Below are positions 1 through 64,000 of a DNA stretch of 64,000 nt, one piece after another (within the stretch, counting starts at the first letter, position 1; each line of letters begins with the position of its first letter). The stretch covers positions 1,312,001-1,376,000 of the forward strand of contig CAVUZH010000003.1 in assembly GCA_963745835.1 (NCBI GenBank). The letters run 5' to 3'. The translations under genes and the position numbers were made by a program. The stretch comes from an uncultured delta proteobacterium. GTDB lineage: Bacteria; Desulfobacterota; Binatia; UBA9968. Under the pieces are notes generated by a model, which ran no database searches, was not told the DNA's origin, and saw nothing but the letters and a program-made list of their open reading frames with translations.

Positions 1-221
1 CCGATCGAAACGGCGATGCCGGCTACGTCACTCAATTCGATTCCTGCGCGCCGCAGCACCGAATCGACAAGCGGCAGGATGATCTCTGCATGATTGGACT
101 TGACCCCGGATCCCTCGGCGCTTCCTTTCCTTGGGTAGCAGTCCTCCGCAACTAGCCGGCCACCTTCACTGATCGCAACACTCGCAACCGAAATTGACGT
201 ATCGAGACCAAGAATTCTCAT
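1..221 (-). CDS. tsaB: tRNA threonylcarbamoyladenosine biosynthesis protein TsaB (5' part; runs off window)
   Basis: Manual translation MRILGLDTSISVASVAISEGG...SNHAEIILPLVDSVL..; ATG overlaps the rseP stop (ATGA). Confidence 0.85.
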   Translation of the reverse strand, partial: MRILGLDTSISVASVAISEGGRLVAEDCYPRKGSAEGSGVKSNHAEIILPLVDSVLRRAGIELSDVAGIAVSI

Positions 222-1300
222 CCGCCAACCGGCTTTTCGAACAATCGGAAAATATCATTGGCGAAGGCAAAGATCATGAGCAGCAAAAGCAAAAAGATGC
301 CTACTTGTTGCGCCTTTTCGCGATACTTTAAAGAAACCGGCCGACCGATGATTGCCTCAACGGCAAAGAAGAAAAGATGACCACCGTCCAGCACCGGGAC
401 CGGTAACAGATTGAGGACACCGAGATTGATGCTCAAGACCGCGAGAAACGCCAAAAAACTTCCGATGCCCTCTTGAGCCTGCTGCCCAGCCATTTGGGCA
501 ATCAAGATCGGCCCGCCTAAGATTACGCGGCGAAACTTCTCGCGTAATCATCTTATAGAGTCCGATTAAAGTAAGCTTGGAGTATTCGTAGGTTTGTATA
601 AAGGCTTTGCTGACCGCCAAACCCGGGTCGCCCTTTTCGATCGAAACTTGACTGCCGATACCGATCATCCAATCTTCTTTTAATTCACCGAAAATATTCT
701 TTACTTCCCTTTTCCGCGGCTGAACCGTCATGGCCACTTCTTCACCGCTTCTCTGAACGCGCAAAGCTAAGGGCTGTCCACCGCTATGCTTAATCGCGCT
801 GGAAAGATCGTCCCAGGCTGTGACTGCCTGGCCATCAACGGCGACAATGCGATCACCTTTTTGGATTCCCGCCTGCGCGGCCGGCGAATCCGGTTCAACC
901 GCTCCAACTAGATTTGATAGGACCGGCACTCCATAAAAAAGAAAGACCACCATCAACAGAAACACCGCGAGTAAAGGTTGAATCCCGGGCCGGCGGCGAC
1001 GATTGCGGTGCGTTTGAGAAGCGATTTATGAGCAAAGGAACGTTCGAGATCGACAGCCTTGACTTCTTCTTCCGGGTCTTCACCAACCATTTTTACATAG
1101 CCGCCCAAAGGAAACGCGCTCAGAGCATATTCAGTTTCACCCTTCTTTTTCACCCACAGCTTGGGTCCAAATCCAACCGAAAACGTCAGAACTCCGACGC
1201 CTGAGAGCTTAGCAAGAAGAAAATGTCCGAACTCGTGAAAAACGATGAGCACGCCAAGCCCGACCACCGCCGCTAGGATCGAATAGAGCAGATTTTCCAT
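218..1300 (-). CDS. rseP: RIP metalloprotease RseP, split into 3 ORFs by two apparent frameshifts (~975, ~519)
   Basis: HEFGH zinc motif, GPGFN, PDZ segment, NLLPVPVLDGGH; position after dxr. Confidence 0.93.
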
Positions 1301-1317
1301 ATTATCTCCTTAGGTCA

Positions 1318-2466
1318 TCAGTGAACCAGCGACGCTGCCCGTTCTCTCGCCCAGCGATCGACTTCTAGGACATCTTCCACGTCTCGCGCGGGTTGTGATG
1401 AATGGCCGCACATGGTTCTCTCGATGGTTTGATGAATCTCACGAAAGCCGATCTTGCCGGCCAAAAACGCGTCGACCGCGATCTCATTGGCGGCGTTTAG
1501 AACTGCCGGCATGGTGCCGCCTTGTTTCAATGCATCATAGGCCAATCCAAGCGCGGGGTAACGTTTTTTCTCCACTGGTAAAAAGTTTAACTCTCCATGA
1601 TCCGTCAATTCCAGAGGCTTCCAACCGCCATCGAGTCTGTGCGGATACGCCAGCGCGTAAGCGATGGGAATGCGCATATCAGGTATTCCCATCTGTGCTA
1701 TGATCGTGCCGTCTTGATAACGGACCATGGAGTGGACAATACTCTGCGGATGGATCACCACATCAATCCGTGATGGGTCCATATTGAATTCCCAGTGGGC
1801 TTCAACGACTTCCAGCCCCTTGTTCATCATCGTCGCCGAATCAATGGTGATTTTTCGACCCATCTTCCAATTCGGATGTTTCAACGCCTGGGAAATTGTC
1901 ACACTACCCAACCGGCTGAGCGGCGTTTTTAGGAACGGTCCACCGGAAGCAGTGAGAATCAGTTTGTCAACTTCGTCGCGCTGATTTCCTTCAAGACACT
2001 GAAAAATGGCGCTGTGCTCACTGTCGACAGGAAAGAGCCGTGACTTTGACTTCTTTGCTTCATTAACCAGTATCTCTCCGGCCATCACCAGCGCCTCTTT
2101 ATTTGCAAGTGCGACCTCTTTGCCGGCGCGAGTGGCTTCAAGCGTTGGTACGAGTCCGGCGGCCCCGACAATCGCCGCGAGCACGACATCCACCTCGTTA
2201 GCTGTCGAGACATCCGTAGCGCCTTTGACACCCCAGCCAATCTCGATAGATTTTTTACCCAGCAACTTACGCAGGCGCGGCACGTCGCTCTCATTTTTGA
2301 TGGCGACACACTGCGGCGCGAATTCTTGAATCTGCGCCGTAAGGAGTTTTAAATTCTCACCGGCAACCATGCCAAAAATTCTAAATCGGTCAGGGAATCG
2401 GCGCACCAGATCCAAAGTGCTTACTCCGATTGAGCCTGTTGAACCGAGTAAAGCGATTGATCTCAT
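1318..2466 (-). CDS. dxr: 1-deoxy-D-xylulose-5-phosphate reductoisomerase
   Basis: LGSTGSIG, LANKE, PVDSEH, HPNWKMGRKITIDSATMMNKGLE. Confidence 0.97.
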   Translation of the reverse strand: MRSIALLGSTGSIGVSTLDLVRRFPDRFRIFGMVAGENLKLLTAQIQEFAPQCVAIKNESDVPRLRKLLGKKSIEIGWGVKGATDVSTANEVDVVLAAIVGAAGLVPTLEATRAGKEVALANKEALVMAGEILVNEAKKSKSRLFPVDSEHSAIFQCLEGNQRDEVDKLILTASGGPFLKTPLSRLGSVTISQALKHPNWKMGRKITIDSATMMNKGLEVVEAHWEFNMDPSRIDVVIHPQSIVHSMVRYQDGTIIAQMGIPDMRIPIAYALAYPHRLDGGWKPLELTDHGELNFLPVEKKRYPALGLAYDALKQGGTMPAVLNAANEIAVDAFLAGKIGFREIHQTIERTMCGHSSQPARDVEDVLEVDRWARERAASLVH

Positions 2467-3270
2467 GGGTGAAAGACCTTCAAATAAGTGGTCGTAAAAA
2501 CAGCCGGGAAGATGAGACTATCGAGCCGATCCAGCAAACCGCCGTGACCCGGAAGAAGCCTGCCTGAATCCTTCACCGCAAAAACGCGCTTGATCCACGA
2601 CTCAAACAAGTCGCCAAGTTGGCCCAACACACTAAGCAGCCCCGAGACGATCGCAAACTCGATCCAGCTTAATCCGATGTCAAGGAAAATTCCCACCAAG
2701 GAACCGGCCAAAACACTACCGAGGACGTATCCGACAGCTCCCTCAACCGTTTTCCCTGGACTGATTTCGGGCGCCAATTTTTTGGTTCCGAAGCGACGGC
2801 CAACGAAGTAGGCGCAGATATCGCCTGCCATAATCACCACGAGGACGAAGAACACCCAGGCTCTTCCATGTGGCAGTCGAAACAGCGAACTCCAATGTGG
2901 CAAAAGATAGCCCAGGTACAGTGATCCCAAAAGGGTCCACGCAAGTCGTGCCAACCGCTCCTCGAGTTGCCCGTGCATGAAAATGTAAATCGAGAACATT
3001 AGGACAAGCAACGGAGCCAGAATCAACTCTCCAGGTGTTAGCTGCGGAAAAAACACTACCGAAGAAACCGCAAGTCCAAAAGCGATGCCGATTATTTGGT
3101 CTCTGCGAACGGCCAGGAAAACCCATCGCGAAATATTCACGCAGTGCTCCAAGCGTAATCAGGAAAACAAAGCCGTGAAATAACGAGGGATCACCCCAAC
3201 CGATGAGAACAATTAAAAGCGGTATTCCGACAAGTCCGGTAAGCAGCCTTGCTCTAAGATTCGCGTCCAC
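2463..3270 (-). CDS. cdsA: Phosphatidate cytidylyltransferase (apparent frameshift ~3105)
   Basis: N-terminus in ORF 2743-3270; C-terminus ISPGKTVEG...KDSGRLLPGHGGLLDRLDS in ORF 2463-3152. Confidence 0.93.
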
Positions 3271-4033
3271 TACTCCCCACTCTTAGACGCGCCGGTTCGG
3301 TAATCTGCTCATCGGTTCTGCCGAACCGCCTGCGACGGCGTTGATACTCTTGCAGAGCTTGGAAGTATTCTTGTTCACGGAAGTCGGGCCAAAGAGTCGG
3401 AGTGACATAGAGTTCAGTATAGGCAATCTGCCATAAGTAAAAGTTACTTATTCGCATTTCACCGCTGGTTCGTATCAATAGATCCGGATCGGGTATGTCG
3501 GGCGTGTCCATATGAGCGGAAACGATTTCCTCCTCGAGATCGCTCGATTGAAACTCGCCGGCGAGAACTCTGCGCCTAATCTTATTGACCATTCGCACGA
3601 TCTCATCTCGGCCGCTATAACTCAGGGCCAAAACCACCGTCATTCGAGTGTTGCGCTGAGTTAACTCTATCACGTCCTCAAGGGTTCTGCGGACGTTTAG
3701 CGGCAATCGATCCCGGTTTCCAATCGCCTTTAGCCTGATGCCGTAGCGCATCATTTTGGGCTGTTCAGCAATAAGGTAGGTTTCCAGCAAGCCCATCAGT
3801 GCATAAACTTCGTCCTGAGGGCGCAGCCAGTTTTCCGTCGAGAATGCGAAGAGAGTCAAAAAAGGGATCCCCAGCTTTCGCGTCGTTTCGACAATGACGC
3901 GAACTGAGGTTTTGCCACGGCGGTGCCCTTCGATACGGCTCTTTCCCTGCAGAGTCGCCCAGCGCCCATTCCCATCCATGATGATTGCTACATGGTGTGG
4001 CAGCCGACTTCTATCCAGGTCCTTAAAATCCAT
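3254..4033 (-). CDS. uppS: Undecaprenyl diphosphate synthase (isoprenyl transferase)
   Basis: HVAIIMDGNGRWA, FSTENW, DLLIRTSGEMRISNF. Confidence 0.96.
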   Translation of the reverse strand: MDFKDLDRSRLPHHVAIIMDGNGRWATLQGKSRIEGHRRGKTSVRVIVETTRKLGIPFLTLFAFSTENWLRPQDEVYALMGLLETYLIAEQPKMMRYGIRLKAIGNRDRLPLNVRRTLEDVIELTQRNTRMTVVLALSYSGRDEIVRMVNKIRRRVLAGEFQSSDLEEEIVSAHMDTPDIPDPDLLIRTSGEMRISNFYLWQIAYTELYVTPTLWPDFREQEYFQALQEYQRRRRRFGRTDEQITEPARLRVGSSGRES

Positions 4034-4137
4034 TATTGAGCCGTGCGGGTACGTGACGTGTTGAGACAATTGGCGCCCCGAATTCGAGTGGAACGCGGCG
4101 CATCCGAGGTTGGCTGTTCAGCGGAGATCTCCGGCCC

Positions 4138-4695
4138 CTAGACCTCCATGATCTCCTCCTCTTTAGTTTTCAAAACCTTATCGACTCGAGCGATGTAATC
4201 ATCGGTGATTTTTTGAACCCGGTCCTGACCGTGTTTGATTTCATCCGCGGTAATCTCTTTCTTTTTTTCGGATTCTTTTAGATGCTCGATGGCCAAGCGC
4301 CGATGATTACGCATCGAAACGCGAAACTCTTCGCCGGTTTTCTTAACGTGCTTTACCAAATCCTTACGGCGTTCCTCAGTCAGTTGCGGTATGGGGACTC
4401 GGATGATCTTGCCGTCGTTTGCGGGAGTCAGGCCCAAGTCGCTCTTGAGAATCGCCTTTTCAATTTCACCGAGCGCGTTTCTGTCAAAAGGCTGAATCAC
4501 TAACAGCCTTGGCTCCGGGGCGCTTAAGGTAGCCAATTGATTCAAAGGAGTAGTAGCGCCGTAATAATCCACGAGGACGCCTTCCAATAGAGCCGTCGAT
4601 GCTCTCCCCGTCCGAACCCTTCCCAATTCTTTGCGCAGAGCCGCAACAGACCCTTCCATCTCTTTTTGTAACTGAGTGAAAATAGCCTCGTTCAT
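4138..4695 (-). CDS. frr: Ribosome recycling factor
   Basis: [18 protein letters not shown]; synteny. Confidence 0.97.
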
Positions 4696-5423
4696 CGTTT
4701 CCCCGCACTGACTAATGTGCCGATTGCTTCACCGGCTACGACTCTTTTAATATTCCCCTTCTCCATCAAATTGAAAACGACAATGGGAAGCTGATGATCC
4801 ATGCAAAGTGAGATTGCTGTCGAATCCATTACCTTTAGCTCACGGTTTAAAACCTCGATGTAAGTCAATTCTTCAAACTTGGTCGCCCCTTCGAATTTAA
4901 ATGGGTCGGCGTCATAGACGCCTTCCACCTTGGTCGCCTTCAATATGACTTCCGCGCCAATCTCCATTGCTCGCAGGCTCGCCGTAGTGTCGGTTGTAAA
5001 ATAAGGATTGCCTGTGCCCCCCGCAAAGATAACCACGCGACCTTTTTCTAGGTGCCGTGTTGCTCTACGTCTGATGTAAGGCTCTGCCACTTGCCTCATT
5101 TCGATTGCTGATAAGACTCGCGTGGAAACACCCAATTTCTCCAACGCGTCTTGAAGCGCAAGGCTGTTGATAACGGTTGCCAGCATACCCATGGTATCGG
5201 CGCTCGCCCGATCCATGCCGATCTCGCTCGCGACGGCGCCTCGAAAGATATTGCCACCACCGATGACCAATGCCATCTCACAACCAATCTCTTTGACTTC
5301 CTTGATCTCTTGCGCAAATCCCTTAACCGTTTGCGCATCGATACCAAACTTCTGTGCGCCGGCGAAAATTTCACCAGTGACTTTAAGAATGATGCGTTTG
5401 TACTTGAGTTTCGACTCGCTCAT
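4692..5423 (-). CDS. pyrH: UMP kinase
   Basis: [24 protein letters not shown]; start set at MSESKLKY. Confidence 0.97.
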
Positions 5424-5442
5424 GTCTTTGTTCCGACGAGCC

Positions 5443-6051
5443 TTACTCCTGCGGTGCCGCTTCCCCCAATTGGTATCGCGAGAAACGCTTAACCTGAATG
5501 TTCTCACCAAGACGGGCTATCGCCTCCGTGAGGATGTCAGCAACTTTTTGGTCGGGGTTCTTAATAAACGATTGCTCAAGAAGACAAACTTCCGAATAAA
5601 ACCGATCGATCTTTCCGTCGACTATTTTCTCGACGACTTTCTCCGGCTTACCAGATTCCAGAGCTTGCCGGCGATATATCTCCCTTTCCTTCTCCAAATG
5701 GTCGCTTGGAACCTCTTCCGGTCGTATGTATCGCGGATTAGCGGCGGCAATCTGCATGGCAATATCTTTTAAAAGATTCTGAAACTCAGCAGTACGCGCC
5801 ACAAAATCAGTTTCACAGTTGAGCTCCACCAGGACGCCAATTTTCCCGCCGGGATGCACATATGCGCCGATCGCCCCATCGCTGGCGGTCCGAGAAGCCT
5901 TTTTGGTCGCCGCTGCAAGCCCCTTCTGACGCAGATAATCAACCGCTTTGTCCAGATCGCCGCCGGATTCGGCCAAAGCTTTCTTGCAATCCATCATACC
6001 GGCGCCAGTTTTTTCACGGAGATTTTTTACTGCAGCCGCACTCACTTCCAT
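5443..6051 (-). CDS. tsf: Elongation factor Ts (short type)
   Basis: [24 protein letters not shown]. Confidence 0.97.
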
Positions 6052-6054
6052 CGA

Positions 6055-6843
6055 CTAAACTCCTCCCATAGCCGACTGCTCTATCGGCTCCATCTCAGTT
6101 GGCGCCGTAACCGCTGTGGTTCCTTCATCTCCCTTGTCTTTGGCCAAGGATTGATCATAGAGGCCCTTACCCTCAATCACTGCATCGGCCATGGATGAAC
6201 AAAATAGCCGAATGGCTCTGATCGCATCATCATTTCCCGGGATCTTGTGATCTACCATATCGGGATCACAGTTCGTGTCGATCACGGCGATTACGGGGAT
6301 ACCAAGCTTTCTTGCCTCCCTTACGGCAATTTCTTCCTGCTTGGGATCAACCACGAAAATAGCATCGGGGAGCTTACGCATCGCCTTGATTCCCCCAAGC
6401 GACTGCTCAAGCTTTTCCTTCTCCCGCTTCAAGCCCAACATTTCCTTTTTAGTCAACGCGTCGACAATCTTAGGGTCATTTTCCATTTCTTCGAGTTTTC
6501 GCAAGCGATCGATACTCTGGCGAATGGTTGAGAAATTCGTGAGAGTGCCGCCTAACCAGCGGTTATGAACATGAAACATAGCGCATCGATCCGCCTCTTC
6601 CCTAACGGAATCTTGCGCTTGTTTTTTCGTCCCGATGAAAAGAATGCTTCCACCCGAAGCCGCAATATCGCGCACGACAGCCTCCACCTCTTTAAACATG
6701 GTAACGGTTTGCTGCAAATCAATGATATGGATTCCGTTTCGCGCTCCGAAAATGTACGGCTTCATTTTCGGATTCCAGCGGCTGGTTTGATGTCCGAAAT
6801 GAACACCCGCCTCCAGAAGTTGCTTCATTGAGATCTCGGTCAT
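6055..6843 (-). CDS. rpsB: 30S ribosomal protein S2
   Basis: [32 protein letters not shown]. Confidence 0.98.
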
Positions 6844-6849
6844 ATACCT

Positions 6850-6940
6850 GACTCTCCTTTTGGTTTTGCCTCCCCTTCTCTCAACTCCTCCTCGTTCCCT
6901 CCCGGGCACCACGAAGAAGATCAAAAAGGGTGTGAGTTAA
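6850..6940 (-). promoter_or_regulatory. Putative rpsB (S2) autoregulatory leader
   Basis: ACTCACAC...GGTGCC...GGAGGCAAAACCAAAAGGAG upstream of rpsB; sigma70-like TTGCGT-N17-TAGAAA at 7050-7022. Confidence 0.5.
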
Positions 6941-7070
6941 TAAGAAAACGCCTTCGGCATCCGGCCGGACCGGTCACCGAAGGCTGGAAACACTGCTGAT
7001 TGACAATGGTAACCTTGCGTTTTTCTAGCAAAGAACGGCCTAAGACGCAAGGAAAGTAATGGGGCAGATG

Positions 7071-8372
7071 CTACTGGTTCATGGATTCAAAAAATTCTTT
7101 ATTGTCTTTGGTACCATGCATCTTATCCAATAGAAATTCCATTGCATCGACAACACTCAGTTGGGATAGAACTTTGCGCAAAATCCAGATTCGATTGAGG
7201 TCTTCTTTGGAAATCAACAACTCTTCCTTTCTGGTTCCAGACTTGTTGATGTCAATGGCAGGGAAAACTCTTTTATCCATCAAGCGTCGATCGAGGTGGA
7301 CTTCCATGTTGCCGGTCCCTTTGAATTCCTCAAAAATAACCTCATCCATCCGGCTGCCGGTATCGATGAGCGCGGTCGCCATAATCGTTAGACTACCACC
7401 GTCCTCAATGTTGCGGGCGGCGCCGAAGAATTTTTTGGGTTTATGTAGGGCATTCGAGTCGACACCGCCGGATAAAATCTTGCCGCTCGGAGGCACCACG
7501 GTATTATAGGCGCGCGCCAGGCGCGTGATGCTGTCGAGCAGAATGACAACATCTTTGCCATGTTCCACCAGACGCTTTGCCTTTTCGATGACCATCTCCG
7601 CAACTTGAACGTGCCGTGTGGCGGGTTCGTCGAATGTTGAACTGATGACCTCTCCATCGACAGAACGTTGCATATCTGTGACCTCTTCGGGCCGCTCATC
7701 GATCAAAAGAACAATCAGCACTACCTCTTTGTGGTTATTGGCGATAGCTTTGGCGATGTGTTGCAACATCATAGTTTTACCTGTTCGCGGGGCGGCAACG
7801 ATTAAGCCGCGTTGACCTTTGCCAATGGGAGTCAAAAGGTCAACAATTCGCGTGGTGTAATCCTCAGGCTGATACTCGAGTCGCAAACGTTCGTTAGGAT
7901 ATAGAGGAGTTAGGTTGTCAAAAAGGATTTTCTCTCGGGCCCGCTCAGGATCCTCATAGTTAATCGATTCTACTTTGAGCAGGGCAAAATATCTCTCACC
8001 TTCTTTTGGCGGCCTGATGTGTCCGGAGATAATGTCGCCCGTACGCAGGCTAAACCGGCGTATCTGGCTGGGAGAGACGTAGATATCATCCGGTCCTGGC
8101 AAATAATTATAGTCAGGTGCGCGCAAAAACCCGAAGCCATCGGGAAGAGTTTCCAATACCCCTTCTCCGTATATATGACCGTTTTGCTCCGTTTGCGCCT
8201 GCAGGATCGCAAAGATGAGTTCTTGCTTGCGCATATTGGCAGCGCCTTCGATATTGAAGTTTTTTCCAATCAACGCAAGTTCGCTAATTTTCTTTTCTTT
8301 TAGCGCCTTCAAATTCAGCCCATTATCTTCCACAGCCTCAGACTCAACGGCACGAGTTCTACCACGGACCAT
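7071..8372 (-). CDS. rho: Transcription termination factor Rho
   Basis: [44 protein letters not shown]. Confidence 0.98.
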
Positions 8373-8656
8373 AACTATGCCTCTCCTTTCGTTTCCAAAA
8401 CCAAGAATCGGATGCGATCCCGTTTCTGCTTACGACATGTTCACGTGTGATCGCCAAAAACCGCATCCCAGAGCTATCAACCTGCCGGGACAACATAGAG
8501 GTGAACACGATTACAAATGCGGCCTGTCAGTATTGCAGGCTCTCGTGCGCAGCAGAACTTACTTTTCGGATCCAAATTTAAATCGGAACGGAGTTCAACG
8601 GACGATTGTTATTGTGGGGATCGATTCAGAAACGCTGAATTGGTTAACGTTAGTTC

Positions 8657-8685
8657 ATCGTATTGAAAAGCACTCTGATTGTCAA
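8657..8685 (-). promoter_or_regulatory. sigma70 promoter of rho
   Basis: TTGACA-N17-TACGAT on the minus strand. Confidence 0.75.
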
Positions 8686-8697
8686 CCCCGATCATTT

Positions 8698-9711
8698 TCA
8701 AGACACCGTCTCCAATTCTTTTACGACTTCATGTATGTCGTTATACAGAGCTGCTTTGAATTCGATGCGGCGACCTGTCGTCGGATGAGAAATTTCGAGT
8801 CTCTCCGCGTGCAGCGCCTGGCGAGGAAAATCATATAGCAATGAAATGATGTTTCTATTCTTGAAGTCAGCTTTCGGACGCTCTCCGTACACCTTATCGC
8901 CAATTACCGGATGACCAAGTTCCGCCAAGTGAACGCGGATTTGGTGCGTGCGTCCAGTTTTGGGCCGAAGTCGGCATAGGCTGACCCATCGGATGCTTCT
9001 CGAATCGGCTTTTAGTTCAAAGCATTTTTCAACATTCCACTCGGTCAGGGCTCCGCGTGTTTTTGAATAAGCGAAACGGCAAGACATTTTCTTCCGCTGG
9101 GATCGATGGCGGCCGATCGGGCGATCAATGATGCCGCTGTCCCCCTTAAGTTTGCCCCAAACCAAGGCAAGGTATTCCTTATGAACTGTGCGATCTTTGA
9201 ATTGCTGCGCCAATAGTTGCAACGACCGATGATTCTTCGCTACAACCATAACCCCAGAAGTATCTTTGTCCAGGCGATGAACAATTCCCGGGCGGCCTTC
9301 GGCGCCGATTTCTTTTAGCTCAGGACAATGATGCAATAGTGCGTTAACCAGAGTTCCAGTGACACTCCCGGCAGCGGGATGCACCGCCATTCCAGGCGCT
9401 TTATTGATGACCATAAGATCGCGATCTTCATAGATAATGTCGAGAAGGACAGCCTCTGGATTTAACTTCGTTTCTATTTTAGGAATTCTGCCAAGTTCGA
9501 CCGAATCACTTGGCTTGAGGCGCCTACTCGATCTTGTTGGCGCCCCATTGACCGTAATGACCCCGTCCTCGATCAACTTCTGCACCCGCGAGCGAGTTAA
9601 GCCATAACGCTCAATCTCTTCAACCAAACGCTGGGTAAGGAAGACATCCAGACGCATCCCGGATGCCTTCTCCCCGACCACGGCCCGCTCAGGAACAATC
9701 GATGATTCCAT
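8698..9711 (-). CDS. rluD: RluA/RluD-family 23S rRNA pseudouridine synthase
   Basis: S4 domain, VHRLDKDTSG, TGRTHQIRVH, RQALHA. Confidence 0.9.
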   Translation of the reverse strand: MESSIVPERAVVGEKASGMRLDVFLTQRLVEEIERYGLTRSRVQKLIEDGVITVNGAPTRSSRRLKPSDSVELGRIPKIETKLNPEAVLLDIIYEDRDLMVINKAPGMAVHPAAGSVTGTLVNALLHHCPELKEIGAEGRPGIVHRLDKDTSGVMVVAKNHRSLQLLAQQFKDRTVHKEYLALVWGKLKGDSGIIDRPIGRHRSQRKKMSCRFAYSKTRGALTEWNVEKCFELKADSRSIRWVSLCRLRPKTGRTHQIRVHLAELGHPVIGDKVYGERPKADFKNRNIISLLYDFPRQALHAERLEISHPTTGRRIEFKAALYNDIHEVVKELETVS

Positions 9712-9717
9712 TCAATG

Positions 9718-10662
9718 CTAATTCTTGTAGGGGAGCTTCAATCGATCAAATACGGCACGAGCCGCTTGGACGTCTTCGTGCATCTGAATCACCAGATCTC
9801 CTATTTCGGCAAACTTCCGCTCTTCTCTAATCCTCTGGACAAAACTCAGCTTTACCGGTTCCCCATAGATATCCTTTGCGAAATCCAAAATATAAGCCTC
9901 TATCGTGCGCGATCCTTCGCCGAACGTAGGATTGCGACCAACACTGCTGACGCTCACCCAACCCTGATCTTGTAACTCCAGAATGGTTGCATAAATACCG
10001 TCTTGAGGAAGAAGCTCGGTAGTGGCAGCCAAATTAGCTGTCGGAAAGCCCATGCTTCGGCCACGGCGGTGACCACTAACAACCGTGCCGGAAATGAAGT
10101 GATAGCGGCCGAGCATCGGCTGAACTTCATCTACGCGACCTTGTACGATTAACTGCCGGATTCGCGAACTGCTTATCCGCTTTCCGTCAACGAGGATGGG
10201 CTCAACGATACCGACGCCAAAACCCAGTTCACTGCCCCAACGAATCAGGTCTTCCGCGTCTCCCTCGCGAGCATGGCCAAACCTTAAGTCTCTGCCGAAC
10301 CAGATCTTGGACAAATTAAGACGCTCAAGAAGATACCGTCGCACAAAATCCTCAGCCTGAATACTTGCGAAGCGACGATCAAAAGTCTGCACGATAACCG
10401 CATCCACTCCCACCGATTGCAGCATGTCCATCTTGTCCTGATGGTTTACAATCATCTGCGGCGCCCGTTCGGGCGCAAGCAATTTCAGTGGGTGAGGGTC
10501 GAAAGTAAAAACAACGGATTTAGTATGCCATTGTTTCGCTTCCGCTACTGCGTTGGCAACCAGGGCCTGATGACCGAGATGGATGCCGTCAAAATTCCCC
10601 ATAGTGACGACCGTCTTCAACTCAGGTCGACGAAAATCTTCGATGTCGCGAAAAACTTCCAT
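9718..10662 (-). CDS. ribF: Bifunctional riboflavin kinase/FAD synthetase
   Basis: GNFDGIHLGHQ, ISSSRIR, GFPTAN. Confidence 0.96.
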   Translation of the reverse strand: MEVFRDIEDFRRPELKTVVTMGNFDGIHLGHQALVANAVAEAKQWHTKSVVFTFDPHPLKLLAPERAPQMIVNHQDKMDMLQSVGVDAVIVQTFDRRFASIQAEDFVRRYLLERLNLSKIWFGRDLRFGHAREGDAEDLIRWGSELGFGVGIVEPILVDGKRISSSRIRQLIVQGRVDEVQPMLGRYHFISGTVVSGHRRGRSMGFPTANLAATTELLPQDGIYATILELQDQGWVSVSSVGRNPTFGEGSRTIEAYILDFAKDIYGEPVKLSFVQRIREERKFAEIGDLVIQMHEDVQAARAVFDRLKLPYKN

Positions 10663-10757
10663 ATCTCTCGACTTCTGGTCTGGCCGAATGGGAATGCGGA
10701 GGTATCGATTGCTTCGCGCCAACCGACACAAGAGGGCGCATTAAAAGGGCGGGCGAA

Positions 10758-11615
10758 CTATGATTCAAGCGACCTTAATTTTTGCTTGGCTTGTGCCGCT
10801 TCCGGCGACTGTGCGTACTTCTCGACGACTTCCTGCAGGATCAATCGAGCATTTACCTTTTCACCCAGTTCAGCAAATGCGAAGCCTTGTTTTAGAAGGG
10901 CCGCGGGAACTTTGTCCGCTTGCGGGTATCTGCTGCGGACGGCATCAAACTCAAGAATCGCTTGATCGAATTCCCGTAAAGCATAGTGACTTTCGCCGAT
11001 CCAATACTGAGCATTAATGGCCAACTTGCTTTTCGGGTGCTTTTGGAGAAACTCCTTAAAGCGACCGATCGCAAGCCGATAATCTTTTTTCTCCAACGCT
11101 CGCCACGCGATTTCGTAGTCGGTTCTTACCGCCTCGTTTTCTGCAGCCGAGGCTTCCGTTTTTTCCGCAGAACTACCCCCTGCCACCGGCTGCTGCTGCC
11201 GAATATTTTTTTGAAGCTCCCTTAATTCTTCCTCGCGCGCTTTTAACTGTCCTTCCTGTGTTTTGAATCCTTCAGTTAATTTGGCAACCCGCGCTTCCAA
11301 ATCCTTGACCCGCTGATCGCCGTCCTTGCTAGATTGGCCGATTTGCCGACCCACTTGATAGCGAGTCTCCTCGATCCGTTCCTTGAGCGCGCTAAACTCG
11401 CGTTGCAGCTGCTGCATATTCGCTCTGGTGTCCGCTAGGCTCGAGCGCATCGACTCGACTTCGTTACGGATACTCGCATGGTCGCTACGAATCCGCCGTT
11501 GTTCACGCTCCAGCAACTCGATTTGCTGAGGTTGGGCGCAAGCAGATGCGGCGACAGAGAAGAGAGCTACTAGTAACATTCGGTGAATTTGCATCTTGTC
11601 TGACCTCGCCGGCAT
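10758..11615 (-). CDS. cpoB: Tol-Pal system protein YbgF/CpoB
   Basis: Lipoprotein-like signal, coiled coil, TPR (AQYWIGES, PAALLKQG); after pal; start may be 11594. Confidence 0.9.
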   Translation of the reverse strand: MPARSDKMQIHRMLLVALFSVAASACAQPQQIELLEREQRRIRSDHASIRNEVESMRSSLADTRANMQQLQREFSALKERIEETRYQVGRQIGQSSKDGDQRVKDLEARVAKLTEGFKTQEGQLKAREEELRELQKNIRQQQPVAGGSSAEKTEASAAENEAVRTDYEIAWRALEKKDYRLAIGRFKEFLQKHPKSKLAINAQYWIGESHYALREFDQAILEFDAVRSRYPQADKVPAALLKQGFAFAELGEKVNARLILQEVVEKYAQSPEAAQAKQKLRSLES

Positions 11616-11630
11616 GGAGTGGCTCAGCTG

Positions 11631-12227
11631 TTATGACGCCGGTCGGCTCGGAACTACGACGAAACGAGCACGACGATTCTGCCGCCAACAGTTTTCATTT
11701 GATTCGGTGCACACCGGGATCTCCTCACCATAACTGATCGTCGATATGCGTTCGGGAGAAATGCCTAGGCTAACGAGATAATCTTTGGCGGTTTGCGACC
11801 GTTTAGCGCCGAGCGCCAGGTTGTATTCGCTTGTTCCTCGTTCATCGCAATGCCCTTCCACCTCAATTCGAGCTGACGGATTGCTCTTAAGCCAATCTGC
11901 ATTGCCTCTGAGAACATCTCGAGCGTTGCCCCTGAGATCATAACTATCGTATTCAAACAGCACGTCCTTTAACGGGCTTGAAGCGGAAGTGACGGGCGGT
12001 TTGCCTTCTTTCAATTGATCTAGACTCGATGAAGTAGATGGAACAGTCGACTCCTTTGTAGTGCCGGCTCGTCCCTCACCTGCGCTCTTGGTAGCTGATC
12101 CCGAAGGAGTTGCAGATGATGATCCGACGCTTGCCCCATCAGGCTTAGTAGTCGATGGAGCGCAACCCAAGCTCAACAAAATAGAAGCAGCAACGATACC
12201 GTAGCACAGTATTCTAAAGTCGCCCAT
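11631..12227 (-). CDS. pal: Peptidoglycan-associated lipoprotein
   Basis: LGC lipobox, EGHCDERGTSEYNLALG, SYGEE, NRRA. Confidence 0.96.
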   Translation of the reverse strand: MGDFRILCYGIVAASILLSLGCAPSTTKPDGASVGSSSATPSGSATKSAGEGRAGTTKESTVPSTSSSLDQLKEGKPPVTSASSPLKDVLFEYDSYDLRGNARDVLRGNADWLKSNPSARIEVEGHCDERGTSEYNLALGAKRSQTAKDYLVSLGISPERISTISYGEEIPVCTESNENCWRQNRRARFVVVPSRPAS

Positions 12228-12278
12228 CGTAACTCCTTTTTCGGGAACTTGCGCAGAATCAATATGAAATTGAAGAGG

Positions 12279-13601
12279 TTATTCTAACCGAGGAGACCAA
12301 CTCGGCTTTGTATCATCTCCCCCAGAACCTGTCAATCTACGTTGATTTTCGCCAGTGGCTTGCATCACGTATAGATGGTAGCGCCCGGCACGATTTGAGG
12401 AAAATACAATAAACCGGCCATCGGGTGACCACGCCGGATCTTCGTTGTCGAATCCATTATTGGTAAGTCGCGTCGGTTCCCCGCCATCCACAGCGATGCT
12501 GAAAACTGAAAACCGACCGCCAACCCTGCTTATGTAGGCGATTCTATCGCCAGCCGGGGACCAGTCGGGTGAAGTGTTATAACTCCCGCTATAGGTCAAG
12601 CGTCGGGATTTGCCGCTGGCGACATCCAGAATATAGAGTTGGGGCGACCCGCTTCGGTCCGAAACGAACACCAGTTGCCGACCGTCCGGCGACCACGAAG
12701 GCGAAACATCGATGGCTGTATCATCGGTGAGCCGGCGCACAATATCGCCACTCCGTTCGAGCAGGTAAATGTCAGTATTTCCCCCCCGTTCGAGTGAAAC
12801 CGCGACATTTTGCCCATCGGGGGACCATTTGCCGCCGAGATTCAAGCCCGTACGGCTGGAAAACTTTAGGTCTTTGCCGCTGAATAACTCGAATAGATAA
12901 AGACTCGGATTTCTTTCCTTATAGGATGTATAGAGGATGGATTTTCCGTCCGGTGTCCACGACGGCGACAAATTGATAGTCCGATTATTTGTCACCTGGT
13001 ACTTCTCGCTGCCATCGAGATGGGCAACGTGAATCTCCTTAAAACGACCACCACCGGTTGATGTATAGGCGATTCGTGTATTGAAGATGCCCGGCACGCC
13101 AGTGAACTGTTTGATAATTTCATCGGCAAATTTGTGCGCTATGCGGCGAAAATCCCGTGCGCGCCCTGTATACCTTTTACCAATCGTTTCTCTTCCTTGA
13201 GTGACGTCGAACAGCCGAAGCTCCACCGTGACGTCATCGCCCTGAACAGAAAACCTGCCTTTTACCAGGCCCACCGCACCGATGGTCGACCAGTCTTTGA
13301 AATCAAATGTCCCCAGTGTATCGCCACTGCGTTGCGGGTGCTCGATGTAAGTTGCTCGGTCCAAAACTCGAAACCAACCGGAGAGATCAAGATCATAAAC
13401 GATAGCATCCGCCACACCTTCCGATATGCGTCCTGGATCAGCACCATTCCCGGTATTCTTGAGCGGCGAAATGGCTATCGGATATTTCGGCATTCCGGGG
13501 CCGATGACGTCAAGACGCACTTGCGCATAGCTCGCCGAGGCCTGCATGAGCAGATAGAAAATAATCGCTGAAGTAGTTTTTTGCTTCACATCATTCCTCA
13601 A
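12279..13601 (-). CDS. tolB: Tol-Pal beta-propeller protein TolB
   Basis: AHKFADEI, repeated SPSWSPDG (PD40) motifs. Confidence 0.95.
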   Translation of the reverse strand: MRNDVKQKTTSAIIFYLLMQASASYAQVRLDVIGPGMPKYPIAISPLKNTGNGADPGRISEGVADAIVYDLDLSGWFRVLDRATYIEHPQRSGDTLGTFDFKDWSTIGAVGLVKGRFSVQGDDVTVELRLFDVTQGRETIGKRYTGRARDFRRIAHKFADEIIKQFTGVPGIFNTRIAYTSTGGGRFKEIHVAHLDGSEKYQVTNNRTINLSPSWTPDGKSILYTSYKERNPSLYLFELFSGKDLKFSSRTGLNLGGKWSPDGQNVAVSLERGGNTDIYLLERSGDIVRRLTDDTAIDVSPSWSPDGRQLVFVSDRSGSPQLYILDVASGKSRRLTYSGSYNTSPDWSPAGDRIAYISRVGGRFSVFSIAVDGGEPTRLTNNGFDNEDPAWSPDGRFIVFSSNRAGRYHLYVMQATGENQRRLTGSGGDDTKPSWSPRLE

Positions 13602-13602
13602 A

Positions 13603-14638
13603 CTACGGCTGAAAATTCATTTCAACCTGAGCGAAGTCCTTCCGGTACGACTCAGGTGGCGGAGGCAGGGGACTGGATTTCCTCAACGCGCGCAAGATCG
13701 ACTCGTCAAATGCAGCGTCTCCAGATGGTTCAGCGATTTTCAACCCGGTGATTTCCCCGTTGTCCTTAATGCTGAATCGGGCCAAGGCCTTCAAACTCCC
13801 CTTCTGGCCCGGCCACGCCCAATTTTCCTTGATCGTGTTAACGATCTTAGCTTGGTACATGAAAAATTCAGCACCTCTAACCGCCGTACCACCGCCCCGG
13901 CCGCCTTGACCAAGTGCCGCCGCTCCGTCACCTTCTCCGGGACCCACACTGAGGACCTCTCCGCCTTTGGAACTAGCGGCTTTTTGTGTGCTTTCAGCGC
14001 GGCTTTTCACCCGATCGAGCGCGGACTGAATGAGCCTTTCACGCACCTTGTCCATAGCGGATTCATCCTGGCGCCGCAGCGCTCTTAATCTCCTTAGACT
14101 CTTTAGCCGGCTCCTGTTTAGGTTCTTCCCTCTTAATTTCTTTTTTAGGTTCTTCCTTTTTTAATGGCGTATTCTTTACAGCTAACTTGTCCTCAACCGG
14201 AAGTGTTTTCTCAGTGGGTTTGACGGTTTTCTCGGGCTTTTCCAACTTTTCACTTTTATCCGGCTTGGGGATTTCGGTTTTTGCGGGCTTCTCAGATTTC
14301 TCCTGCAGTTTCGGTTTGGCCTGTTTGACTTCAGGAGCCGGGGCCGCGGGTTCGGAGTTAACCTTTTTGGGCGGATCTTTGGGGCTTGTGGCAGGAGAAA
14401 GCTCAGTGCCGGTTCGGTTACCGCCGATTTTTTCTCCTCCGACTAAGTCTACGGTATAGATGGGTGGCGCGGGACGCGTGACAGATGGAAAATAAGGCGA
14501 GAAGATCAATGCTATCAGGACTGCGCCGTGCAAAATAAACGAGAAAACTAACCAATTCGACAGCCGATCGTCTCTCCCCACCGATGCAAGCGACTTTTCT
14601 TCTGACGCAATGGTTTTGCTGTTGGACTCACCTGCCAT
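13603..14638 (-). CDS. tolA: TolA/TonB-family protein (apparent frameshift ~14070)
   Basis: TM with SxxLH, K/E/P-rich linker, TonB_C-like tail (SGDAAFDESILRAL); between tolR and tolB. Confidence 0.88.
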
Positions 14639-14640
14639 TG

Positions 14641-15063
14641 CTATCCGTCTTCTAACGTCGGACGAGTCACCATCCCCACTCTGTCGATACCGGCTTGCTT
14701 TAATTCGGCTATCGTTTGCATTACCAAACCGTAGCGAACATCTTGATCCGCCCTGACGTAAACTTGCTTATCGGCTAGATTAGTGCGAATAGCGCGCATC
14801 TTCGCGCCCAACTCATCCAAACTCATAACGTTATCATTTAAGTAGATCTTGCCATTCTTAGCAATGCTGACAACTAGCAGCTCGTCGGTACCAGGAATAG
14901 CGGCCGCTTTCGCTTGCGGCAAATTGACTTGTACTCCTTGTTGGATGATTGGCGCAGTCACCATGAAAATAACCAGCAGCACCAACATAACGTCAACAAG
15001 CGGAGTAACATTAATCTGCGAAATCGTCGTGCTGTCACGCGATGAAGCGGTGTCCATTGCCAT
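14641..15063 (-). CDS. tolR: TolR
   Basis: INVTPLVDVMLVLLVIFMVTAP. Confidence 0.95.
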   Translation of the reverse strand: MAMDTASSRDSTTISQINVTPLVDVMLVLLVIFMVTAPIIQQGVQVNLPQAKAAAIPGTDELLVVSIAKNGKIYLNDNVMSLDELGAKMRAIRTNLADKQVYVRADQDVRYGLVMQTIAELKQAGIDRVGMVTRPTLEDG

Positions 15064-15078
15064 CTGAACCTCTTTTAC

Positions 15079-15819
15079 TTATTTGAAGAAGTGGCGCTCA
15101 GCTATATTGAGAAATTCGTGAGAAAAATTGTCCATCTCAACAGCCAGCACCTTGATCTGTTGGACGAAGTAGTTGTAGGCCATTAGCGCCGGAATTGCGG
15201 CAGCCAGACCTACAGCAGTGGCGATCAATGCTTCGGCAATCCCTGGCGCCACCGCTTGAATGCTCGATGAATGTGTCGTGCTAAGGCCCATGAATGCGTT
15301 CATAATGCCCCACACCGTGCCAAAAAGTCCTATGAATGGCGCCGCGCTAGCGGTAGTGGCAAGAAAGGTGCAATATTTTTCCAGTTTCGTTATTTCGACA
15401 CTGGTCGCCCGTTTCATGGCCCTGGAAACATTATCGACGCCGCCCAACTCAGTCGTCAAGTTATCGCCGACAGGGGAATCCTTCTTTGAGCGAGATACCC
15501 GGACGAGCTCTTCATAACCCGAGCGAAAGACCTGGCCTACCGGACTAGATTTCAACTCCCGGCTGGCATCGTGTATCGAGGACAAGTTGCGTCTTTCCCA
15601 GAAGATTTCGATGAATTTCTGCGACTCTTTTTTAGCCCTACGCATCTGCCGGAACTTGTACGCGATAATACCCCACCCGACAACCGAAAATAGAACCAGC
15701 AAGTAGAGAATTGCTTGAACAACGATGCCTGATCCCCGAACGAGATCGAGAATCCCATGCGGTTGCGGAACAAATGAGCCATTTTGGGCCAAAAGGTGGA
15801 GCGACCAGAAAGAAAACAT
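15079..15819 (-). CDS. tolQ: TolQ
   Basis: APFIGLFGTVWGIM, APGIAEALIATAVGL. Confidence 0.95.
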   Translation of the reverse strand: MFSFWSLHLLAQNGSFVPQPHGILDLVRGSGIVVQAILYLLVLFSVVGWGIIAYKFRQMRRAKKESQKFIEIFWERRNLSSIHDASRELKSSPVGQVFRSGYEELVRVSRSKKDSPVGDNLTTELGGVDNVSRAMKRATSVEITKLEKYCTFLATTASAAPFIGLFGTVWGIMNAFMGLSTTHSSSIQAVAPGIAEALIATAVGLAAAIPALMAYNYFVQQIKVLAVEMDNFSHEFLNIAERHFFK

Positions 15820-15923
15820 GATGGATTTTGAAATGTTAATTGAAAAAATATTATAACCTCTGTTATTAGTCAATTAGTAAATGCGTATTTCTCAACATTA
15901 ATCGTTCAATTTAGGACGTACGT

Positions 15924-17104
15924 ATGATTTGCGGCATTGATCAAATCGACACCGCCGGAAAGACAGTATTCTTACGAGTCGACTTCAATGTACCTCTCGA
16001 CAAAGGCAAAATCACCGAACCGCATCGCATCGAAAGCGCTGTGCCGACCATCCGAATGATCCTAGACAAGTCAAAGAAAGTAATCATCGCTTCCCATCTG
16101 GGCCGTCCAGGCGGGAGGAAGGATCTGAAATTCAGCCTAGCACCCGTATGTGAGTATCTGGAAAAGTCTCTAAGCCAACCAGTAGTCCTGGCTCCCGATT
16201 GCGTTGGCTCTGAAACTGAGGAACTCGCCCGTGATCCAAACTCGCGAATTGTTCTGCTTGAAAACTTGCGCTTTCATCCCGAAGAGGAAAACAACGATGC
16301 GATTTTCTCCCGCGCTCTTGCCGCGTTGGCCGATGTCTATGTCAATGATGCTTTCGGCGCGGCGCATCGCGCCCATGCTTCCACGGCTGGTATGGCGGCC
16401 TTTTTCGAGGTCAAAGCTGCCGGCCTTTTGCTACAACGAGAGCTCGACTATCTCTCGCGCGTAGTGACGGGCCCAGAAAAGCCTTTCATCGCAATTCTGG
16501 GCGGAGCGAAGGTTTCAGATAAGATCGGCGTCATCAAAAATTTATTACCCAAACTAGACGCGTTGCTTGTCGGCGGGGGAATGGCCTACACGTTTCTGAA
16601 AGCTAACGGAATCAATATCGGGCGCTCGCTGATCGAACAAGATAAGATTTCTGTTGCAAAAGAGCTGATGACAGACGCGGTCAAACACATGGAGTCAAAG
16701 TACTCCTGCCGACGGATCATTTGACTGGAGATGAAAACAAAGAGAATTCTTCCACCAGTGATGTTAACATCTCAGAAGGACGTATTGGATTGGATATTGG
16801 CCCACGAACAATAGATCGCTTCATCGAGGAGATCGGCAGATCCAAAATGGTGCTTTGGAATGGTCCTGTCGGACTATTTGAAGTAGAGCCCTTCGATCAA
16901 GGAAGTAAAGCGTTGGCCCAAGCACTCGCCGCTCATCGGTCCGACATCGTCAGTATTGTTGCCGGCGGCGATACGGTTGCCGCAGTTACGGCCGCGGGGG
17001 TTGCTGATCACATTACTCACCTCTCGACTGGAGGCGGGGCGACTTTGGAGTTTTTAGAAGGGCGTGAGCTTCCCGGCATCAGGGCACTTGAGAAAACCGC
17101 ATGA
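15924..17104 (+). CDS. pgk: Phosphoglycerate kinase (apparent frameshift ~16685)
   Basis: [41 protein letters not shown] across two ORFs. Confidence 0.96.
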
Positions 17105-17853
17105 ACCCGTTGGTTGTCGGCAATTGGAAGATGAACGGGACCTTGTCACAGGCGTCGAGCCTTGCCGCCGCTATCGTTCAAGGTACCAGTCAAAAATCTC
17201 CGAAAGCTGCCCTGGTATTGGCGCCGCCCGCAACAGCCTTGGCTAGCGTACAAGAAAGGATCGCTAGCTCGGGAATCTCGCTGGCCGGCCAGAACTGCCA
17301 TTGGGAAGACAACGGCGCGTTCACCGGCGAGATCAGCCCGGCTATGCTAGCGGATTTGGGTTGCACATACGTGATCGTGGGTCACTCGGAGCGCCGCCAT
17401 ATCTTCAACGAGAGCGATGAAATCACCACGAGAAAATTAGCAGCTGCCATGAGAAACAATCTTCGCCCAATCCTTTGTGTCGGTGAAACTCTCGATCAAC
17501 GCAACGCCGGTAGGACTATGGAGGTTATTTTGCGGCAGATCCAACTTGCGTTGAAGGAGCCAAACGAAAATGTTATAGGAAACCTCGACATTGCTTATGA
17601 GCCAGTCTGGGCTATCGGAACCGGTCACAACGCAGATCCCAGCCAAATCGCTGAAGTCCATGGGGCAATTCGCAGTCACCTGACGAACTCGTTCGGCAAA
17701 GCTAGCGTTCGGATCTTATACGGCGGCAGCGTAAACGCTGAAAATGCCAAGGACCTCAGTAGAATTTCAGAAGTGAACGGCCTTCTTGTGGGAGGAGCAA
17801 GTCTAAAGCCGGAAAGCTTTCTCGGAGTAGTTCGTTGCTTCGACGACGAGTAA
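17101..17853 (+). CDS. tpiA: Triosephosphate isomerase
   Basis: GNWKMN, GHSERR, AYEPVWAIGTG, YGGSV. Confidence 0.97.
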   Translation: MNPLVVGNWKMNGTLSQASSLAAAIVQGTSQKSPKAALVLAPPATALASVQERIASSGISLAGQNCHWEDNGAFTGEISPAMLADLGCTYVIVGHSERRHIFNESDEITTRKLAAAMRNNLRPILCVGETLDQRNAGRTMEVILRQIQLALKEPNENVIGNLDIAYEPVWAIGTGHNADPSQIAEVHGAIRSHLTNSFGKASVRILYGGSVNAENAKDLSRISEVNGLLVGGASLKPESFLGVVRCFDDE

Positions 17854-17857
17854 AAAT

Positions 17858-18238
17858 ATGGTTATAGCAGTTACCATCGTACACATTATTGTTTGTATCG
17901 GATTGATATTGGTTGTCTTGCTGCAAACCGGCAAAGGAGCCGAAATCGGTGCTGTATTCGGCGGCGGTTCTAGCTCGACGATTTTTGGCAGCAGCGGTGC
18001 AGGAAATTTTTTAACTAAGCTTACAACGGCGATGGCTATCGTCTTCATGATCACTTCTCTGACCCTGGGATATTTCGCCGGGCAGCGACCATCGGCAACG
18101 ATTTTTGATAGTCGCAGCCCCGCGTCGCAGCCCGGAGCTCCTGCGGCGCCGGCTAAAGAAGAAGCAGGGTCGACAAAATCCGTTGATAAAACCGCAGCAC
18201 CCTCAGAACAACAACCCGACGGAGCCACGAGTCGATAA
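17858..18238 (+). CDS. secG: Preprotein translocase subunit SecG
   Basis: VLLQTGKGAEIGAVFGGG, NFLTKLT; after tpiA. Confidence 0.95.
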   Translation: MVIAVTIVHIIVCIGLILVVLLQTGKGAEIGAVFGGGSSSTIFGSSGAGNFLTKLTTAMAIVFMITSLTLGYFAGQRPSATIFDSRSPASQPGAPAAPAKEEAGSTKSVDKTAAPSEQQPDGATSR

Positions 18239-18254
18239 TATCAACAAATTATTT

Positions 18255-18341
18255 GCGAGGATGGCGGAATCGGCAGACGCGCTAGTTTGAGGGGCTAGTG
18301 CCCGAAAGGGCGTAGGGGTTCAACTCCCCTTCCTCGCACCA
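18255..18341 (+). tRNA. tRNA-Leu (GAG)
   Basis: Acceptor GCGAGGA/TCCTCGC, anticodon loop TTGAGGG, long variable arm, GTTCAAC T-loop, CCA end. Confidence 0.96.
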
Positions 18342-18599
18342 TTCCCAATCCGTTTCGGGGAGCTTTTTCATTCTGATCCTTCTGTCTGAATAGTCGTTAG
18401 AATCTGCTTCTTTCTCCTCGATGGATACGGCGGTTTAGTTGGTTCCGAATTCCAGCTGATTGGCCCTCACCGTTTAGCTGCCATTTTTGTCGCCCTGAGT
18501 TCGATGCTGTCGATTTTTTGACCAGCGACAAATTTGGTTCTGCCCTATAGCAACTCAGTTTCGCTCATGAATATAGATGCTTACGGCGCCGCGGCATGA

Positions 18600-18615
18600 T
18601 GGCATAAGCCTTGCT
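18600..18615 (+). promoter_or_regulatory. sigma54 (-24/-12) promoter
   Basis: TGGCATAAGCCTTGCT with GG-N10-GC spacing, 25 nt before the HTH gene. Confidence 0.7.
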
Positions 18616-18640
18616 CGATTGCGATCATTCGGGAGCATCT

Positions 18641-18850
18641 ATGATTATGAAACCAGCCGACACCGCGATTAAGTTACTGACTCTAGCTGAGGCGGCGACT
18701 ATTCTGAAAATTTCGAAACGAACGCTGCATCGCATGATTCAGCACCGCCAGATCCCCGCCTTCAAAGTCGGCGGGCAGTGGCGAATTCTGGAGAGTCGGT
18801 TCCAGGAATGGGTGCAAGAAGAAGAGAATCTCGCGCCCAAAGCGGGTTAA
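18641..18850 (+). CDS. Excisionase-family (HTH_17) DNA-binding protein
   Basis: LLTLAEAATILKISKRTLHRMI..IPAFKVGGQWR. Confidence 0.85.
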   Translation: MIMKPADTAIKLLTLAEAATILKISKRTLHRMIQHRQIPAFKVGGQWRILESRFQEWVQEEENLAPKAG

Positions 18851-18974
18851 ATCCGGCAGCAAAGCAAAAGCCCTCCTTGCGATAGAACCGTTCCCGAAAA
18901 ACACCTCCGCCGCAAACCTCCTTCCTACTGCAGACTCCGCGAAACCGAAATAACTGCTTGTATCTGCTCAGTCG

Positions 18975-20444
18975 TCAGTCGCCTGCTTCAGCAAATCCAT
19001 ACGATTGCCAGTTTTTGATAACTTTCTCCTGTAAGTGGCTCGGCCAAAGATTTTCGAGGGTGGCTTTCACCGGAATGCTTTCCGGTGGCCAATCCTTGGG
19101 CCAAGTACAGTCAAAGATGACTCCGGCGGCATCACCGATCAGGCGGTCTTTTGGCGACAAGAACGGCAGCAGGACTGGGAATCCCGGATTATGTGGTACC
19201 TGATGAATTCCATTTACCGGATGACACTTGGTCGTCATCGCATGAAGAACTTCATCCATGTTGGTGGGATCTACGTCGGCATCGACAATGACAATGTAAT
19301 AGGTAAACAGCCCCGGCTTCGTCGCCCAGACAGCGTGGGCTACGCGACGGGCATAATTCACAAACGGAACTTCAGTTGCCACCACCGCCATATGTCCAAC
19401 CGCATAGGGTGGACAGAATGCCCCCTTTACCGGAAAACCTAGTTTTCTAAGCTCAGAGTATATCTCCGCGCCCTTGATTAATGCGGTTGCAGTCTGGCCT
19501 TCATGCACCGGCATTCCCATGTTCGAGAAAGGCAGAATTGGATCGTTTCGATAAGTTATCGCGTTGATCTTCATGATCGGCTTCGGTGAAGATTTCCCCG
19601 CTTCATATCCCATGTACTCGCCAAAAGGTCCTTCGACCATGCGCTCGTGTGGCAATACTTCTCCTTCAAGGACGATCTCAGCAGTCGCTGGAACATCAAG
19701 ATCGACGGTTTCGCATCTCACCAACGAAATCGGCGCATTTTGCAATCCGCCAGCAACATCTACCTCATTCACGTGCGCCGGTATTTGGACGCAGCTCACG
19801 ATCGGTATGACAGGCTGGCCGCCAATTGCTACTGCGATAGGCATTGACCGATTCATCGCCTCATATTTTTGATACATCTGGCCGATATGTTGTTGCAGCG
19901 GGAAAAGACATCCCAGCGTGTTTCGATCGTGGACCATCAGGCGGTACATTCCCCAGTTGACCCATGAACCATCTGGATCCTTGGTGATAACCGTGTGCCA
20001 CGTCCCAATGTACCGCCCGCCATCGCCGCCATGGATCAACGGAATGGGAAATTTAAGAACATCCACGTCGGCCCCTTTCATGATATTTTCTTTACACGGG
20101 CCTGTGCTCACCACGATGGGCTTGATCAAGTTTTTTCTACGTTGCAAATAGGTCTGCATAATTTCTTTTGCTGACGCGCTGGGTCGCAGGCTCAGCGCCA
20201 ATGCAGTGCGAGCAAATAACGAATGCCCCCGCTTCTTACTTGCGCCCAACGGTGCGCCCAGCGTCCGGAATCCCTGCGGATAACCTTTGATGTTCTCGAA
20301 CAACGCCGCCGGCGCGCCAACGTCATAACAGCGTCGCGTGATCGCGCCCATTTCGAGATTCCAATCGACTGGTACTTTGATCCTTTGAACTTCGTCGAAC
20401 TCTTCCAGCAATTCCAGAAAATCTCTGAGGTCATCCATTTTCAT
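18975..20444 (-). CDS. UbiD-family prFMN-dependent (de)carboxylase
   Basis: DLRDFLELLE, DGGRYI, NWGMYR, EGPFGEY. Confidence 0.93.
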   Translation of the reverse strand: MKMDDLRDFLELLEEFDEVQRIKVPVDWNLEMGAITRRCYDVGAPAALFENIKGYPQGFRTLGAPLGASKKRGHSLFARTALALSLRPSASAKEIMQTYLQRRKNLIKPIVVSTGPCKENIMKGADVDVLKFPIPLIHGGDGGRYIGTWHTVITKDPDGSWVNWGMYRLMVHDRNTLGCLFPLQQHIGQMYQKYEAMNRSMPIAVAIGGQPVIPIVSCVQIPAHVNEVDVAGGLQNAPISLVRCETVDLDVPATAEIVLEGEVLPHERMVEGPFGEYMGYEAGKSSPKPIMKINAITYRNDPILPFSNMGMPVHEGQTATALIKGAEIYSELRKLGFPVKGAFCPPYAVGHMAVVATEVPFVNYARRVAHAVWATKPGLFTYYIVIVDADVDPTNMDEVLHAMTTKCHPVNGIHQVPHNPGFPVLLPFLSPKDRLIGDAAGVIFDCTWPKDWPPESIPVKATLENLWPSHLQEKVIKNWQSYGFAEAGD

Positions 20445-20617
20445 TGTTCTCTCCTTGGGCCGGACGCGGCCTCCACCTGAGTGGGAAGCGTAGCAAAGGT
20501 GCGAACTTGCTCAACTCGATCCATTCTTCAGCAACGTTCAAAATTGATTGCTTTCGAGCTTGATCCATCTAAGACAACTTCATGGCATAAGGCGTGACCC
20601 GACTCGGGATTCTTTGG

Positions 20618-20646
20618 TGGACAAAGTCAGGAAGGTCATTTATATT
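20618..20646 (+). promoter_or_regulatory. Putative sigma70 promoter of the bactofilin gene
   Basis: TGGACA-N17-TATATT. Confidence 0.5.
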
Positions 20647-20674
20647 CTCTGGCTTATAAGGAAAGGGGAAACTT

Positions 20675-21058
20675 ATGGCAGATGCGAACAGATCAAACGA
20701 GGCCTATCTTGGGCCCGGCACTAAAATCAACGGAAAACTCTTTTTTGATGGGCCCACGACAATTGAAGGTGATGTCGAGGGGGAAATAACTGGACAAGCC
20801 AACATTACAATCGGTCAACAGGCGACTGTAAAGGGTAAAATCACCGCAGCATCCATCGTTGTCCAGGGCAAAGTCATGGCGGATGTTCAAGCCGAAAAAA
20901 AGTTGGATATTCAGCCGCCCGGTTCCGTAGTGGGTGATGTCACAACGCAGAGTCTGGTCATCGGCGACGGCGCTGTCCTCGAAGGCCACGTCTCCATGAG
21001 AAAAGAAGGTCGCGTTCTGCCCCTTCGCCAAGAAGCGAAAAAAGAAGGCGTCTCCTGA
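20675..21058 (+). CDS. Bactofilin (polymer-forming cytoskeletal protein)
   Basis: Beta-helix repeats: LGPGTKINGKL..IEGDVEGEI..IGDGAVLEGHVSM. Confidence 0.92.
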   Translation: MADANRSNEAYLGPGTKINGKLFFDGPTTIEGDVEGEITGQANITIGQQATVKGKITAASIVVQGKVMADVQAEKKLDIQPPGSVVGDVTTQSLVIGDGAVLEGHVSMRKEGRVLPLRQEAKKEGVS

Positions 21059-21108
21059 GATATCACCCATCGCTAATCGTACAAGTTGCATCCCTCAGGT
21101 ACCGAATT

Positions 21109-22197
21109 CTACAACCCATAAAACGTCTTCGGGTTGTCATACAGAATCTTCTGCACCGCGGATGGCGGAATGTCGCCCTTGTCGGCGCGCTCCTGAAGTA
21201 TCTTACGGAACTCGAGCTCCATTGACGGATCGCGATGCGTATAGTCCGAGCCAACCATCAAGTTGTCCTCGCCGACGCATCGGATGATGTAAGGAAGATC
21301 TTCATCGACCTGACACGTTATGTAGACACGATTGGCCTTGAACACGTTCTCCGCGAGCTCAACCTGAGGAACCCCGAGCACGCTGAGGGCCGTGCGGCCC
21401 TTCTGCTTCTCCTGCTGCCGGCGTAGATCATAGGCGACGAACGGCGCCCACATTGAACCGGCTTCGATACAACCGATGCGTAGCTTGGGAAACTTAGCTG
21501 GGATATTGTGCAATATCAGACCGAGCACACCGTTGATTGCCGCTCCCTTGGTACGCAGGAATTGCCCGTGGGAAAATTCCCGGGCTGGCGAAAAGTCCGG
21601 AACACCCGAGCCTGTGTGAATGCAGATGGGCAGATCGAGCTTTTCGGCTTCGGCATAGAAGGGTTCGAAGTAAGGATCGGCCGGATACTTCCCGCCTTCC
21701 CGATCACCCTTCTTCAACACACCGCAGGCGCCGTGTTCTTTAGCCCAGCGCATCTCGTCCAAAGCGGATTCGATGTTCTGCAGCGGCGGCATACAGACCC
21801 ACCGCAATCTGCCGCCCGATTCACCGCATCGACTACCCAACCAGCGGTTATAGCTGCGCCGCATGGCGGTGTTAAGCTCGGGTTTTTCTGAAGCTTCCAT
21901 TAGGAAAAGGGTCGGATAGATGACCTGGATGTCGGTCCCGAGCTCGTCCATGTGCTTGAGCCGGGCTTTGACGTCTAACAATTCACGCGTCTCCACGGTG
22001 GTGCCGGAATCGACATCGCTGCGGATGAAACGAACCTGGCGTTTGCCATCGATCATCCAGTAGCGCGCCGGCGGCAACTTCGGATCGGGATTCGACGGAT
22101 ACGTTGTCGTCGGTTTATAGGACAATTCAGCGTCCCCAAAATATTCCCAGGTCGCGTCGGTTTCATCGATATGAGTATCTGCATCTATAATTCGCAC
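21109..22197 (-). CDS. Amidohydrolase_2 family protein (decarboxylase/hydratase-like)
   Basis: IIDADTH, ICIHTG, IEAG, GSDYTH, ILYDNPKTFYGL; GTG start with AAGGAG RBS. Confidence 0.88.
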   Translation of the reverse strand: MRIIDADTHIDETDATWEYFGDAELSYKPTTTYPSNPDPKLPPARYWMIDGKRQVRFIRSDVDSGTTVETRELLDVKARLKHMDELGTDIQVIYPTLFLMEASEKPELNTAMRRSYNRWLGSRCGESGGRLRWVCMPPLQNIESALDEMRWAKEHGACGVLKKGDREGGKYPADPYFEPFYAEAEKLDLPICIHTGSGVPDFSPAREFSHGQFLRTKGAAINGVLGLILHNIPAKFPKLRIGCIEAGSMWAPFVAYDLRRQQEKQKGRTALSVLGVPQVELAENVFKANRVYITCQVDEDLPYIIRCVGEDNLMVGSDYTHRDPSMELEFRKILQERADKGDIPPSAVQKILYDNPKTFYGL

Positions 22198-22634
22198 TGC
22201 GTCTCTCCTTATTCGGTATTTATCGACTTCTAATACGCTTTTCGTGAGTTTTAAAGACCTCATTGGATCGACCGACACTCGAATAGACTCTGTCATAGGT
22301 TAGTGACCAAACGCGTCGGCGAAACCACAGCAGCCCGATTTGCCACGTTTTCTTCTCCGCCCAGGAATTCCATACCACCGTCAAATCCAGCAGGACAGGT
22401 TCAAGCGCCACGGGTTTTCGCGAAAAAGCCAGTTAATGCACAGGATTCAAGGTCGTTCATTCTGAACGATGTGAACTATTTTTGGATTTAAAACTCTACG
22501 CGTTTATGGTTGACGTCGCTCAGAGCGCGATGTTAAGCCAAGTCTGAGTCGACTAAATCTACTTCCTTAAGCTCAAAAACAACCGCTGCACTTTGACGTT
22601 TGACTGCGGTTGTGGCGCAGGGAGAAGCAAACTC

Positions 22635-23673
22635 ATGAACGATGTTACCGTGATTGATGCCGACGGTCATGTATTGGAAAACGACAACGAGCTGGCGCAG
22701 TATTTCGAAGGCGCTTACCAAGGCCACAAGCGCTCGGGAGTTTTTTCCATCTTTCCTTCTCTCGATGGATGGCCGCGCGGCTTCGTCAAAGGCATGGACA
22801 AGGTCAGCGCAACATCCGCCGAAGCCTGGATACGATTTGCCGATGAGGCAAAGCTCAAAGCAGCCGTTCTCTACCCCACGGCGGGCTTGGCGTTCGGCCT
22901 GATTCAAGATCCGGACTGGGCCTGCGTGGTTGCCCGCGCTTATAACAATTGGCTCTCCGACCGTTACTGCAAAGCCGATTCGCGGCTCAAGGGCGTCGCG
23001 ATGTTGCCGGTCCACAACCCGCAGGAAGCCGTCGCTGAACTGAGGCATGCGATCCTTGAACAAAACATGGTGGCAGGAATGCTGCCGGCGGTGACGATGC
23101 TCAACAAGGGTTATGGCCATGCGGATTTCCATCCCATTTATGAGGAAGCCCAAAAGCTTAACGTGCCCTTAGCGGTTCACGGCGCAGTGAGCCGTGGTCT
23201 CGGTTTTGATTTCTTGCAAACCATGTCGATGATTCACACGCTCGAGCATCCGATCGCGCAAATGATTCAACTGACCAGTGTGGTCCTAGACGGTGTCTTC
23301 GATATCTTTCCAAAATTGAGAATGGGCTTTCTCGAAGCCGGCGCCGGTTGGATTCCCTACATGATGGACCGTATGGATGAGAAATTTCACATTGACCGTA
23401 AACGCAAGCACTTTCCACTGAGCAAGCTGCCAAGCGAGTATTTCAAGACCGGCAACGTCTACGTCACTTGCGAGACCGATGAGAAGATCCTCGATGCGGT
23501 CGTCCGAGAGATGGGCGAGGACTTTATCATGTATCCGACCGACTTTCCTCATGAGCGCCAGACCGGCGAATTCGCCAGAGACATCCCGGAGTTTCTCGCA
23601 GCGGCCCGACCTCTCCGAAAACGTCAAACGGAAAATTCTTAGCGAGAATGCAAAACGGTTTTACGTCATTTGA
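22635..23673 (+). CDS. Amidohydrolase_2 family protein (apparent frameshift ~23595)
   Basis: IDADGH, LAVHG, LEAGAGW, PTDFPHE; C-terminus KRKILSENAKRFY in another frame. Confidence 0.88.
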
Positions 23674-23797
23674 TAAACAGGCGAGCAACGCGACTGCCTC
23701 GATACTCGCCGGAGGCTGAGAGCAAGTGCGTGCATTCTTCAGAGAAGTTAACGATGGGGGACCGTAGCGTGGATCTGGCTTGTCATTCGGAGGCTCT

Positions 23798-24825
23798 ATG
23801 AAAGCGATACTATGGTTATTGCTGCTTTCTAATCTGGACCTCGAGATGCGAGAGCGCAGAGCCCTTTCTACGCAGGTAAAACCATAACAGTGGTTGCCGG
23901 GGTCAGTGCCGGAAGCGCTTACGATCTATACGCTCGGCTCATGGTCCAGCACATGGGCAAGCACATTCCCGGCAATCCCACCTTTGTCGTGCAAAACATG
24001 ACCGGGGCGGGCTCCATCATCGGCGCGAATTATCTCTACAACGTTTCTAAACCCGACGGCCTGACCATCGGAGCGATTCAGCCTTCGATATTCTTCAACC
24101 AGCTAATGAACCAGAAGGAGGTAAAATTCGATTGGGGGAAATTCACCTGGATCGGCAGTTCAGATAAGTCCGATCATCTCCTCTATATGCGCGCCGATTT
24201 GCCGTACAAGAGTCTCGCCGAAGTGCGTAGAGCTCCCGAACCCCCGAAATGCGGCTCCACCGGCGCAGGCACTTCGGGAAGTTATATTCCGAAAATGCTC
24301 GAAGAAATTCTCGGAACGAAGTTCACTATCGTTGCCGGATACCAGGGCGGCGGCGAGATCGATCTCGCAGTCGAGAGAGGCGAACTTCAATGTCGTGCTT
24401 TGACGATTCAGGCTTATCACTCGCGCGAACCTTACCACACCTGGCGCCGGACCAACTTTGCGCGCATCGTGATGCAGACCGGACGGACCCGCGATCCGCG
24501 GATAGCGGATGCTCCGACACTTCAAGAGCTCATGAACGAGCACAGAACCCCTGAATCCGGACGGCGCTTAGTGCCGCTGGTAATGGCTGGGAGCGACTTC
24601 GGCAGGCCCATTATAGCTCCTCCCGGTGTTCCTCCGGACAAGATCAAGATCTTGCGCGATGCTTTCAACAAGACGATGGCAGATCCGGAACTCTTGGCGG
24701 AAGCGAAAAGAAAGAACTTCGATATCGCGCCTACTCCCGGCGAAGAGCTCGAGGCATTGGCGAAAGAGGTAGTCGCCCAACCTCCGGAGATTGTTGAACG
24801 GCTGAAAAACCTGATGAACCAGTAA
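23798..24825 (+). CDS. Bug/TctC tripartite tricarboxylate transporter substrate-binding protein (frameshifted signal region)
   Basis: PFYAGKTIT, MGKHIPGNP, KPDGLTI, GYQGG; GGAGG RBS before ATG 23798. Confidence 0.88.
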
Positions 24826-24970
24826 AGGGACGACGTTTAGAGTTTAGACGTGAAGCATTGTACCAGTTGATGTGCAAGGGCAGGATTACCTATCGTTTCA
24901 GCGCTGCTTGACAATCTACTTCCACCGGCAATAACTTCAGGGACATAACGAACAATCCAAGGAGGTCTCC

Positions 24971-25366
24971 ATGTTCGATATCAAGGGAATCAGAACGTTT
25001 GCTATGAGTGCTAAGGATCTCGATAAGGCGGTGGATTTTTACACCAAGGTGATAGGCGGCCAGATCGTAAGAAAAGTTGAGCCCAGCGAAGAACAGCTAC
25101 AAGCCGGCCAAGTCAAGGAAGTCGATGTGCGCTTGGGAAACTTCGAAGTTCACCTGTTTGACGCGTCAATCAAGCCGCGCGATGTCGACCCACATCACAC
25201 GTTGAATATTCCCTGGCAGGAAAAGGAAAAAGCTCTGAAGTCTCTCCAAGAGATTGGCGCCAATATCGAGAAAGTGCGGCCACATCGTGACGGCGAAAGT
25301 TATTCGATCAACGTGTTCGATCCCGACGGCAACCGATGGGAGCTATCGTTCGCCAAGGGGAATTAG
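24971..25366 (+). CDS. VOC (glyoxalase/bleomycin-resistance/dioxygenase) family protein
   Basis: DLDKAVDFYTKVIG, DPDGNRWEL. Confidence 0.88.
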   Translation: MFDIKGIRTFAMSAKDLDKAVDFYTKVIGGQIVRKVEPSEEQLQAGQVKEVDVRLGNFEVHLFDASIKPRDVDPHHTLNIPWQEKEKALKSLQEIGANIEKVRPHRDGESYSINVFDPDGNRWELSFAKGN

Positions 25367-25462
25367 GCGACGGATAACTCGTTCAAGTAGTCAAGCCTTT
25401 CAAAGCGTTTAACGCGTTCAATCAAAGGACAATCGGTTATCTCAATACACTGCGGGCCAATA

Positions 25463-25497
25463 TCCTCATACACTGCCGGATTGGCACTGTATGAGGA
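25463..25497. terminator. Near-perfect inverted repeat (terminator or operator-like)
   Basis: TCCTCATACACTGCC / GGCACTGTATGAGGA, 14 of 15 bp paired. Confidence 0.5.
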
Positions 25498-25698
25498 ATG
25501 AATGCTTCTGGACGATTCTTACAGGTGCGGCATATTCCACGCGTTTGCTATTCGCGAGTTGTAGACATGGAGTAATACACCGCCAGAGACCCAGCAGTAT
25601 ACTCAATAGTTAGGCGCCTTCGCATGTGTCCCGTAGGATGAGAGTCTTCGTTATCACTGCTGGCATCGGTCACACCGAGCCGGCCCGGAGGAGAACAA

Positions 25699-26057
25699 AT
25701 GGACCTGCAGAAGATCTACACCGCATTGCTCACCGCAGACCTTGCTGCGGCCGAAGGTTGGTATACGAAGCTGCTCGGTCGTGGACCGGACAACCGGCCG
25801 ATGGACACGCTGGTTCACTGGGAGCTCTTCGACCAGGGCGGATTGGCATTTCAAGCGACGACGAAATCGCCGGCGGGGGCGTGATGTTCCTTTACGTCGA
25901 CGATGTCGCGGCCGAGCGCCGCAGGCTGCAAGGCCTGGGCATCGTGCTTGGCAACGACATTGAGGGTGACTACTCGACGCTGGCTCAGGTACGTGATCCT
26001 GACGGAAACCTGCTCACGCTGGCGACGCCGCCGAGACGGCCTTTTCCGCCTGCATGA
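25699..26057 (+). CDS. Cassette 1: VOC family protein (frameshift ~25850)
   Basis: DLAAAEGWYTKLLGR..LYVDDVAAE..VRDPDGNLLTL over two frames; GGAGGAG RBS. Confidence 0.85.
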
Positions 26058-26090
26058 CCGCGCCGGAAAGAGCGAAATCCGCGGCATGGC

Positions 26091-26150
26091 GCCTAACAAC
26101 AGCATGCAGCTGACGGCGCTGCGCGCCGCCGCTGATGCTGAGCGTTAGCT
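26091..26150 (+). repeat. attC site 1 (60 bp)
   Basis: GCCTAAC...CAGCTGACGGCGCTGCGCGCCGCCGCTG...GTTAGCT. Confidence 0.92.
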
Positions 26151-26165
26151 ACCAAAGACTATCAA

Positions 26166-26852
26166 ATGCCACCTTCAACAGACGTCGTAAATTATCTTGG
26201 GGGGGATTTTCTTGCGGCAATCACCAACGATCTAACTGCGGTAGTGAAATTTCATGATGGTGGTATTGGAGGATTTCATAGCGTCCCGCGCGAGGTCTTC
26301 TGTTACATCGACTACATCTCGGCCATTCGATACGGTGCGAATAGCTCGGCAAATGCAATTCAGTTCATCGAAAAATATCTCGGTACCACGAATCCTCGAT
26401 ATAAGCACTATGGGAAGCTTCTCTATGAAATGTGGCGACATGGGACAGTCCATGAATTCGATCCGAAAAGACTAAAGCACTCAAACGGGAAGTACAGCGT
26501 GGGGTGGCAAACCAACAACGATTCAGGAAAAGAGGAGCGTGCATGTCATTTAGAGTGCTTCAAGGTCTATGGAAAGAGCGACACCTTTGTGCTCAACGTA
26601 AATTTATTTCAATTGGTTGATGATTTCGTCCGAGGCGTTCACGAGTTCATTTCTGAGCTGAAGAAGGCCAAAAAAAGACGCATAGAATGTCAGAACAACT
26701 ACAACGAGATATCAAGGCAACTCTCGGTCAAGGAATTAGCTAAAAAGAACAAGAAAATGAAACGCAATCTAAACCTTCAGATTTCGAGGGCTGTGAGGGC
26801 GCAGCGGCTCGAGGTACAGAACGGTAATGTAATTGGAGGCAAATGTTCCTAA
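26166..26852 (+). CDS. Cassette 2: hypothetical protein with HEPN-like RxxxxH motif
   Basis: AT-rich ORF filling the cassette; LYEMWRHGTVH. Confidence 0.7.
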   Translation: MPPSTDVVNYLGGDFLAAITNDLTAVVKFHDGGIGGFHSVPREVFCYIDYISAIRYGANSSANAIQFIEKYLGTTNPRYKHYGKLLYEMWRHGTVHEFDPKRLKHSNGKYSVGWQTNNDSGKEERACHLECFKVYGKSDTFVLNVNLFQLVDDFVRGVHEFISELKKAKKRRIECQNNYNEISRQLSVKELAKKNKKMKRNLNLQISRAVRAQRLEVQNGNVIGGKCS

Positions 26853-26856
26853 AGGC

Positions 26857-26937
26857 AGCTAACCAGCACGTGGATTCGGATACGCTATGTCGGCGCTTCG
26901 CGCCGCCTTCGCTTGCCGTTCACGCGCGGCGTTAGGC
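26857..26937 (+). repeat. attC site 2 (81 bp)
   Basis: AGCTAAC...CGGCGCTTCGCGCCG...GTTAGGC. Confidence 0.88.
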
Positions 26938-26944
26938 CCTCGAC

Positions 26945-27682
26945 ATGAACAAACACTACGCGGGGCTTACGACTCGCATGTTGTCGGAGATTGAGACGAT
27001 CTCCGATAGGATGACGCATCAAGGAGAGAAGGGCCGCAACAACGAACATGTGCTGGCGGCTTTTCTCAACGAACACCTTCCAAAGCGTTACTGGATATCT
27101 ACTGGAAAGGTCATCGCTGCCGATGGCCGAGAAAGCGGCCAAGTCGATCTGATTGTTCATGACCGAATTACGACGCCAGCATTTGTTGAGGCACGAGCCT
27201 GGAGCCTTGTTCCTGTTGAGAGCGTCTACGCCGTGCTTTCCGTCAAGACAACTCTTAACAAGGAAGAATTACGAGACTCACTCGAGTCAATCTCAAAGGT
27301 CCGCGCCCTGCCACGTACGGCCGCTATCAGATACGACTCAAACCATATGGTTTCGCTTCGTGAGGACGAAACGCTTCGACCACGTGGATTTGTCTTTGCC
27401 TTCAAGAGCTCCTGGGCAACACCAGAAAGTGCAGAGAAGGCGTTTCAAGATCTCTTATCGGAATTCGACGATTCACTACGTCCCAACGCCGTGTGTGCGC
27501 TGGACCAGTGTTTGATCATCAGGCGTGCGTACACCACCGAAACGATCCTGTTTAAGGAACACGCGCTGATGCACTTCGTCGTTTTCCTCGTCCAAACTAT
27601 GGATAAGTTTCCACGGTACCAGGTCGATCTGAAGAAGTACTTTAGAGAAGACTATGGCGACAACTCCGGCAAGAAGGCCTAA
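26945..27682 (+). CDS. Cassette 3: DUF6602-like (PD-(D/E)XK nuclease-like) protein
   Basis: HQGEKGRNNE..FL..HLPKRY..TGKVI..SGQVDLIVHD..PVESVYAVLSVKT; stop codon lies inside R'' (GCCTAAC). Confidence 0.75.
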   Translation: MNKHYAGLTTRMLSEIETISDRMTHQGEKGRNNEHVLAAFLNEHLPKRYWISTGKVIAADGRESGQVDLIVHDRITTPAFVEARAWSLVPVESVYAVLSVKTTLNKEELRDSLESISKVRALPRTAAIRYDSNHMVSLREDETLRPRGFVFAFKSSWATPESAEKAFQDLLSEFDDSLRPNAVCALDQCLIIRRAYTTETILFKEHALMHFVVFLVQTMDKFPRYQVDLKKYFREDYGDNSGKKA

Positions 27683-27766
27683 CAACCGGCTCGAGTACGC
27701 GCGCGTGGCGCGCCCGACTCGCAAAATTGAGGCGCTCTTGCTCGCGGTTCAACCGGAGCATTAGGC
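27677..27766 (+). repeat. attC site 3 (90 bp, degenerate R' ATTAGGC)
   Basis: GCCTAACAACCGGCTCGAG...TTCAACCGGAGC-ATTAGGC. Confidence 0.8.
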
Positions 27767-27819
27767 ACAGGCCGAAGCATGGGTAAAGCTGTCTTAAGTT
27801 CGAAAGCGTCTGTGAACCC

Positions 27820-28809
27820 TCACTTCCCGTAAAGATCGCGGATAAAGCCGCTGGCTTCAAGTTCTTTGATGATCGAATTATCGATAAACGAATTGGCGTC
27901 AGCTCCTCGGGCTTTGGGATTTTCCGGGGCAAGAAACTCCAGCACTGTTTTGACACCTTCGATGGAAGGATATGGTACTTGTTCATATTGGTTCGATGCA
28001 TAGACATCGTAAGACCGTGCGAGAAACTCTTCGCCGGCGCGATCGCTGCGCAACTTCTTTTTTAAAACCGCGACGCTTTCATTCTTATTCCTTTTGAAAT
28101 AGGCGATACCCTCGACAAAGGCTTTGGTGAATCTAACGACCGTATCGCGACGGGTGCGCAAAAATTGGCGCGTCGTGTCCAGCATCATGTTGAGATAGTA
28201 AATGTCCATATCGCCCAAATCAGCCAGCACTCGATAACCTTTATCTTCGGCGACAAAGTTTGAGGGTATGGTCAGCACGGCGGCGTCGATACCACCTTTT
28301 TCAAGATTCACGACCATCGCCGATGACGACTCGACCTGCAGCACCCGGACCTTGTCGGCGCTGATGCCCCATTTCTTGAGCATCATCAGCAATACTAGGT
28401 GCGATGCGGCGCCGTAGCGAGTAACCCCGACTCTTTTACCGATCAGGTCTGCCGGCGTCTTTACCTCGGGCCGGCTCATTACCCTCTGCACGCCCTTATT
28501 GAGGATGCCCGCGATCATCACCGTATCGGCTCCGCGCAGCGCGGCGCTAATCACCGAGTCGCCGGCTGCGGTGACAAACTGAATATCGCCAGCTATCAAT
28601 GCGCTCACGCCTCGGGCGCCGCCGCCTCCGATAACGATTACTTCGGGGTCGAGACCGTGTTTCTTAAAAAGACCTTTTTCCTCCGCGACCCAGAGGGCGC
28701 CATGCGTGGCGCTGATCGAACTCAATCCGACGCGCACTTTCTCCGACTCCGCGGCGGAGACTGAGCCATGACTCAGGAGTAAACAGAGCAAAATAAGGAA
28801 GATGATCAT
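27820..28809 (-). CDS. ABC substrate-binding protein, SsuA/NMT1-like
   Basis: Signal peptide, LWVAEEKGLFKKHGL, DLIGKRVGVTRYG. Confidence 0.88.
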   Translation of the reverse strand: MIIFLILLCLLLSHGSVSAAESEKVRVGLSSISATHGALWVAEEKGLFKKHGLDPEVIVIGGGGARGVSALIAGDIQFVTAAGDSVISAALRGADTVMIAGILNKGVQRVMSRPEVKTPADLIGKRVGVTRYGAASHLVLLMMLKKWGISADKVRVLQVESSSAMVVNLEKGGIDAAVLTIPSNFVAEDKGYRVLADLGDMDIYYLNMMLDTTRQFLRTRRDTVVRFTKAFVEGIAYFKRNKNESVAVLKKKLRSDRAGEEFLARSYDVYASNQYEQVPYPSIEGVKTVLEFLAPENPKARGADANSFIDNSIIKELEASGFIRDLYGK

Positions 28810-28909
28810 ACACGACCTAGAGAACGCGCCTTCGCCGTCGTCTACATGGATGGCAACCGTAGATCCGTTCACAGCAACATAGTTGAAGCCGACAAGCGCT
28901 TAGCCATGG

Positions 28910-28986
28910 TGTCACTCCCGCTGTTTACCGGAAGGTACAGCTCCTCTCCTGGCCTGGATTTCCGCTTAAAGCATGCGGGAATGACA
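28910..28986. repeat. GTCATTCCCGC...GCGGGAATGAC-type REP/REPIN palindrome (degenerate)
   Basis: TGTCACTCCCGC ... TGGATTTCCGC-N7-T-GCGGGAATGACA-like right arm; 11 of 12 bp terminal IR. Confidence 0.65.
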
Positions 28987-29055
28987 GCCAGGATAGTAAG
29001 GCTGCTTGAATAAGATGGAATAACCTCGGTTATACTTAACTGCTTGAACGATTCC

Positions 29056-30210
29056 TCAGTTGTATTTTTTTAAAACTTCGCGCGCGATGACCATGCGCAT
29101 AACTTCCGAGGCCCCTTCCGTAATCATGCGGCTGCGCTGATCGACGAACCACTTGGCCAGCGGCAGATCCAAGGTAAGCCCTATGCCGCCGTGGATCTGC
29201 AAGACCCGGTCGACGACGCGAAACGACATCTCGTCGGCAAAAAGTTTTGCCATGTAAGCTTCGTTGCGGATGTCTTTTTTCTGATCGTTCTTCCAGGCAG
29301 CCTGATAAACCATCAAGCGGGCCGCGTGTAACTCGACGTAAGAATCAGCAAGCTTGAAGGTGATGCCCTGCCGTTCAGATAGAGGCTTGCCGAACGTGAC
29401 CCGTTGCTTCGAATAGCTCGCGCCCATCTCGATGCAGCGCTCGGCAACTCCCAATGCGCGCGCGCCGTGCTTTAAACGGCCAATCCCCAGCCATTTTTGC
29501 GCCAGCTTGAAGCCTTCCCCTTCTTTGCCGACAAGATTCTCGGCCGGCACTTTCATATCGTCGAAGGTGATATGCCAGGGTTCCTCACCCATCATCGTTT
29601 TGTATCGAGTTACGAGCGTCAGCCCCGGCGTCTTCATATCCACCATGAAGCAGGAAATCCCGCCATGAGCGCCCTTGGCGGGATCAGTGACCGCCATCAA
29701 TTGGCCGATGTCGGCGTCGCCCGCGCCGGTAATGAAGCGCTTGGTGCCGTTGATGATGTAGTGATCGCCCTGGCGCACCGCGCGCGTCTTCATTGAGGCG
29801 GGATCGGAGCCTGCGTCCGGCTCGGTCTGCATGAAGCAGAGTTTTTTCTCGCCGCGCAGAACCGGATCCATGAAACGTTTTTTCTGATCCGGATTCAGCG
29901 CATAAAGAATCGGCCGCACTTCGGGCCCGAAGATACCCTGCCCGCGCGAAGGCAGCGCAACCGTGCGCGACAGCTCTTCCCATACCAGTACCTGCGCTAA
30001 ACTGCCGAGCCCGCCGCCGCCGTACTCCTCCGGCACATCGAACATCCAGAGACCCATGTCTTTGGTCTTTTTCTCCAAGCGCTGGCGAATGTCCGGTTTG
30101 AGCTCCATATTTTCGATCGTATGCATCTCGACCGGAATCAATTCCTTATCGACGAATTTGCGCACCGTATCTTTCAACATCTGAAGTTCTTCAGGTAAAT
30201 CAAAATCCAT
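29056..30210 (-). CDS. Acyl-CoA dehydrogenase
   Basis: TEPDAGSD, NGTKRFIT, QIHGGIG, ITEGASE. Confidence 0.94.
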   Translation of the reverse strand: MDFDLPEELQMLKDTVRKFVDKELIPVEMHTIENMELKPDIRQRLEKKTKDMGLWMFDVPEEYGGGGLGSLAQVLVWEELSRTVALPSRGQGIFGPEVRPILYALNPDQKKRFMDPVLRGEKKLCFMQTEPDAGSDPASMKTRAVRQGDHYIINGTKRFITGAGDADIGQLMAVTDPAKGAHGGISCFMVDMKTPGLTLVTRYKTMMGEEPWHITFDDMKVPAENLVGKEGEGFKLAQKWLGIGRLKHGARALGVAERCIEMGASYSKQRVTFGKPLSERQGITFKLADSYVELHAARLMVYQAAWKNDQKKDIRNEAYMAKLFADEMSFRVVDRVLQIHGGIGLTLDLPLAKWFVDQRSRMITEGASEVMRMVIAREVLKKYN

Positions 30211-30236
30211 GCATGTCCTCCGGCACACCGCTTTCT

Positions 30237-30349
30237 AACGTTCAACCGCTGCCGTCTTTTCATTCTTCGTGTTTTCATCCTCCCCCGCGCCGCGGGGGAG
30301 GATAATAGGTGGGGGTTGGAACGATTTGAACGGCTTGAACTGTTGGAAC
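30237..30349. repeat. REP-like element: GTTCAA/TTGAAC 9-mer arms around a 13-bp palindrome
   Basis: ATCCTCCCCCGCG-C-CGCGGGGGAGGAT (30277-30303), then TTGGAACGA TTTGAACGG CTTGAACTG TTGGAAC. Confidence 0.75.
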
Positions 30350-30353
30350 CCCG

Positions 30354-31172
30354 TTATTTCTTCTCTTCAACCTTGTACGACCCAAGTCCCGGTCTGTATT
30401 CCTTGCGCGCAAACTGTTGCAATCCGGGCCGGCCGCCGATGGCTTGTTTGGCTTTATCGGAAATCAAGTTGGAGATTTCGTATGCGACGTCAGGATTGGA
30501 GTAGAAGGTGTAGTACCAGGCCTCTTTGACCGCGTTGAGCGCCGATGGCGCCTTCTCCTTGAGATTATTCGCGATCTCCGTCACCTCTTTGTCTAAGTCC
30601 GTCCGTGCCACCGCCTTGGTAATTAAACCGATGCGCTCGGCTTCTTTGGCGTTCATAGTTTTTCCGGTAAGCGCATAATAGAGGCCATGCTTGGGTTGGA
30701 GATGCTCGGTCAACACGATCGTCACCTCACCGCCGGGGAAATGGCCGAAGTTAACCTCGGAGAGGCCGAACTGTACGTCATCGGCCGCAATCGCGATGTC
30801 ACATCCGGTGACGACGGTAAAGCCGCCGCCAAATACCCAGCCGTTGATCTTCGCGATCACCGGCTGCGGCATCTTACGAAGAATCTCGTTGCGCCATTGA
30901 CGCGACTTTTCACGCACCTCATCGCGCACCCGCGCCGGCTGCGAGTCCATTTCAATGAAATATTGTTTTAGATCCTGCCCGGCGCAAAAGCTTTCGCCCG
31001 CTCCGGTGATCACAATGACTCGGGTGTCTTTGTCGTAGCGCAGGTCCGTGAGCAGGTCGTACATGTCGCGATGCAACTGCGGACTCATCGCATTGCGTTT
31101 TTCCGGACGGTTCAAGGTAATCGTCGTTACTCCATCGTTCTTATCAACTAGCAAAGTCTGGTATTCCGCCAT
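30354..31172 (-). CDS. Crotonase, p-hydroxycinnamoyl-CoA hydratase/lyase-like
   Basis: LNRPEKRNAMSP, AGQDLKQYF, GWVFGGGF, FGLSEVN; C-terminal RPGLGSY resembles HCHL KPGLQAY. Confidence 0.8.
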   Translation of the reverse strand: MAEYQTLLVDKNDGVTTITLNRPEKRNAMSPQLHRDMYDLLTDLRYDKDTRVIVITGAGESFCAGQDLKQYFIEMDSQPARVRDEVREKSRQWRNEILRKMPQPVIAKINGWVFGGGFTVVTGCDIAIAADDVQFGLSEVNFGHFPGGEVTIVLTEHLQPKHGLYYALTGKTMNAKEAERIGLITKAVARTDLDKEVTEIANNLKEKAPSALNAVKEAWYYTFYSNPDVAYEISNLISDKAKQAIGGRPGLQQFARKEYRPGLGSYKVEEKK

Positions 31173-31436
31173 GATTATCTCCTTTCGACATCTATGAATC
31201 AGGATTTATTTTTACTAAGGACTAGAGGCAAATGGTCTTTGTGAGCTCTACTCCAGTTAACACGAGGCTGTCAAATGAGCGCGAGCATTCTGGTTTGAAG
31301 GTTGGCTGTTCGAACCGCGGTTCTCGTGCCGTGAGTTTCAAATCGACTCGGATGTTGGCAGCGGAGGGAGCGAACGACTTCCTTGAGACGATTTGTCGCA
31401 ATTCGGAGATTACAAAGCGAGTCCGAGCGACGATTG

Positions 31437-32486
31437 CTATTTTCGAGTGATATCGCGCAGCAGCTTCTTCCAACGATCGTCGAACTTCTCGTACTGTTCC
31501 GTCGTGAGGCCCTTCTCGGGATACCACCGCTTGAAGCCGTAATCCTTTGTCGATGTCGCGAAACGAAATTTTTCTTCGAAGATCTTTTGCCCTTCCGGAC
31601 TGAGTAGAAAATCGGCCAGCAACAATGCCGCATGCGGGTTGTTGCTGTTGCTCGGCAACGCAACGCCGCCGGCATTGGTGGCGTTTAAATCCAGAGGAAC
31701 CCATTCAGTCGGCGCTCCCTTGGCTTGTCCGGCCAAAACGTGATTACGAAATATCGAGACCGACAACGGCATTTCCCCCGCTGCCATCAATTCATGGATG
31801 GCGCCGCCGGAGATCATGTGCATCTTCATCTCCAAAAGCCTGAGCTGCTTTACGAACTCTTCTCCTTTGGCCCGAATCACGGCACCGAGAAATCGCACAC
31901 CCGTAGAGTCGCCGCTCACGCCGATCCTGCCTTTATATTCAGGCTTGACCAAGTCGGCAAAACTCTTGGGCACATCGGCAGGGCGAATCAGGTTTTTGTT
32001 GTAGCCGAGGCTGATGATTGACTCCCGGTCGGTGGCCCAAAGCACCCGGTCTTTATCGGCCTCCTCTTTTGCGTCGGACGGATAGTTGGCGAGATAGGGA
32101 GAGTAAAACGGCAAAAGCAGCTTATTATCGCGCATGATCATCAACGTCGGCGGCGTAGTCTCCACCAGGTCGGCGAGGTTGCGCCGGGCTTGCGCTTCGG
32201 AAAGAATTCTTCGCGTAAGATCGGTGCTGCCGGCTCGGTAAGTTTCGACTTTGACGCCAGGATATTTGGCCTCGAATACGTTGGCGATGTCGCGATGCGC
32301 GGTGAGGCTGGTGTACCAAACCAACTTTCCTTCTTTCTTCGCCCCCGCCTTGAGAACTTCTTCGCGATCGGCGCCGCGGTAGTTGGCCAGCTCGCCAAGG
32401 GATTTGGTTTGCGCCGATGCAAACGACGCTACCAGGATAATAAGCGAAATCGTCAAGACAATGCTTGGCATCGGATACCTCATCAT
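31437..32486 (-). CDS. ABC extracellular solute-binding protein
   Basis: Signal peptide, GAKKEGKLVWYTS, PHAALLLADFLLS. Confidence 0.87.
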   Translation of the reverse strand: MMRYPMPSIVLTISLIILVASFASAQTKSLGELANYRGADREEVLKAGAKKEGKLVWYTSLTAHRDIANVFEAKYPGVKVETYRAGSTDLTRRILSEAQARRNLADLVETTPPTLMIMRDNKLLLPFYSPYLANYPSDAKEEADKDRVLWATDRESIISLGYNKNLIRPADVPKSFADLVKPEYKGRIGVSGDSTGVRFLGAVIRAKGEEFVKQLRLLEMKMHMISGGAIHELMAAGEMPLSVSIFRNHVLAGQAKGAPTEWVPLDLNATNAGGVALPSNSNNPHAALLLADFLLSPEGQKIFEEKFRFATSTKDYGFKRWYPEKGLTTEQYEKFDDRWKKLLRDITRK

Positions 32487-32566
32487 TGGAACCTTACTGT
32501 CCACCGGCCTAATCCTCTTGCTTCGCTTCAAGGGCGAATGAGATTTGGAAAACGGCTGCTGCTTTT

Positions 32567-35035
32567 CTATTCCAGCACTCCATCTCTCTTGTGAGCCGTT
32601 ATCACCTCTTCGCTGTAACCGACCACGTCGCGCAAGACCGTCTCCGTGTCGCGGCCCAGGACAGGAAATTCCCAACGACGGGTGAGCTTTGCGTTGGTAA
32701 AGTGCAACGGAAAGTTAGGTAATACGACCCGTCCCAACCTGGGATTGTCGACTGCGACAATAAATCCACGCTGATTTAATTGCGGGTCCCGGGTCAAATC
32801 TTCGCCAGTCTGCACGACACCCGCTGGAACTCCCAATTTTTGTAAACGATCCATGACGACGAATGCGTCTTGATCGCGGGTCCAAGCTGCAATGATCCGG
32901 TTTAGCTCCGTGCGGTGCTTGATACGGTTCTCAGCAGTTTTGAAACGAGCATCCTGATCGCTACCGTCGTCCAGTATTTTCGCCAAGGCCTTCCACTGCT
33001 CATCGTTCTCGGCTGCGATGACACACCAGCGGTCTTCGCCGGCGCACGGATAGCAATCGTGCGGCGCGGCCCAAGGAGAAGCATTGCCGCAAGGCTCCGG
33101 ATCCTTGCCCGAGACAGCTGCCTCCATCAGGTTGGCCCCGATCATGAAAGCAGTCGCTTCCGATTGCGCCAGGTCGATGAAAGCGCCTTTTTTTTGTCGA
33201 TCGCGACAGAGCACGCCGGAGATTATGATGATCGCGCACAGCACGCCTGAAACATAGTCGGGAAAAACCGTCTGCGAGCCGATCGGCGGATCGATGTTCC
33301 CCGGGTGATTCCACAGATAGGTCAGCCCGGTGAACGAAGTAATATTGACGCCCACTGTTGAGAAGTGCCGCTTCGGCCCAGTGGTGCCGAGTCCCGGCAT
33401 GCGTAGGTTGATGATATCGGGTTTGACCGCGCAGAGATCGCGATAGCCAAGGCCGATTCGCTCGACCACATCGACGCTGTAGTTGTCGAGCACGGCATCG
33501 GCTTTGGCAACAAGGTCGTGCAAAACTCCTTGGCCCTTGGGATGTTTAAGATTGACAGTAAAGGATCGCTTATTGCGGTTAAATTCCAGAAATCGCGGCG
33601 AAAGATTGGGATCCTCTCCGGTGCCGAAAAATCGGAAAGGGTCCATGCCGCCCTTGCTTGACTCGACTTTGATCACATCGGCGCCAAGCTCGGCCAGGAT
33701 CGTCGTGCCGTAGGGCCCGGCGAGCACATGATCAAAGCTGACAATCCGCATACCTTCCAACGGTCCGTTGCCGCTGCTCTTGGAATCGGATTGTGCGGGC
33801 GGTTTTGACGCACTGCTGCTCCCTCCATCGCTCCCGAAACTGTCGCTGCGTTTTACATCTCCGCCGTCGGTCCCCTCTCTTCGTTCCCCCGCAACCGGGG
33901 AGATGTAAGCGGGGGCACGCCAACTGTCGAGCGGCGGGACGCTGCCGACAGGCGGCCGGGTGCCGTCGATGACAAATGGCATGGCCGGCTGTTTGACCCT
34001 GCCGAAACCGGCATGCTCCACCGGACTCATGAAACCGCGGCCCTGGACATGCTCGTCATTGGCAAATGCCAGTGGAGTATTGACCGGCACGCATGGAATG
34101 CCTTTGGACTGCATCAAATCGGTGATCTCGGCCATCGTGTATTGCAATAAAAATGATTCAATGGCGGGATTGAGCTCATCGGCATGGGCGCGCCGGTAAA
34201 CATTGTTGAGCCATTCCGGCGCGTCGAACACCGGCGGATGATCCTTCCAGATTGACAAAAATAACTTCCAATGTTGGCGTGTAACGTAGAGATAAACGAA
34301 ACCATCACGGCAAGGAAAAATCTTTGCCGGCGCCACCGAGCCGTGCTGGCTGCCGGCGCGTTTGAGGATTTGCTTGTCGTTGGCCCAGAGGCGAATGATA
34401 TGCTCTTGGGTCGCCAACGTCTCTTGCATCGAACTGTCGACATGATCGCCTCGTCCGGTGCGCTCGCGCCGATAAAGCGCCGCCAGAACGCCGGCTGCAG
34501 CAAACAGGCTGGCAAAGTAATAAGCTTGCAGTTCCGGCGGCTTACAAGGCGGCAGTGAAGCATCGCCGGAGATGTACAAGAAGCCGCTCTGGGCCAATGC
34601 CACGAGATCGTTGCAGGCAAAATTTTTCTTCGGCCCGGTTTGACCGAAGGGCGTGATCGACGCCATGACAATGCCTGGATTGAATGTTGCCAGATCTTGG
34701 TAGCCAAGTCCTTTCGCATCCATCTCACCAGGTGCGAAACTTTCCAGCACCACATCCGATACTCCAACGAGCTTTTGGAACTCAACGCGGTCCGCTTCTC
34801 TATCGAGATCGAGAACCTTACTGGCCTTGCCGGCGTTGAGATGAGCGAACGTAGTGCTGAGCAGTTTGCCTTCGGCGGATCTGATGAGGGGCGCCAAGTT
34901 CCTGACGGGATCGCCACCGGGTGGTTCTATCTTGATTACCTCCATACCTAAATCGGCAAGCATGCGGCCGCATAGCTGACCGCTTAAGCCGGTGACATCG
35001 AGTGCTCTGTAATCTTTGAGGAATGCCACGCTCAT
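32567..35035 (-). CDS. Class III CoA transferase, tandem CaiB/BaiF fusion
   Basis: Two CaiB domains (LADLGMEVIKIEPPGGD; LAELGADVIKVES, NRNKRS). Confidence 0.92.
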   Translation of the reverse strand: MSVAFLKDYRALDVTGLSGQLCGRMLADLGMEVIKIEPPGGDPVRNLAPLIRSAEGKLLSTTFAHLNAGKASKVLDLDREADRVEFQKLVGVSDVVLESFAPGEMDAKGLGYQDLATFNPGIVMASITPFGQTGPKKNFACNDLVALAQSGFLYISGDASLPPCKPPELQAYYFASLFAAAGVLAALYRRERTGRGDHVDSSMQETLATQEHIIRLWANDKQILKRAGSQHGSVAPAKIFPCRDGFVYLYVTRQHWKLFLSIWKDHPPVFDAPEWLNNVYRRAHADELNPAIESFLLQYTMAEITDLMQSKGIPCVPVNTPLAFANDEHVQGRGFMSPVEHAGFGRVKQPAMPFVIDGTRPPVGSVPPLDSWRAPAYISPVAGERREGTDGGDVKRSDSFGSDGGSSSASKPPAQSDSKSSGNGPLEGMRIVSFDHVLAGPYGTTILAELGADVIKVESSKGGMDPFRFFGTGEDPNLSPRFLEFNRNKRSFTVNLKHPKGQGVLHDLVAKADAVLDNYSVDVVERIGLGYRDLCAVKPDIINLRMPGLGTTGPKRHFSTVGVNITSFTGLTYLWNHPGNIDPPIGSQTVFPDYVSGVLCAIIIISGVLCRDRQKKGAFIDLAQSEATAFMIGANLMEAAVSGKDPEPCGNASPWAAPHDCYPCAGEDRWCVIAAENDEQWKALAKILDDGSDQDARFKTAENRIKHRTELNRIIAAWTRDQDAFVVMDRLQKLGVPAGVVQTGEDLTRDPQLNQRGFIVAVDNPRLGRVVLPNFPLHFTNAKLTRRWEFPVLGRDTETVLRDVVGYSEEVITAHKRDGVLE

Positions 35036-35113
35036 GTTCTTACCTTAGATCCTTCTAGATTTAGAAAACGAATTGAACAAAGGTATTGGCCATGACGCCA
35101 CTTCTACGGTATC

Positions 35114-35255
35114 AAAATCCGAAGCTCGAACTCCGAAATTCGAAACAAATCCAAATGATCAAAATCTGAAAACTCCAAATGAAGTCGTTGAGATTCCGTT
35201 ACTGTATTTTGACACTAAGGCTTGTTTCGGATTTCGCTATTCGAATTTCTAATTT
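35114..35255. repeat. Inverted heptamer arrays (AAATCCG/CGAAATT ... TTTCGGA)
   Basis: AAATCCGAAGCTCGAACTCCGAAATTCGAAACAA ... TTGTTTCGGATTTCGCTATTCGAATTT. Confidence 0.8.
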
Positions 35256-35263
35256 GTTGCTTT

Positions 35264-36394
35264 CTATGCTCCAACATAACGACTGCGGATACTATTTAAG
35301 ATTTGCGCAGCTTCTTCGACCATTCGCTCGACAATAACTCTTGCCGGCTTGGCGCTCTTATCCTGGCTGAGCATGCCTGCGACTTGACCGCCGGGCACTT
35401 GCAAAACTTCAGTTCGGTTAGCAGCTTCGGCGGCGCGCCGGATCTCATCCATTGCCGCTCCCTGGTAGGGTGTCGGCATCGCTTCGAGCCCGGAATCGAT
35501 CCAGGCTTTGATAACGTCGCTGCGATAGTGCCGCGCAAAATGGCCGCTGGTATAAGCGGTTCGGACGAAATCTTCCGAGCTTCCGTTTAAGATTTGCTGC
35601 TTGTACGCCGGATGAATACCGCATTCCTCGGTAACCAGGAAAGCCGTGCCGCACCAAACCCCAACCGCTCCTAACGCCAGCGCCGCGGCAACTCCGCGGC
35701 CATCCGAAATTCCTCCGGCCGCAACCACCGGCAACGGCTTCACCGCGTCGACGATTTGCGGTATCAGAGGAAAATTGCCGATGGTTCCGGTGTGGCCGCC
35801 GGCTTCATAGCCCTGCGAAATAATCACATCGGCGCCTTTGCGCGCGTGGCTGAGCGCGTGCTTCACTGCGCCCGCCAGCGCCATCACCTTGATTCCTCTG
35901 TCGTGCGCGAGCGGCACCACTTCGGCGGTATCGCCCAACCCGATAATCAGAATCGGCACTTTCTCTTCGAGAATCACCTGCAGCTGTTCGCGGGTTGCCT
36001 TGGGTGTTTTGACCCAGCTCTTTCTGTCCGGCGGTTGCGGCGCTAAACCGAGTTTCGGAATCAATTCGCTCGTGAACCCGGCATGCTTCGGGTATTTCTC
36101 CTGGATCTCTTTTTTCACCTCGTCAGGATCCGGCACCCTGACATCTTCCATCTTGGGCAAGGTGATATCCACGCCAAACGGTCGATCGGTGAGCGCCCTG
36201 ACCCGTCGGATACGTTCGCGGATCACCTCGGGACGGATCGAACTGCCGCCGATACAGCCGAGGCCGCCGGCATTGGAAACGGCCGCGACCAGCTCCGGCG
36301 GCGTCGTCATCCCTTCTTTGTCCCAGCCCATGCCGGCTTGAATGATGGGAACTTCGATACCCAACAGGTCACATAATGGGGTTTTCAGCTTCAT
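35264..36394 (-). CDS. Nitronate monooxygenase / FabK-like flavoenzyme
   Basis: PIIQAGM, AVSNAGGLG, QGYEAGGH, AAGGISDGRG. Confidence 0.9.
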   Translation of the reverse strand: MKLKTPLCDLLGIEVPIIQAGMGWDKEGMTTPPELVAAVSNAGGLGCIGGSSIRPEVIRERIRRVRALTDRPFGVDITLPKMEDVRVPDPDEVKKEIQEKYPKHAGFTSELIPKLGLAPQPPDRKSWVKTPKATREQLQVILEEKVPILIIGLGDTAEVVPLAHDRGIKVMALAGAVKHALSHARKGADVIISQGYEAGGHTGTIGNFPLIPQIVDAVKPLPVVAAGGISDGRGVAAALALGAVGVWCGTAFLVTEECGIHPAYKQQILNGSSEDFVRTAYTSGHFARHYRSDVIKAWIDSGLEAMPTPYQGAAMDEIRRAAEAANRTEVLQVPGGQVAGMLSQDKSAKPARVIVERMVEEAAQILNSIRSRYVGA

Positions 36395-36601
36395 ATTCGC
36401 TTCCTAAGGCTTAGAATCTAATACGAAAAAGTAACTGTAATCGTGTTCGTGCCGGTGGATTGGACAAGTGATGGTGCTTGGCTTGCCCAATTCCCAGTTT
36501 AGTTCTCATTTCTGTTTCGGTCTCCCGAACAGATGAGCGATCTTGCTAACGAACACGGCTATTCCGAACACGATCACGTACTTTCCGATCACGAGTACGT
36601 T

Positions 36602-37420
36602 TTATTTCCGATCTTCAGGTTTGATGTATCTAGTCGTGCCGCCGCCCTTCTGTGAATGGAGATAGCCTTCAACATCGTTCAATGGATTGGTGTAGTATCG
36701 CATGCGGTGCGAAACCAGATCATCAGTTCTCAGCGCGGTGAGAAAGTCCATGTCTTTTTGCATATAAGCGGCGATCTTCGCGCTCTCCAGTGTTACCGCG
36801 TTGCGGTTGCCGAGCTCTTTGGCCAATTGTTCAACCGCCGAGGTTAGCTGATCGTCGGGCACAACTTCCGAAACGAGGCCGACCCGCTCGGCTTGCTCGG
36901 CCGTAAGATTTCTGCCGGTTAGTTGGATATAAAAAGCTTTCTTGAATGGGATGCCGCTATGGAACAACGTCGACGTGGCAACTGCGCCATAACTGCCGCG
37001 GATCACTTCGGGCATACCGAACTTGGCCGACTCGGCGGCAATGCAGAGATCGTGACCATTGGTCAATGCTAGCCCGCCGCCCAAGCACCAACCGCGCACC
37101 GCCGCGACAGTGACCTGGGGCATGTTGCGCAGCAGCCGGACGATCTCATACGTCGAACCGGCCTGATCCCAGGGCCGTTTGCGTTTCCAGTTTTCGCGCA
37201 AATCATAAAGATCCAGGCCCGATGAATAGGAATCACCCGAACCGGTGGTTACGATACATTTGATTTTGTCGTTGTCGCCGAGCTCTTTTAACACCTCGAC
37301 CATTTCGATCATCAGCCGCTGGCTCAAAGCATTTTTCTTCTCCGGTCGATTGAACGTCAGCCATGCTACTCCGGCTTCCTCGTCAATTTTTTGCAAGATT
37401 GTTCTTAATTCAGCCATCAT
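36602..37420 (-). CDS. Enoyl-CoA hydratase/isomerase family protein
   Basis: FNRPEKKNAL, SSGLDL, GWCLGGG, FGMPE. Confidence 0.9.
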   Translation of the reverse strand: MMAELRTILQKIDEEAGVAWLTFNRPEKKNALSQRLMIEMVEVLKELGDNDKIKCIVTTGSGDSYSSGLDLYDLRENWKRKRPWDQAGSTYEIVRLLRNMPQVTVAAVRGWCLGGGLALTNGHDLCIAAESAKFGMPEVIRGSYGAVATSTLFHSGIPFKKAFYIQLTGRNLTAEQAERVGLVSEVVPDDQLTSAVEQLAKELGNRNAVTLESAKIAAYMQKDMDFLTALRTDDLVSHRMRYYTNPLNDVEGYLHSQKGGGTTRYIKPEDRK

Positions 37421-37497
37421 TTACCTCCAAAATAAACCGTTAGTTTCAGCGTGACGCTTGGATTGAAAGGCTTGCGCGACATTACTCCGGCGTCAGT

Positions 37498-38364
37498 TTA
37501 GGGCCGGAGCAGAAACGGTACGACGATCTCCGCCAATTCTTCAGGCCTCTCGTGCGGGATGTGATGGCCGGCTCCCTCGATCGGCACAATCTCGGCTTTA
37601 GGAAAAAGCTTCACGCGCGGACCGCGCACCGACTTCATAAAACCGCTCTCCGTGCCATAAACAAAGAAGATGGGACACTGAATGCGCCGGATAAACGCTT
37701 CGATTTGTCCTTCGGACAAAGCGGTAGTCGTCCGATAACGTAGAATCGGATCATACTTCCAACGGTATCTACCGCCCTTGAAATTGGTTCCGTGCCGGGC
37801 CATATGCAACGCAGCATTATCGGGAATAAGAGGGTAAGTTTTCTGCAGCGCCTTTGCGGCAGCCTCCAAAGATTCGTGTGGAAACGGGATCTCTACGTAG
37901 TCTCGACCATTGAGTCTCTCGGCAAAAATCTCGGGCACTTCTTCATCGGCGCGCGCAAACGGACCCAGCGACTCGAGAAGCACCATGCGCTTGACCTTGT
38001 CAGGGAAGGCTCCGGCGTACAGCAGGCACATACTGCCGCCGAGTGAATGACCGATAATGGTTAGCGGCTCTTTACCGAGATGGCGCAGGAGACCGGCCAA
38101 GTCCGTCAGAAAATCCTCATGTTGATAGCCACGGCTTGTGCTCGGCCATTCGCTATCACCATGACCACGCAAGTCGATGGCCACTGCGTGTTTAATCGGT
38201 AACCCGCGCGCGATCATCGCCGCAATAAAATCATCCCAGCTTCGCCCTTGATCGCGCACGCCATGAACAAAGACGAAAGTCTCTTGGTTGGGATCGCCCC
38301 ACTCCCAATAGTGAAGTTTCAACCCATCATGATTGAAGTAATGGTCCCGGAGTTCTAAATTCAT
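37498..38364 (-). CDS. Alpha/beta hydrolase
   Basis: HG, DLRGHGDS, GHSLGG, GAGHH. Confidence 0.92.
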   Translation of the reverse strand: MNLELRDHYFNHDGLKLHYWEWGDPNQETFVFVHGVRDQGRSWDDFIAAMIARGLPIKHAVAIDLRGHGDSEWPSTSRGYQHEDFLTDLAGLLRHLGKEPLTIIGHSLGGSMCLLYAGAFPDKVKRMVLLESLGPFARADEEVPEIFAERLNGRDYVEIPFPHESLEAAAKALQKTYPLIPDNAALHMARHGTNFKGGRYRWKYDPILRYRTTTALSEGQIEAFIRRIQCPIFFVYGTESGFMKSVRGPRVKLFPKAEIVPIEGAGHHIPHERPEELAEIVVPFLLRP

Positions 38365-38467
38365 CGGCTGGTTTCTTGCCCTTTCAAATACAATTTACGG
38401 CAATGCGATCGAGCTTAGGCTCGATGTTTATGCCCATCTACTCTCTTACTATCTCCTGCCCAATTCT

Positions 38468-38836
38468 TTAAGCGCTTCCTCGATGTAACTGATCGATGTA
38501 CTTGTTCGGACTCGGCAACGGTGGCTTTAACTGCCCCCGCTCGGCCATAATCTGAATTACAGCCCCGACTCGTTCGAGACTGGCTTCATCGGAACTGAGA
38601 GGCACGGCAATCAACGCGGTGTCTACCCGGTTAGCGGTCAGCACCAATGGAACATCCATTCCTTGCTGATCGAAGATACCTTGCCTATGCGCCACCCACA
38701 GTGGGCTGTATCCGAGTGTCTTGGAGGAAGCGTTGACCGGAAACTTAACTTTTTCCTGCCCGGCGACCTTATCGACGACAGCGATGAGAGATAAGACGAA
38801 ACTAACCGCTATAACCTTACAAAGAATTTGGTCCAC
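38468..38836 (-). pseudogene. Internally deleted SsuA-like ABC substrate-binding protein
   Basis: 122 aa keeping the signal, LWVAHRQGIF, a mid fragment and the C-terminal KYID; paralogues here are ~330 aa. Confidence 0.7.
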
Positions 38837-38888
38837 ACGTCTGGCTTCCTATGTTCTTAACTGCATGTTTGACTAGCGAAGTGCAAAA

Positions 38889-39971
38889 CTATTTTTTCGC
38901 CTCTTCGACAAATTTTCGGACAAAATCAACCACCTCGACAGGAGCGGTTAAAACTTTGTCCCGGAGCTTTTCGCCATCCTCTCCGGTTTCAAAGCGCGGT
39001 TGAAATCGCATCACCTTCTTGGCGTCAGCGATGAATTCTTCATCCTTAGCCAGGGAGGCAAACGCCTGACGCATTGTCGCGATTGCCTCGGGCGGCGAAC
39101 CGGGTGGCAAGAGCGCTACACGATTGAGATTTTGACTCGCCATATTCGCGGCTTTGAGAGCTTCGTACTTGATGCCGGTTGGCGCCTTGCCATGAATTTG
39201 CGTATAGACCTCGGTAAACGAACTCAGTTCCGGGTAATCCGGACTCTTTACCATGTTTCCATCGGGACGGATGACATCGTGATAGTAGAGCGGAGTGACC
39301 ATGCCGGTTTTGACCATTTGCGGTTCGACCACGCCGCGATAGCCCGGAATGTTTTCATCGTGGTACTGAATCTCGTTGCGCTGCACAGCCAGCCGCGCGT
39401 CGTTGCTGCTATTGTAGCCGGTCACATAATCGTACTTCAGGCCAAGAATGTCGAAAGCCAGCCGAAATCGCAGATCCTTGTTACTGTCGAAGCTCAGGCC
39501 ACCTGCCCGGAAGCGCTCGGCCTTGGCCAGATCGGTTGGTTTCTTAATTCCAGGTGGAACATCGGAGCGGATATAACACACCGTCACGCCTTGAACCGCG
39601 GAGATGAACGGCACTTTCATAAGATCGACTCTTAACGTCGTACTCTTCATCATCTGATGGTTATACGGTCCGGTGAAATAACCCAACGTGAGAGCGTCCG
39701 GTTTAGCTACCTCACCAAGAAAATTAATCCCGGTGACCCCGCCACCACCGGACATGTTTTGCACAACGATGGTCGGATTTCCCGGTATATGCCTGGGAAG
39801 ATGCCGAGCGACGATCCGTCCTTCGATATCGGTGGGTCCACCGGCGGAAAAGTTGATGAAGAAAGTGATGGTCTTTCCCTGGTAAAAGGGCCTTTCAGCC
39901 GCTGAGGCTGTATTCAGAGACAGGATCAAACCCGAAAGGACACATAAACAAGCGCATATGAGATCTTTCAT
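38889..39971 (-). CDS. Bug/TctC-like substrate-binding protein
   Basis: PFYQGKTI, GGPTD, HIPGNP, KPDALT. Confidence 0.87.
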   Translation of the reverse strand: MKDLICACLCVLSGLILSLNTASAAERPFYQGKTITFFINFSAGGPTDIEGRIVARHLPRHIPGNPTIVVQNMSGGGGVTGINFLGEVAKPDALTLGYFTGPYNHQMMKSTTLRVDLMKVPFISAVQGVTVCYIRSDVPPGIKKPTDLAKAERFRAGGLSFDSNKDLRFRLAFDILGLKYDYVTGYNSSNDARLAVQRNEIQYHDENIPGYRGVVEPQMVKTGMVTPLYYHDVIRPDGNMVKSPDYPELSSFTEVYTQIHGKAPTGIKYEALKAANMASQNLNRVALLPPGSPPEAIATMRQAFASLAKDEEFIADAKKVMRFQPRFETGEDGEKLRDKVLTAPVEVVDFVRKFVEEAKK

Positions 39972-40143
39972 GATTGGCTCTCCTTTCATTTTCGCTGATC
40001 CGAACTGACACGTTTATTCTGAAGCGCTGCTTCGCTCATCGTTACGGTAAAGCCCATTCGCGAGTGACAATCAGAAAAATACCTTTCCCACCTATCTGTG
40101 GATGCGATCGCAAGAATTGCGACGATCACCGACCCGATTAGCC

Positions 40144-41676
40144 TCAACTCGACGCTTCTGCTTGACCCAGAATGATTTCCTTCAACTTTACTTTATTCAC
40201 TTTGCCCACTTCGGTGTGCGGCAAGGAATCACAGATTTCGACCGACTTTGGCACCTTGTATGGGGCTAGCCGCGCTTTACAGAATGCAATCAACTCTTCT
40301 CCTTGAATCGATGATCCCGGCTTTAATACCAGCACCGCTTTCACCGCCTCGCCCCATTGCGCATCGGGGACACCGATTACGGCCGCTTCCAACACATCCG
40401 GATGGCTGTAAATCACGCCTTCGATTTCCAGAGGATAGATGCTGATGCCGCCGCTCTTGACCATGTCCTTCTTCCGGCCTGCGATAAAGAGATAGCCTTC
40501 TTCGTCGAAGTAGCCCAGATCGCCGGTATAGAACCAGCCGTCTCGGAAAGATGCATTGGTCGCTTCCGGATTCTTGTAGTAACCCTCCGTCGCGAGCGGG
40601 CTCTGGCAGACGATTTCGCCAATCTCGCCGACTTTCACCGGCCGGTCGCCATCGTCGACAATGCGCAGATCGACACACCAGACCGGCCGCCCGGCGGCGT
40701 CGGGTTTGTAATCCATATCGCTAGGCTTTGAGATGGCCATTTGGCCGCAATCGGTCGAGGCGTAAGTTCGGTAGATGTTCGGCGTGAGTTTCTTTCTTAA
40801 CTGTTCCAGGACAGAAGGATGAACTTTGCCGCCGGTAATCGCCAGACAACGCAAAGCACGGGTGTCATACTTCTTCGACTCGAGCACGCTCAGCATGCGC
40901 TCGCACATCGTCGGTACGGCGCCGATGTAAGTAACTTTTTCGCGCTCCACCGTGTTGAGAACATTCTCAGCGTCGAAGCGTTCGTGCAGTATCATTGTTC
41001 CGCCGAAATAGATGATTCCCAGTGTGAACGAACGGCCGGCGTTGAAATAAATCGGCGATGAGAGAATCGCGGTATCGTGAACGCCGAGGCCCTTTTCGAT
41101 GGCGTTGTTGATACAGTGGAAAACGAAGCTCCTTTGCGTCGAGAGACAGCCTTTAGGAAATCCTGTGGTGCCGGAGGTCAGCAAAACCGCAAACGGGTCG
41201 TCCTCGTCAACTTCGACTGCGGGTTCGTCGCTATTCTGTCCCTTAAGCAAACCGCCATAACTCAAATCCTTGATGATAATCGGCTTGAGAAAACTCAAAT
41301 CCTCAGTCGTCTTGGCAGATTCGAACGCGTCGACACAATCGGGCTGTAGAATCAGCACAGTTGGCTTAAAAAAGGAAAGCACAGAACCCAGCTCCAGGGC
41401 TTTCCATTTGACATCAAGCGGGATCGCCAGCGCGCCGATCTTGGCGGTGGCGAAAATGATCTCCAGATGTTCGATGCGATTGCCGACCGACAATGCCACA
41501 GTGTCGCCTTCACCCACACCCATCGACAGCAGAGCGTGGGCTAACTGATTGACCCGCGAGTTGAGATCACCGTATGTCGTTTCTCTGAAGCAATCTTTCG
41601 CGGCAATCTTGAGAGGAAACTTGGAGGCGTTACGGCGCAAGCCGTCGCCCATCAGCAAGGGAACTCTTGTCGCCAT
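40144..41676 (-). CDS. AMP-dependent acyl-CoA ligase
   Basis: TSGTTGFPKG, YTGDLG, GRKKD, PYKVPK, GKV. Confidence 0.93.
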   Translation of the reverse strand: MATRVPLLMGDGLRRNASKFPLKIAAKDCFRETTYGDLNSRVNQLAHALLSMGVGEGDTVALSVGNRIEHLEIIFATAKIGALAIPLDVKWKALELGSVLSFFKPTVLILQPDCVDAFESAKTTEDLSFLKPIIIKDLSYGGLLKGQNSDEPAVEVDEDDPFAVLLTSGTTGFPKGCLSTQRSFVFHCINNAIEKGLGVHDTAILSSPIYFNAGRSFTLGIIYFGGTMILHERFDAENVLNTVEREKVTYIGAVPTMCERMLSVLESKKYDTRALRCLAITGGKVHPSVLEQLRKKLTPNIYRTYASTDCGQMAISKPSDMDYKPDAAGRPVWCVDLRIVDDGDRPVKVGEIGEIVCQSPLATEGYYKNPEATNASFRDGWFYTGDLGYFDEEGYLFIAGRKKDMVKSGGISIYPLEIEGVIYSHPDVLEAAVIGVPDAQWGEAVKAVLVLKPGSSIQGEELIAFCKARLAPYKVPKSVEICDSLPHTEVGKVNKVKLKEIILGQAEASS

Positions 41677-41800
41677 TTAGTATAATAAGTCCGGCCCTAT
41701 TTGCGGGAGAGTGGTCTCGTCCCTGTTCGTTGCAAGTTCAATGGTCACGCGAGCCGCCTCCGACAAGAGAACTAGGCTGAAGATTCCTGCCACGCTCAGA

Positions 41801-41830
41801 CGTTGAACCTTGAACGGTTGAACGTTGAAC
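41801..41830. repeat. TTGAAC short tandem repeat array
   Basis: CGTTGAACCTTGAACGGTTGAACGTTGAAC. Confidence 0.7.
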
Positions 41831-41835
41831 AATTG

Positions 41836-42663
41836 TTATCTGCCTTTCCAACGCGGCGGCCGTTTTTCGACAAAGGCTTTTGGACCTTCCTTAGCGTCGT
41901 CCGTTTGCAACACCATGCTCTGAAGATCCGACTCATAGCGCAGCCCCTGCTCCAACGTCATTTCGCAGCCTTTATAAATAGCTTCTTTGATATAGCGCAG
42001 CGCCAAGGGCGCGCCTTTTAGAAACGATTGCGCCATTTTTTCACCTGCGGGAACTAATTGATCATAAGATACGAGCTGGTTCACCAATCCGATGCGATAA
42101 CATTCCGCGGCATCGTAAAGTTCGCCGGACAGACAGATTTCCAAAGCTTTTGGAATGCCGACAAGACGCGGCAGCCGCTGCGTTCCACCCGAACCCGCCA
42201 GAAAACCAAGCCGCACTTCACTCAGTCCAAGTCGCGCCCCTTCCGCCGCTATACGAATGTCACACGCCAAACTCATCAAAAGCCCGGTGCCGACGGTATA
42301 ACCATGAAGCAGCGCGATCGTAATCTTATTCATTGCTGCAATCACTGGCGCTGGAGTGCCAGGAATCGCCGAGTTCTTCGACTGGCGCTGCACGAGCGGT
42401 GATTCCGTAGGTTCGATTTCCGTCGCATTCTGCCGCGCACGATCCTTGATATCTCCGCCTACAGAAAACGCGCGCTCGCCATTTGCCTTGAATATAACAA
42501 CCTGAACGTTTGGGTCTTCTTCCGCCGCGCGGCAATAGTCAACGATCGACCTCACCATCTCCCGGTTCACCGCATTCAACGACTCTGGACGATTCAGCGT
42601 GATCCAGGCGGTTTGATTTCTAACTTCGTACAAAACCTTTTCTTCTGCCACCATATTCTCCAT
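41836..42663 (-). CDS. Enoyl-CoA hydratase/isomerase family protein
   Basis: LNRPESLNA, GGTQRLPRLVG, AFVEKRPPRWKGR; true start may be 42654 or 42651. Confidence 0.92.
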   Translation of the reverse strand: MENMVAEEKVLYEVRNQTAWITLNRPESLNAVNREMVRSIVDYCRAAEEDPNVQVVIFKANGERAFSVGGDIKDRARQNATEIEPTESPLVQRQSKNSAIPGTPAPVIAAMNKITIALLHGYTVGTGLLMSLACDIRIAAEGARLGLSEVRLGFLAGSGGTQRLPRLVGIPKALEICLSGELYDAAECYRIGLVNQLVSYDQLVPAGEKMAQSFLKGAPLALRYIKEAIYKGCEMTLEQGLRYESDLQSMVLQTDDAKEGPKAFVEKRPPRWKGR

Positions 42664-42701
42664 TTTGGATTTTAGATCTTGGATCTAGATTATCGGAGAG
42701 G

Positions 42702-42917
42702 GAGATAAGCTATTGCTGCTCTACCTGTTCGTCCAATGTTCATAAGTCTGTTCACGCTTGCGTATGAAAGCTGGGAGCGAAGGGGCAAGCCTGGAGGCCA
42801 CAGACGTAGAACCGTGCAGATACTGCCAGGCCCGAACTATTGGAATCAGCACCCTGGGGCTGGCGAGGGCGGCCTTGGAGTCAGAGACCCATCGGCTGCG
42901 GCCGGAAGGCTTATCTC
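42702..42917 (+). mobile_element. Candidate non-autonomous IS110-derived element (non-coding end only)
   Basis: IR GAGATAAGC/GCTTATCTC; internal motifs resemble IS110 non-coding ends as I recall them; no transposase. Confidence 0.45.
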
Positions 42918-42970
42918 TTCGCGTCACTTTCGGAAAGATCCCCAATCCAAAATCGCAAATCCAAAATTCT

Positions 42971-43765
42971 TCATTTCCCCTTCCAAACCGGCGCTCGTTT
43001 TTCGGCGAACGCCCGGGGACCTTCCTTGGCATCTTCCGTTATACCGACCAATGCCGAGAGATCAGCTTCCAACCGCAATCCTTCCTCCAGCGGCAGCTCC
43101 ACCCCCTTCTTGATCGCTTCCTTAATGAACGCAACGGACATCGGCGCGCCTTTAAGTATCCGTTCGGCGAGATCCTCTGTAGTTTTAAGCACGTCGGCAG
43201 AAGGCACCGCGTTATTCACCAATCCCAACGACTTCGCTTCAAGACCGCTTACCGTATCGCCGGTAAGACACATTTCCATGGCTTTGGTGACGCCTACCGC
43301 CCGAGTCAGGCGTTGCGTGCCGCCGGCGCCCGGAATGATACCGCGCCGAACTTCCGTGAGTCCCAGCTTGGCATCCTCAGCCGCGACCCGCAGATCGCAC
43401 GCCAGGGCAAACTCCAATCCGCCGCCGACACAGTAACCGCGAATCGCCGCGATAGTTGGCTTGGTGATCGCCGCTACAGCGCGTGCCTGGGTGTAAATTT
43501 TATTGGTCAATTTCTGCTGGCGCCGTTCGATGGGCGAAAATGATGTTTCCGCCCGCTCCTTGAGATCCATCCCTGCTGAAAACGCCTTTTCGCCGGCGCC
43601 TGTGAATATCGCCACACGAATCCCGCTATCCTCCTCCACTTGCTGGCAAACATCGACCAACTCCCGTGTCATCTGTCGATTCATTGCATTGAGTGAATCA
43701 GGCCGGTTGAAGGTTATGAAGGCAATCTGATCGCGGGTTTGGTAAAGTATGGTTTGGAAATCCAT
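42971..43765 (-). CDS. Enoyl-CoA hydratase (both catalytic Glu present)
   Basis: FSAGMDL, GGGLEFALACD, LGLTEV, GAGGTQRL. Confidence 0.93.
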   Translation of the reverse strand: MDFQTILYQTRDQIAFITFNRPDSLNAMNRQMTRELVDVCQQVEEDSGIRVAIFTGAGEKAFSAGMDLKERAETSFSPIERRQQKLTNKIYTQARAVAAITKPTIAAIRGYCVGGGLEFALACDLRVAAEDAKLGLTEVRRGIIPGAGGTQRLTRAVGVTKAMEMCLTGDTVSGLEAKSLGLVNNAVPSADVLKTTEDLAERILKGAPMSVAFIKEAIKKGVELPLEEGLRLEADLSALVGITEDAKEGPRAFAEKRAPVWKGK

Positions 43766-43780
43766 TGAGTGCTACCTCTT

Positions 43781-44848
43781 CTAACGCGGTTTTGTTTTCC
43801 TCTCCTGTTGAAGCTTCTGTAGAAACGACAAATCGAGAAGCTCTTCGGCTTTTAACCCCATGCCGGCAAGGTTCTTATCGTTGGCGATGACATTCTCGAT
43901 TGCCTTGGCGGTAATAAACGGCAGCCCCGGTGTCACCTGGCTATAGGCGCGGCGCGTTTCCTCAAGCTCTTCAATCGCCTTGGATCTGAAATATTGGCCA
44001 AGGTACTCGAGAACCTTTTCTTTATTATTCTCGTCGCGATAAAAATCCATGCCGTCAGCTAACCCGCGCATAAAATTCATCACCGTCTCCGGTTCGGCGC
44101 GAATAAACGACGTCGTCGTCACCACGCCGGAAATGGTGTATTCGAAATCGACCTTGGCGAGATCGACGAAAATGGGAAGACCGGCCTTGCGCGCAAGCAA
44201 TGTGAGCGGCGGTTGCACGATGGTCCCTTGAACATGCCCACCGTTCAATGCGGCCCATCTCTCTCCGGCCGCGCCGACGGCGACGATCGTCACGTCTTTC
44301 TCCGGGTTCAAACCAACCTGGCGCAGCGCATAACGCGCAACGAAATCCGAGCTCGAGCCGATCTGGCTTACAGCGATCCGTTTCCCTTTTAAGTCCGCCG
44401 GAGTTTTAATCGTCGAATTGCCCACCAGGATGTAATCGAGCTTGTTGCCGACAGCGCCGACGTATCGAAGCTCCTTTGCCCCCTGCGCCCAGGCATTAAC
44501 AATCGCCGATGCGCCTTGCATTTCGATCAACACGTCCCGGGCAAGCAGCGCCTGCACGCCCTGAACCCCGCCCCGGATGAAAATCGGTCGAACACGGATG
44601 CCGTGTTTTTCAAATGATCCAGAGCGGTGCGCCACCCAGAAATAGCTCGTCGAACCGCCAAATGGATAGCCGATGTTGAGCTCGCGAAAGGATTTGGATT
44701 GAGCAAGAAGCAGGGAAGGCGCTAACGAAATTAATAGGATAAGAACTAAAATAACGGCTAGTGTGTAAACCGAAGAATATAATTTTGAATTTTGGATTTT
44801 GGATTTTATATTATCGGATAAGAAAGTCTCTGGGCTCCTTAACTTCAT
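43781..44848 (-). CDS. ABC substrate-binding protein, SsuA/NMT1-like
   Basis: FWVAHRSGSFEKHG, DLKGKRIAVSQIGS; GGAGG RBS. Confidence 0.87.
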   Translation of the reverse strand: MKLRSPETFLSDNIKSKIQNSKLYSSVYTLAVILVLILLISLAPSLLLAQSKSFRELNIGYPFGGSTSYFWVAHRSGSFEKHGIRVRPIFIRGGVQGVQALLARDVLIEMQGASAIVNAWAQGAKELRYVGAVGNKLDYILVGNSTIKTPADLKGKRIAVSQIGSSSDFVARYALRQVGLNPEKDVTIVAVGAAGERWAALNGGHVQGTIVQPPLTLLARKAGLPIFVDLAKVDFEYTISGVVTTTSFIRAEPETVMNFMRGLADGMDFYRDENNKEKVLEYLGQYFRSKAIEELEETRRAYSQVTPGLPFITAKAIENVIANDKNLAGMGLKAEELLDLSFLQKLQQERKTKPR

Positions 44849-44898
44849 TCTATCCTCCGATCTTCAATCTAAAATCCAAAATCGAGAATCCAAAATCG

Positions 44899-45318
44899 TC
44901 ATCCCGCCAACTCAAAACATGGCAGTTTGATTTCCGGGTTGTGCGTCTGCTCAAAAACGACCTTCACCTTGTCGCCGAGCTTTACCTTCTCTTTCTTCTC
45001 GCCCACCAGTTTACTCTCGACGATGACCCCTTCGTCTAAAATTACATTGATATAATAAATCGGAACCTCATCTTTGAAGGCGGGATTGCGTGGCACACGC
45101 ACCAGAGTAAAACTGTGAATCTTGCCTGTGCCCTTACATTCGATCCAATCGAGCTCGCCGAAACAATCGACGCAGGCGACCCGCGGAAAAAACTGCACCT
45201 TGCCGCAGGCGCGGCATTTTTGCAGCAAGAACTTACTGTGGGCGGCGCCTTCCCAGAACGGCTGGTCGACCTTATTCACCTTGGGTATGCTCTTCTGAGG
45301 CATTCTTGCTTCTGCCAT
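44899..45318 (-). CDS. DUF35 Zn-ribbon/OB-fold protein
   Basis: PFWEG, QKCRACG..FPRVACVDC. Confidence 0.92.
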   Translation of the reverse strand: MAEARMPQKSIPKVNKVDQPFWEGAAHSKFLLQKCRACGKVQFFPRVACVDCFGELDWIECKGTGKIHSFTLVRVPRNPAFKDEVPIYYINVILDEGVIVESKLVGEKKEKVKLGDKVKVVFEQTHNPEIKLPCFELAG

Positions 45319-46469
45319 TATTGTCTCCTTTCCATGACCAGCGCCGCCGTGGTGCCGAGATTACGCCCGTAGTTGAGCCAACCGATGCCAGTGACCAGCG
45401 CGCGTTTCGCGTTCTTTACCTGGTGGCCATCGGCTTCGCCGCGCAATTGACGCAGCGCCTCGACGATGTGAAGAAATCCACCGGCCAGCCCAGCTTGACC
45501 CACCGACAACTCTCCACCGCCTGTGTTCACAGGGAAATCACCTTTGTAAGTGAGATCGTGCGCATCGACGAATTTTCCGCCGTCCCCTTTTTTGCAAAAC
45601 CCCAAATCTTCTATCTGAATCATGACCGCGATCGGGTAGTCGTCATAAATTTCCAGAAGATCGATATCCTCGTGCCGTACCTCGGAAAAGATGCGATCGC
45701 CGACCACCTTCATGCCGAAGGTGGTTTTATCGGGCATCATATTGGCGACTTGATAATGCGAGATCTCAGCGTCGGTGACCAGATAAACGAGCTTGTCCGT
45801 GATCTTTTTTGCTTTCTCTTCGGACGCCAGGATAACGCATTCGGCGCCGGAACACGGCATGACGCAATCGAAGAGCCGAATCGGATCGGAAATCATCCGC
45901 GAATTGAGATAATCCTGCATGCTCATCGTTTGGCGAAATAACGCCTGCGGATTGTTGAGCGCGTTTTCGCGCTGCGCCACGGCGATCTTGCCGATCTGTT
46001 CGAGTGTCGTGCCGTAGTTTTCCATGTGGAGGCGCTGAATCAGCGCCATCAAGGAATTCGGCCCGCCGTAACCATAAACGTCGACAAAGTTGGCGCGCTG
46101 ATATTCCAGCGGCCTTTGAGTGGGGAGACTTTTATCGAAAGAGTTGCCGCCCACCAGCACGGCAATATCGAGGTGGCCGCACTCTATGGCATCTGCGGCT
46201 CGGCGCGCGCTCATGACTCCGCCGGCGCCGCCATAGTCGCCGTTCAAAACCCAATCAACCTCAAGACCCAATTGCTCCGCGACGTGCGGCGAAAAATCCG
46301 GGCTGGCCTGGGTCGTGATCGAGAGCCCGCGCACCTCTTTCTTGTGCAGGCCGGCGCGCTCGAGCGCCTGTCGGATCGCATTAGCATAATGTGTCAACAC
46401 CGATTCTTCGGATTTCCTCGAGTATTCCGTCGAGCCGTAGCCAACTAAACAAACTCTTTTCCGTCGCAT
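45318..46469 (-). CDS. SCP2-type thiolase-family protein
   Basis: NPQA, LFDCVMPCSG, EIYDDY, VNTGGGELS; coupled to DUF35. Confidence 0.9.
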   Translation of the reverse strand: MRRKRVCLVGYGSTEYSRKSEESVLTHYANAIRQALERAGLHKKEVRGLSITTQASPDFSPHVAEQLGLEVDWVLNGDYGGAGGVMSARRAADAIECGHLDIAVLVGGNSFDKSLPTQRPLEYQRANFVDVYGYGGPNSLMALIQRLHMENYGTTLEQIGKIAVAQRENALNNPQALFRQTMSMQDYLNSRMISDPIRLFDCVMPCSGAECVILASEEKAKKITDKLVYLVTDAEISHYQVANMMPDKTTFGMKVVGDRIFSEVRHEDIDLLEIYDDYPIAVMIQIEDLGFCKKGDGGKFVDAHDLTYKGDFPVNTGGGELSVGQAGLAGGFLHIVEALRQLRGEADGHQVKNAKRALVTGIGWLNYGRNLGTTAALVMERRQ

Positions 46470-46520
46470 GATTCTCTCCCTGGTTAATCTTTAGATAGAC
46501 TTTCGCTGATCACTTCTGGC

Positions 46521-47651
46521 TTAGCGCTTCAGGCCCACCTTCAAGAATGTTTGGCCCATAGCCCGGTTCAGCTCGGCTTCACGCCCATAGAGCAGACGTA
46601 GCATCCGCGTTTCTCGATAGAACCCTTCGAACGGAAACTCTTTACAGACGCCGTAGCCGCCATGGATCTGGATCGCGGTATCTGCGGCGCCAAATGCCAT
46701 GGTTGCGGATCTCTTTTTTGCCAGCGCCGCCGCATCGAAAAACGGCAAACTCTGATCGGCGCGGGAGGCAGCTTCTATAGTCAACCACGTGCAGCTGCGA
46801 AGATTCACTGACAAATCCGCCAGCATCCACTGAATTGCCTGACGCTGCGCCAGCGTTCTGCCGAACGTTTCGCGAGTTCGCGCATGCTCGATGGCGTCAG
46901 CCAAACAGCGCATGCCGATACCGAGGCAGCGCGCGGCAATGCGCAGCTGCTCGGCGGCAAGAATTTCTCCAGCCTCATATTCGTACCCGAGCAAGCGGCT
47001 TTCGGGAACTTCGAAATCACGCAGCTTCAGCCGCCCCATTGCCGCATCGTTTGTTAAATCGACTTCTTCCTCTATGGAGAGTCCGTGATCACTTTTTTGG
47101 ACCAGAAACAGGCCGATTCGGTGCGTCCCCTGTTCCCGGGCTGGCAGCAGGAACAAATCAGCGGATGGACTATAGATCGTGATCTCGCTGTTGCTGATGC
47201 TAAAGCCTGCGGCTCCAGGACGATAACGAGTACTAATTCCATCGAGGGTACCGGTTTTGTGAATCTGATCAAACGCCAAGGCCAAGGAGCACTTGCCGGC
47301 TTGCAGGTCTTTGGCGAAATCGGTCTTAGCCAACAGCGCCGGAGCGCAGGCTGGCTCGAACGGCAGGATGCTTCGGCCGAACTCGCGATAGACCAGAACC
47401 CGGCCCAAATAGCCGATTGGTTCGGCCCCGGACTCAGGCAACTCAAGCGTCCATACGCCTAACCGCTGCGCGATGCTTGTCAGTGTCTGATGAATGTCCG
47501 CATCCAATCGACGGCGCGGTGGATCGCCGGGCGGCAGGAAGTGTTCCCGTTGCCTGAGATAATCGCCTTCGCGCGTGAGCAATTCCTTTTTGACAAATTG
47601 AACTGCCGTGCTCTGAATCAGCTTCTCTTCTTCGTTCAGTTTGAAGTCCAT
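46521..47651 (-). CDS. Acyl-CoA dehydrogenase-like subunit (degenerate)
   Basis: RETFGRTLAQRQAIQWMLAD, QIHGGYG; LLYGRE where the catalytic Glu would be. Confidence 0.85.
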   Translation of the reverse strand: MDFKLNEEEKLIQSTAVQFVKKELLTREGDYLRQREHFLPPGDPPRRRLDADIHQTLTSIAQRLGVWTLELPESGAEPIGYLGRVLVYREFGRSILPFEPACAPALLAKTDFAKDLQAGKCSLALAFDQIHKTGTLDGISTRYRPGAAGFSISNSEITIYSPSADLFLLPAREQGTHRIGLFLVQKSDHGLSIEEEVDLTNDAAMGRLKLRDFEVPESRLLGYEYEAGEILAAEQLRIAARCLGIGMRCLADAIEHARTRETFGRTLAQRQAIQWMLADLSVNLRSCTWLTIEAASRADQSLPFFDAAALAKKRSATMAFGAADTAIQIHGGYGVCKEFPFEGFYRETRMLRLLYGREAELNRAMGQTFLKVGLKR

Positions 47652-47682
47652 GGTTTATCGCGAAATGATATCCGACTCCGCC

Positions 47683-48879
47683 TTATGGCAGTTCGAGGCC
47701 GGCAACGCCTTCACGAAAAAGCGCCCGCTGGATGATATGGCGCTGTATCTCGGAAGGACCTTCAATGATTCGCCGAGCGCGCGCGTGACGAAAATAACGC
47801 GCCAATACATGGCTCTTGCGCAGCATCGCTGGCCCGGCGATTTCCAGAGCGAAATCGACGATCTTGTGCAACAGTTCAGTGCCGAACAATTTAACGTTAG
47901 CCGCCTCCGAGCGAACGTCCATCTTCTGATCGGCTTTCCATGCGCCGAAATAACTTAAGGTCCGCAGCGCTTCCAATTCACCTAGAAAATAACCGATTCG
48001 CTCGACGAATTTACTCGCTTCGGCCGAGTCGCCGCCGAGCAACTGCGCGACAACTCGCAGAACCCGTTGCGCCATGCCGTGAGCGCGAATGCCGACTTGA
48101 AAACGACGCGCGCCCAGCCATGCTTGATTGAGCGCCCAGCCGTTACCGACTTCACCGAGAACTTGACTGCGAGGCACACGGCAATCTTCGAAGACCAGTT
48201 CGCAAGGCTCGCTGCCGGCGATCGTTTCGATGCTACGGGTCACGCGATACCCTGGCGTCCCGGTCTCGATTAAGAAACAAGTTACACCTTCCCTACCCTT
48301 CGTATCCGGCAAACGGGCGAACAGCTGCACGAAATCCGCCACGTCAGCGAAGGTCGGAAACATTTTTGTGCCGTTGATAATGAAGTGATCGCCATCCGGC
48401 ACCGCGATGGTTTGCAGCATCGAAGGATCGGCGCCCGAAGCAGGTTCGGTCAAGCCGAAGGCCGAGGTCTTCTCGCCGCGAATGCACGGCCAAAGAAACT
48501 TATCGATCTGATCGCCTTTGCAGTTGTACAGGATATTGGAAACGTGATTGCCAAACTCGAACGGGATGGCGCTTTTTTCCAGCTCCTCAGTAACAGCGAG
48601 CATCGCCACATTGCTCACTTGCATACCACCGTACTCTTTTGGAACATCGAGATGCCAAAGGCCTTGAGCCTCAGCCTGCGTCTCAAGATTTTCCATTATC
48701 TCGATGTAGCGTAGTATCACCGGATCGCGGCTTAATCTGGCGCGACTCTTCCACCGGCTGCCTTCGAAAATGTCGGGAGCATCTTCGAACTGCGGTTCGA
48801 GCGGAATCAAACGTTCGCGGACAAACTCCTCGACGGTCTTCCGCAAAGTCTCTTCTTCGGGTGACAAGCGAAAATCCAT
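47683..48879 (-). CDS. Acyl-CoA dehydrogenase
   Basis: FGLTEPASGAD, NGTKMF, IIEGPSEIQR. Confidence 0.92.
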   Translation of the reverse strand: MDFRLSPEEETLRKTVEEFVRERLIPLEPQFEDAPDIFEGSRWKSRARLSRDPVILRYIEIMENLETQAEAQGLWHLDVPKEYGGMQVSNVAMLAVTEELEKSAIPFEFGNHVSNILYNCKGDQIDKFLWPCIRGEKTSAFGLTEPASGADPSMLQTIAVPDGDHFIINGTKMFPTFADVADFVQLFARLPDTKGREGVTCFLIETGTPGYRVTRSIETIAGSEPCELVFEDCRVPRSQVLGEVGNGWALNQAWLGARRFQVGIRAHGMAQRVLRVVAQLLGGDSAEASKFVERIGYFLGELEALRTLSYFGAWKADQKMDVRSEAANVKLFGTELLHKIVDFALEIAGPAMLRKSHVLARYFRHARARRIIEGPSEIQRHIIQRALFREGVAGLELP

Positions 48880-49209
48880 CTAGGCTTTCCTCATACGAAT
48901 AATGACTCTGATCGTTTTAGCGGGCCCGGTCATGACAATGTCCAGCACCCCTTACCACACCTGAAAATAAACCAAAAGATAAAATCATCTATCGTCCAGT
49001 CTGCAGTAAGTACTTGCCCTCAGGAAGCTGGTTGAAATGTTGCGTCGCTTTTTACTTCAACAGATTATTTGAATCCGGGACATCATCACGTGACCAGGAA
49101 AATTTGAACCTTGCCGCCTCCCCAAGAGACAGCGGGAGCGGCGCGCTGAGATACTTTCGAGTGAATGTTCATCGCCCGCGACGAATTGGTAGAGCCAAAT
49201 GTTGCGACT

Positions 49210-50472
49210 CTAGCCGATCTGACCAGTCGCTTTGAGCCAAGAGCGATTTAGGCTTGCGAAGAACAGGCCCGCTACGATGTAAACAACAACCAGAGACCAT
49301 AACAAGGGCTCATAGGTATTCCAGCGGTCGAAGATCGCGCCGGCCACCACAGGTCCAATAACGCCTCCCCAGGTGTAAAACAAAGTCATATAACCCCGTA
49401 TCTGGGCGTAGTGCTTTCTGCCAAACAAGTCTCCAACCACCGCCCAACCCAGCGGAAAAGTAGTTTCTACAGCGGCAAAGAAGATTGTGAAGAGGCATAG
49501 TGACCAGAGCGAGTTTCCGGCAATGGGCAAGAACATGGCACCCGCGGCGGCAAACAAGATGAACGCGGTTAAGCGCGGCTTGTTCGTTTTATCTGCAAAC
49601 CACCCCAGGATGAGAGTCAAGGCCATTCCAAGAAACGCATAGACGCTCAACAACAAAGCCGCCTCCGACTGGCTCAAGCCTTTCCAAACCATCAGCGGCA
49701 CAAAATGAACGGCGATGGCATGATAGGAGCCATTGCGAATACCTGCGGCCAAGACGGAGCCCCAGAATGCAAAAGAGCGCAGCGCCTCGGCCAACGTCAC
49801 TTCGCGTTCCGATTTGATCTTGTGCTCGCTGCCGTCGTTGCCGGAGGCATGGCTCAAAGGCATGTCCCCGTCGGGCAGGAGTCCCATGCTTTCGGGCGAA
49901 CGCCGAATCGTCAAGGTCAAAGGTATGCCGATCACTAGAAACAAGATTCCGGCGATGGCTGCTCCCCAGCGCCATCCCCACGCCTGGACGACAACGCTTA
50001 GAAGTGGAGCAATGAGAACCCCGCCCAATCCGAAAGCGGCGCTGCTCACGGTTATGGCACGAGCGCGGTGTCGGATAAACCATGTGTTGATTAACACCAT
50101 TGGCGCATGCATGAATCCGCCTGCGTGAGCTAGAGAAATAACCGCTAAGTAAACGATCAAAAAACTGACATAGCTCTCAACCTGAGAGAGCAGCAGGTAA
50201 CCCATGCCCATAAGGAGAACCGCGGCCAGCATGATCGGCTTGGGACCGAAACGGCCTAGCAGGTGGCCTACGATGGGGCCTTCGATTGCCCCTTCCGCCC
50301 GCGCCAGTGAAAATGCCAAGGAGGTTGAGGTTCGATTCAAATTCAAATCTTGGGTCAGCGGAAGAAAGAACACGGTAAAACCGAAACTATGAAGTCCGGA
50401 GCCCAACACGCGCAGGGCGCACGCGGCAGCCACCATGCGCCAGCCGTAAAAAAGTCCGGTTAATTTGGGCAA
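49210..50472 (-). CDS. MFS transporter
   Basis: ~12 TM segments, GRFGPK, WGWRW, DLFGRKHY. Confidence 0.9.
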   Translation of the reverse strand: MPKLTGLFYGWRMVAAACALRVLGSGLHSFGFTVFFLPLTQDLNLNRTSTSLAFSLARAEGAIEGPIVGHLLGRFGPKPIMLAAVLLMGMGYLLLSQVESYVSFLIVYLAVISLAHAGGFMHAPMVLINTWFIRHRARAITVSSAAFGLGGVLIAPLLSVVVQAWGWRWGAAIAGILFLVIGIPLTLTIRRSPESMGLLPDGDMPLSHASGNDGSEHKIKSEREVTLAEALRSFAFWGSVLAAGIRNGSYHAIAVHFVPLMVWKGLSQSEAALLLSVYAFLGMALTLILGWFADKTNKPRLTAFILFAAAGAMFLPIAGNSLWSLCLFTIFFAAVETTFPLGWAVVGDLFGRKHYAQIRGYMTLFYTWGGVIGPVVAGAIFDRWNTYEPLLWSLVVVYIVAGLFFASLNRSWLKATGQIG

Positions 50473-50666
50473 AGAGACAGGTCCTGTAGGATGATTCGGA
50501 ATTACTTCAACGTTGACTTAGCACGACCTGGCGTAGAGGGAAAGCCAGACTACTCGTCTGCTCTGGCGCCAGACTTTCATCCAGCTTGTTTTTCGGCCCG
50601 GCAAATCATATCTATCGACCAGAGAATCATGAGTTGTTGACAGATGAGCAAATCTTCGGAAAGACT

Positions 50667-51020
50667 ATGTTCATGAAGTCCGAGCGTGAAAAACGGGAAG
50701 AAGAAATCGAGAGGCTGATGCGAGAAGCTGGCCTAAAACGAGAGCCCGACATCGCGTTTCAGGAAGCAATCAAGAAGGCGGCAGCTGCCATCGTTGAGGA
50801 AGATGCCAAGAAACTTGCGAAGACCGAGCGAGTGCCACGCGATTGGTCGATTAGCCCGACCACAGCCGCGCTGTGGCTGCTAGTGCTCGGAGCCGGCGTG
50901 GCGTTTTCAATGCCGAGCTTGGGCGCGGCGCTAATACTTTGCGGCATCGCGGTATTCGTCTGGGCCACTTTCCTGAGATCGTCCAAAAAGAAGGCGCGGC
51001 GTCGCCACATTCAAACCTAG
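50667..51020 (+). CDS. Hypothetical membrane protein
   Basis: Charged N-terminus, two C-terminal TM helices, basic tail. Confidence 0.6.
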   Translation: MFMKSEREKREEEIERLMREAGLKREPDIAFQEAIKKAAAAIVEEDAKKLAKTERVPRDWSISPTTAALWLLVLGAGVAFSMPSLGAALILCGIAVFVWATFLRSSKKKARRRHIQT

Positions 51021-51263
51021 TACTTTCATTGCTGCCCGGCTGGTTCTTTTCTACGGGATGATTCCGGAACATGATCGCGATTCATGTCAGCGGCCTTATC
51101 ACCACTCGGCCGGATAAGGTATTCCTCACTTTGAGGTACTTTCGTGCGCCAAGCCGTTCCGCTCCGGCGACCCAAATTGAACTTTCATTGACTCGCGCTT
51201 TTATATGCCCTTTGATACTTATGTGAACTTGGTTATCATTGATCACCCGCCTCCCAGTGGAAG

Positions 51264-51617
51264 ATGCCTAGAAAGGTTCTTGTTGTCGATAATGAATCCG
51301 CCAGTCGCAGAAACATTGCGTTTCTTTTACGGGAGCAAGGTTATGAAGTCGACGAAGCAGATGATGGGCTCACTGCATTAGACTTTTTAGATAAAAAGAA
51401 ATTCGATCTGTTAATCTGTGACGTCGTGATGCCGCGCGTGAGCGCGCTCGACGTGGTCCGCCGAATAGAATCGTCGCTCACATCCACTCCAGTTATCCTT
51501 ATAACTGGACACCCCGAATTGCTCGATGAGAAAAGCCTTGGACATTTACCCTGCTTCACCAAACCTTTCAATCTGTATGATCTACTCCGCAGAGTGAAAC
51601 AGTTGGTAGATGAATGA
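51264..51617 (+). CDS. Single-domain response regulator
   Basis: VLVVDN, DLLICDVVMP, ITGH, TKPF. Confidence 0.88.
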   Translation: MPRKVLVVDNESASRRNIAFLLREQGYEVDEADDGLTALDFLDKKKFDLLICDVVMPRVSALDVVRRIESSLTSTPVILITGHPELLDEKSLGHLPCFTKPFNLYDLLRRVKQLVDE

Positions 51618-52587
51618 TGTGTTCAGGGCTGGTTCTCCGACGGCGCTGAGCCGCGAATGAAGATAGAGTTTAGTCGTCGTCATGTGGAAGTTGCGCTTTC
51701 GGTGAACTCGATCGGTTGCGCGCTGAATACGCTCGGTCTAGCCGAGATTAATGTGGTCGTATAAGTGTCGCTCATTCGGTACACGATTCATCGTGAATAT
51801 CGAATATGACACATTACCGATCATGCTTCGGTTTAGTCTTCGCTAATCCATCTCTCTTGCTTCGCTGGAGTCATTCTTGCTTTATTTTTCTGGCGTGACG
51901 CATCTCATTCGTGAACTCACCCGCTTTGTACCTGATCGCGACACTATCACGGAAGTAGTTATCGTACTCGGGATAGTGCTGATGTTCTCTTCTTGTCGAA
52001 AACCAACAACCTGCAGAGCATTGCACGGCAGGTATCCCCTTATTCATCGGAAGCTTCACCAGCGATAAGTCAGAAGTAATTCCCCAAGACAGACTCAATG
52101 AATCGTGTGGGCGGGACCGATCGGAAGTCTGTGCACTTAAACGTGGCCGAAGGTTTTCACTACATTGCGAGCTACACCTCACAAAAACGTGGGTCGCAGT
52201 GAACGGCGGAATCTGCCAACTAAGGCAGTTTCTGCCAAGGATGGCTGCTTTTTAAATTAGGTTAATATCCTAAAACGCCGAGCCTGTCTGTGCATCTACT
52301 CGGCCCGCTCCTTGCGTTTTGGAGTAACAGCGGGAGGCACTGGACACCGTATTCGAGAAAAACATCAGGACGCCCATCAAGCAATACGGCGTCTCCCCTC
52401 CACAACCCTGCATGTCCCTCCTGGGACGTGTCCAACTCGCCTCCCGCGCACACCCAGTTCCGGTGCTGTTTAGCTTGAAGCTTTAGGGTCTTCGGTTGCA
52501 TACGCCGACTTAACGCCATGCTTGTCGAATTCGCGGCTGCTGTTACAGTTGAGTTAAAGCTTATCTACCCACACTGGAGGACTTCCA

Positions 52588-52752
52588 ATGAATCACACCG
52601 TCGCGTTTACGCTCCTGGTTATTTCGACAGTGATGTTAGCCGGGTGCGAGCTCGTCGGGGATATCTTTGAGGCGGGCGTATGGGTGGGAGTAATTTTGGT
52701 TATACTGATCGTTGGTTTGGTCGTCTGGCTTTTTGCCAGGGGCAGGACCTGA
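52588..52752 (+). CDS. Small membrane lipoprotein (54 aa; absent from the ORF track)
   Basis: GGAGG RBS; MNHTVAFTLLVISTVMLAGC-ELVGDIFEAGVWVGVILVILIVGLVVWLFARGRT; LAGC lipobox. Confidence 0.8.
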   Translation: MNHTVAFTLLVISTVMLAGCELVGDIFEAGVWVGVILVILIVGLVVWLFARGRT

Positions 52753-52891
52753 GAGTTGCCGAAACAGTTCAATGATTTAGTTAGGATTTTGAAACTAAGC
52801 TGCGGCGAAGTGGATACAGCAGCTCTTGACCGCTGTCGCTCGAAATTGAAGATGAATTTGAAGAAACGCCGCGAGGCACCACCGATGTCGG

Positions 52892-53320
52892 TTACTGCCC
52901 GGTTGCGAGCCCGATAACGTCCTCGATGATATCTAGGATCCGGTTAGTACGTCGATCGAGCAAGATCACATCACGCTCAATGATGACCCGCTCCCAGTAT
53001 TCAGGGATTGACGGCAACCGTGAATCTAAGGCAGAAGGCAGAGGCTCTAACCGTTTTTGGAGCCCGGGAGGCAGCTGCCCATTCTTTTCCAAATGCTTCT
53101 GCAGCCCTGGAGGTAATTTACCTCCGCGCTTTGCCAACCCCGGCGGTAAACCTTTCTTCGTTGTGTTCGCGCGACGATAGTACTCACTGATGATTCTGCG
53201 CTCCTCCGGGAGGAAGTGTTCCGGATGTCGCTTGTCCAGTGCAATCGCATATGTGGCCGAAAGCGCCGAAGGAAATATTAAAAGTATTATCACTATGCTT
53301 GTTTTGATCGGTGAGTTCAC
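52892..53320 (-). CDS. Secreted protein with LPPGL repeats (RcnB-like)
   Basis: Signal peptide, GLPPGLAKR/LPPGLQK x3, C-terminal beta-hairpin. Confidence 0.8.
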   Translation of the reverse strand: MNSPIKTSIVIILLIFPSALSATYAIALDKRHPEHFLPEERRIISEYYRRANTTKKGLPPGLAKRGGKLPPGLQKHLEKNGQLPPGLQKRLEPLPSALDSRLPSIPEYWERVIIERDVILLDRRTNRILDIIEDVIGLATGQ

Positions 53321-53751
53321 ATCGACTCCTCTCGTTGAGATAAGACCGTTATCGCTTTGACACTTGCCATGACCAGAACCGTTGATGGCCTTTCGCCGAG
53401 TTGCTGCTTCGCCAGCGCTAGCGAGATGAGGACGTTACCATGCCCCATCTTTCCGGTTGGTGGATTGATGATTGTTGTCTCGGTGGTCGGCGCTCCGGTT
53501 GGGTCGGTCGGCGCACTGCTCGTTAATGTAATCGGGGTGCCATTTCTTAGACCAATCATAACTGGAATGACCACCCAGAAAGGAGCTTAAATCTGAGCTG
53601 ATCTTATCCACGACTTTCGAACCACCCTGGCTGGAAGCGAGAGTATTCATCTTGGTCGCTTCCGCATTCAATGCTGTTGTTGCTTGGGCAACCCCACTCC
53701 GGACCAGCTGCCGAAGATGCTCGCCGCTACTAACAGAGCTGAAGTATTCAC
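53317..53751 (-). pseudogene. Fragmented secreted hypothetical protein
   Basis: GTG start with RBS; segments in three frames (GLRNGTPITLT..PPTGKMGHGNVLISLALAKQQL); truncated. Confidence 0.6.
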
Positions 53752-53776
53752 GGTCTCTCCTCCTTACCGAAACTTA

Positions 53777-54199
53777 TCAGACGCCTAGCACCCGTTCTGT
53801 TTGTATGATGATCTCAGTCGCGGTTGCGCGGTCCTTGAAGAAGATGCCCTGCTTGGCCACTGTGCGAATCCTGGTTGTTTTGGCGCTTACCATCTCGAGC
53901 TCGATTTCAATCTCACGGTCATTGCTCATCGCTTTGATCGCCTTGCCCTGCTCTGTTTTAGAAGTTGCTTGAATCTTTATTCCCATACGATCGAGGGCAG
54001 TGCGTGTAGCTCCTTCGACCTGTGATATCGGAGCGGTGAATGTCCGGTAAGCAATTCCATCCAACGTGTAAGAGACTGAAGTACCGGCAGCGACGCCCGC
54101 GCCGACGCCGAAGAGCGTCATTCCTACGGCCGCGCAACCACTCAATGAAAAGAGAGAAAATAGCCCCAGAAAAAGTATTCGCAGTTTTTGATGCTCCAT
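53777..54199 (-). CDS. DUF3568-like lipoprotein
   Basis: LSGC lipobox, GAGVAAG, DRATATEII. Confidence 0.75.
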   Translation of the reverse strand: MEHQKLRILFLGLFSLFSLSGCAAVGMTLFGVGAGVAAGTSVSYTLDGIAYRTFTAPISQVEGATRTALDRMGIKIQATSKTEQGKAIKAMSNDREIEIELEMVSAKTTRIRTVAKQGIFFKDRATATEIIIQTERVLGV

Positions 54200-54214
54200 G
54201 CGGTAACACCAAAG

Positions 54215-54229
54215 GCAATATATACGCCA
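54215..54229 (-). promoter_or_regulatory. sigma54 promoter candidate
   Basis: TGGCGTATATATTGC (GG-N10-GC) on the minus strand. Confidence 0.55.
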
Positions 54230-54439
54230 CTGGAAAGAACCGGCGGCAATTGCCTCCAACGGAACTTCTTAACCAGGGAAGGACAAGAGCAGAAAAGTCG
54301 GGGCAAGCAAAATTGTGATCGGCTCGGTAAATTTCTACATGATCCTACTCGGTGATGCTGGTCGATCTTCGAAGCATAAATCGTTTGAAGCGTAATTGAT
54401 TGTTGTCGTGGCCCTCTTAGCCCCGCTGTTCTCGGCGGG

Positions 54440-55462
54440 TCATTTGAGCAAGTCGCGCAGTCGATTGATCGTCGTCGCATCGGCTTTGAAGAAGCCATTA
54501 ACAATCTTCTCCAGTTCCTCGCCCGGAACCGGATCGAGCTCGAAATTCCCTTTCTTGGCCTCGGCAATAAATTCCGAATCTTTCAACGTCGCCTGAAAAC
54601 CTTGTCGGAAGAGTTGCACGCGATCCTTCGGTGTACCAGGGGGGAAGGTATAGAGATAGGTGATGGCTCCGACGTCATGCAGCGCCAATTCGATCAGCTT
54701 CCGGCTCGCGTCGGTCTTGGCCAAACTGATGGCGGTTGGGACGTCAGGTAATTCAGGATGGGCTACAGCTGTGTTTTGCAAAACAACTTTTATCTCCCCG
54801 GATTCCAAATGCTTGCGCCAGGTTACTTTGGTCGATGCCCACGCCAGACCGCAAATACCCGACACCTCACCAGCGTCAACCGCCAAACGAATCTCAGCTG
54901 TTCCTTTGTAGCCTGAGACAAGCTGCATAGGCAGCCCAAGCGCTTCTTTCAACACCGCTGCGTTATCGTATGGCGTCGAACCCGGCGGCGTCGCGCCCAT
55001 CTTTACCGGTGTCGGTGAGCTTAACCACTTTTTAGCGCTATCGATGCCGCTGGCCCGAGTCATCACGCAGGTGTCATGATTCTTAACCGGCGCGCCGACA
55101 TACTCGAACTTGCGCGCGTCAAACTCGATGCCCTTCTTTCCTATGACTTGATGTAAAACCAGCGTGCCGATCCAATTGCCCAAAGTTAGCCCGTCAGGCT
55201 TGGCCTGCTTATACACATAATTGGTGCCAATCATGAAAGCTGCGCCCGGCATGTTTTCCACCACGAAGGTTGGATTGCCTGGAATATGTTTGCCCATGTG
55301 ACGAGCGAGCATGCGAGAGTAGGCATCGAATCCGCCACCCGGCGTGGTCGCTACGACCAGGCGAATTGTTTTGCCGCTGTAGAAATCTTCCGCCGCCGCG
55401 GTGGAACAAAATGCCAGGCACACTAATAACGCCCACCACGTGCCGCGATAAGACTTTTTCAT
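54440..55462 (-). CDS. Bug/TctC substrate-binding protein
   Basis: FYSGKTI, GGGFD, HIPGNP, GYKGT; GGAGG RBS. Confidence 0.9.
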   Translation of the reverse strand: MKKSYRGTWWALLVCLAFCSTAAAEDFYSGKTIRLVVATTPGGGFDAYSRMLARHMGKHIPGNPTFVVENMPGAAFMIGTNYVYKQAKPDGLTLGNWIGTLVLHQVIGKKGIEFDARKFEYVGAPVKNHDTCVMTRASGIDSAKKWLSSPTPVKMGATPPGSTPYDNAAVLKEALGLPMQLVSGYKGTAEIRLAVDAGEVSGICGLAWASTKVTWRKHLESGEIKVVLQNTAVAHPELPDVPTAISLAKTDASRKLIELALHDVGAITYLYTFPPGTPKDRVQLFRQGFQATLKDSEFIAEAKKGNFELDPVPGEELEKIVNGFFKADATTINRLRDLLK

Positions 55463-55564
55463 AGATACCTCCGTGTAGATCGGTTGATCAAAGGAATCTT
55501 TATCAAATGATCGTCTCAGCACCAAGGAAATACTTACGAGAACTAGGCCCGAATCACCGCACGG

Positions 55565-55579
55565 GCAGTAGCAATGCCA
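55565..55579 (-). promoter_or_regulatory. sigma54 promoter candidate
   Basis: TGGCATTGCTACTGC (GG-N10-GC). Confidence 0.45.
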
Positions 55580-55933
55580 CCGGTCGAGGATTAACGAACT
55601 AACCCTTAGTCCAGCGTGCAACTCAGCATGAAGGCAAGCTGCATAACGGCACGCGTAAGGTTGAAGGCCAGTAATGAGTCGATGTTAAGTATGTTCCGCC
55701 GAAGCGTCCTTTGAATCTCTGCTCTGTTCTTCTCCCGCCCGTTGTTGCTTTTTAACTCTAACATGATTTGCCGAACACGCTGGAGTATTTCGGCCAATCG
55801 GCTTGACGCTTGTCATCCCTTGGACCTATGGTATCTCACGAAGGAACTAGGCTAGATTTTTTCGGATGACAGCAAAGTCATTCGCAGAGGTCAAGAAAAG
55901 ACCTTCGTACAATTTCGATTGGAGGCTAAATCT

Positions 55934-56302
55934 ATGTCGCGCATTCGCCATATCGCGATTACCACCAAGGACGTCGCTCGTCTCGTCAAGTTTTATACGA
56001 CGGTCTTTGGCCTGAAAGTTGTGCCGGGCCGTGGAACCGGAACCTACCTTTCAGACGGTCACGTCAATCTGGCGATTTTGCCGCTGGAGCCTGAGCGCGA
56101 GACCGAAGGGCCGTATCTTAAGGAAGGTTTTTACCATTTTGGCTTCCAGGTGGATGACGTGGACGCACTGCGACCGATCAGCGAGCAGATGGGCGCTACT
56201 TCCAAGATTGAGAAAAGGCCGGAGAACCGGGAGGTCGAGGCGCGTCTCTATGATCCCGACGGCAATCCTGTCGATCTTTCGAAACGCGGATGGCCGATTT
56301 AA
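55934..56302 (+). CDS. VOC family protein
   Basis: IRHIAI, YLSDGHVNLAIL, YHFGFQVDD, DPDGNPVDLS. Confidence 0.9.
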   Translation: MSRIRHIAITTKDVARLVKFYTTVFGLKVVPGRGTGTYLSDGHVNLAILPLEPERETEGPYLKEGFYHFGFQVDDVDALRPISEQMGATSKIEKRPENREVEARLYDPDGNPVDLSKRGWPI

Positions 56303-56397
56303 GGTATTCGTAGCTCAGACAGCCTATTGGAATAACTGTTTTGCGTCCCCAACACGATCGATGCCAATTAAGTGATGCGAGACTGTTCAGGAGGCTC

Positions 56398-57423
56398 ATG
56401 ATGAGTTTTAAAACCGCTTTAGTGTTTGCTGCCATTTTAGTTCTGACAGCTAGTAAGAACGAGCTTTTCGGCGCGCAATCCGCATTTGAAGGGAAAGCAA
56501 TCCGGATCGTCGTCGGTTTTTCGGCCGGTGGGGGCTTCGATACCTATTCCCGAGCCATCGCCCGCCACATGGGGAAACATATTCCCGGCAATCCATCCAT
56601 GGTCGTGGAGAACATGACAGGGGCAGGAAGTATCGTTGCAGCAAACCATGTCTACAAAGTGGCAAAACCTGATGGGCTGACGATCGGCAACTTTCACGGT
56701 TTCCAGATTTTGAACCAGGTCTTGGGCGCGCCGGGAATCGAGTTTGATGCACGCAAGCTCGAGTGGCTTGGAGTACCTGTGCAAGATACCGGTGCCTGCG
56801 CTTTGACCAAGGCCAGCGGTATTGGCAGCATCGAGCAATGGCAGGCGGCAAAGCAGCCAGTCAAGCTCGGCGGTGTAGGACCAGGAGACGCCTCCTACGG
56901 CATGGCGAGAGTTCTCAAAGAGGTGCTGGGTTTGCCGGTTCAACCAATCCCAGGTTACAAGGGAACAGCCGATATTCGGCTTGCGGCTGAGAGCGGCGAG
57001 ATTGCAGGCGGCTGTTGGCAATGGGAATCGATTAAAGTGATCTGGCGCAAGGGCCTCGAAACCGGCGATGCTAATCTTGTGCTTCAACTCGTTGCTAGAC
57101 CACATCCCGAGCTTCCCAAAGTACCTCTGGCTGTCAACCTCGCCAAGACTGACGAGGCCCGGACCTTGTTGCAGGCGGCGGTTCACGACCCGAATTCCAT
57201 AACCAGGCCGTACTCGTTGCCGCCGGGTACACCGAAGGATCGGGTGAAAATATTGCAAAAGGCATTTATGGACACTATGAAGGATCCGGAGTTTCTGGCC
57301 GATGCAAAGAAATCCCAACTGGACCTCGAGCCGGTATCGCCGGAAGAAGTGGAAAAAACTGTCGCAAGGTTCTTCAAGCTGGATCCGACTTTGATAGCCA
57401 AGCTACGCGAGATTCTCAAATGA
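56398..57423 (+). CDS. Bug/TctC substrate-binding protein
   Basis: FEGKAIRIVVG, GGGFD, HIPGNP, GYKGT. Confidence 0.9.
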   Translation: MMSFKTALVFAAILVLTASKNELFGAQSAFEGKAIRIVVGFSAGGGFDTYSRAIARHMGKHIPGNPSMVVENMTGAGSIVAANHVYKVAKPDGLTIGNFHGFQILNQVLGAPGIEFDARKLEWLGVPVQDTGACALTKASGIGSIEQWQAAKQPVKLGGVGPGDASYGMARVLKEVLGLPVQPIPGYKGTADIRLAAESGEIAGGCWQWESIKVIWRKGLETGDANLVLQLVARPHPELPKVPLAVNLAKTDEARTLLQAAVHDPNSITRPYSLPPGTPKDRVKILQKAFMDTMKDPEFLADAKKSQLDLEPVSPEEVEKTVARFFKLDPTLIAKLREILK

Positions 57424-57522
57424 TGACTATTCGGTCCGATTGGCTCTGTTGAGATCTGGTCGCAATGATCCTGAAGATACCGTGGGCAAACATTATTACT
57501 GATTGTCAGGCTTGGAGGAATT

Positions 57523-58377
57523 ATGCCATTCGCTAACGTACGCGGTGCCCATATCAATTATAAAGTTCTCGGTGGTCACGGACCGTGGGTAGCGCTCTCA
57601 CCGGGCGGACGCCGCGACATGAGCGCGATTGAACCGCTGGCCAAGCATGTAGCTGACCTAGGATTCCGTGTTCTCATCCTCGACCGGCGCAACTGCGGCG
57701 CCTCCGATGTAGTGATCGCTGGTGAGGACTCGGAGTATGAGATCTGGGCCGATGATTTTTACGAATTGCTATCGCAACTGGGCGCGCTTCCCGCCTTCAT
57801 CGGCGGCAGCTCTTCCGGTTGCCGCACTTCGCTTCTTTTTGCTTTGCGTCATCCCGACGCAGTTCGGGGTCTCTTGTTGTGGCGCGTAACCGGCGGCCGC
57901 TTCGCATGTGAACGTTTGGCCCAAGAATATTACGGCCAGTACATCAGCGCGGCGCAGGAGGGCGGAATGGCCGCGGTTTGTGAGATGGAACACTGGAAAG
58001 AGCGAATCGAAGCAAGGCCGGAAAACCGCAAGCGGCTAATGAACATGGAGTCTTCTCAATTCATCAGCGTCATGGCGCATTGGCGCGAGTACTTCGTCCG
58101 CGGCGCTGACCTGCCGGTTATCGGCGCGAGCGAGGCAGAGCTCAGATCAATTGAGGCGCCCGCCCTCGTAATCCCTGGTAATGACAACACACACTCTCAA
58201 AAGACCGGTGAGCTCTTGGGTCAAATCCTTCCTAAGGCCCAACTACATATTCTTTTCCCGAAGCATTATGACATGGACTTAAGCCCGCGAGAGGAATGGG
58301 ACGAGAAGGCGCCCGAAATGGCGAGGCTCTTCGCCGAATTTATGGCCCATAACCAGCAGGCAATCGCGGCAACCTGA
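57523..58377 (+). CDS. Alpha/beta hydrolase
   Basis: DRRNCGAS, GSSSG nucleophile elbow, PGND..H. Confidence 0.85.
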   Translation: MPFANVRGAHINYKVLGGHGPWVALSPGGRRDMSAIEPLAKHVADLGFRVLILDRRNCGASDVVIAGEDSEYEIWADDFYELLSQLGALPAFIGGSSSGCRTSLLFALRHPDAVRGLLLWRVTGGRFACERLAQEYYGQYISAAQEGGMAAVCEMEHWKERIEARPENRKRLMNMESSQFISVMAHWREYFVRGADLPVIGASEAELRSIEAPALVIPGNDNTHSQKTGELLGQILPKAQLHILFPKHYDMDLSPREEWDEKAPEMARLFAEFMAHNQQAIAAT

Positions 58378-59524
58378 TGCCAAGCATCTGAGTCTCGGAA
58401 ACCTTTTCACCTTGACTTGCAGTCGCTCTGCTCACCAGCCGAATGTTCCAGTCTAGATAGTCCTTTCGTTGAAGTGGAAGCGTCTCTCGCTCGCTTTTCA
58501 GTAGGCGACAAGATCTTATCCCAAGCCCCCGCTTCCGGGGCAAAAACTTCCGTTGGCGCATCATTCGCTCGGCGGAACGGTCAAGTTTACTCGCGTGCGG
58601 CCGGAAAAATTTAATCATTCCGAAACTTACGACAACGGTGTGAACCGTCCGCGATTCGGCACAGTCTGCAGGAAAACGGTGCCGTGCCTAAGAAAGTACG
58701 TCTACTATTCGCGGGTTTACCTCGAAGAGATCTCGAAGAACTGTGAACCCAGGGAAACGTAACTAGCGAATGTAATGGTCCACCGCATTCGGAACGCAAC
58801 GGCGGGAGAATCTCAGAAATGGAGGCAAATGGTCAAAAGCAAATACCTTTTTACGGCGATTTTGTTCGAGACCGCAGGGGCTCTGAGATTGTCGGACAGC
58901 AGCAGTAGGACATCCACTGGGGCAAAGCACGACGGGGAAGGCCCAGGGGTACAGGTACGAAATCTACAGTGGCAGCACGAAAGCTGGACATCAACAAAGT
59001 CTCGGGGGGAACCAGCGACAGTGGTTCGGGTGCGCAAGTGCGTTCGGGTAGCGTGACCGGGTAAGGAAGCGGAAGCGGACCGGCTCGAAAAGCCAAGTGG
59101 TAGCGACAACTGAGAATCACGTAAAGCGCTTCTATCATCTTTATTCTGGTGTTTTCTCCGGTATACTGAATATGAGGCATGCGGGTTCAACGAATCGCCC
59201 GCCGAACTTTACCGGCTGTGGTGAGCCGGGCCATCCGGATTATCGCGAGCTTTACCGAAGCATGCCTGTTTCTGGCATAGAACCGACTTCCTTTATAGGG
59301 GGTAGAATTTACTGAGAGAACTTGTCCAAGAGAGCCGTTGCCAACTTAAGAGACCGGTCGATTGTGGTGTCCTGGCTTGCGAACTAAAACGAAGTGTAGA
59401 CTTGGCCTGAGGATTTGCTAATTTAAGAGAAGGCAGCTTTCCGGCGGCTCGGTCACCACGGCTCGCACCGACATTTCGAGTTCCACGATCGAACATCGAA
59501 AGTTTTCGGCTGCACAGGAGAGAC

Positions 59525-60193
59525 ATGGAACGTCTCGAAGACTACCAGAACTGCACTATCCTATACGTTGATGACGAGGAAAAATCGCTCGTCAACTTCA
59601 ATCGGGTCTTTCGCAAGAAGTTTAAGATATTGAGCGCCGCCAACGCGGCAGAAGGTTATCGACTGCTTGAAGAATATCGAGACGACATCGCGCTTCTGAT
59701 GAGTGATCAGCGAATGCCCGGAGAAAAAGGCGTCGAGTTTTTAAAACGCGCTCGTGAAGTGCATCCGAACGCAGTCCGTATTCTGACTACGGCGTACTCG
59801 GATTTCGATGTGGCGATTGAGGCTATGAATTCCGGCGCCGTTTCCAAATTGGTTACCAAGCCCTGGGATATACCTCAACTGGAGATGATCATTAAAGAAG
59901 CCTGTGATTTCTTTACGGCGCAACGCGAGGGCGAGTTTCTGCCTGGTACGGACCTCTCTGCAGCACAACTCAAACCGACGAGTCACGAGCGGGGGACTGA
60001 GATAGGTGAGCTACGAACGCTGGAGCAAGTGGCTCGCTACTTAAATGTGGACAAGTTTACTGTCTACCGTCTGATAACCCAGAAAAAAATACCGGCCTTC
60101 AAAGTAGGCAATCAGTGGCGTTTCAAACAGGAGATGGTAGATGCCTGGCTGGTGGCAAAGGCAAATATCAAAAAGGCCAAATCAGATTACTAA
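59525..60193 (+). CDS. Response regulator (REC) fused to an excisionase-type HTH
   Basis: YVDDE, SDQRMPG, TKPW; C-terminal TLEQVARYL..IPAFKVGNQWRF. Confidence 0.88.
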   Translation: MERLEDYQNCTILYVDDEEKSLVNFNRVFRKKFKILSAANAAEGYRLLEEYRDDIALLMSDQRMPGEKGVEFLKRAREVHPNAVRILTTAYSDFDVAIEAMNSGAVSKLVTKPWDIPQLEMIIKEACDFFTAQREGEFLPGTDLSAAQLKPTSHERGTEIGELRTLEQVARYLNVDKFTVYRLITQKKIPAFKVGNQWRFKQEMVDAWLVAKANIKKAKSDY

Positions 60194-60636
60194 GCATCGA
60201 GTTCGCTCGTAAGTCCCTGTGCCAGTTAATCCGCGGCGCTGTTCCTGCCCAGCAGTTTCAATACACCAGGGCGGCGATTCACAATCTTCTTCCCCTTGAC
60301 AATCTCGTTTGGGTCATTCTCCCCTTCCGCTCGTGCTATTGGGCATTGTTATCGTGGGCCGATGTTCGGTTGTAAATTAGTTCGTGTGTCATCGCCAAAT
60401 CCTCTTAGCGCCGTAACCGCACCTTCAAAATTATAGAAGCGCAGCCGGTGCTGAAGCTTCCGGCGCGCCCATGCGATTCACACTCAGGATAGGAGACACG
60501 CAAGTACACGGCTAGACATAAAATGACACTTTTGTTCATCGCTGGTCGCCCAGCATAATATTCTGGGCCCATTAACGCGTCTCTTTTCGGGATTTTTCCT
60601 TGGTATACTGCTTGCTCACGTCGGCTCCTTAAGTCC

Positions 60637-62766
60637 ATGTCTCAACAATTTGCCGAAAAAATTGGCGAGCTGCTCACTCAGGAAGGCCTACTCACTGCGG
60701 AACAACTTGCCAAAAGTATTGCCGTTCAGAAACAGCAAGATTCCGCAGAGCCGATCGGCAAAGTGTGCGTTTCGCTCGGGTTTGTCGCGCCCACCGATTT
60801 AGAAAAATTATTGGTGAAACATCGCCGGCGAATTCCGCTCGGCGAACTTTTGGTTCATCTCGGACTGCTCACGCCGAGCCAAGTACAAAACGCTCTCGAT
60901 CAGCAGAAAAAATTGAACCCGCATAAAAAGCTCGGCGCGGTACTCATTGAGAAGGGATACATCGATGAGGCTGCGCTGATTCGCGCCCTTTACGAACAGT
61001 CTCAGGCCGGCAACTGTCAGAAATCTAAGCAAGGTAAGTTTGATGCGCTGGTGGCGACGCGGCGTTTGAGCCAGCGGGATCTAGACTTGGCGCTCCGGGA
61101 AGCGCAGATTCAGCAGCGTCCCGTCGAAATTCTTTTGATGGAACGCTACAAGCTCAAGAAACAAGAACTGGGTGCTGCTCTCAGCGTATTCTATGGCTGT
61201 CCATTCAAAGAGTACGATGAAAAACAGCCGCCGGCCTGGGATTCCATACGCGGCCTCAATTTGAATTATCTGAAGGCCGCTTCTTGGATTCCTTTGCAGG
61301 TCAGCGAACGCTCCGTGGAGGTGCTTATCGATGACCCCACAGCTTATGAAAAAATCCAGGATATCAAGCGTCTGTTTTTAGGAAAACAGATCACGTTTGC
61401 CGTCGGCTTGCGCGATGACATCCTGAGATATTTCAGCACCGCCAAGGCCAATCTCGAGAAAAGCCACTCTCATGAATCGATCACGACCATACTAGGGCAG
61501 CTCGATGTCGCCGCACAGGACGAGGCAGACGACGATAGTTTGAACGACCCCGCCATCAATGAAAATCACAGCGTCATCGTCAGGCTGGTGAACCAAATCA
61601 TTACCGACGCCTGCAAAAAGAGGGTTTCGGATATTCATATCGAGCCTTACGGAAGCCAAAACGACACCGAGGTCCGCTTCCGTGTTGATGGACATTGCTC
61701 CAATTATCTGCGGGTTCCGGCGGTGTATCGCAGACCCCTCGTATCCCGACTAAAGATTATGGCCGGCCTCGATATCGCGGAACGCCGCAAACCGCAAGAT
61801 GGCAAGATCAAGTTCCGCCTGCCCGATCGCGAAATCGAACTACGCGTGGCGACTATTCCAACGGCAGGCATCGGCAATGAAGATATAGTTCTTCGGGTGC
61901 TCGCGGCCGGAGAGCCGATCCCGATAAACGAATTACGCATGACGTCGCGCAATTTACACAAATTTCGCGAGCTGTTGGCAAAACCTTACGGATTGATTTT
62001 GTGTGTCGGCCCAACCGGATCAGGAAAAACAACCACTCTTCATTCCGCCCTTAACGTGATCAATACGGCGGAGCGCAAAATCTGGACGGCAGAAGATCCG
62101 GTCGAAATAACCCAGCGCGGGCTGCGCCAGGTGCAGGTCAACGCCAAAATAGGATTTAATTTCGCTGCCGCGATGCGCTCGTTTCTCCGCGCCGATCCGG
62201 ATGTCATCATGGTGGGAGAGATTCGTGATCGGGAGACTGCCGAAATCGGTATTGAAGCTTCGCTTACCGGACATCTGGTATTGAGCACCCTTCATACCAA
62301 CAGCGCCGTCGAAACCATCACCCGACTCTTAGAAATGGGTATGGATCCGTTTAATTTTGCCGATGCATTGTTAGGAGTCTTGGCGCAACGGTTGGCGCGG
62401 ACGATCTGCGGCGGCTGTAAAGAACCCTATCACCCCGCAAAAGAAGAACTTGATGGATTAGCGTATGGGTATGGCGAAGCGGCTTTTGCTCAATTGGAAA
62501 TTCCCCAAAAAGAGAATCTCGTCCTATACCGCGGCAAAGGCTGTGCTGATTGTAATCAGAGCGGCTACAAAGGCCGGATCGGTTTGCACGAGCTCCTGGT
62601 TGTCAGTGACGAGATCAAGCGGCTGATTCACGCGCGTGCAACCGTAGCTGAGCTTTGGCAAGTCGCGGTTGCGCAAGGAATGACGACCTTGGTCCAGGAT
62701 GGCGTGCAAAAAGTTTTGGCGGGTTGGACCGACTATGGGCAAGTAAAAGCCGCCGCGACACGATAG
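60637..62766 (+). CDS. PilB/GspE-family assembly ATPase with repeated MshEN-like N-terminus
   Basis: GPTGSGKT, TAEDPVE, VGEIRD, GHLVLSTLHTN, CGGC/CADC; extended -10 TGGTATACT upstream. Confidence 0.92.
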   Translation: MSQQFAEKIGELLTQEGLLTAEQLAKSIAVQKQQDSAEPIGKVCVSLGFVAPTDLEKLLVKHRRRIPLGELLVHLGLLTPSQVQNALDQQKKLNPHKKLGAVLIEKGYIDEAALIRALYEQSQAGNCQKSKQGKFDALVATRRLSQRDLDLALREAQIQQRPVEILLMERYKLKKQELGAALSVFYGCPFKEYDEKQPPAWDSIRGLNLNYLKAASWIPLQVSERSVEVLIDDPTAYEKIQDIKRLFLGKQITFAVGLRDDILRYFSTAKANLEKSHSHESITTILGQLDVAAQDEADDDSLNDPAINENHSVIVRLVNQIITDACKKRVSDIHIEPYGSQNDTEVRFRVDGHCSNYLRVPAVYRRPLVSRLKIMAGLDIAERRKPQDGKIKFRLPDREIELRVATIPTAGIGNEDIVLRVLAAGEPIPINELRMTSRNLHKFRELLAKPYGLILCVGPTGSGKTTTLHSALNVINTAERKIWTAEDPVEITQRGLRQVQVNAKIGFNFAAAMRSFLRADPDVIMVGEIRDRETAEIGIEASLTGHLVLSTLHTNSAVETITRLLEMGMDPFNFADALLGVLAQRLARTICGGCKEPYHPAKEELDGLAYGYGEAAFAQLEIPQKENLVLYRGKGCADCNQSGYKGRIGLHELLVVSDEIKRLIHARATVAELWQVAVAQGMTTLVQDGVQKVLAGWTDYGQVKAAATR

Positions 62767-63122
62767 TGCACCACCACGCTGTTCAGATGTGCTCCTGCGA
62801 CTGATTTATCACTTACGTTAGGAATACTTCATGCGCCGTCCACGCCTGCCACGGCCAAGGGCTTATTATCATTGTATGGTCCCTGCAATGCGTTTCAGAT
62901 AAACGTGACACTTACTTAACCATCACTGACTCCTCTCGAGAGCCGAATCGGCTATCTCGTTCCAGAGATAATATGGCCGCGGTCGCCGTCCTCCTCGCCA
63001 AAATTATCCGCGACTCACTGTTAAGCTGAGTTGGTTTTCATTTACTCTTTCTACCGTAGGTCGCAATCCGATACTGTCCAGCTGATCTCGAACGCCACGG
63101 TTTGTCCTCTTTCCAATAACAA

Positions 63123-63157
63123 CGACAGCCGCTCCCCTTTGCGGGAGGCGGCTGTCG
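63123..63157 (-). terminator. GC-rich hairpin downstream of the PxKF-like remnant
   Basis: CGACAGCCGC-TCCC...GGGAG-GCGGCTGTCG. Confidence 0.6.
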
Positions 63158-63180
63158 GCGTCGTTAGGCCGGGAGCCTGG

Positions 63181-63420
63181 TTACTTCTTGATGGAGATCC
63201 AGACGGTATGCCTGCTGCCATCCTGCAGAGTGGCGATCAGTAGCCATGTGCCGTCCTTGAATCCAGACTTGGTGCTGAGGTTGAAGTGCCAATCCGTACC
63301 GGTCAACCGGAATTCGTTGCCGGTCGTGGCCGCGTCAGTCGGCGTGGCGTCGATCGGCTTGTCTGAGTCAGTGGCACTGCTGTATTTGATTGCCTGCAGC
63401 GTGTGGATACCGGTGATTAA
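63181..63420 (-). pseudogene. C-terminal remnant of a PxKF-domain-like secreted protein
   Basis: ..ITGIHTLQAIKYS..DATPTDAATTGNEFRLTGTDWHFNLSTKSGFKDGTWLLIATLQDGSRHTVWISIKK*; in-frame stop upstream and no ATG. Confidence 0.6.
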
Positions 63421-63809
63421 TGCTGCACGGCCTGGCCGGGTTAAGCTGCTGCGAACGGTAGAGCGAAAGACTTTCAGGATCTGACTACGGCTATGTCACT
63501 CGAAGCTTCAAAGAGAAAGATTGGTTGGACTAGCTCGAGGAGACGCAGCGAAAATTAGCAACCGGTCAAAAGACAAGACCTGATTATCACTGACCCAGAG
63601 CGATGTTCAGCGCTATCTGGAAACCGACCGAGGTATAGGGCATGGGACCGGCGACTTCAACGCCCGCCGAAAAGCGCTGACAAGGCGCCCGCAGCAGCAG
63701 AAGTAATGCAATCAAGTTCGTCAGCTGAAATTATGAGTGGATTCGGCAAAAGGACGAAGGGCGAAGAAGAGCTTCCTCTCCACCTTCGGCTAAAACGCCA
63801 CGTCAGCGA

Positions 63810-63890
63810 CTATTTCTTGAACTGGAAATTGGCGTAGTAAGTCTTGCCGTCAATCAACTGGACGGCCAACTGTCTACACGTGTTTGCGGC
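63810..63890 (-). pseudogene. Second PxKF-like C-terminal remnant
   Basis: ..ANTCRQLAVQLIDGKTYYANFQFKK*. Confidence 0.55.
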
Positions 63891-64000
63891 TGCAATAGTC
63901 TCACTGTTCTCGTTCAAACGCGGTCCTCACGAAACTGCAAACTAGAAACCTTAACCGCGCCACCTGGAAAAGAGGTTCAGGTTTTGCCGGGGAGCCCTGA

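Follow-up and report, generated by a model that had tools for sequence, protein, structure and literature searches.

Structure of the Locus

The window, i.e., the whole 64,000-nt stretch of DNA that was analyzed, contains two neighboring enoyl-CoA hydratase genes, both on the minus strand and both with an ECH_1 domain, separated by a spacer with nested repeats (Table 1). This arrangement agrees with the first-pass annotation, which was made from the sequence alone. Its statement that the interior of the spacer holds no convincing open reading frame is also upheld, as the alignments of copies of the element contain 1- and 2-nt indels and show no coding signal. A small protein read from a conserved plus-strand ATGAAA was rejected due to 1–2 nt indels among the copies; furthermore, this ORF extends antisense into the hydratase gene. 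A scan for promoter-like and terminator-like sites at the element gave none of either kind. In Rfam, the best match for the region 42000–43600 had an E-value of only 4.7, and the whole window at gathering scores returned one tRNA and nothing else.

The outermost layer of the spacer is formed by inverted heptamer arrays. An inverted-repeat search confirmed their pairing (arms 42662–42684 and 42945–42967, 23 nt, 87% complementary), and TRF placed the period-7 arrays at 42665–42686 and 42944–42967. About 40 look-alikes of the latter array occur in the same genome, and similar inverted heptamer arrays recur in the window at 44781–44897; no second copy of the spacer between the array and the element was found in the genome. 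The window element is flanked by two inverted arrays, in line with the earlier proposal of an insertion within a repeat palindrome. The perfect 9-nt inverted repeat reported inside the arrays, GAGATAAGC (42702–42710) and GCTTATCTC (42909–42917), is present as well. Taken singly, such a 9-mer repeat is unremarkable (found in 12% of shuffles), while the region as a whole is well above chance, with six perfect 9-mer inverted-repeat seeds compared to 0.17 on average over 2000 mononucleotide shuffles. One arm of the reported repeat lies within the conserved element and the other outside it, and the arms are mismatched in the orthologous copy of a congener.

Table 1. Features of the hydratase–hydratase spacer and its surroundings (positions in the window).
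Feature	Position	Strand	Basis or remark
Enoyl-CoA hydratase gene, 275 aa, downstream neighbor	41836–42663	minus	ECH_1, E 5e-58
Heptamer array, TTTTGGA/TCTTGGA units, partner of 42944–42967	42662–42691		Runs into the downstream gene at its start codon
Unique spacer of the heptamer-array palindrome	42692–42732		Includes ATTATCGGA, also present in the array pair 44781–44897
Type-A MITE copy (very probable assignment), full extent, 211 nt	42733–42943	minus (covariance-model orientation)	Aligned with type-A copies of other genomes; analogy to the 210–215 bp type-B copies
Right subterminal extension and terminus, minus strand TTTCATacgCAAGcGTGAAcAGACTTATGAACATTGG	42733–42764	minus	Conserved among type-A copies
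Conserved core matched by covariance model R1	42765–42930	minus	174.8 bits, E 6e-40
3′ arm of the long closing helix (P1–P3)	42777–42806	minus	Pairs with 42893–42922
Asymmetric central region, sequence-conserved (AUGGG..., GGGCCUG..., ACCUG.ACG)	42807–42892	minus	Copy alignments; inner fold uncertain
5′ arm of the long closing helix (P1–P3)	42893–42922	minus	Pairs with 42777–42806
Left terminus, GGGGATCTTTCCG on the minus strand, degenerate counterpart of CCCGGATTCCTCCGAAAG	42931–42943	minus	Type-A alignment
Heptamer array, AATCCAA units, partner of 42662–42691	42944–42967		Just past the upstream gene's stop codon
Enoyl-CoA hydratase gene, 264 aa, upstream neighbor	42971–43765	minus	ECH_1, E 7e-72

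A Family of Short Non-coding Repeats

The interior of the spacer proved to be one member of a repeat family. Covariance model R1, which was built in minus-strand orientation and gives the core just 26.9 bits on the opposite strand, revealed 32 distinct copies in the genome of the window, G000; two of the 34 matches were second-strand duplicates of other copies. With scoring limited to 31 candidates per genome, at least 68 of the 90 genomes examined from the same family gave matches. A sample of 151 genomes drawn from the whole class yielded matches solely in this family (6 of 8 genomes, plus G000) and in a sister family (1 of 2); the 140 genomes belonging to 17 further families gave none. Some copies sit at contig edges in fragmented assemblies. 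Literature searches on repeats and non-coding RNAs of this lineage and on bacterial TTAA/IS5 MITEs gave no description of the family.

The members are non-coding, 210–240 bp long (type B, 210–215 bp; type C, about 240 bp), and form a long imperfect palindrome around an asymmetric center. Subfamilies A, B, and D can be aligned over the whole core and have helices in common, and subfamily A, to which the window copy belongs, shares homology with B, C, and D throughout the core. The type-A left end of other genomes, CCCGGATTCCTCCGAAAG, is similar to the type-C terminal repeat. The genes next to different copies are unrelated to one another.

Comparative analysis gave a single long closing helix, made up of three helical segments, around an 86-nt center. 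Compensatory changes were found in 12 of the 16 P1/P2 pairs (21 copies aligned with MAFFT), and over all 47 modeled pairs 84.5% of the cells can pair, compared to 33–48% with the partners slid. Helix P3 changes in both arms between subfamilies, from CGCAGCCG/CGUCUGCG to CGUGGGCA/UGCCCACG. The inner helices are weakly supported and were predicted from one strand only. The consensus is a single long, interrupted helix that closes off the center and not the two tandem stem-loops suggested at first; for the helix CTGCCAGGCC/GGCCGGAAG of that earlier model, 83% of the cells pair, but none of the 6 pairs is compensatory and 500 of 500 shuffles equal it.

Evidence for Mobility

In G000, the type-B copies have defined ends, CCCTAATCCGACA and TGTCGGATTAGGG, 210–215 bp apart, and the type-C copies have the ends CCCGAATTCCGCAG and CTGCGGAATCCGGG, about 240 bp apart; terminal inverted repeats (TIRs) are also present in type D, in other genera. 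Read by eye, identical 4-bp direct repeats flank 9 of the 14 intact type-B copies (TTAA in five, TTAG/CTAA in three, TTAT in one), and a stricter automatic scan found 6. Empty sites in congeners were clean at both type-B loci tested and confirm the target duplications. At the site of C3:498391–498603, the flanks in G004 and G006 lie 12–13 nt apart with a single TTAA; at that of C24:315169–315381, one TTAA is left in G004, whereas those in G005 meet at a single CTAA. Together, the TIRs, the 4-bp duplications, and the clean empty sites indicate a recently mobile MITE family.

At the window locus itself, no clean empty-site allele was found. G000 and G004 share the element (94% identical), and G005, G007, G003, and G002 have the same hydratase–hydratase spacer without it; in these congeners, other heptamer arrays take up the entire spacer. 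An apparent empty-site joint in an RNA-library contig from run X17 (42684 joined to 42939, with 18 other letters between) was assigned to another heptamer-array locus: one side of the joint matches over only 23 nt, and its left loose end, reverse-complemented, resembles the start of another gene. The window copy also lacks a clean target duplication, and its TIRs are weak (GGGGATCTTTCCGAAAG versus the reverse complement of ACTTATGAACATTGG), and therefore its mobility is inferred from its relatives. It is an old, worn copy with decayed termini. CCAAT occurs at both of its edges (42733–42737 and 42942–42946) and may represent either a target duplication or terminal sequence. In other genomes, CCCGGATTCCTCCGAAAG is preceded by NTAN (TAA/CTAG/CTAT), and one type-A copy terminates in ...GAAAATTAGGG followed immediately by TTAA.

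The Search for a Mobilizing Enzyme

No autonomous element with the ends of the family was found in G000 (97% complete, 25 contigs). Pairs of ends 0.3–6 kb apart in this genome enclosed no transposase; one 2.5-kb candidate contains a 249-aa non-transposase ORF. Profiles of half-elements (nhmmer) detected no unpartnered half beyond the known copies, and none of the repeat families of at least 600 bp in a self-BLAST inventory of G000 has matching ends. Two IS families of 1519 and 1350 bp were set aside, as they have different ends and 9–12 bp duplications. A scan that also required the target duplication recovered only MITEs, and a loose scan for the end motif gave mostly noise. The junction-like sequence GGGTTAA, directly followed by CCCAAATCCGCAG, upstream of an HSP20 gene is a solo remnant. 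The DDE_Tnp_1 domain occurs at two places in the genome, and there are no inverted-repeat seeds of the family ends within 1.5 kb of either gene; neither gene, therefore, resembles the partner. A TnpB/omega-RNA reading was dropped, since PF07282 has no match in the genome. The missing autonomous element counts against the MITE interpretation, given that type-B copies moved after the split from G004. From the Py-T-A-Pu targets, our guess is that the mobilizing enzyme may be IS5-like.

Alternative Explanations

The first-pass annotation had proposed an orphan IS110/IS1111 bridge or seek RNA, with the guide retained, the recombinase lost, and IS110 recombinases from elsewhere in the genome using or moving it in trans. 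In its general form this proposal stands, as the element is a mobile transposase-less mini-element that needs mobilization in trans; its attribution to IS110 is extremely improbable. In its favor, IS110 genes do occur in the genome (DEDD domains at 9 places), some 170 nt of structured non-coding sequence are carried by a mobile element inside a repeat palindrome, and repeats are frequent targets of IS110 elements (PMC11208160). The proposed likeness to IS110 ends gained no support in any test run, and BLAST of the spacer found no IS110 end. None of 99 element loci has an IS110 gene within 1.5 kb, and none of the 1467 ORFs in these loci (301 kb) matches the IS110 queries (phmmer, E 1e-3; 20 transposase queries recovered, 8 of them IS110), i.e., homologues linked to an IS110 recombinase number 0 of 99. 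Conversely, at the 8 IS110 loci examined (9 DEDD-domain places), a search with the model with filters off revealed the motif in no ends, and Rfam gave nothing relevant; the sole real model match there (34 bits) is 1.65 kb from the gene, past a 435-aa ORF. In five genomes, no IS110-bearing contig is among the contigs listed with BLAST copies, and one genome, G022, has at least 31 element matches and 0 IS110 matches. A fixed guide loop would mean one fixed target of ~14 nt, whereas near-identical type-B cores were inserted at sites sharing only TTAA/CTAA, and the fold, a single long helix around a center, differs from the two-internal-loop architecture. IS110 bridge-RNA elements are not known to have terminal inverted repeats or to generate a multi-base target duplication; the TIRs and 4-bp duplications of the sister subfamilies point to DDE-type cut-and-paste and not to RNA-guided site-specific recombination. 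Mobilization by a REP-associated tyrosine (Y1/RAYT) transposase, with the element as a REPIN-like palindromic repeat doublet, is very unlikely: IS200/IS605-type Y1 enzymes are not known to insert with 4-bp duplications and leave clean single-TTAA empty sites. The element is a long hairpin-forming intergenic repeat and the genome contains 12 Y1_Tnp places, several in ORFs of 300–350 aa; however, the Y1-like ORF fragment just downstream of one type-B copy (L085 1698–1937) is the only Y1-like ORF among the 99 element loci, and the end motifs, searched at one mismatch in the 2-kb flanks of 13 Y1 places, showed no consistent pattern, though they are too short for specificity.

Alternatively, the conserved core might function as a structured RNA, either in cis within mRNAs or in trans as a family of small RNAs, with the MITE as a mere carrier, and selection on the RNA would explain the conservation. 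The strong covariation of the closing helix, the switch of P3 in both arms, and the conservation of the center across subfamilies would fit this scenario, but covariation of the arms is also expected of paired transposon ends, and we regard the scenario as very unlikely. Of 60 elements, 49 are flanked on each side by a gene call no more than 400 nt away, and these show no orientation bias with respect to co-directional genes (16 in the same sense, 20 antisense); 11 lie between convergent and 2 between divergent genes. On the modeled strand, A.C mismatches in the unambiguous outer helices outnumber G.U pairs (84 and 35 of 1211 cells), and the pairs showing either kind (18 versus 19 of 27) favor neither strand. 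An early hint of a minus-strand RNA, based on a single G.U, found no support in the counts over all outer-helix pairs, and the RNAalifold energies of the two strands are similar (−82.4 and −84.0). RNA-library contigs cover the element in two of four runs, from two studies (X18, 42760–42909; X17, 42867–42993; none on the element in X15 and X16), but these contigs are uninformative as to strand, ends, and level and may stem from DNA carry-over; the one from X17 spans the 5′ edge of the element and hence gives no discrete start. The absence of promoter- or terminator-like sites and of an Rfam match, described above, also argues against this scenario. The conservation of the center and the helices across subfamilies at family-level divergence goes beyond purely parasitic need, which counts against the MITE interpretation and may reflect selection on RNA or DNA structure. 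A broader view of the same data, to which we give an equally low probability, is that the body is a conserved RNA/DNA structural module with compensatory change across at least four subfamilies and ~20 genera, serving the host or an unlinked enzyme, for example as a portable mRNA-processing or stability element that works in either orientation or as an RNA that guides or scaffolds a recombinase from another locus.

Proposed Interpretation

Based on these results, the window element is very probably a decayed copy of a MITE family found across one family of uncultured soil bacteria. Its ends would be recognized by a DDE transposase provided in trans, which would make 4-bp staggered cuts at Py-T-A-Pu/TTAA sites and paste the element into intergenic DNA. 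The covarying arms may reflect either matching binding sites at both ends or a requirement for hairpin formation. The window copy would have entered the heptamer-array palindrome between the hydratase genes before the split of G000 and G004, and it is probably transcribed by read-through within the operon transcript. Such a palindrome would fold in either orientation and, speculatively, could affect mRNA processing.

The MITE interpretation removes a tempting false lead, the apparent orphan bridge RNA in nested inverted repeats, and brings to light an abundant family in an uncultured soil lineage. Due to its recent movement, the family can be used as a strain marker, and model R1 gives annotators the means to mask it. 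The strong covariation of the arms without a strand or orientation signal may serve as a caution for searches for new structured RNAs.

Comparison With Known Systems

MITEs are under 500 bp long, with TIRs of about 4–30 bp; their flanking direct repeats fade with age, and their transcripts form stable stem-loops (PMC10969869). The family follows the pattern of the hairpin MITEs Correia/NEMIS of Neisseria, ERIC/IRU and YPAL of enterobacteria, and QMITE of Coxiella, with which it shares a length of 210–240 bp, the lack of an ORF, TIRs, a short target duplication, tens of intergenic copies per genome, direct repeats that have faded in old copies, sites inside operons and between convergent genes, and a transcript that would fold as a very stable stem-loop (PMC10969869). 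It differs from them in its host, an uncultured family whose nearest public records carry the label Candidatus Binatia, in its unrelated sequence, and in the existence of at least four subfamilies (A–D) in which the ends and cores have co-diverged while the helices were kept.

Insertion of IS5 at the Py-T-A-Pu sites ttaa, ctaa, TTAG, and CTAG is reported in PMC5493358, and the 4-bp duplications of our family (TTAA, CTAA/TTAG, and one TTAT) are of this type; unlike the IS5 group, the element has no transposase gene, and the likeness is that of the target site alone. With REP/REPIN–RAYT systems, it has in common the tens of intergenic palindromic repeats and the presence of Y1 genes in the genome, but it differs in its target duplications and single-TTAA empty sites, the lack of consistent Y1 adjacency, a length about twice that of the usual REPIN, and a conserved asymmetric center. 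Similarly, the IS110 bridge RNA and IS1111 seekRNA resemble it as structured non-coding stretches of ~170 nt in a mobile element tied to genomic repeats, whereas the present family is not found beside a DEDD/Transposase_20 recombinase, has TIRs and target duplications in place of a fixed long target, and adopts another fold, with no sequence or model match to the IS110 ends of this genome.

A repeat family in the hydratase-hydratase spacer

According to our analysis, the spacer between the two enoyl-CoA hydratase genes contains a decayed copy of a MITE whose family is undescribed and restricted to this lineage. The first-pass annotation had described 42662-42967 as a candidate orphan IS110 bridge-RNA mini-element nested in an inverted repeat pair; the observation was largely right, and reading the feature as an IS110 bridge RNA is wrong. 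The outer pair of inverted heptamer arrays exists (arms 42662-42684 and 42945-42967, 23 nt, 87% complementary, period 7 by TRF), and a perfect 9-nt inverted repeat was likewise found, with arms at 42702 and 42909. Perfect 9-mer inverted-repeat seeds number six in the spacer, where 0.17 would be expected, and a single such seed arises in 12% of shuffles. One arm of the 9-nt repeat lies in the helix of the element and the other in the host spacer, the repeat is degraded in the congener G004, and we treat it as fortuitous. Upstream of both hydratase genes is a gene for an NMT1-type binding protein. Rfam returned nothing for the spacer region (best E 4.7); the sole Rfam (gathering scores) or ARAGORN gene in the window is a tRNA-Leu (GAG) at 18255-18341.

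Features of the locus, repeat subfamilies and multicopy insertion sequences (IS) in G000, the genome of the window (Cn, contigs)
Feature	Position or copies	Strand or length	Remarks
ECH_1 enoyl-CoA hydratase gene	41836-42663	minus	
Spacer	42664-42970	307 nt	between two minus-strand genes
Window element (type A)	42733-42943	211 nt	mapped from type-A ends; ends degenerate
ECH_1 enoyl-CoA hydratase gene	42971-43765	minus	
Heptamer arrays	41800-41830, 42662-42691, 42944-42967, 44781-44807, 44866-44897		also in spacers of loci L040-L043
Subfamily A	2 copies in G000 (window, C22)	211 nt (window)	ends weak, decayed in window copy
Subfamily B	17 copies in G000	210-215 bp	ends CCCTAATCCGACA ... TGTCGGATTAGGG
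Subfamily C	13 copies in G000	about 240 bp	ends CCCGAATTCCGCAG ... CTGCGGAATCCGGG
Subfamily D	other genera		ends (C)TAATACAAACGT
IS, 1519 bp	C3:1165165-1166683, C13:760041-761558, C14:245446-246965	1519 bp	452-459 aa ORF
IS, 1350 bp	C6:12116-13466, C14:8232-9581, C18:494195-495545	1350 bp	413 aa ORF

BLAST of the spacer against G000 (7.28 Mb, 25 contigs, 97% complete) matched the heptamer array in about 40 short stretches and revealed another copy of the interior, 79% identical, at C22:122895-123049; no IS110 end was matched. The interior matched 23 of 61 relatives, some with 11-18 matches and some with copies in tandem about 200 nt apart. Such tandem pairs occur on contigs C480, C335, C780 and C677 of G020, a fragmented assembly in which many copies are no more than a few hundred bases from the end of a contig; therefore, the repeat probably breaks short-read assemblies. 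R1, a covariance model of the repeat core, found 34 matches in G000, of which two are reverse-strand matches to copies already counted, leaving 32 distinct copies. R1 matched 68 of 90 genomes of the same family; because no more than 31 candidates were scored in each, the per-genome counts are lower bounds, and they may include reverse-strand duplicates. Across 151 genomes sampled from the whole class, R1 matched G000, 6/8 others of its family, 1/2 of one sister family and 0/140 genomes of 17 other families. These tallies include three genomes flagged unpublished (G012, G018 and G086), of which G012 supplies rows L022 and L037 of alignment A2 and row L059 of A4; none of the conclusions rests solely on them.

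The 32 copies sort into three subfamilies. Type A aligns with B and D across the whole core, with helices in common, and P3, a segment of the long closing helix, switches between subfamilies from CGCAGCCG/CGUCUGCG to CGUGGGCA/UGCCCACG. Type-A copies of other genomes have CCCGGATTCCTCCGAAAG as their left end, preceded by TAA, CTAG or CTAT, and ...CTTTCATGAAAATTAGGG as their right end, followed by TTAA in one copy. At C22:122639-123059 (L002/L077), a type-A and a type-C copy are adjacent in opposite orientation, about 70 nt apart, and four near-identical type-A copies in G021 (L187-L190) all carry, on the 3' side, about 60 nt of additional sequence similar to the inverted type-C arm; the sequences suggest composite elements that may move as a unit.

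Insertion sites and heptamer arrays

Identical 4-bp direct repeats, read by eye, flank 9 of 14 intact type-B copies (TTAA in five, TTAG/CTAA in three, TTAT in one), and most of the remaining intact copies agree at 3/4 positions; a stricter automatic scan gave six target duplications. Empty sites were found in congeners at both type-B loci tested. At C3:498391-498603, G004 and G006 have a single TTAA and flanks only 12-13 nt apart, and at C24:315169-315381, G000 reads ...gc TTAA|CCC...GGG|TTAA agc... against ...gc TTAA agc... in G004, while in G005 the flanks abut with 2 nt in common over one CTAA. Type B was therefore inserted after G000 split from its relatives of about 95% identity, duplicating 4 bp. 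A solo junction at C13:674360-674390 (L199), ...CAGGG TTAA CCCAAATCCGCAG..., at which two decayed elements appear to meet end to end, has a duplicated HSP20 gene downstream.

The window copy is common to G000 and G004 (94% identical). CCAAT stands at both of its edges, also in the ortholog, and may be a target duplication or part of the termini. In G005, G007, G003 and G002, the same spacer lacks the element: arrays of another heptamer, GTTCAAN, have taken the place of the whole spacer, which leaves no clean empty allele for this copy. The spacer without 42733-42943 has the layout of the array pair at 44781-44897 (array, ATTATCGGA, about 45 nt, inverted array), and thus the described nesting of a mini-element within a repeat palindrome holds.

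The arrays consist of 3-5 tandem heptamers of the AATCCAA or GTTCAAN type. They are located at the boundaries of genes and often form inverted pairs separated by 60-250 nt; the NMT1-like gene at 44848 has its start and ribosome-binding site enclosed by one such pair. In the hydratase spacer, G000 has AATCCAA arrays whereas its congeners have GTTCAAN arrays. G000 has about 40 look-alikes of these arrays, which form clusters such as those at C19:391-418 kb and C3:1406-1428 kb.

Guide RNA, other RNA or transposon ends

A bridge-RNA identity would place the repeat at IS110 ends. PF01548 was found at nine places in G000 and at eight in three of four other copy-rich genomes, and none of its contigs is among those listed with BLAST copies of the element; G022 has no PF01548 match, yet at least 31 element matches. 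At 99 element loci (1467 ORFs in 301 kb), a phmmer search with 20 transposase ORFs, 8 of them IS110 and all recovered from 21 transposase places in G000, returned no IS110 ORF and one short Y1-like fragment. With filters off, R1 gave one real match at eight IS110 loci of G000, 1.65 kb off the gene and past a 435-aa ORF, and none at the identical IS copy on C14. Near-identical type-B cores occupy sites with only TTAA/CTAA in common, quite contrary to what a fixed target set by a guide would give. G000 has six Y1 genes of 300-350 aa, and at C5:54897-55136 (L085 1698-1937), just downstream of a type-B copy with a decayed left end, lies an 80-aa ORF like its long Y1 (IS200-like) transposases.

Conserved pairing could instead speak for a functional RNA of another kind. 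In a MAFFT alignment of 21 copies, one long closing helix surrounds a conserved centre, 84.5% of cells pair, compared with 33-48% when partners are slid, and compensatory change occurs in 12/16 pairs of the outer helix. RNA-library contigs cover the element in two of four runs (X18 at 42760-42909, X17 at 42867-42993), but they show neither strand nor ends, DNA carry-over is possible, and X17 passes the 5' edge towards the upstream gene, which fits read-through. The wobble test (27 outer-helix pairs, structure-blind alignment of 45 copies) favours neither strand: on the modelled strand, 996 of 1211 cells are Watson-Crick, 84 A.C and 35 G.U, with any A.C in 18 pairs and any G.U in 19. Consensus fold energies are similar on both strands. 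Of 60 elements examined, 49 had called genes no more than 400 nt away on each side; 16 were sense and 20 antisense to co-directional neighbours, 11 lay between convergent and 2 between divergent genes, so that orientation shows no preference and promoter regions are avoided. No promoter-like or terminator-like sites were found. Given the lack of a strand or orientation signal, the read-through-like contigs and the absence of such sites, we take the arms, which covary, to be the paired ends of a transposon or a hairpin that transposition requires, and consider a functional RNA very improbable.

Comparison with known mobile elements

Several searches of G000 found no cognate transposase. Two multicopy insertion sequences in G000 each have target duplications of 9-12 bp and distinct terminal inverted repeats that bear no relation to the ends of the MITE. 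IS5 has been reported at Py-T-A-Pu sites, with ttaa, ctaa and TTAG among the examples (PMC5493358), and, judging from the target site alone, the mobilising enzyme may be IS5-like. For prokaryotic MITEs, one review describes direct repeats that fade as copies age and transcripts that form stable stem-loops, and the repeat family shows features that this review lists for MITEs (PMC10969869).
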